This document shows positions 1-21,918 of a stretch of 21,918 nucleotides of DNA, in pieces. Below the pieces are notes generated by a model that was not told where the DNA came from, made no database searches, and was given only the letters and a program-made list of their open reading frames with translations. Position 1 is the first letter of the stretch; every line of letters begins with the position of its first letter. This DNA is from a virus (lineage: Duplodnaviria; Heunggongvirae; Uroviricota; Caudoviricetes): positions 1 to 21,918 of the IMG/VR virus record IMGVR_UViG_3300008113_000307; one strand, written 5' to 3'. The position numbers and the translations under genes are program-made.

Positions 1-174
1 TACAGCAACTACTGGATGCAGATTGTGGGCACACGCGGATTCAAGGGCAAAAAGACCATGAATGCACGTACTCAGTTCAATGTCTTGTTTGACATGTCTG
101 AACCCAAAGTCGAAGACGATGGTTGCGAATTTGACTCTGCGGCCATGGACCAATTACAAAAGGAACAATCATGA
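1..174 (+). CDS. 3' end of an upstream CDS truncated by the window edge; context suggests it may be the DpdA/TGT-like transglycosylase (unverified)
   Basis: Frame 1 is open from base 1 (YSNYWMQIVGTRGFKGKKTMNARTQFNVLFDMSEPKVEDDGCEFDSAAMDQLQKEQS*) to TGA 172-174, overlapping the next ATG (ATGA). The product guess is from neighbourhood only. Confidence 0.6.
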   Translation, partial: YSNYWMQIVGTRGFKGKKTMNARTQFNVLFDMSEPKVEDDGCEFDSAAMDQLQKEQS

Positions 175-680
175 ACAGAACAGGACATGAAGATGTCAAT
201 TTTTTTTACGGAACCGAAGTAGAGAATACCCCGGCTTACGGCAAGACTACCTTGTTTGTGGTAGGAATTCAAAAGTCAGACGATATTCTAGCAGCCATGA
301 CTCGGGGGTCAAAGCCTGTGGGGCATATCTTTTTTGGTGCCAATCACAGTTTTGATCCTCGAAACAATCTGGATTGGTCACGCTGGGAAGGCATGATAGG
401 GTCGTTTCTCTCTCGAGGTTATTTGTGTAGTCTGGACATTCCCATCACTGCTGTGGCGGATTTCAACGAAACCGGCTTGTGCGAATTCAGGAACTTTATT
501 CCACAGATTCGAGTAAGTGTCCCCTATACAAAACTGTGGAATTATAATACAATGTTAAAAATAGATGATGTAGATTTTGATGCAACCAATCCTGGAGTGT
601 GGACACATAGTTTACACAGCCTAATGAGTCGTAGCACGTTTACATCCTGGGATGAATATTCAAAGGACCAACCAGTATGA
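171..680 (+). CDS. Hypothetical protein in the deazaguanine cluster
   Basis: 169-aa ORF with ATGA overlaps at both ends; no motif recognised. Confidence 0.75.
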   Translation: MNRTGHEDVNFFYGTEVENTPAYGKTTLFVVGIQKSDDILAAMTRGSKPVGHIFFGANHSFDPRNNLDWSRWEGMIGSFLSRGYLCSLDIPITAVADFNETGLCEFRNFIPQIRVSVPYTKLWNYNTMLKIDDVDFDATNPGVWTHSLHSLMSRSTFTSWDEYSKDQPV

Positions 681-1132
681 ACCAACAAAGAGAACAAGCA
701 CTTGCTGAAAATCGCAGCAGAATCATGACCCGAGCCGATAAAAAAATCTGGGTGACCTTTCGGAAGGAAGGCATTCACAAATACCCTGCAGCAGCCACAG
801 ACCCAGAACTGGCCACTGGAGATGAGTATGACGTTTCGTTTTTGAGTTATCCTCATCGCCATATCTTTCATTTTCAGGTGTGGATTGATGTGCTGCATTC
901 AGATCGAGATATCGAATTCATCCAGTTTAAACGCTGGTTGGAGAATCTTTACAAAGAAGGCACTCTCCAGCTGGATTTTAAAAGTTGCGAAATGATGGCA
1001 GATGATTTATATATGCAGATCGCCAGCCGCTATCCTGACCGTGCTGTCTGGATTGAGGTCTCCGAAGACGGTGAAAACGGAGCACTCATAAAATATGAAA
1101 CCCACCAACCCCTTCAATCAATCAAAATCTAA
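677..1132 (+). CDS. QueD/PTPS-like T-fold paralogue, probable DpdL-like 7-carboxy-7-deazaguanine decarboxylase
   Basis: Contains EGIHKYP and FLSYPHRHIFHF (LxxxHRHxF) plus RDIEFIQFKRWLE, a QueD-like fold. A canonical queD is present separately at 7924. Confidence 0.65.
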   Translation: MNQQREQALAENRSRIMTRADKKIWVTFRKEGIHKYPAAATDPELATGDEYDVSFLSYPHRHIFHFQVWIDVLHSDRDIEFIQFKRWLENLYKEGTLQLDFKSCEMMADDLYMQIASRYPDRAVWIEVSEDGENGALIKYETHQPLQSIKI

Positions 1133-1140
1133 GGACTATT

Positions 1141-1368
1141 ATGGCCAAGCCAACCTTTAAACCCAATCCACGCATGACCGAGATCTTTGATGATCTGGAC
1201 AAGTTCCTGGAGTTCTGTCAGGAATATGGGTATCGCTACAACGAAGGCGATCTCTACAACTTTCGCAGTTATGCTTGGCAGCAGTACAGCAAGTACAGCC
1301 AGGGCAAGAACGCCAAGAACATGTGGTGGGAGGACGCTCGACGCTTTGCAGGATTCCGTCCAGCATAA
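1141..1368 (+). CDS. Small hypothetical protein
   Basis: 75-aa ORF with SD-like AAGGA about 5-9 nt upstream, filling the gap between neighbours. Confidence 0.75.
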   Translation: MAKPTFKPNPRMTEIFDDLDKFLEFCQEYGYRYNEGDLYNFRSYAWQQYSKYSQGKNAKNMWWEDARRFAGFRPA

Positions 1369-1371
1369 CGC

Positions 1372-2247
1372 ATGATCAATGTGTTTTTTGTTCCCGGAAT
1401 GTTCGGGTCAACAATAGAGTATGTTCTAAGTAATTATACTCAAGAACATACTCCAGTCGATGCGACCATCTGCGAGGATGGATCTATGCATTCGTACAGT
1501 AAACAACTGCATATTACCGATCTTGATTGTGTTGTGCGTATGGCTAGTAACGATCTAGCGTGTAAAATTATCACACCAATTTATCCATTTAAGCATCAGC
1601 ACCTTCCGGAAATTTTAACAAATTTTAAATCTACTGAGTCAGATAAAAATATACTGATGTATGCTGGTTCTTTGCAGTCAGCAGAACTTAACATGTTATT
1701 TCAGTATCACAAAATAGCATTTGGTACAAATTTACAACTTGGATTAACAATTTTCTCTGGCAGTAATGCACACAACATTGTGAATTGGAACACTGATTAT
1801 ACGTCCTGGGATCAAATGAAACCTTGGGAATGGCGTGAGTGGTTTAGTCTGTTTTATGTTGTGTGGACACAAGAATGGCAACAATCAGTCAATCAGGTGC
1901 CGGAGTATTTTTTAAAAATAAAAAATACTGATTTGTTGTTTGATACAGGATCGACATTGACCAAACTGATTGATTTTTGCAAACTCACCGCCAAACCTGG
2001 GCTTGCTGAATTTGTTCAAGAATGGCAAGGCCGACAGCAATACATTGTTGATGAGTTTGAATTATTGGATCAAATTGTAACTTATACTGTGAACAATCAG
2101 GAATTCTCATGGCAACCTGTCAACATAGTAGCTGAGGCCATTGTTCAGCAACGATTGCGAGCAAGAGGATACGAAATTCGCTGTGATGGTCTAAATACAT
2201 TCCCAACTGATGCCAAAACTCTTTACAATCTACTGGAACCAGTGTAA
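1372..2247 (+). CDS. Hypothetical protein with an N-terminal P-loop/sulfotransferase-like start; AT-rich accessory gene
   Basis: 291-aa ORF beginning VFFVPGMFGSTIEY (beta strand then GxxGST); visibly AT-richer than its flanks. Confidence 0.6.
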   Translation: MINVFFVPGMFGSTIEYVLSNYTQEHTPVDATICEDGSMHSYSKQLHITDLDCVVRMASNDLACKIITPIYPFKHQHLPEILTNFKSTESDKNILMYAGSLQSAELNMLFQYHKIAFGTNLQLGLTIFSGSNAHNIVNWNTDYTSWDQMKPWEWREWFSLFYVVWTQEWQQSVNQVPEYFLKIKNTDLLFDTGSTLTKLIDFCKLTAKPGLAEFVQEWQGRQQYIVDEFELLDQIVTYTVNNQEFSWQPVNIVAEAIVQQRLRARGYEIRCDGLNTFPTDAKTLYNLLEPV

Positions 2248-2256
2248 AATACAATC

Positions 2257-2535
2257 ATGAACTCAGAACAAACTGATCAAGATAATCTCGAGTCCCTGGC
2301 CGAGATGTTGGATACTGCATTGACCAGCCAGGATCCTCGTGTGGTCTCGGCCCTGCGTCAACTCATGATCATGGTGGCCCTGACTCGCCCAGACGCGGCT
2401 GCTGACAAAAACACGAAAAAATACGATTACGATATCCAACAATATCGAAACCCTTGGTCTGATTCGATGAGGGTCAAATCTGAATACCGTGACGCCCAAA
2501 TGCTGAAAAAACTACAAAGTATAAAAGGAATATAA
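2257..2535 (+). CDS. Hypothetical protein
   Basis: 92-aa ORF with a TAATG overlap to the next gene. Confidence 0.65.
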   Translation: MNSEQTDQDNLESLAEMLDTALTSQDPRVVSALRQLMIMVALTRPDAAADKNTKKYDYDIQQYRNPWSDSMRVKSEYRDAQMLKKLQSIKGI

Positions 2536-3188
2536 TGCGCAAACTCTACTACATGGGACTTGAAAGTTACGAGGCCCGATACACTCTACAACTGTCTGAA
2601 TGGAGCCGTGCGGTGTTTGACCGTCGTGGTGTGGACGTGGTGTACGTGCCTGGCCAGGTGATTGACAACACACAGGCCATCTCAGTAGGACAGGTGTTGG
2701 ACGCACATGGTCGCAGTTACTTTGCCATGAGCCAGATGATGAATCTGGTGCAGATGATGAAGAACGGTGCGGTCACTGGTGACGATGTGGTGTTCTTTGA
2801 AGACATGTTCCAACCTGGGTTTGAAAGCCTTGGTTACATTCTCAATCAAGTGCCTGAATCGCAACAACCGCGTATCTATGTTCGTTGCTTGGCACAGGCC
2901 ATTGACCCCGATGACTTTGTGCATGTGTGGGGCATGAGTAAGTGGATGGGCCTGTATGAGCAAATGGTCAATGACATTGTGCGAGACTCCGGCGGTGCTG
3001 TGTTGGCTACCACCGAAGAGATGGTCGCTCACATGAGAATTGCAGGCTGGACTGCTGACATCTACAACATTTCAGGCCTGGCATTTGGCAAGACAGAAGT
3101 TCAAGGTCGCATTGGCGGTGCTGCAAACATTCGTTGTTTGCTGCACGTTGGGATCAAGAAAAGCAGCCAGACTTTTACATGGACTTGA
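2535..3188 (+). CDS. GT-B glycosyltransferase, N-terminal part (frameshifted near 3133)
   Basis: MRKLYYMGLE...FFEDMFQPG...AQAIDPDDF reads as an N-terminal GT-B domain. After GGAANIR the reading becomes non-homologous-looking (CLLHVGIKKSSQTFTWT*). Confidence 0.7.
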   Translation: MRKLYYMGLESYEARYTLQLSEWSRAVFDRRGVDVVYVPGQVIDNTQAISVGQVLDAHGRSYFAMSQMMNLVQMMKNGAVTGDDVVFFEDMFQPGFESLGYILNQVPESQQPRIYVRCLAQAIDPDDFVHVWGMSKWMGLYEQMVNDIVRDSGGAVLATTEEMVAHMRIAGWTADIYNISGLAFGKTEVQGRIGGAANIRCLLHVGIKKSSQTFTWT

Positions 3189-3721
3189 TTGAAATGTGGC
3201 ATGCTCAGGGCCCACATCCAGTGGAGTTTGCTCTACTACAAGGTGGGCCGCTACGCAGCAATGATCCCAAGTACGTGGCTCGTGCAAGACAGATGGCTGC
3301 AGAAGGTAAACTCGCAATTCATGAGAATCTAAAGAAAAATGATTACTACAATATTCTTAATGATAGCCGTGTGATGTTCAACTGTGCGCTGCAAGACTGG
3401 GTAAGCAATACAGTGTCGGAAGCAGATGCTCTTGGCTGTAATGTTCTATACCCTGCTTATAGGAGTTTCCCTGAAACTTTTGCACATGACCCTGACCGTT
3501 TATACGTTCCCTGGAGCATTGACGATGCGTTTGTAAAACTGCAACTGTTGTTGCGTGAACCACATCACAACATGGGCTTGATCTCAGACTGGAACAACGG
3601 CACTGTGGATCGCTGTGTGGACATCATGCAGGGCACAGGCGACCAATGGTTGCGTTCAGGCAGAAACTATCGCAACCATGTGAGCGAATCTAAATATCAT
3701 GTGGTCAAGGTGGAAGAATGA
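3134..3721 (+). CDS. GT-B glycosyltransferase, C-terminal nucleotide-sugar-binding part (continuation of 2535 in the -1 frame)
   Basis: FAARWDQEKQP (GT4-like xRxxxxK motif) and QDWVSNTVSEADALGCNVLYP (E-x7-E-like region); starts at TTG with no RBS. Confidence 0.7.
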   Translation: MFAARWDQEKQPDFYMDLIEMWHAQGPHPVEFALLQGGPLRSNDPKYVARARQMAAEGKLAIHENLKKNDYYNILNDSRVMFNCALQDWVSNTVSEADALGCNVLYPAYRSFPETFAHDPDRLYVPWSIDDAFVKLQLLLREPHHNMGLISDWNNGTVDRCVDIMQGTGDQWLRSGRNYRNHVSESKYHVVKVEE

Positions 3722-4665
3722 TGGTAGTAGTAACAGGAGCCGCGGGCTATATCGGCGGCGAGATTGCATTGTTGTTGCAGGATGCAGGACACACAGTGAT
3801 CGGCATTGATCGACGTCCTTGTCCGGCACATTTGAAAGATGTGTTTGGCGAGTTTGTTCAAGCTGATTTTGACAGCGACGAAGCATATCGAAGCTTGATC
3901 AAGTCGCAGCCTGAGGCTGTGGTGCATTGTGCTGGCACCAGCTTGGTTGGCCCTAGTATAAAATATCCAAGTGATTACTATCACAACAACGTGGTCAAGA
4001 CTTTGAATCTCTTGAACATCATGCACAGTGCGCTGCCCCGAACTAGGCTGATTTTCAGTTCGAGTGCAGCCGTGTATGGCGAACCCATCATGAATCCTTG
4101 TCACGAAGTTGATCCTAAGGAACCAGTAAGCCCGTATGGCGAAAGCAAGCTCATGATAGAACAGATTCTGGAGAGCTATCATCGTGCGTATGGCCTAGAC
4201 TATGTGGCGTTTCGTTACTTCAATGCCTGCGGTGCCGATAGCCAAGGGCGTCACGGACAAGAACCTGGTGCTACACACATCATTGCTCGTGTGCTAGAAA
4301 GCATCCGCGACGGTCAAGAGTTTGTGCTGAACGGCATTGACTATCCCACGCCTGATGGCACCTGTGTGCGTGACTATGTGCATGTGGAAGACATTGCTCG
4401 AGCACATGTTCTGGCCCTAGATCGGCGTGTGGAGCCGGGTGTGTATAATCTGGGTACCAGTCAAGGCATCAGCAATCGTGAAATTATCGACACTGCTCAG
4501 CAGGTCACAGGCTCTGCTGTGGTGATTCGTGTGGGAGATCGACGCCCGGGTGATCCTCCCATGCTAACTGCTGGTGCAGACAAGTTCAATCGCTACACCA
4601 CTGAGTGGCGCAAATATAATTTAGACGACATAATTGGCCATGCATGGGCATGGTACAAACAATGA
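3718..4665 (+). CDS. galE: UDP-glucose 4-epimerase (extended SDR)
   Basis: VTGAAGYIGG, FSSSAAVYGEP, YGESK (YxxxK), FRYFNACGA, DGTCVRDYVHVEDIARAH, RRPGDP. Confidence 0.9.
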   Translation: MMVVVTGAAGYIGGEIALLLQDAGHTVIGIDRRPCPAHLKDVFGEFVQADFDSDEAYRSLIKSQPEAVVHCAGTSLVGPSIKYPSDYYHNNVVKTLNLLNIMHSALPRTRLIFSSSAAVYGEPIMNPCHEVDPKEPVSPYGESKLMIEQILESYHRAYGLDYVAFRYFNACGADSQGRHGQEPGATHIIARVLESIRDGQEFVLNGIDYPTPDGTCVRDYVHVEDIARAHVLALDRRVEPGVYNLGTSQGISNREIIDTAQQVTGSAVVIRVGDRRPGDPPMLTAGADKFNRYTTEWRKYNLDDIIGHAWAWYKQ

Positions 4666-5801
4666 CTTGGTCGGTTTATCAACACTGGGATCCGTTAAGA
4701 GTTTGCGTAGTAGGTCGTAGCTACCCTCCTGAATTTTATTCCTGGATTAAAGTTCCTCATGTTAGAAAATTATTTGAACGTATTGCTATTGAGACAGAAG
4801 AAGATTATCAAGGCATAATAAAGTTATTAGAAAAATTTGGGGTAGAAGTACTGCGGCCGAACTTAGCAAAAACAACACTTGTGAATGGTAAGTTTTTGCC
4901 GCCGCCGATGACCCCGCGAGATTATAACATCATGATTGGCAGTACGTTTTACAACAATTATGGATTTGATTTTAAAAACTTTTATCTAAAGATCAAAGAT
5001 CCGATGTGGCCTGAGTGTGATAATTTAAATGATTTTTATAAGTTGCCTGACGTAATCAAAAAAGAATGCATAGACACATTCAAACTTGATGAACAGATAA
5101 GTGAATATCACGATTATTCCTTAATTTCTGATCGTGTAAAAAAACAAGGGAACACAATTAATAATTTTATTAATGTTCAAAATATTAACGGGGCAATGAT
5201 ATCAAGAATAGGTCGCGATTTATATTTTGGCACCAAATCATATGATCAGGATACCGCGGGCATTCAGCAGCTGGTTGATCAAGAATTTCAGAACACTAGA
5301 AATCATGTGATTAATACAGGAGGGCACAGTGACGGAACATACTGCCCTGTTTGTCCGGGGTTAATTATAAGTCTTGAGGACATACCAACTTATAAAGATA
5401 CATTTCCTGGCTGGGAAGTGATTTATCTTCCAGAACAAAGTTGGGAAGCAGTACGACCTTTTCTTGATCTCAAAAAAAAGAATAATGGGCGCTGGTGGAT
5501 TCCGGGATTTGAACACAACAACAATGTGGTAGACGTGGTTGAGTCCTGGTTGGCTCACTGGACTGGGTATGTAGAAGAAACAGTGTTTGATGTCAACATG
5601 TTGATCATTGATCCCAAAAACGTCGCTGTGTTTAGCTACAACAAGCAGGTATTTGATGCACTAGACCGATACGGAATCACTCCTCACATTGTGCCATTTA
5701 GGCATAGATATTTCTGGGATGGTGGTATTCACTGTGTGACCAGCGATTTGCATCGAGAAGGCGTTATGCAAGATTTTTTTCCGGAGCGCAACCGTGTTTG
5801 A
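4662..5801 (+). CDS. Amidinotransferase (pentein) family protein, glycine/inosamine amidinotransferase-like
   Basis: WDPLRVCVVG, PRD, GHSDG (His-x-Asp), and C-terminal WDGGIHCVTSDLHR with the catalytic Cys. Start taken at ATG 4662 (ATGA overlap). Confidence 0.8.
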   Translation: MTWSVYQHWDPLRVCVVGRSYPPEFYSWIKVPHVRKLFERIAIETEEDYQGIIKLLEKFGVEVLRPNLAKTTLVNGKFLPPPMTPRDYNIMIGSTFYNNYGFDFKNFYLKIKDPMWPECDNLNDFYKLPDVIKKECIDTFKLDEQISEYHDYSLISDRVKKQGNTINNFINVQNINGAMISRIGRDLYFGTKSYDQDTAGIQQLVDQEFQNTRNHVINTGGHSDGTYCPVCPGLIISLEDIPTYKDTFPGWEVIYLPEQSWEAVRPFLDLKKKNNGRWWIPGFEHNNNVVDVVESWLAHWTGYVEETVFDVNMLIIDPKNVAVFSYNKQVFDALDRYGITPHIVPFRHRYFWDGGIHCVTSDLHREGVMQDFFPERNRV

Positions 5802-6390
5802 TAAGATTCTAAAGTTTGAACAAGAACTAGCTGAGTTCACTGGCGCACCTTATGCGGTCATGACCGATTGTTGCACACATGCTATCGAACTGTGCTTGCG
5901 ATATGATTGCGTGACTGAGTGTAGTTTTACGCCTTACACTTATCTCAGTGTCGCCATGACCATGCACAAACTGCGTATTGATTATCGGTATCACGAACAC
6001 GAATGGCAACGCTGGATTGGAGAATATCCGTTTGTGGGCACCAGAATCTGGGACAGTGCTCGACGCCTGGAACGAAACATGTATCGAGCCGGTACCATGC
6101 AGTGCTTGAGTTTTGGACATTCTAAGCCTTTACACATAGGCCGTGGAGGTGCTATACTGTTGGATGACCCAGTGGCATATCACGAGATACTTTTGCAACG
6201 CTATGATGGTCGCGATCTAAATATCACACCATGGTCTCAACAACAAACATTCAGAGTTGGATATCACTACAAGCCCACACCAGAAGAAGCAGAACTAGGT
6301 TCCGCACTGCTGCAGGGCATACGAGAAAATCCACCCGAGCCCCGATTTGTTGAGTATCCAGATTTACGAACCATCACTATCAAGGACTAA
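5794..6390 (+). CDS. Short DegT/DnrJ/EryC1/StrS-like PLP-dependent aminotransferase
   Basis: FEQELAEFTGAPYAV...CTHAIEL, WDSA (PLP Asp), LSFGHSKPLHIGRGGAIL (PLP Lys); only 198 aa. Confidence 0.75.
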   Translation: MFDKILKFEQELAEFTGAPYAVMTDCCTHAIELCLRYDCVTECSFTPYTYLSVAMTMHKLRIDYRYHEHEWQRWIGEYPFVGTRIWDSARRLERNMYRAGTMQCLSFGHSKPLHIGRGGAILLDDPVAYHEILLQRYDGRDLNITPWSQQQTFRVGYHYKPTPEEAELGSALLQGIRENPPEPRFVEYPDLRTITIKD

Positions 6391-6391
6391 A

Positions 6392-7042
6392 ATGACAGAT
6401 AAAAATCAAACAGCACTAGACGCCATGGCTGGCGACGGCGGCTACGGTCTGGCCAAAGCATGCGATCATCTTCGCTTTAAATTCAAGCGTGACGGGAAAC
6501 GTTTCTGGGCTGGCGATAACATTAGCGAATACATCAGCAAGGGCACAGCTCGACGCTTGGCCAAGATGTACTTTAATGAAATAATGGCAGGAAGATATGA
6601 ACCAGCACCAGACGCAACAGCATTTCCCAACGATTCGGCAGACCGTTACGAAGGTATGTTGGTGGTACGTAGTGAGTTGCGCTCTATGTGCAGTCATCAT
6701 CATCAGCCCGTTAGCGGTGTCGCTTACATTGGCATCATCGCCGCAGAAAAACTTATTGGTCTTAGCAAGTACACTCGTATTGCTCAGTGGTGTGCTCGCC
6801 GCGGTACCTTACAAGAAGAACTAGCCAACGATATTGCTCGTGAGATACAGAATGCCACCGATGCCCGAGATGTAGGAGTTTACATACAGGCGGTGCATGG
6901 CTGCTGTGAGAATCGTGGCATCATGGCACACTCCAGCCTCACACAGACCACTGTGCTAAAAGGTGCGTTTAAATCTGATCCTGGTGTGAAAAAAGAATTC
7001 TTTGACAACATCAAACTGCAACAGGACTTTGCTCCACGATGA
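6392..7042 (+). CDS. folE: GTP cyclohydrolase I (FolE), apparently lacking part of the N-terminal helical region
   Basis: TARRLAKMY, SMCSHHHQP, IGLSKYTRI, LQEEL, HGCCENRG. The likely start is ATG 6392 after AAGGA. Confidence 0.92.
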   Translation: MTDKNQTALDAMAGDGGYGLAKACDHLRFKFKRDGKRFWAGDNISEYISKGTARRLAKMYFNEIMAGRYEPAPDATAFPNDSADRYEGMLVVRSELRSMCSHHHQPVSGVAYIGIIAAEKLIGLSKYTRIAQWCARRGTLQEELANDIAREIQNATDARDVGVYIQAVHGCCENRGIMAHSSLTQTTVLKGAFKSDPGVKKEFFDNIKLQQDFAPR

Positions 7043-7467
7043 CACAGCCATTACGCGATGATCTCATGGTGCAACAACAATTGCCGGCGCAGAATGAATG
7101 GATCCGGAGTTGGCAGCACATGGTGGCTGTGATCATGCTGAACCAGACCGGAAGGAAACCAGTCAAAACGGTGCTGCCCATGTTCTTAACAAGATGGTCA
7201 TCGCCTCAGCAATTTCTCATCGCCCAGAAAGATGATGTGCGTGATGTTATCTGGAGTCTGGGCATGGTCAATCGACGATATGAACGACTGTGTAAGATGA
7301 GTGTGAATTTTTTAGAATGGGACGGTGAAGATGCCAGCAAGTTGTATGGCATAGGAAAGTATGGATCCGACTCATATGAAATATTTTTCAAACAGAACTA
7401 TGCAGTAGTGCCCACTGACAAAGAACTCAAACGATATTTGGAAGAAGAAGTGTATGGATTTGTATGA
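7039..7467 (+). CDS. HhH-GPD DNA glycosylase, MBD4-like catalytic domain
   Basis: WQHMVAVIMLNQT...LGMVNRR...LYGIGKYGSDSYEIF, matching the HhH motif and catalytic Asp pattern of MBD4-like glycosylases. Confidence 0.75.
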   Translation: MTQPLRDDLMVQQQLPAQNEWIRSWQHMVAVIMLNQTGRKPVKTVLPMFLTRWSSPQQFLIAQKDDVRDVIWSLGMVNRRYERLCKMSVNFLEWDGEDASKLYGIGKYGSDSYEIFFKQNYAVVPTDKELKRYLEEEVYGFV

Positions 7468-7849
7468 AGCACAGAAATCAGGTATTGCACCCTGGGATCA
7501 AACAGTTGTAGAACTCAGTGACTTTCATGTGGCGGTGTTTCGTGACCGATTTCCGGTCACTCGCGGTCACTTGTTGTTTGTGCCTAGATTCAATACTCCT
7601 GGAGTAATCCGAGACTGTTTTGAATCTGCCATGGCCGAAGGCAACCGAATGGTCTCTGCCGGCCAATGTGATGCATTCAATGTGGGCATGAATTGTGGTA
7701 CTGCAGCCGGACAGACCGTGATGTATCCGCATGTGCACATGATTCCAAGACACCGCAATGATTGCGGGGATCCTGTGGGTGGTGTTCGGGCAGTGATTCC
7801 GGGGCAGGCCAACTACAAAACCGACACCTATCAACAGCCCGATAAATAA
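7454..7849 (+). CDS. HIT-family nucleotide hydrolase
   Basis: DRFPVTRGHLLFVP and FNVGMNCGTAAGQTVMYPHVHMIPR (histidine-triad region). Confidence 0.88.
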   Translation: MDLYEAQKSGIAPWDQTVVELSDFHVAVFRDRFPVTRGHLLFVPRFNTPGVIRDCFESAMAEGNRMVSAGQCDAFNVGMNCGTAAGQTVMYPHVHMIPRHRNDCGDPVGGVRAVIPGQANYKTDTYQQPDK

Positions 7850-7855
7850 TGATCC

Positions 7856-7918
7856 AGCGGTCTCCGGCTCATCCCGCTATACAAACTCTGCTGCCTATGC
7901 TATAATCAACATAGGAGA
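7856..7918 (+). promoter_or_regulatory. preQ1-I-like riboswitch candidate with an anti-SD hairpin, upstream of queD
   Basis: P1 AGCGG(7856-60)/CCGCT(7874-78), loop ending CATC, A-rich tail ATACAAAC, then hairpin CCTATG(7894-99)/CATAGG(7910-15) overlapping SD AGGAGA(7913-18). Preceded by ATAAATA at 7842-48. Confidence 0.6.
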
Positions 7919-7923
7919 ATTAA

Positions 7924-8427
7924 ATGGCAAATCAACCAAGACAATACAAATACACTTCAACCAAGGAGTATCACGATGCTTTTCCCTGCGCTTATCGCCA
8001 ATGGCGTGCTGATAGTCACTGTAATCTCATTCATGGTTATAGTTTTAGTATGAAGTTCTACTTCGGCACAGACGACCTGGATGTGCGCAACTGGGCCGCT
8101 GACTACGGCGGGCTCAAAGAACTCAAGGGCATCTTGGAAGACCAGTTTGACCATACACTTTTGGTCAGTGCTGATGATCCTGAACTGGCAACGTACCAAC
8201 TGTTGCAGGAGAAAAAGTTGGCCAAACTGACTATTCTGCCTAGACTGGGTTGCGAAGGACTGGCTGACATGCTTTACAAATATGTCAACGGTGTTTACAT
8301 TCCTGACATGTGGGGACAGTCTGAAGCCGATCGCTTGTGGTGTTATCGTGTGGAAGTGCGTGAAACACAAAGCAACATGGCATTCCGTGAAGGACATCGT
8401 GAATGGAACGAGGACTTGTTTGCATGA
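7924..8427 (+). CDS. queD: 6-carboxy-5,6,7,8-tetrahydropterin synthase (PTPS/QueD)
   Basis: FPCAYRQWRADSHCNLIHGY, DYGGLKELK, FDHT, VEVRET; SD AGGAG upstream. Confidence 0.9.
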   Translation: MANQPRQYKYTSTKEYHDAFPCAYRQWRADSHCNLIHGYSFSMKFYFGTDDLDVRNWAADYGGLKELKGILEDQFDHTLLVSADDPELATYQLLQEKKLAKLTILPRLGCEGLADMLYKYVNGVYIPDMWGQSEADRLWCYRVEVRETQSNMAFREGHREWNEDLFA

Positions 8428-9287
8428 CAAAAAAATACAATCTTGCAATCCTGCTGCCCACTAGAGGCAGAACACATGCCCTGGATCGCAGTGTACGGAC
8501 CTTGATTGACAATGCTCACAACATGGACAATGTGCAGATCATGTTTGGGTTCGATCGTGACGATGATGTGGGTCTGACACATTTCAAGTCTAGTCTCCAG
8601 CCTGAACTGGATCAACGTGGTGTGGACTATGTGGCAGTGCAGTTCAATCCATTGGGCTACATCAACATCAATCGCTATGGCAACATTCTAGCACAGCATG
8701 CTAACGCTGATTGGTACATGTTCTGGAACGACGATGCCATAATGGAAACTCCCGAGTGGGATCGAATCATTGGTGAACGCACGGGAGAATTCAAGCTCCT
8801 AGCGGTGCATACACACAACGATCACCCTTACAGCATCTTTCCTATTGTGCCTGCAGAGTGGATGGATATCCTAGGGCACTTGAGCCCGCATCAGATGATT
8901 GACGCCTGGTTGAGTCAACAGGCCTATATGCTGGATATTATGGATCGACTGGAGATTTATGTCACACATGATCGGCACGACTTGACCGGCAATAATGCAG
9001 ATGCCACATTCCGAGGTCGCACTGCACTAGAGGGGCGACCGCACGATCCTGCAGACTTTCATCACATAACTCAAACCCAACGGCGTATGATGGAATGCGA
9101 GAAGCTGGCACAGTACATGCGTAATCAGGGCATGAGCACTGCGTGGTGGGAAGCAGTCAGGGCTGGTACACAGGATCCTTGGGCCAAGCTCAAAGAATTT
9201 GATACCAACCGGCAAATGGTTCAATTCAGTATGAAAGTGGATCCTGCTACTCAGCAAGTTCGTTATGACCCAGAAAATACACAGTAA
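8424..9287 (+). CDS. GT-A (family 2-like) glycosyltransferase
   Basis: ILLPTRGR, FDRDD, YMFWNDD (DxD-like), DAWL. Start at ATG 8424 (ATGA overlap). Confidence 0.8.
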   Translation: MTKKYNLAILLPTRGRTHALDRSVRTLIDNAHNMDNVQIMFGFDRDDDVGLTHFKSSLQPELDQRGVDYVAVQFNPLGYININRYGNILAQHANADWYMFWNDDAIMETPEWDRIIGERTGEFKLLAVHTHNDHPYSIFPIVPAEWMDILGHLSPHQMIDAWLSQQAYMLDIMDRLEIYVTHDRHDLTGNNADATFRGRTALEGRPHDPADFHHITQTQRRMMECEKLAQYMRNQGMSTAWWEAVRAGTQDPWAKLKEFDTNRQMVQFSMKVDPATQQVRYDPENTQ

Positions 9288-9672
9288 AATTTATCCACAG
9301 ATGCTGCTGGTATCTGTGTTGTCGGCCAACACTACAGAGTCTCGTGTGGATGCAGCAGGCACAGATGAAATCCTACAGGCCAGCCTGTTGAGATTACCAC
9401 AGGGCAAGACCATTGCACCACACAAACATCTTTTGCAGTTTCGCAACACACAGGGCACATGCGAAGCCTGGGTGGTGATATCTGGCACTTTGCAAGCCCA
9501 GGTGTTTGATGTTGACAACACCGTGGCAGACACTGTGACGTTGTCAGCAGGAGACTGTATGGTGTTGTATCGTGGCGGTCACAACTTCACAGTGGTGTCT
9601 GAGGACGCTGTGATCTATGAAATCAAAAACGGACCATACTATGGTGCTGTATTTGACTCGGAGAAAATCTAA
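9265..9672 (+). CDS. WbuC-like cupin-fold protein
   Basis: PHKH...E cupin motif 1, GGHNF motif 2, YEIKNGPY. Confidence 0.7.
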   Translation: MTQKIHSKIYPQMLLVSVLSANTTESRVDAAGTDEILQASLLRLPQGKTIAPHKHLLQFRNTQGTCEAWVVISGTLQAQVFDVDNTVADTVTLSAGDCMVLYRGGHNFTVVSEDAVIYEIKNGPYYGAVFDSEKI

Positions 9673-10244
9673 TGCGAGCCGTGGTATTTGGATCCACAGG
9701 TGGTATTGGTGCTTGTGTTAGTCGACAGTTGACTCAACAAGGGCATACTGTGGCAGGGGTCAACCGATCCCAATTGGACTGTGTAGGCGAAGCGTTTGAA
9801 CAAGAGATTTCCAACATTATCTCTCAGACCGAACCTGACTGGATATTCAACTGCATTGGTGTGCTGGGCAACAATCAAAGTGACTATCGTTCGGTATTTG
9901 ATGCCAACTTTGGTAGTGCCTGGGCTATTGTGCGGCATTACATTGAACATCCTGATCAAGCAGTTAAAATCATGCTGACCGGAAGTGCTGTGCACAATCA
10001 ACCCCGACGTAATCTGGTGTTGTATGCTGCCAGCAAGTCAGCACTTCACAACATGTGGCAAAGCACCGAAGACATATTTGCCGGAACCAATGTTCATATT
10101 GCCCTGGTTCATCCGCCCCGAGTCAACACCGCCATGCTGAATGGAAGACCGGGTGCCAGTCTGGAACCAGAATACGTGGCACAGGTCATGATAGACTTGA
10201 CACGCACAATGAAAAGCCGTACACTACTAGAACTAGGAACTTAA
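9672..10244 (+). CDS. Short-chain dehydrogenase/reductase
   Basis: VFGSTGGIG Rossmann motif and YAASK catalytic motif. Confidence 0.85.
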   Translation: MRAVVFGSTGGIGACVSRQLTQQGHTVAGVNRSQLDCVGEAFEQEISNIISQTEPDWIFNCIGVLGNNQSDYRSVFDANFGSAWAIVRHYIEHPDQAVKIMLTGSAVHNQPRRNLVLYAASKSALHNMWQSTEDIFAGTNVHIALVHPPRVNTAMLNGRPGASLEPEYVAQVMIDLTRTMKSRTLLELGT

Positions 10245-10246
10245 CA

Positions 10247-11221
10247 ATGAAAACAGCATTTATCACAGGCATCGCAGGGCAAGACGGCAGCTATTTGGCC
10301 GAGCACCTGTTGGCACAGGGCTACAGAGTCACTGGCATTATCCGACGAAACTCCACAGTAGAACACCAGAAGGATCGCATTGGCAACTTGCCAGTGGAAG
10401 TGGAGTACGGTGACCTTACTGATCAAAGCAGTCTGGAACGTGCCTTGCGTTTGTACCAGCCAGATGAAATCTACAACTTGGGTGCACAAAGTCATGTGCG
10501 TATTTCTAGTGACATTCCACAGTTTACAGCACAGGTCAATGCACTTGGCGTGATCAACATGCTGGAAGCTTATCGAACTGTGGTACCCGAGGCACGGTTT
10601 TATCAAGCCAGTTCTAGCGAGATGTTTGGTAGCAGTGTGGATGCTGACAACTACCAGCGTGAGACCACTCCCATGCGTCCTGTCAGCCCTTATGGTTGTA
10701 CCAAGGTGTTTGCCTACAACATGGTGCATCATTATCGCAAGGCTTATCGACTGCATGCCAGCAACGGCATCTTGTTCAATCACGAAAGCCCACGACGTGG
10801 TTCAAACTTTGTGACCAACAAAGTGGTCAAGGGTGCTGTGGAAATTGCCCTGGGCTTGAGCCGGCAGTTGGAAATGGGCAATATGGACAGTTATCGAGAC
10901 TGGGGTCACAGTTCAGACTATGTGCGAGCCATGCACATGATTGTACAACAAGACAACCCCGACGACTTTGTGGTGTCCACTGGTGTCACTCGTTCAGTAC
11001 GTGACATGTGTGAGTATGTGTTTGGTCGTCTTGGACTGAATTATCAAGACCATGTGGTTCAGAATCCTAAATATCTTCGTCCAGAAGAACTGCCTTACCT
11101 GCGTGGGGACAACACCAAGATCACTACTGAACTTGGATGGAAGCCCACATATACGTTTGAAGCCTTAATGGACGAAATGATTGAGCACTGGCAGCACATC
11201 TACAAGCAAAAGGAAGCATAA
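10247..11221 (+). CDS. gmd: GDP-mannose 4,6-dehydratase
   Basis: AFITGIAGQDGSYLAE, PDEIYNLGAQSHV, FYQASSSEMFG, SPYGCTK, LFNHESPRRG, RDWGH. The true start is ATG 10247. Confidence 0.95.
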   Translation: MKTAFITGIAGQDGSYLAEHLLAQGYRVTGIIRRNSTVEHQKDRIGNLPVEVEYGDLTDQSSLERALRLYQPDEIYNLGAQSHVRISSDIPQFTAQVNALGVINMLEAYRTVVPEARFYQASSSEMFGSSVDADNYQRETTPMRPVSPYGCTKVFAYNMVHHYRKAYRLHASNGILFNHESPRRGSNFVTNKVVKGAVEIALGLSRQLEMGNMDSYRDWGHSSDYVRAMHMIVQQDNPDDFVVSTGVTRSVRDMCEYVFGRLGLNYQDHVVQNPKYLRPEELPYLRGDNTKITTELGWKPTYTFEALMDEMIEHWQHIYKQKEA

Positions 11222-12066
11222 TGAAACTCAAAGTAAGCGAACTATTTTATTCAGCACAAGGCGAAGGACGGTATGTGGGTGTGCCCTCAGTGTTCTTGAG
11301 AACATTTGGCTGCAACTTTACTTGTTCAGGATTTGGATGCAAGCCAGGCGAGAAGAGCACCGAAGCAGACGAAGTGGCCAAGACTGTAGAACTGTACAAG
11401 ACTTTTGAAGAACTACCCCTGGTGGCCACAGGCTGTGACAGTTATGCCAGTTGGCACCCAGACTTCAAACATCTCAGCCCCACATACACCCCACAGGACT
11501 TGGCTGATCGTATGACAGCACTGTTGCCCAACGGTGTGTGGCAACAGCCCAATGGCAACCCTGTGCACCTGGTGATCACCGGAGGCGAACCGTTGCTGGG
11601 CTGGCAACGTGCCTATCCCGAACTGTTGGATATCTTGGCTGAACGAGGTCTGCGGCACATCACATTTGAAACCAACGGCACCCAAGATCTTACGCCAGAC
11701 TTTAAACAGTATCTAGCCAACTGGTTTGGTGAGATCACTTTCAGCGTCAGTCCCAAACTGAGTGTGAGTGGTGAATCTTGGTCAGATGCTATCAAGCCCG
11801 ACGTGGTCTGGGACTACGAATCTTATGGTGTGACCTATCTCAAGTTTGTGGTAGAAAAGCCACAAGACTTTGATGAACTGGATCGTGCTGTGGCCGAGTA
11901 TCGCAGTCGCGAGTTTGCTGGTCCTGTGTTTGTGATGCCCGTGGGCGGTGTGGTGTCAGTTTACAACGGCAACCGAATCAATGTAGCTGACGAAGCACTT
12001 AAACGTGGCTACTGGTACAGTCCTAGACTTCACGTGGACATCTGGGGCAATGGCTGGGGCAAGTGA
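11221..12066 (+). CDS. queE: 7-carboxy-7-deazaguanine synthase (radical SAM)
   Basis: SELFYSAQGEG, VFLRTFGCNFTC, GCDS, VITGGEPLL, ETNGT, SVSPKL, SPRLHVDIWG. Confidence 0.92.
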   Translation: MKLKVSELFYSAQGEGRYVGVPSVFLRTFGCNFTCSGFGCKPGEKSTEADEVAKTVELYKTFEELPLVATGCDSYASWHPDFKHLSPTYTPQDLADRMTALLPNGVWQQPNGNPVHLVITGGEPLLGWQRAYPELLDILAERGLRHITFETNGTQDLTPDFKQYLANWFGEITFSVSPKLSVSGESWSDAIKPDVVWDYESYGVTYLKFVVEKPQDFDELDRAVAEYRSREFAGPVFVMPVGGVVSVYNGNRINVADEALKRGYWYSPRLHVDIWGNGWGK

Positions 12067-12314
12067 TGCTAAAACCCAAATACCGTGACCAAGTGCACCA
12101 AATTCCTGAGCAGGATTGGGGATTGGGTCGTGCGAGACACTGGAGACTCCAACTGTGTTGGCTCCCCAAAAAGTGTTTCTTGACCGGACGACCACTCTGG
12201 GGTCAACTGGCCTATCACGGTGAACGCTGGATCACTGGCCCGGGAGAGCCAGTTGTAGAACACTACTGGATCGACCGAGATGAATTTGTAATGTGGAGAT
12301 TAAAACATGTTTGA
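12063..12314 (+). CDS. Hypothetical protein
   Basis: 83-aa ORF coupled at both ends (GTGA overlap with the queE stop). Confidence 0.65.
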   Translation: MMLKPKYRDQVHQIPEQDWGLGRARHWRLQLCWLPKKCFLTGRPLWGQLAYHGERWITGPGEPVVEHYWIDRDEFVMWRLKHV

Positions 12315-12738
12315 CGGCATAAAAAAATGGCTTGCACAAGAACCCAAAGTCAGCACTCCGATGGCTGCAGCACCACGGAAAGAAATATCAGAACCCAAGG
12401 TCAAGACACGTGCCCGGAATCCTGAAAAGTCAGCCAAGGAACTGGCTACTGAAGCAGGCGAACCTTATGTGGCTGTGTTGAGAATGGATGTGGACCCTGC
12501 CAACCTGCATCAGGGTGCGTTTGAACTGGACTGGAATGAGATCTTTGTGGCTCGCTTGGTCAAGGCTGGCTACATGATGAAAAAAGAAGATCAGGATTCA
12601 GAAATTGTGGATCGTTGGTTCCAGAACATTTGCCGTCATGTTGTGATGGAAACTTGGGAACAAGAAGAAGCCATGCGCAAAAGCGGTATCTGGGTCAAGA
12701 CCACAGACATTGGCGGTGGTAGATCGGAAGTGTCGTGA
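12307..12738 (+). CDS. Hypothetical protein
   Basis: 143-aa ORF with a low-complexity N-terminus and a globular C-terminus; GTGA overlap with the next gene. Confidence 0.75.
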   Translation: MFDGIKKWLAQEPKVSTPMAAAPRKEISEPKVKTRARNPEKSAKELATEAGEPYVAVLRMDVDPANLHQGAFELDWNEIFVARLVKAGYMMKKEDQDSEIVDRWFQNICRHVVMETWEQEEAMRKSGIWVKTTDIGGGRSEVS

Positions 12739-13208
12739 TATTCAATCACATCAAACAACTCAAGGCTGAAGGCAAAAAGATTGGCATCACGTTCAGCACA
12801 TTCGACATGTTGCATGCTGGTCATATTGCCATGCTGAGCGAGGCCCGCAATCACTGTGACTACTTAATTGCTGGCTTGCAAACTGATCCCACTATTGATA
12901 GACCTGACACCAAAAACCCACCAGTGCAATCAATTGTGGAACGACAGATACAATTGGCTGCTTGCCGCTATGTAGACGAAGTTGTGGTATATCAAACTGA
13001 ACAGGACCTGGTGGACTTGCTGCTGATATTGCCTGTGGATGTGCGTATCTTGGGCGTGGAGTACGAGCACCAGGAATTTACTGGCCGCAACGAATGTCAT
13101 GGTCGAGGTATTGATCTTGTGTTCAACGGTAGAGATCACAGTTTTTCCAGTTCAAGCCTGCGTAAGCGGGTGGCTCATGCTGAAACTCTAAAAACATTAA
13201 AACAATGA
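12735..13208 (+). CDS. Cytidylyltransferase, TagD/glycerol-3-phosphate cytidylyltransferase-like
   Basis: TFSTFDMLHAGH (HxGH), ACRYVDEV, FSSSSLRKR. Confidence 0.88.
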   Translation: MIFNHIKQLKAEGKKIGITFSTFDMLHAGHIAMLSEARNHCDYLIAGLQTDPTIDRPDTKNPPVQSIVERQIQLAACRYVDEVVVYQTEQDLVDLLLILPVDVRILGVEYEHQEFTGRNECHGRGIDLVFNGRDHSFSSSSLRKRVAHAETLKTLKQ

Positions 13209-13921
13209 TTTTGTATGTCAACGGCGACAGTCATGCTGCTGCTGCAGAAGCGGTGAATCCACATGCCTGGGCCTGTGATGACGGCCTGTATTGGGGACTG
13301 GGTCAGCAGCCGCATCCCGACAACGAGCGTGTGAGTTTTGGCTGTGAACTGGCCAATTGGCTCAATGCTATCTTGTACTTAGACGCACAGGCTGGAGGAT
13401 CCAACGCCAGAATCATGAGGACCACACGGGACTGGATATCGCAGCAGACTTCTGCTGTGTTACAGGACACCTTTGTGGTACTGCAGTGGAGCACTTGGGA
13501 ACGCCAAGAATGGTTGATCAACGAGGAATATCTACAGGTCAATGCATCCGGTGTAGATCATGTGCCTGAGAGCCATCAGCCGCAGTATCGGGAGTTTGTG
13601 GCCGGCATAGACTGGGCTGCATGCGAAGCACAGGCACATGCTGAAATTCATCGGTTCCATTTAGAACTACAGGATCAGAATATTGCACATGTGATGTTCA
13701 ATGGCAACAGCCATTTTGAATCACAACCACTCTACTACAACTGGCACAACTGTTACATGCACCCCTATGATCCTGCCCGAACCTATGATCGTGTGCTAAA
13801 AAACAACGGATTCCGCACAGTAAATCCTGATAGTTGGCATTTTGGTCCAGATGCCCATTGCTTTTGGGGCGAATATCTGCTACAATATATTAACGCCAAT
13901 AACTTACTGCCCACACAATGA
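13205..13921 (+). CDS. SGNH-hydrolase-like hypothetical protein
   Basis: N-terminal NGDSH (GDS block I), AQAGGSN (block II), late WHFGPDAH. Confidence 0.6.
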   Translation: MILYVNGDSHAAAAEAVNPHAWACDDGLYWGLGQQPHPDNERVSFGCELANWLNAILYLDAQAGGSNARIMRTTRDWISQQTSAVLQDTFVVLQWSTWERQEWLINEEYLQVNASGVDHVPESHQPQYREFVAGIDWAACEAQAHAEIHRFHLELQDQNIAHVMFNGNSHFESQPLYYNWHNCYMHPYDPARTYDRVLKNNGFRTVNPDSWHFGPDAHCFWGEYLLQYINANNLLPTQ

Positions 13922-14952
13922 AATATCTCCTGATCGATACCAGCAACATGTTCTTTCGTGCTCGGCATCAGGCACACCGTGCCGCCGACACATGGACCAA
14001 GCTGGGTTTTGCTCTGCACCTGACTTTTATGAGTGCCAACAAGGTAGCACGTGACATTGGTGCTGATCACGTGGTATTTGCCCTGGAAGGGCGTAGCTGG
14101 CGCAAGGATGTGTACAAGCCCTACAAGGCCAATCGTGCTGTGGCTCGGGGCAAGATGAACGAGACCGAAGCAGAAGAAGACAAGATGTTCTGGGAAACAT
14201 ATGACCTGCTGACACAGTATCTGGCCGCCAAGACCAACTGCAGTGTGCTTCGTTGTGCCACTGCTGAAGCAGATGACATTATTGCTCGTTGGATTGCACT
14301 ACACCCTGCGGATGAACATGTGATTGTGAGTTCAGACTCGGACTTTGTGCAGTTGGTGGCACCCAATGTCAAGCTCTACAACGGCATTAACGATCACTTG
14401 TTTGCTGTGGACGGCGTCACAGATGCCAAAGGCCGTCGACTGGCATTCACTATCGAAAGCAACAGCAAGATCAAAGTGGGCAAGCCTGACCCTGAGTTTG
14501 TGGCACCCGAAGACTATCAGAAGTGGGTGTTGTTCATGAAGTGCATGCGTGGCGACCCAGGTGACAATGTGTTCTCGGCCTATCCAGGTGTGCGTGTGAA
14601 AGGTACCAAGAATCAAGTGGGCCTAACTGAAGCATTTGAAGACCGCGAACGTCGTGGCTATGCCTGGAACAACATGATGTTGCAACGCTGGACTGATCAC
14701 GAGCAGACGGAACACCGTGTGCTGGACGACTACGAACGCAACCGTACTCTGATCGATCTCACAGCACAACCACAAGAGATCAAGGATGTTGTGGATGCTG
14801 TGATCCTCGAACAGGTCACACACAAGGACGTGGGCATGGTGGGTGCACACTTTATGAAATTCTGTGGCAAGTATGATCTTGTCAAGCTCAGCGACTACGC
14901 AGATTCAGTAGGTCGCTGGCTCAACGCAACGTATCAAGGAGTATTAAAATGA
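13918..14952 (+). CDS. rnh: T4 RNase H-like 5'-3' exonuclease/flap endonuclease
   Basis: LLIDTSN, SWRKDVYKPYKANR, EADDIIA, SSDSDFVQL, RGDPGDNV. Confidence 0.88.
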   Translation: MKYLLIDTSNMFFRARHQAHRAADTWTKLGFALHLTFMSANKVARDIGADHVVFALEGRSWRKDVYKPYKANRAVARGKMNETEAEEDKMFWETYDLLTQYLAAKTNCSVLRCATAEADDIIARWIALHPADEHVIVSSDSDFVQLVAPNVKLYNGINDHLFAVDGVTDAKGRRLAFTIESNSKIKVGKPDPEFVAPEDYQKWVLFMKCMRGDPGDNVFSAYPGVRVKGTKNQVGLTEAFEDRERRGYAWNNMMLQRWTDHEQTEHRVLDDYERNRTLIDLTAQPQEIKDVVDAVILEQVTHKDVGMVGAHFMKFCGKYDLVKLSDYADSVGRWLNATYQGVLK

Positions 14953-15395
14953 TTGTGGCAAAGCCGGTTATTCCAGATCGTTATTGGATACTGAAACAAA
15001 ATGACCGCAAAGTAGGTCAGATCGAAGCTACTGACAACGGAGTGGTCGTAAAGATACAGAATCAGGTGGTTGGTTACAAAACCATCCGGATGGCCAGTCG
15101 TGATGCCAACATTGAGTTCACCAAACTGGCCAGTGCTGCCAAGGCAGTGACCAATCAGGTGCACGGATACGAAGTGTCAGGTAGAGTATACAATCCTGTA
15201 TGGGATGTAAAACATCGACTGCCGTTGTTCACTCGAGATACCAAAAGCAAAAGCTGGTATGCAGCTGGGTGGTACATGGTCAAACAACATCGTGCCTGGA
15301 AAGCTGTACAACATCCCAAACTAATCACCTTGCAACGCTATACGTACCAAGGTCCATTTCATTCAAAGGAACAAGCAAATGAATCCGTTTCGTGA
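14949..15395 (+). CDS. Hypothetical protein
   Basis: 148-aa ORF with ATGA overlap. Confidence 0.75.
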   Translation: MIVAKPVIPDRYWILKQNDRKVGQIEATDNGVVVKIQNQVVGYKTIRMASRDANIEFTKLASAAKAVTNQVHGYEVSGRVYNPVWDVKHRLPLFTRDTKSKSWYAAGWYMVKQHRAWKAVQHPKLITLQRYTYQGPFHSKEQANESVS

Positions 15396-15786
15396 TCAAG
15401 AAAAATTTATGCGGGCCTGTGATCAGACCGTAGACATCTACAATCAAGAACAATACAAACTGTACCTTGACCTTATGGAAGAAGAATGGAAAGAGCTCAA
15501 GGCTGCACTGTTGATGAATGATCCAGTTGAACAACTGGATGCACTCCTGGATTTTATTGTGGTCACAACCGGTGCTATCCACAGTGCCGGGTTTGATGGG
15601 GAAGGTGGCTGGAAAGAAGTCATGAAGACCAACTTTGCCAAGATCGATCGAGAAACCGGCAAGGTTCGCAAGCGTGAAGATGGCAAAGTGCTCAAGCCAA
15701 CCGGCTGGACACCTCCTAACTTGAAGCCGTTTGTGACTCGTCAGGGCGTGGCTGAAAACGGCTATGCTGCTCCTGATCACCTGTGA
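15379..15786 (+). CDS. MazG-like all-alpha NTP pyrophosphohydrolase (DR2231/dUTPase-like)
   Basis: EEEWKEL...EQLDALLD (ExxE...ExxD), NFAKI, REDGKVLKP. Confidence 0.85.
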   Translation: MNPFRDQEKFMRACDQTVDIYNQEQYKLYLDLMEEEWKELKAALLMNDPVEQLDALLDFIVVTTGAIHSAGFDGEGGWKEVMKTNFAKIDRETGKVRKREDGKVLKPTGWTPPNLKPFVTRQGVAENGYAAPDHL

Positions 15787-16034
15787 TCAACATGACTGAG
15801 CAGGAGGCCCGTGAGTTCATTAGACGAGTCATGGGTCCTCAACGTCGTGAACTTGAGGGCGAGGAACGTGATCAGGTGTTGCTGATGTTGGCCATGATGG
15901 GCGGACCAACAGTCACCAGCAACAACCAGCACTCGTATTCGGAAGACTATGTGCATGCTGGTCGTCACTGGTGTGTGACCACTTGGCCCAATGGACAATA
16001 CATTGTAGAGGAGATTGAACGTGAAAACTCGTGA
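15783..16034 (+). CDS. Hypothetical protein
   Basis: 83-aa ORF with GTGA overlap. Confidence 0.6.
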   Translation: MINMTEQEAREFIRRVMGPQRRELEGEERDQVLLMLAMMGGPTVTSNNQHSYSEDYVHAGRHWCVTTWPNGQYIVEEIERENS

Positions 16035-16218
16035 AGAAATTATTACTGCCATGTGCTATACTTGGCGACATGACTATGGGCTTGACCGTCAAGAACATGA
16101 TGGGCCCGGTGGCCTGATCAGTATGGGGTTGACCGCTGCACAACGAGAAATTCTCCGGCAGAAGATGGAACAGATTTTTGACAATGACATTGCACCTAAC
16201 ATGGAGTTCAAGCAATGA
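16021..16218 (+). CDS. Hypothetical protein
   Basis: GTG start 7 nt after GAGGAG (16008-13); ATGA overlap downstream. Confidence 0.65.
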   Translation: MKTREEIITAMCYTWRHDYGLDRQEHDGPGGLISMGLTAAQREILRQKMEQIFDNDIAPNMEFKQ

Positions 16219-16379
16219 GCCTACACATCAATCGCTTTGTGGATTCAATCAAAGCACATGAAGCACGTGGACAGCGTGACTTTACCATGAGCCTGCGTGA
16301 TGCCAAAGATCTGCATGCTGACATCACCAAACTGCTGTTGACCTTACAAGCCTTGAGCACGGACTTTAAAAACTCCTAG
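16215..16379 (+). CDS. Small hypothetical protein (54 aa) missed by the ORF track
   Basis: MSLHINRFVDSIKAHEARGQRDFTMSLRDAKDLHADITKLLLTLQALSTDFKNS*; ATGA-coupled and fills the gap exactly. Confidence 0.7.
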   Translation: MSLHINRFVDSIKAHEARGQRDFTMSLRDAKDLHADITKLLLTLQALSTDFKNS

Positions 16380-16404
16380 TTTATGGCATAAATAATGCTA
16401 GGAG
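16373..16404 (+). promoter_or_regulatory. Late-promoter-like ATAAATA inside an RBS-sequestering hairpin
   Basis: CTCCTAG(16373-79)/CTAGGAG(16398-404) stem covers the SD AGGAG; ATAAATA at 16388-94 lies between the arms. Confidence 0.6.
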
Positions 16405-16410
16405 CAACCC

Positions 16411-16713
16411 ATGTCAAGACCCAAGCCAAATGTGCTGATTGAGCACACTGATCGCCAGACCTACAAGACCGAGCAAGTGCTGGCATCTGAAGGAGTGTGG
16501 GCAGTGTTCTATGACTCCAAGCCTATCAATCTCAAGACCGGCAACATGCTGACGCAGTATCCAGGTCCCAAGTACAAAAAGGTTTCGTTCTCTAATCCTG
16601 GTCATGCCAAGAACCTGGCACGTAAACTCAACACCCAGTTCAAGACCGACAAGTTTACTGTGGTGCTGCTGACTCAGGGGGCGCAGGTGTACCCCGATGC
16701 AGGATCGAAATAA
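16411..16713 (+). CDS. Hypothetical protein, probably late-expressed
   Basis: 100-aa ORF with SD AGGAG 6 nt upstream. Confidence 0.8.
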   Translation: MSRPKPNVLIEHTDRQTYKTEQVLASEGVWAVFYDSKPINLKTGNMLTQYPGPKYKKVSFSNPGHAKNLARKLNTQFKTDKFTVVLLTQGAQVYPDAGSK

Positions 16714-17074
16714 ACTGACCCAAGGCTGGTTGGCACAGATCAATCCCGAAGTGCGACCTACACTAGATCAGGCCATGAGCACATGGTGGCGTAACATTAG
16801 GGACACTGGCGGCCTAGGACTCAGCGATGATGGTTATGAATGGCTCACTAGAGAACTCGGTTTACAAGAGTGGCGATATCATATTCCACACAAGGATGCC
16901 ACCAGCATGAGTTTGAAACGCATGCTGGTCTTGGATCGTCACTGTCCTTGCGTGTATTGGTTTAAGTTGAACAGCCGTGAATTCCAACTGAGTTTTTTTG
17001 ACAGCCGCGAAGCCATGACCTACAATCTCTACGGGGACCTGGATCGTTACTTGGACATGCTGAGTCGCACTTGA
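16697..17074 (+). CDS. Hypothetical protein
   Basis: 125-aa ORF overlapping the previous gene by 17 nt. Confidence 0.7.
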   Translation: MQDRNKLTQGWLAQINPEVRPTLDQAMSTWWRNIRDTGGLGLSDDGYEWLTRELGLQEWRYHIPHKDATSMSLKRMLVLDRHCPCVYWFKLNSREFQLSFFDSREAMTYNLYGDLDRYLDMLSRT

Positions 17075-17119
17075 TGTAGTACTGTAAAAATGTAATACTT
17101 GAGTGTTACTTTGGGCAAT

Positions 17120-17148
17120 TTGCCCGAAATGGGCACCTGTGTTATAAT
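17120..17148 (+). promoter_or_regulatory. Sigma70-type (early) promoter with extended -10, probably giving a leaderless mRNA
   Basis: TTGCCC(17120-25)-17 nt-TATAAT(17143-48) with TG at 17140-41. The ATG at 17155 lies about 7 nt after the -10 box, with no SD. Confidence 0.65.
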
Positions 17149-17154
17149 AATAAC

Positions 17155-17493
17155 ATGATACAGCAAAAAGCAACTCGTAAAAAGCGTTCGGATCGTACCC
17201 ATGTTATCTACAAGATCATGTCGGGTTCGGACTTCTACATTGGCGTCACTGCCAAGACCGAAAGCACTGTGCTCAAGAGTGTGAAGACTCGCATCAACAA
17301 GCACATCTATCGCTCGCGTAGCGAAGACAAGTCGTGGGCCCTGTACGAAGCAATTCGTGAGCGTGGCTGTGGTGCGTTTGCGTTTGGCATCGTGGCTGTG
17401 GTGCGTGGCAAGACTGCGGCACACCAAATGGAACGTGCCTTGATCCGCGAACTGCGTCCCAACCTCAACACTGACGTGCGAGTGGCTGCATAA
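17155..17493 (+). CDS. Small stand-alone GIY-YIG nuclease-domain protein
   Basis: HVIYKI...DFYIGVT, then [11 protein letters not shown] (Glu) and PNLN (Asn). Confidence 0.7.
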
Positions 17494-17501
17494 GTAATTG
17501 C

Positions 17502-19478
17502 ATGGATCAACCTCGCAAAATAATTCCTATACAAACTACTCAATCTCCTATTTTTTCAGCTGCAACAGATGTACATGTGCAGGTTACTGAGCTTTTTTTG
17601 CAGGCTACACAAGCTCAAGCAACACTAGCCCCACCGGTCACAAGTCGCAAACAGAAAAATCTGACAGAAGTTGTTGCAACACAAAGCACAGTAAGTCGTG
17701 CCAACCGAGTAGCACTGGTCATTGCTCCTGAGTGGGCTATAAATTCTCCCCCGTATGGTATAGCCAGAATGGCAGCATTGAGTCAGCACATGGGCTTTGA
17801 TACCAAGACCTGGGACATCAACATTTACTGTTACCACAATGGTCCTCAAGAATACTGGAGCTCGTACGCAGACTGGAAGTGGCAAGATCCACATTATTCA
17901 GAGAATATCCATCCAAAGATTGTCGGGATGTTGGATCAAAAAATAAAAGAAATTGTTGACTTTAATCCTACCATAATAGGATTTACTATTTGGTACACCA
18001 ACAATCGTTGTGCTCAATATATTTCAGAACAATTGCAAAAGTTGTTACCGAATGCAGTGATTGTGTACGGTGGTGCCAGTGCTACGCAAGGAATTGTCAA
18101 AGGGGGCGAAGCAGTAGACCATGTCATAGTCGGCGAAGGTGAATTGCTTTGGGTGCAATTACTTGAACACTACGAAAATCCACAAGGTGCAATATTACCG
18201 CACACTATAACACAATCTCGGGACCAGCGAGTGGATCTAGATTCAATGCCGCCTGCGGATTATTCAGATTTTGATATCTCTCTATACGAATCAAAAGGAA
18301 TCACTTCAGAATTTTCTCGAGGATGCATCGCTACATGTGCGTACTGCAATGAAACACAGTTTTGGAAATTTCGAGCTCGACAGGCACATAGGGTGCTGGA
18401 TGAAATTGAGATTGCATATCGATCTCAACAGATTCATTCGGTGTATTTTATTGACAGTTTGCTGAATGGCAATCTTAAAGAATTTGAAAATTTTGCAAGA
18501 GGATTAATCGAAAGAGATATAAAAATTACCTGGACAGGATATGCAAGGATTGACGGACGAATTGATAAAGATTTGTGGAAATTGCTTCGGCAGGCCGGAG
18601 CATTGGGATTTGCGTTTGGAGTAGAATCAGGTAGTCAGCATACCCTGGATCTTATGCGTAAAAAATGCAAAGTCGAATGGATTGAACAGAATTTTGAAGA
18701 TCTTGGTAAATTGGGCATGTACAATAATTTTGCCACTTGGTTTACTGGATTTCCAGGGGAAGAAATAAAGCATGTGGCAGAAAGTTTGACCATGCTGTGG
18801 CGGTTGAGAAATTCAGGCATGGGAAATCTCAGTATGGGCACTTGCGGACTAGGAGTAAACACTCCGTTAGATACCGAGCGTGATAAATTTGGAGTATCTG
18901 AATCAGACTGGTCTTGGGGATGGCACACCATTGACATGCGTAACACTGTGTTTCATAGATTTTTACGTTTTAAATTTAGTAATATCTTTCTAGAACATTT
19001 TAGAAATCATCGTACTAACCGAAATTATTTCCAACACACCAGTAACATAACCTATCCAGGATTGCAAAATCACTACAGTCTCGAATATGACCCTGCCATG
19101 TGGGAGCCAAACAAGATACCATGGGAACCAGACTTTGATTACGAAATAATCAAAGTTAACATAAATCCTGTTGCCGACACTCTGGTAAACGAAATTTGGT
19201 CACTGCTACGGGTAATGTGGCTGGCCATGGGACCGTTTAGTATCAAAATTAGATTTGACCCAGAAGAAGATAAAAAAGAATTTGGGTATCATAGATACCC
19301 CCTTGGTGGCCACCATGAATTCAGAGCTACATATATTTTTAATATCGACGTTGATGGAAAATGGTCAGCTGATTTTGATTATCGACTCGTGGCTGATAAT
19401 TGGCAATCAACAGTAGATTGCAATTTTGATTTAAACTGGAAGGGTACCGGACAATGGGATCGGCCTCGAGAAATTTGA
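17502..19478 (+). CDS. Cobalamin-binding radical SAM enzyme (class B methyltransferase-like)
   Basis: N-terminal B12-binding region (PPYGIARMAA, IIGFT, YGGASAT, VIVGEGE), FSRGCIATCAYC (CX3CX2C), FIDSLLN, FGVESGS, WFTGFPGE; AT-rich. Confidence 0.85.
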   Translation: MDQPRKIIPIQTTQSPIFSAATDVHVQVTELFLQATQAQATLAPPVTSRKQKNLTEVVATQSTVSRANRVALVIAPEWAINSPPYGIARMAALSQHMGFDTKTWDINIYCYHNGPQEYWSSYADWKWQDPHYSENIHPKIVGMLDQKIKEIVDFNPTIIGFTIWYTNNRCAQYISEQLQKLLPNAVIVYGGASATQGIVKGGEAVDHVIVGEGELLWVQLLEHYENPQGAILPHTITQSRDQRVDLDSMPPADYSDFDISLYESKGITSEFSRGCIATCAYCNETQFWKFRARQAHRVLDEIEIAYRSQQIHSVYFIDSLLNGNLKEFENFARGLIERDIKITWTGYARIDGRIDKDLWKLLRQAGALGFAFGVESGSQHTLDLMRKKCKVEWIEQNFEDLGKLGMYNNFATWFTGFPGEEIKHVAESLTMLWRLRNSGMGNLSMGTCGLGVNTPLDTERDKFGVSESDWSWGWHTIDMRNTVFHRFLRFKFSNIFLEHFRNHRTNRNYFQHTSNITYPGLQNHYSLEYDPAMWEPNKIPWEPDFDYEIIKVNINPVADTLVNEIWSLLRVMWLAMGPFSIKIRFDPEEDKKEFGYHRYPLGGHHEFRATYIFNIDVDGKWSADFDYRLVADNWQSTVDCNFDLNWKGTGQWDRPREI

Positions 19479-19503
19479 CTTTGTTTCAAAGATATTGTAT
19501 TAT
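19475..19503 (+). promoter_or_regulatory. Possible sigma70-type promoter
   Basis: TTGACT(19475-80)-17 nt-TATTAT(19498-503) in the intergenic gap before 19527. Confidence 0.4.
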
Positions 19504-19526
19504 TACAAAACACTGAATAAAATACT

Positions 19527-19940
19527 ATGCAATTTTTACCTGAACTTGAACTTATCGATCGCCTGTGCATTGCCAGGATCAAACATGAACGCACCAGCGG
19601 CAGCAATCAAGCTGAGCTGGACTGGTACGAAGCACGGCACCAGGAACTGCAAGCAAGGTTAACTGCTGACCAGTGTGAAACCTTGGAATACAACATCGCC
19701 GAAATCACCCGGATCCACAATCAGATCTGGAACCTGGAATGGCAACTAAAATCTGGCGTGGAGCATCTGTTGGATCTGGCCGAGATTGGACAGCGAGCCA
19801 TTGCTATCCGTGACTGGAACAACAAACGCATCACCTACAAGAACTCCATTGCTGAACTGTTTGGCCTGGAGTTGAGGGAGATCAAAACAGATCATCTCAG
19901 CGACAGTGAACAACTGTTCAAAACAGTAGACACTAAATGA
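19527..19940 (+). CDS. All-helical hypothetical protein
   Basis: 137-aa ORF (ELIDRLCIARIK...HNQIWNLEW...AIAIRDWNNKR). Confidence 0.75.
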   Translation: MQFLPELELIDRLCIARIKHERTSGSNQAELDWYEARHQELQARLTADQCETLEYNIAEITRIHNQIWNLEWQLKSGVEHLLDLAEIGQRAIAIRDWNNKRITYKNSIAELFGLELREIKTDHLSDSEQLFKTVDTK

Positions 19941-19944
19941 CTTA

Positions 19945-19990
19945 AAAGCACTAGACTCTGCTAAATAAAAGCATTGGAGTCTAATGCTTT
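19945..19990 (+). promoter_or_regulatory. Late-promoter-like CTAAATA inside a long hairpin sequestering the endonuclease RBS
   Basis: AAAGCACTAGACTC(19945-58) pairs 13/14 with GAGTCTAATGCTTT(19977-90); inner TGCT/AGCA stem; GGAG at 19976-79; ATG at 19991. Confidence 0.7.
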
Positions 19991-20548
19991 ATGATATGTC
20001 CTCATTGTTCAAAAGAATTTACCAGCAAGATTGGGTATTCTAATCATGTTCGTCGGTGTCCTAAAAATCCTAATAGGATTCACGAAGGCCTAACAGACGC
20101 TGGTAGAGAAAGAATACGGCAAGCAACTGCAGACAGAAACAAAGTCAACTTTTCTAATTCTGAATTTAGAAAAAAACACAGAGAATCAATGAAGCGGGCA
20201 GTTTTATCAAATCCTGAATCGTATAGTTCTTCTAATAGAGGGCGGACAAAACAGATTATTGTTGATGGTATAAAACTGCAAGGGCAATGGGAAGTAGATT
20301 TTTACTTATGGGCAAAAGAAAAAGGATTACAACCACAACGACCAACTGAAGCATTTAAATATGTCTGGAATGGGGAAAGGTGGTATCACCCTGATTTTTA
20401 CATCAAATCAATGGATTTGTATGTTGAAGTAAAAGGTTATGAAACTGAAAGAGATAGAGCCAAATGGTCGCAATTTCCCAAAAAGTTGTGTATAATAAAA
20501 TCTGCAGAGATAAAGCAAATTAGACAAGGGTGTTTTGAGCGACTTTAG
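19991..20548 (+). CDS. Putative free-standing homing endonuclease (Zn-finger plus PD-(D/E)XK domain)
   Basis: CPHC...HVRRC Zn-finger-like start, basic linker, YHPDFY...YVEVKG (PD-EXK); AT-rich and adjacent to tRNA genes. Confidence 0.72.
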   Translation: MICPHCSKEFTSKIGYSNHVRRCPKNPNRIHEGLTDAGRERIRQATADRNKVNFSNSEFRKKHRESMKRAVLSNPESYSSSNRGRTKQIIVDGIKLQGQWEVDFYLWAKEKGLQPQRPTEAFKYVWNGERWYHPDFYIKSMDLYVEVKGYETERDRAKWSQFPKKLCIIKSAEIKQIRQGCFERL

Positions 20549-20610
20549 CATAGCGGTAGTGCCGAGAACTCATAATTCTTACGGGACTGGTTCGAATCCA
20601 GTAGGTCGCA
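20539..20610 (+). tRNA. tRNA with CAT anticodon (elongator Met or Ile2); CCA not encoded
   Basis: Acceptor GCGACTT/AGGTCGC, D stem GCAT/GTGC, anticodon arm GAGAA-CTCATAA-TTCTT, T arm ACTGG-TTCGAAT-CCAGT; the 3' end reads A-CAA. Confidence 0.88.
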
Positions 20611-20629
20611 CAAAACATCTTTATAAATT

Positions 20630-20704
20630 CTGGCGTTCGTTCAACGGATAGGACAAGACTCTTCTAAAGTCTTTATGGGGGTTCGATTCCCTCACGCCGG
20701 ACCA
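20630..20704 (+). tRNA. tRNA-Arg(TCT)
   Basis: Acceptor CTGGCGT/ACGCCGG, anticodon arm AGACT-CTTCTAA-AGTCT, T loop TTCGATT, encoded ACCA. Confidence 0.93.
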
Positions 20705-20710
20705 GGCAAT

Positions 20711-20796
20711 GCGACTGTGACGGAATGGTATACGTAATTGACTTAAAATCAATCGCCCGAGAGGGATTGAGGGTTCAAGTCCCTCCAGTCGTACCA
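20711..20796 (+). tRNA. tRNA-Leu(TAA)
   Basis: Acceptor GCGACTG/CAGTCGT, anticodon arm ATTGA-CTTAAAA-TCAAT, long variable arm, T arm GAGGG-TTCAAGT-CCCTC, encoded ACCA. Confidence 0.93.
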
Positions 20797-20812
20797 ACTT
20801 TGAGGAGATCAA

Positions 20813-21385
20813 GTGATGCCTACACCGCCAAGTCAGAGCCCCGAGCGTCACACTTTTCAGCTTGATGCATATCGCCAACGTCGAGAGGAAGACGGCGAGG
20901 TGATCAGCGACGAATACGTGGCCATGCTGGAGCAGATCCGCCTGCAGGACAAGCTCAAGTGGGAAGATCCTGAGAGATGCAAACACAACTTGGAATATGA
21001 CTTGGTCACAACAGACTGGATTCTAGCCAAGGCTCGTGCATCCGAAGCCTACGCACAAAATCTCTATGCTGCCTTGTGCAACAACGATTTCCAACGCAAT
21101 GATGTTTGGCCCAGAATAAGTGACCAAAAATGGCACTGTTCATGGCGCTATGCCGGCGGCATCATTGCTGACATGCGACAGCAGGGCGACTACATTGACT
21201 GGTACTGCTCGGGCATCAACAACGGTGACTGGCAACGGACCCCGGAAGAAGTGGCTGCAATGACCCCGGATCAGCAGGAATACTATCACATGCATGAGCA
21301 GTTTGTGAGCGAGAGCCAGGTCACAGACGAGATCCGCGAAGACCTGTTTCGTCTGGGCTGGCTGGTGATAGAAGATTCAGATTAA
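20813..21385 (+). CDS. Hypothetical protein
   Basis: 190-aa ORF with SD GAGGAG just upstream; start at GTG 20813 or ATG 20816. Confidence 0.8.
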   Translation: MMPTPPSQSPERHTFQLDAYRQRREEDGEVISDEYVAMLEQIRLQDKLKWEDPERCKHNLEYDLVTTDWILAKARASEAYAQNLYAALCNNDFQRNDVWPRISDQKWHCSWRYAGGIIADMRQQGDYIDWYCSGINNGDWQRTPEEVAAMTPDQQEYYHMHEQFVSESQVTDEIREDLFRLGWLVIEDSD

Positions 21386-21392
21386 ATACACC

Positions 21393-21506
21393 ATGTTGAT
21401 AACCGGACTCACTCTACTGCAAAGCTATTTTGTCATAGGCGTTGGATTTGGTATAGTAATGACCCTGCTATTTTTAGGGTTAATTTTGTTAGCCAAAAAC
21501 TCATGA
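21393..21506 (+). CDS. Small single-pass membrane peptide (37 aa)
   Basis: MLITGLTLLQSYFVIGVGFGIVMTLLFLGLILLAKNS*; preceded by TTAAATA and ATGA-coupled to the next ORF. Confidence 0.6.
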   Translation: MLITGLTLLQSYFVIGVGFGIVMTLLFLGLILLAKNS

Positions 21507-21631
21507 ACACAATATTAATAATACTTGGATTGACTGCTTTGATAATGCTTGTGATAGCCGTGGCAGTTTTTCGCAGTGCTGTTCAGGACCTGGAATCCGC
21601 AGACGAGTACAAGTGCCCGGTTGACAGCTGA
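21503..21631 (+). CDS. Small single-pass membrane peptide (42 aa)
   Basis: MNTILIILGLTALIMLVIAVAVFRSAVQDLESADEYKCPVDS*; TGATG-coupled to the next ORF. Confidence 0.6.
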   Translation: MNTILIILGLTALIMLVIAVAVFRSAVQDLESADEYKCPVDS

Positions 21632-21756
21632 TGAACATGGTGGCGATTATATTTTGGATGAACGTTTTGGCCATTGTGTCAATCAGCGCAGGAGTGATCC
21701 TCACTGTGGCACGAGACCTGCTGGTTGACAACCCCGCAGATAAATATATACTGTGA
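21631..21756 (+). CDS. Small single-pass membrane peptide (41 aa)
   Basis: MNMVAIIFWMNVLAIVSISAGVILTVARDLLVDNPADKYIL*. Confidence 0.55.
   Translation: MNMVAIIFWMNVLAIVSISAGVILTVARDLLVDNPADKYIL
21725..21752 (+). promoter_or_regulatory. Candidate promoter(s) for the tmRNA gene
   Basis: TTGACA(21725-30)-16 nt-TATACT(21747-52), overlapping a late-type ATAAATA (21740-46). Confidence 0.5.
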
Positions 21757-21759
21757 GTT

Positions 21760-21918
21760 ATTGCTGTATGAAGCGATGAGAAACGGATTCAAGACTCGGG
21801 GGCAGTGCCCGAATGGTCCACCATAAACACATTGTCAGCACTGTGGGAAGCGCAGATCGACAAGACTAGAACAAGGTTTGAATCCAAACAGTGTGTTTAT
21901 AATGGGCCATACACAGGA
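21760..21918 (+). ncRNA. ssrA: Circularly permuted (two-piece) tmRNA gene: acceptor piece, intervening segment and start of the coding piece (truncated; 5' boundary approximate)
   Basis: T arm TCGGG-GGCAGTG-CCCGA (21796-812) and acceptor 3' strand ATGGTCC-A-CCA (21813-23). The complementary 5' strand GGGCCAT lies downstream at 21904-10, with a G3-U70 pair, followed by ACACAGGA. Confidence 0.82.

Follow-up and report, generated by a model that had tools for sequence, protein, structure and literature searches.

Small H-type riboswitches bind their ligand at the junction of the two helices P1 and P2 (PMC11625349), and the class I preQ1 riboswitches (preQ1-I) are the described members closest to the RNA considered here. 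In preQ1-I the cytosine that confers specificity is located directly 5' of the P1 3' strand and is preceded by U in type I and by A in types II and III, and a conserved U (U6), the first base of loop L1, contacts the ligand (PMC11625349). Examples for types I to III are B. subtilis queC, T. tengcongensis and C. antarcticum (PMC11625349). No description of a riboswitch or related motif in front of phage queD genes was found in the literature searched.

To our knowledge few riboswitches are known in phages, and we know of none that controls the 7-deazaguanine pathway. Other phage leaders nevertheless offer points of comparison. In phage T4, translation of genes e, soc and 49 is reportedly controlled by hairpins that sequester the ribosome binding site (RBS) and that contain nested promoters, and the pseudoknot in the leader of T4 gene 32 is said to nucleate binding of the gene's own product, a single-stranded-DNA-binding protein, and thereby to bring about autogenous control.

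Organization of the queD leader

The stretch of DNA analysed, hereafter the window, comprises the first 21.9 kb (21,918 nucleotides) of an IMG/VR virus record of 130.7 kb. A gap of 74 nt separates the stop of a HIT-domain ORF (7849) from the ATG of a queD-like gene (7924), and a first-pass annotation had proposed that this gap harbors a preQ1-I-like riboswitch exerting feedback control on queD. Its observation of a structured queD leader is confirmed: the sequence quoted, the 5-bp P1, the A-rich tail, the hairpin covering the Shine-Dalgarno (SD) sequence and the ATAAATA element are all found where they had been placed. The features are as follows.

6347-7042: folE, upstream of the leader
7039-7467: HhH-GPD glycosylase-like gene, between folE and the leader
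7454-7849: HIT gene, between folE and the leader, ending at the leader gap
7842-7848, plus strand: ATAAATA, putative late-type promoter element with a predicted start 1-3 nt before P1
7856-7860, plus strand: P1 5' strand AGCGG, pairing with 7874-7878
7861-7865, plus strand: L1 UCUCC, consensus N-C-U followed by 0-7 variable nucleotides
7866-7871, plus strand: P2 5' strand with distal GGC (7866-7868), unpaired U7869 and proximal CA (7870-7871)
7872-7873, plus strand: L2 UC, with the invariant C7873 directly before the P1 3' strand
7874-7878, plus strand: P1 3' strand CCGCU
7879-7888, plus strand: L3 AUACAAACUC, A-rich with invariant alternating A's, then YUC; consensus WUAYAAAYUC
7889-7895, plus strand: P2 3' strand with proximal UG (7889-7890), unpaired C7891 and U7892, and distal GCC (7893-7895)
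7894-7915, plus strand: anti-SD hairpin of CCUAUG (7894-7899) and CAUAGG (7910-7915), its first two C's being the last two bases of P2
7878-7906, plus strand: predicted embedded sigma70-like promoter with TATACA (7878-7883), a 17-nt spacer, TG (7898-7899) and TATAAT (7901-7906)
7913-7926, plus strand: SD sequence AGGAG (7913-7917) and start codon ATG (7924-7926)
7924-8427, plus strand: queD-like gene of the PTPS family, 167 aa, first gene of the putatively regulated unit

The queD-like gene is followed by genes for a glycosyltransferase-like protein, a WbuC cupin, an SDR protein, gmd and a QueE-like radical-SAM protein (11221-12066). Within this region (9672-11221) the SDR ORF (9672-10244) and the listed gmd ORF (GTG at 10055) overlap by 190 nt in different frames. 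Since the match to GDP-mannose dehydratase begins only at residue 69 of the listed ORF, the true gmd start is probably near 10241. Searching the whole window with Rfam at the gathering cut-off yielded three tRNAs and nothing else. These tRNA genes, one of which has a long variable arm, are located at 20539-20793 at the start of a tRNA island, and a permuted alpha-type tmRNA follows them at the window end.

Distribution of the motif and its link to queD

For comparison, viral contigs were searched with the QueD-like protein (591 relatives found, of which the best 80 were fetched), and a covariance model was constructed from 46 distinct leaders (alignment A1). Of the 81 loci retrieved by QueD similarity, 78 have the element in front of a queD-like gene, one of these leaders being cut by the contig end, and pattern scans of IMG/VR added about 190 further copies in front of queD-like genes. 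When the pattern made no assumption on P1, at least 112 among at least 119 matches in IMG/VR had P1 strands complementary to each other and a QueD homologue no more than 1.5 kb away, and a second, targeted pattern found P1 together with a downstream QueD homologue in 75 of 89 matches. As the downstream QueD proteins of the pattern-scan loci are 33-94% identical to the protein of the window, the link of the RNA to queD persists even where the proteins have diverged deeply. All of six phage records, one of them a complete 364-kb genome with terminal repeats, contain a single copy, always in front of the queD unit. The comparison of relatives thus shows that the element is real and supports a conserved, structured and cis-acting RNA at the 5' end of the phage queD transcription unit and, judged from the aligned leaders, several hundred related phages keep the pseudoknot through compensating base changes.

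All relatives found are uncultured phages, and no close relative was found in cultured phages; in Dinoroseobacter phage R5C no leader precedes queD, which is translationally coupled. A 19-base pattern matched 15 times in species-representative bacterial genomes, about as often as expected by chance. The one true motif among these matches, likewise in front of queD, comes from a phage-like contig of 8 kb that had been binned in a Chitinophagales MAG, and this one strict pattern revealed no cellular home for the motif in these genomes.

In a few relatives the motif is followed first by another gene, which encodes a SAM methyltransferase, a cupin or a second PTPS/QueD of the canonical kind (L042:2118-2948, L177:4617-5339, L170:6409-6750, L182:6747-7172), and then by the gene for the 167-aa QueD-like protein. 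The inserted methyltransferase, cupin and PTPS genes are hints to further steps of the regulated pathway.

Covariation defines an H-type pseudoknot with an extended P2

The minimum free energy (MFE) of the leader alone, -14.6 kcal/mol versus -13.9 +/- 2.8 kcal/mol for shuffled sequences (z -0.26), is no better than chance. The AGCGG/CUGCU pairing preferred in the single-sequence MFE structure was rejected because the tail remains UCUGC when P1 changes. In the relatives, P1 is paired in 100% of the 46 distinct sequences, both partners have changed at three of the five pairs, and eight P1 types occur among 147 distinct aptamers. For P1 and P2 together 88.5% of the cells of alignment A1 are paired, as compared to 73.9 +/- 1.3% after shuffling, and the covariation score is 0.378 versus 0.143 for shuffled alignments; none of 500 shuffles reached 0.378 and slid registers stayed at or below 0.078. 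In distal P2 all five pairs change on both sides. When the register of P2 was set by the flanking conserved motifs and not by complementarity, 83% of the positions were paired versus 53 +/- 4% in permuted sequences, and for the 147 distinct aptamers 77% versus 51.5 +/- 2%. Covariation of P1 and P2 in related queD leaders had been put forward as a test of the first-pass annotation, and both helices covary.

The proximal part of P2 consists of C7870 and A7871 paired with U7889 and G7890, and this CA in the loop and UG in the tail covaries to CG and CG; in the protein-fetched set all sequences with CG in the loop have CCGC in the tail. The pair between what would otherwise be L2 and L3 is A-U in at least 112 motifs, G-C in 75, A.C in one and G.U in none (targeted scans filtered for P1 and queD). 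The covarying CA/UG step implies that P2 is one helix of 7-8 bp, composed of five variable pairs, a U.C mismatch (146 of 147 aptamers) and then C-G and A-U or G-C. In the window only three distal pairs are formed (G7866-C7895, G7867-C7894, C7868-G7893), and distal P2 is slipped by one nucleotide relative to most relatives, giving a 1x2 internal loop, an arrangement also found in L243 and L314. The extended P2 with its covarying CA/UG step and the slipped register of the window were not part of the earlier description. Of the two pseudoknot registers considered there, GGC (7866-7868) with GCC (7893-7895) matches the covarying one, whereas CGGC with GCUG would consume the invariant UCUGC and was rejected. 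Likewise, the loop does end in CAUC, as had been stated, but it is not all loop, given the pairing of C7870 and A7871 in P2.

The unpaired nucleotides are also constrained, and L1, L2 and L3 each contain invariant ones, as is usual for ligand pockets. L1 starts with UCU in 64, CCU in 53 and ACU in 28 of the 147 aptamers; its first base varies (U 64, C 54, A 28), and the second and third, C and U, are invariant or nearly so. L2 reads UC in 125, AC in 7, CC in 6 and UUC in 6 of them, is 2-3 nt long and always ends in C, the base before this invariant C being U in at least 131, A in 7 and C in 7. A base triple between the C-U of L1 and the CA/UG step was considered and rejected, as L1 is unchanged when A-U becomes G-C. 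By comparative analysis the leader between 7856 and 7895 is an H-type pseudoknot with a 5-bp P1, an A-rich L3 and a 7-8 bp P2 with one internal mismatch.

Comparison with preQ1-I riboswitches

Like preQ1-I, the phage leader is a small H-type pseudoknot at the 5' end of an mRNA of the queuosine/7-deazaguanine pathway. Also shared are a P1 of 5 bp in which invariant G-C pairs close the helix (AGnGG/CCnCU), an A-rich L3 beginning with AUA or UUA and, immediately 5' of the P1 3' strand, an invariant C, which mostly follows U as in type I and in some aptamers A. Moreover, translation is predicted to be controlled through P2, as in preQ1-I. The preQ1-I-like architecture proposed for the leader was therefore borne out, and by its likeness to the specificity cytosine of preQ1-I the invariant C7873 may be regarded as a candidate ligand-pairing base.

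Assignment to preQ1-I itself did not hold. Rfam 15 gave no match, neither at the gathering score nor at E<=10, for slices of 211 nt and 51 nt and for 20 related loci. The check with the Rfam preQ1 covariance model, which had been suggested together with the original proposal, did not recognize the leader: a search of the phage's own genome with RF00522 (gathering score 39 bits) listed matches down to 8.4 bits and none of them at 7853-7897, whereas the preQ1-I of Fictibacillus, used as positive control, scored 31.1 bits. In contrast to the conserved U or UU at the start of L1 in preQ1-I, the phage L1 starts with N-C-U; L2 comprises 2-3 nt instead of 4-6, and L3 has an extra YUC. P2 is 7-8 bp long with a CA/UG (or CG/CG) step and a U.C mismatch instead of 3-4 bp, and its 3' strand is complementary to the SD sequence or the AUG whereas in preQ1-I it is the SD sequence itself, so that the predicted response is ON and not OFF. 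Finally, the phage motif was found only in uncultured phages. The leader thus appears preQ1-I-like in architecture without being a catalogued member of preQ1-I.

Promoter-like elements around the aptamer

Of 67 distinct upstream flanks, which otherwise cannot be aligned, about 60 have TAA[AG]TA at a distance of 10-23 nt from P1, and several relatives have TTGACA-16/17-TATAAT at this site instead. In the window as a whole ATAAATA is not enriched (three occurrences versus 1.9 expected). The proposal of a late-type element adjoining the aptamer is in agreement with its position just upstream of P1 in most relatives, and a function as promoter would fit this position. With a promoter-like element immediately upstream of P1, the RNA appears to sit at the 5' end of the transcript.

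A second promoter-like element overlaps the leader itself. Across 41 distinct platforms of the window's type (type A, see below) TAnnnT is retained in the hairpin loop, its two T's without exception, and the remaining bases of the loop differ. Transcripts from this predicted sigma70-like extended -10 promoter could start near 7913 and would bypass the switch. As in T4 e, soc and 49, a hairpin hides the SD sequence and contains a promoter-like element, the transcripts of which would lack the 5' arm of the hairpin. Unlike in these T4 genes, the nested element is sigma70-like and the upstream one late-like, and the 5' arm is shared with a covarying pseudoknot.

Three expression platforms and the predicted direction of the putative switch

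How could the pseudoknot influence translation of queD? Three platform designs are found among the leaders. In type A, to which the window belongs, the last two C's of P2 are the start of the CCUAUG/CAUAGG hairpin, by which the GG of the SD sequence is masked; of the pairs of this hairpin only the sixth varies among the relatives, from G-C to A-U or G.U. In types B and C it is the AUG region that pairs with the P2 3' strand and a few bases after it, examples being UGUCAUC/GAUGGCA and UGCCAUUG/CAAUGGCA. When the 5' half of the aptamer was omitted from the folding, the SD sequence or the AUG was hidden in the MFE structure of 203 of 204 distinct leaders. The P2 3' strand provided at least three of the RBS-hiding pairs in 196 of them. 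The shuffle control for the RBS pairing is weak, as 142 of 204 P2-shuffled leaders still pair.

Since the P2 3' strand is at the same time the anti-SD or anti-AUG strand, the pseudoknot and sequestration of the RBS are mutually exclusive, and from these pairings we infer that stabilization of the pseudoknot should open the RBS, that is, act as an ON switch in vivo. This applies to all three platform types and argues against the feedback switch originally proposed, which would be OFF. Features generally looked for in riboswitch candidates are found together in this leader: covarying helices, invariant unpaired bases, a consistent link to one gene and a platform that competes with the aptamer. 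In the reading that we favor, locking of the pseudoknot would free the RBS so that queD and the genes behind it are translated, and, when the pseudoknot is not locked, the sequestering helix would form and translation would be off. Most likely the lock would be a small molecule resembling guanine, 7-deazaguanine or a pterin, and the invariant C adjoining P1 would read it. We assign a probability of roughly 0.6 to the reading that the leader is an H-type pseudoknot aptamer in which ligand-locked P2 frees the RBS and turns translation ON.

Part of the leader has a possible counterpart elsewhere in the genome. Just beyond the window, at G000:C1:22326-22369 on the minus strand (L083:1380-1590), there is a hairpin with a tail behind it. 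The tail shares 15 bases with the L3-P2b stretch of the window's queD leader and up to 20 with relatives, and is followed by AACUUGCU, which type-B platforms also contain, and by an intrinsic-terminator-like stem with a U run. The element is located between the permuted tmRNA and the tRNAs with no ORF evident, and the complete 364-kb relative retains it with 78% conservation over 149 nt. Possible explanations are a small RNA akin to the leader and a promoter segment common to both sites. A weaker second match to the covariance model (23 bits), in the same genome and just beyond the window, is not a second aptamer.

Candidate ligands and the pathway

The invariant C beside P1 suggests, by analogy, a ligand with a guanine-like face such as 7-deazaguanine, guanine or a pterin like the QueD substrate. 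Among the 119 motif loci listed, FolE was found at 52, the QueE-like gene at 49, an R5C-like QueC at one and an R5C-like TGT at none. In five related phage records, among them the complete 364-kb genome, searches revealed no QueC (PF06508) and no protein of the TGT/DpdA type (PF01702). This extends to these records the earlier remark that the window encodes no preQ0/preQ1 enzyme and makes a ligand other than preQ1 a fair suspicion. The pathway seems to stop at CDG or to branch from it. The queD-like protein matches Pfam PF01242 (1.3e-14) and the PHROG family QueD-like (3.9e-36), and reaches 31.8 bits with the NCBIfam QueD model, the cut-off of which is 89. The region of the metal site in this protein (7924-8427) reads CNLIHGY and not the usual C-x3-HGH. 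Judged from its sequence, the protein may not be a standard CPH4 synthase.

ON control of a biosynthetic gene is unusual and has no settled rationale here; as a speculation, an ON response would fit induction by a substrate or precursor better than feedback by an end product.

Alternative explanations

A pseudoknot that is real could also act without sensing a metabolite, either bound by a phage or host protein or as a ligand-free element that sets the fraction of open RBS through its folding kinetics, temperature or Mg dependence. The covariation data would fit any factor that stabilizes the pseudoknot, no Rfam riboswitch matches the leader, and the predicted ON response of a biosynthetic gene lacks an obvious metabolic logic. 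T4 gene 32 is the generally known precedent for such a mode of action: as there, an H-type pseudoknot is located in the leader of a phage mRNA and translational control is predicted, but nothing suggests that an enzyme of the PTPS family binds RNA. The motif, moreover, stays with queD in clades of 33-94% identity and in very different phage backbones, which is the usual signature of a link to a metabolite rather than to a phage-specific protein and speaks against an element of this kind, as does the clustering of the invariant bases at the P1-P2 junction, the ligand site of small H-type riboswitches (PMC11625349). On balance we consider control without a metabolite the less likely reading, though not a remote one. 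An ordinary class I preQ1 riboswitch through which preQ1 or preQ0 represses queD in classical feedback would account for the 5-bp P1 with AGnGG/CCnCU, for the UC before the P1 3' strand, for the A-rich L3 and for the location in front of a gene of the queuosine-pathway type. It is difficult to reconcile with a score below 8.4 bits for RF00522 where Fictibacillus reaches 31, with no match at E<=10 on 51 nt, with the variable first base of L1, with a P2 of 7-8 bp that has a CA/UG step and does not contain the SD sequence, with a wiring that points to ON and with five related phage records in which no gene of the QueC or TGT families was found, and is thus highly improbable.

Could the conservation reflect signals in the DNA only, with overlapping late and sigma70 promoters being kept and the RNA folds being incidental? 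The TATACA-17-TGcTATAAT arrangement at 7878-7906, the TAnnnT kept in the type-A loops and the upstream TAAATA would be explained in this way. Promoters cannot explain the compensatory changes in P1, in P2 and in the L2-L3 pair, and L3 is equally conserved in types B and C, which have no -10 element at the right spacing, so that hardly any weight is left for this explanation. Returning to the ligand-locked aptamer, we tentatively propose, at slightly less than even odds, the more specific version of a riboswitch class confined to phages, with a fold derived from or converged on preQ1-I and a ligand other than preQ1, by which translation of the first committed enzyme would be activated. Its ligand might be a precursor or intermediate of the pathway (dihydroneopterin triphosphate, CPH4, CDG, 7-deazaguanine) or a host signal in the form of a purine or queuosine precursor.

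Implications

Among uncultured large phages the motif, about 40 nt in size, is abundant; it is missing from Rfam 15 and from the literature searched, and its structure is well defined by covariation. If a ligand is found, the leader would represent a new aptamer or a new ligand pair on the smallest riboswitch fold known. Since no gene of the QueC or TGT families was found, the identity of the ligand would also help to reveal the product of FolE, QueD and QueE. If the proposed mechanism is true, an H-type pseudoknot would serve for ON control, which is rare, the preQ1-I-like structural family would have its first ON switch, and phages would gate a nucleobase-modification pathway, the synthesis of 7-deazapurines, by sensing a metabolite during infection.

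Follow-up and report, generated by a model that had tools for sequence, protein, structure and literature searches.

A circularly permuted tmRNA gene of a giant uncultured phage with an alpha-like T-loop/D-loop pair, a beta-like body, and a tRNA-shaped RNA in its spacer

The alphaproteobacterial two-piece tmRNA is said to have been described for Caulobacter ssrA by Keiler and co-workers in 2000, and its betaproteobacterial equivalent reportedly by Sharkady and Williams in 2004. Two-piece tmRNAs of phages are already documented as well: they are known from the Methylophilales phage Melnitz, pelagimyophages, and phiCbK-like Caulobacter phages, and 53 unique permuted forms are listed from isolates, mostly aquatic (Buchholz 2022, PMC9004378). 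The tmRNA database contains 79 phage sequences, and the same source describes as unique a permuted tmRNA whose intervening sequence contains a true tRNA-Ala (PMC11915505), the sole precedent in print that we found for the spacer RNA described below. Huge phages encode both tmRNA and SmpB (PMC7162821), and the Sinorhizobium jumbo phage AP-J-162 has a tmRNA (PMC11242549). The gene described here is of a known kind; this copy mixes the features of two subtypes and carries an uncatalogued RNA in its spacer.

Like the phages in PMC9004378, the phage studied here is a large aquatic one with a permuted ssrA gene, a promoter for that gene, and no phage SmpB seen. It shares with Melnitz a GGC-type T-loop (GGCAGUA in Melnitz). 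The two differ in the tag, which in Melnitz is alpha-style and 14 residues long (ANDNYVPVDYALAA) and here has 10 residues, and in the glutamine riboswitch, which Melnitz has and this gene lacks; the spacer here also contains a tRNA-shaped RNA. This RNA resembles the nested tRNA-Ala case (PMC11915505) in its location within a stretch predicted to be removed from the tmRNA precursor, but it is not a true tRNA and recurs in about 100 phage contigs. The spacer itself is 80 nt long, whereas the bacterial median is 31 nt.

The window, that is, the whole stretch of DNA that was analysed (21,918 nucleotides), corresponds to bases 1-21918 of a 130,710-base IMG/VR record with a G+C content of 46% and a CheckV completeness estimate of 38%. 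The downstream part of the contig was also read, and its coordinates continue the window numbering. The record belongs to a giant uncultured T4-related phage. Its portal protein and tail genes relate it to Phosso, Atu_ph07, and PA5oct, with portal protein identities of 51-53% to Phosso and Atu_ph07 (phages of Rhizobiaceae) and 48.5% to the Pseudomonas phage PA5oct. The tmRNA gene lies within a tRNA island (contig 20539-33806) in which ARAGORN finds 34 tRNAs covering all 20 amino acids. Three extra tRNA-like Rfam matches (contig 23329-23408, 25714-25778, and 30120-30190) are not called by ARAGORN. A search of the 130-kb fragment for SmpB (PF01668) found none, a miss that at an estimated completeness of only 38% is uninformative as to reliance of the phage on host SmpB.

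A preliminary description, made from the window, had recognized a phage-borne circularly permuted two-piece tmRNA gene at its end. The window boundary falls 15 bases inside the coding piece, and because the gene is cut there, the detectors respond weakly to the window alone: ARAGORN makes no call, and Rfam gives truncated sub-threshold matches (29.8 bits with alpha_tmRNA and 27 bits with tmRNA_permuted). On the contig, ARAGORN reports a tmRNA* at 21731-22114 with the tag ANDDAFLMAA followed by two stops, and the Rfam model tmRNA_permuted (RF04321) matches over model positions 1-213 with 110.1 bits (cut-off 47); the alpha_tmRNA score also rises above its cut-off. The T arm, the acceptor 3' strand, and the encoded CCA precede the acceptor 5' strand, all of them exactly where the preliminary description had placed them (Table 1). 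As it had also proposed, GGGCCAU and AUGGUCC form a 7-pair acceptor stem with G3.U70, and the T-loop is the non-canonical GGCAGUG; A73 is present. Downstream of the window lie GGAUCGAU, which matches GATCGAC at all but one position, the 5' strands of helix 2, the pseudoknot-1 stem, and a tag ORF reading ANDDAFLMAA. In helix 2, GAUUCAA pairs with UUGGGUC and UGCUG pairs with CAGCA. The tag frame starts with a GCN resume codon, ends with a hydrophobic residue and Ala-Ala, and is closed by a stop codon. These results establish the permuted gene and show that this ssrA gene is intact and complete.

Table 1. Features of the permuted tmRNA gene. Positions above 21918 lie in the contig downstream of the window.
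Feature	Position	Strand	Remarks
Sigma-70-type promoter, TTGACA-16 nt-TATACT	21725-21752	+	11/12 matches; top promoter-like site in 1.1 kb scanned
Acceptor piece of tmRNA	21759-21823	+	Rfam alignments; covariation in 56 distinct relatives
Helix-2 3' strands UGCUG and GAUUCAA	21762-21766 and 21786-21792	+	Within the acceptor piece
T stem UCGGG/CCCGA; T-loop GGCAGUG	21796-21800/21808-21812; 21801-21807	+	
Acceptor 3' strand AUGGUCC; A73; encoded CCA	21813-21819; 21820; 21821-21823	+	
Intervening segment, 80 nt	21824-21903	+	Closing stem extends the acceptor stem
tRNA-shaped module	21827-21896	+	Conserved core GUCAG...CCAAAC, 21834-21889
Start of coding piece, truncated by the window	21904-21918	+	Acceptor 5' strand GGGCCAU (21904-21910), then start of the D-loop analogue AGGAUCGA
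Helix-2 5' strands UUGGGUC and CAGCA	21923-21929 and 21947-21951	+	Contig; coding piece
Pseudoknot-1 stem 1, CAGU/ACUG	21952-21955/21964-21967	+	Compact pseudoknot-1 region
Tag ANDDAFLMAA, ten codons	21991-22020	+	Resume context UAAAU-GCA
Stops UGA UAG	22021-22026	+	Situated in a hairpin
3' hairpin, 9 bp, then CUUAUUU	22043-22074	+	Loop resembles CUGGCAACAGAA, conserved in alpha and beta

In the beta_tmRNA alignment, the promoter columns of the model fall on the promoter in Table 1, and a -10-like box is kept at an equal distance in the relatives. The sequence GGTTGACA is present twice (at about 21619 and 21723), each copy supplying the -35 element for a promoter-like site. Two short ORFs of hydrophobic appearance lie directly upstream of the gene (window 21505-21757), and the second terminates within the tmRNA promoter. 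At the other end, the 3' hairpin probably acts as a transcription terminator, since its counterpart in the closest relatives precedes a clear U run. The run in the studied gene (CUUAUUU) is weak, and the sole terminator-like site reported in the 1.1-kb scan lies about 170 nt beyond the hairpin, so the 3' end of the tmRNA is uncertain. This distant site is listed on the minus strand; on the plus strand, the same hairpin precedes a T run.

Conservation of the gene was examined among its viral relatives. An exact scan of IMG/VR with the T arm found at least 129 contigs, many of them longer than 100 kb. Fifty-six distinct relatives were extracted, which share a CAAGAC motif before the T arm; acceptor pairing was also an extraction criterion. 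The first T-stem pair is UA in 9, GC in 46, and CG in 1 of the relatives, and both helix-2 segments carry double compensatory changes. Stem 1 of pseudoknot 1 (CAGU/ACUG) covaries with CGGU/ACCG, and stem 2 (loop GCGAU with AUC..GC) shows no variation among those relatives that have it. Acceptor pairs 4-7 change on both sides and G3.U70 is kept in 56/56, counts that are imposed by the extraction rule and are therefore partly circular. The canonical tag design is preserved across the relatives. Their spacers, 25-382 nt long, vary in sequence and are in every case closed by a stem, as expected for a removed stretch. Some relatives have long spacers (170-380 nt), as at positions 297-820 of locus L390 and in L053, L085, L106, and L123 (339-382 nt), and these may carry other cargo, for example small ORFs.

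Closest to the studied gene are L063 (73% identity, tag ANDNAFLMAA), L385 (ANEDAFLMAA), L390 (ANDNAFLMAA), and L046 (ANDSRFLMAA); the coding pattern of the tag ANDDAFLMAA itself was absent elsewhere in an exact scan of IMG/VR. All of the closest relatives are viral, and standard T-loops occur in some of them. BLAST searches of isolate phages with the tmRNA and two relatives gave no close homologue, and a search against 187 sampled permuted tmRNA loci, almost all bacterial, gave no similarity beyond the T arm. A 38-nt T-arm query proved too insensitive in BLAST for a survey of isolates. A 35-nt match to RaK2-like Klebsiella phages was discarded as unrelated to tmRNA; it falls between tail-spike genes. 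The gene belongs to a large lineage seen solely in uncultured viral contigs, in which a beta-like body and tag are combined with an alpha-like T-loop/D-loop pair.

The assignment of the parts to the alpha and beta types is based on Rfam models and motif comparison rather than on phylogeny. The preliminary description had called the gene alphaproteobacterial in type, and this holds for the tRNA-like domain. The gene shares with the alphaproteobacterial tmRNA (RF01849) the gene order, the GGC-type T-loop, G3.U70, and a similar 3' hairpin loop (CUGGCAACAGAA). An identical T arm occurs in bacterial genomes almost exclusively in Alphaproteobacteria, and AGGAUCGA, which has the form AGG(A/C)UCGA, is the D-loop analogue that accompanies GGC-type T-loops there; phage tmRNAs with standard T-loops carry GGUUUCGA in its place. 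The score with alpha_tmRNA, 62.5 bits against a cut-off of 50, is a marginal pass, and L386, the one alpha-type family member scored, reaches 143 bits. The designation does not extend to the body. The 5' hairpin and about 40 nt after the tag are missing and align as gaps to RF01849, the tag does not start with ANDN, the tag and layout follow the beta type, and the T-loop flips within the family.

The leader without a hairpin, the 10-residue tag, and the short post-tag region with two hairpins constitute the layout of the betaproteobacterial tmRNA (RF01850), and the tag codons, including the terminal AUG GCC GCC, match the beta_tmRNA consensus. The pseudoknot-1 loop also starts with AGGCGA as in RF01850. 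This loop is also found in an alpha-type member and is not beta-specific. The 24-nt pseudoknot-1 motif was considered as a marker of the beta body and rejected, for it is also present in the alpha-type L386 and hence is not diagnostic. Unlike the betaproteobacterial tmRNA, which has the T-loop UUCGAUU and GGUUUCGA, the gene has alpha forms of both the T-loop and the D-loop analogue; the standard combination of UUCGAUU with GGUUUCGAC is replaced by GGCAGUG with AGGAUCGA. Its beta_tmRNA score of 68.6 bits lies under the cut-off of 84 and above its alpha score. Taken alone, this value has little weight, as genuine alpha tmRNAs also reach 40-72 bits with the beta model. Within the same phage family, however, there are members that score 84-157 bits on beta_tmRNA and pass the cut-off. 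We dropped the interpretation of the 68.6 bits as a mere cross-reaction in view of the members at 113-157 bits, which indicate that the beta affinity of the family is real.

A scan of IMG/VR with the 24-nt pseudoknot-1 motif allowed the relation between the two loops to be followed, the T-loop being resolved in 66 newly found permuted genes. The T-loop was of the UUC type in 58 of the 66, and all but one of these had a GG(N)UUCGA-type partner, the exception being L431 (GGGAUCGA). In six of the 66 it was of the GGC or UGC type, and every one was paired with AGGAUCGA. At loci L351-L468 and L024-L142, UUCGACU or UUCGAUU with [U/A]GGUUUCGA stands against GGCAGUG, GGCGGUA, or UGCAAUU with AGGAUCGA. 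Some pairs, with T stem and acceptor in common, differ essentially in the seven loop bases alone, as in GCGGG-UUCGACU-CCCGC-CAGGUCC versus GCGGG-GGCAGUG-CCCGC-CAGGUCC. Even within the subgroup nearest to the studied gene, with tags ending in -AFLMAA, in which the coding pieces are about 79% identical, the T-loop is UUCGAUU in L390, GGCAGUA in L385, and GGCAGUG in the studied gene. Since the T-loop and its partner switch jointly inside one phage family, the loop type is no reliable marker of lineage or host.

The spacer represents the new element of this gene: it holds a conserved, covariation-supported, tRNA-shaped RNA that is not catalogued in Rfam. The 80-nt spacer is predicted to fold with -34.2 kcal/mol (z-score -4.5), and its core recurs at 93-98% identity in contigs in which the tmRNA itself is only 70-79% identical to the present one. 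The module within it is closed by a stem of 9 bp. Its D-like hairpin has the loop GUGGGA, its anticodon-like hairpin has a loop of five nucleotides (GACAA), and a T-loop-like UUUGAAU sits on just two Watson-Crick pairs. A degenerate scan of IMG/VR found 113 stretches, 102 of them with the whole module, and the structure was tested on 41 distinct copies. In these copies, seven pairs of the 9-bp closing stem are changed on both sides, and the closing pair of the anticodon-like hairpin is CG in 19, AU in 17, and GC in 5. The copies have a UUCGAAU T-loop on two G-C pairs, and 89.6% of the cells are paired. The covariation score was 0.528, compared with 0.162 in shuffles (0/500) and at most 0.134 with slid partners.

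The module lacks the features of a tRNA as modelled by RF00005, having a 5-nt loop and two Watson-Crick T-stem pairs, and an Rfam search with it, the tRNA model included, returned nothing at E<=10. ARAGORN calls it solely at relaxed thresholds. A model built from the module (R1) gives 93.4 bits on the studied copy, which is the single copy in the record. The sole other R1 match in the record (26 bits, E about 0.001) is an unusually long tRNA-Ile(tat), 90 nt by ARAGORN, at contig 24618-24713. The module was absent from the isolate phages searched. Classified by context, 26 copies are located in the spacer of a tmRNA gene and 23 directly upstream of such a gene; 35 have tRNAs on the same strand within 60 nt. 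We presume that the module is probably either a handle by which RNase P or RNase Z is brought to separate the two pieces, or an RNA released as a third product or tRNA mimic. The wider proposal, in which the precursor gives rise to three RNAs, the spacer being a selected tRNA-shaped handle or mimic, and the T-loop and D-loop are exchanged as a portable unit, is offered tentatively; we would put it somewhat below an even chance.

The preliminary description had also suggested an alphaproteobacterial host and a tag altered so as to redirect proteolysis. The present data do not support the former and give no evidence for the latter. With regard to the tag, its design is canonical: it begins with AND, position 6 is aromatic, and a hydrophobic residue precedes the terminal Ala-Ala. 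Including the charged alanine, AANDDAFLMAA equals the E. coli tag AANDENYALAA in length and in the position of the aromatic residue. Among 88 viral tags found on the same T arm, 55 have 10 residues, with the form ANDxx[F/Y]xLAA.

With regard to the host, a GGC-type T-loop is also present in Melnitz, whose host is OM43, the tag is unlike the alphaproteobacterial tags sampled, and a Polynucleobacter-1 RNA points to Burkholderiales. The sampled alphaproteobacterial tags (114 and about 56) all start with ANDN and mostly have 11-13 residues, whereas the studied tag starts with ANDD and has 10. In the isolate phages, the form of the tmRNA does not track the host class: Melnitz combines GGCAGUA with the tag ANDNYVPVDYALAA, the Sinorhizobium phage Phosso combines GGCGGUA with the tag ANDNVSTKVALAA, and standard T-loops are found in the permuted genes of the Stenotrophomonas phage Moby and the Bordetella phage PHB04. 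The Polynucleobacter-1 RNA (RF01718) lies outside the window at contig 119610-119745 on the plus strand and scores 110.3 bits (cut-off 37). The motif is listed for Burkholderiales and for fresh water or estuary (Weinberg et al. 2010), and it can thus be taken as a clue to both host and habitat. The host clues point, weakly, to freshwater Burkholderiales. Our estimate gives about an even chance to Burkholderiales or another beta- or gammaproteobacterial host, a clearly smaller one to other groups, and a smaller one again to Alphaproteobacteria.

Two further observations were made during these comparisons. The permuted tmRNA of Phosso (PV764938.1, 349596-350198, minus strand) is unannotated; it scores 113 bits with RF04321, was missed by ARAGORN, and has an intervening sequence of about 405 nt. 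No permuted tmRNA like that of Phosso was found in Atu_ph07 and PA5oct. In addition, JBPBQX010000175.1 derives from a MAG labelled Janthinobacterium lividum, and permuted tmRNAs are present in 151/151 sampled genomes of its order; the best 30 matches examined have ANDN tags and GGC-type T-loops. These features suggest that the order is alphaproteobacterial and that the betaproteobacterial label given by the submitter, Janthinobacterium lividum, or the binning is wrong.

On this basis, we consider it very probable that this giant relative of T4 has at the locus an intact and expressed ssrA gene in circularly permuted form, located in a tRNA island and working in ribosome rescue. Transcription from the one promoter would give a precursor of about 325 nt comprising the acceptor piece, the spacer, and the coding piece. 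The tRNA-processing enzymes would then cleave the precursor at G1, where the coding piece begins, and shorten the upstream part to its encoded CCA, so that the spacer is excised and the two RNAs remain joined via the acceptor stem and helix 2. The encoded CCA and the variable spacer with its closing stem lend such a maturation indirect support. The complex would be charged with alanine through G3.U70 and A73 and delivered by host SmpB and EF-Tu to ribosomes stalled on broken mRNAs. Translation would restart at GCA and add (A)ANDDAFLMAA, freeing the ribosome and marking the peptide for host proteases. The phage may benefit in that ribosomes are kept free while the host mRNA is being destroyed.

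Other readings of the locus were weighed against this one. A recent capture of an alphaproteobacterial ssrA gene from an alphaproteobacterial host seems unlikely to us. It would agree with the T arm identical to that of many Alphaproteobacteria, the alpha form of AGGAUCGA, and the alpha_tmRNA score above cut-off, and the nearest portal proteins (51-53%) are those of Rhizobiaceae phages, of which Phosso has an alpha-type tmRNA with the tag ANDNVSTKVALAA. Yet the similarity to the 187 sampled loci ends with the T arm, the 5' hairpin and the post-tag region of the alpha type are absent, and the sampled alphaproteobacterial tags, all ANDN and mostly of 11-13 residues, differ from the present one. 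The closest relatives are viral, some of them with standard T-loops, and the portal protein of PA5oct is nearly as close (48.5%).

The RNA might also be made without having rescue as its main role, acting instead as a decoy or dominant negative against the host tmRNA, or in a retargeted tagging by which host proteins are destroyed or phage proteins spared. A CDS-less tmRNA-like RNA of phage DS6A is reported to inhibit the host tmRNA in E. coli (cited in PMC11915505), and selective tagging of host proteins was proposed by Buchholz et al. (PMC9004378). The present tag ends with MAA rather than LAA, and the exact scan did not find it elsewhere in IMG/VR. However, all elements for normal trans-translation are kept, including UAAAU-GCA and a canonical degron-like tag, the -LMAA ending recurs in ANDNAFLMAA, ANDSRFLMAA, and ANEDAFLMAA, and AUG GCC GCC is the beta_tmRNA consensus; we regard such a role as improbable. 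It is hardly credible that the locus is a functionless, decaying relic or an attachment-site fragment. Although phages that integrate into ssrA do carry tmRNA fragments (PMC9004378), the present gene is complete with its own promoter, the phage is of the T4-like jumbo type, and its relatives show helix-compensating changes and a conserved tag frame, changes that break the frame or the helices not being common.

The gene is a further example of the translation-rescue parts that giant phages are already documented to carry. The occurrence of an alpha T-loop on a beta-like body, and the switching of the loop among close relatives, indicate that the host can hardly be read from the type of a phage tmRNA. 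The joint change of T-loop and D-loop analogue amounts to a natural experiment on the tertiary contact in the tRNA-like domain, which both SmpB and AlaRS have to accept. The spacers of permuted tmRNAs can carry selected RNA cargo, and a role of this cargo in separating the two pieces is testable.
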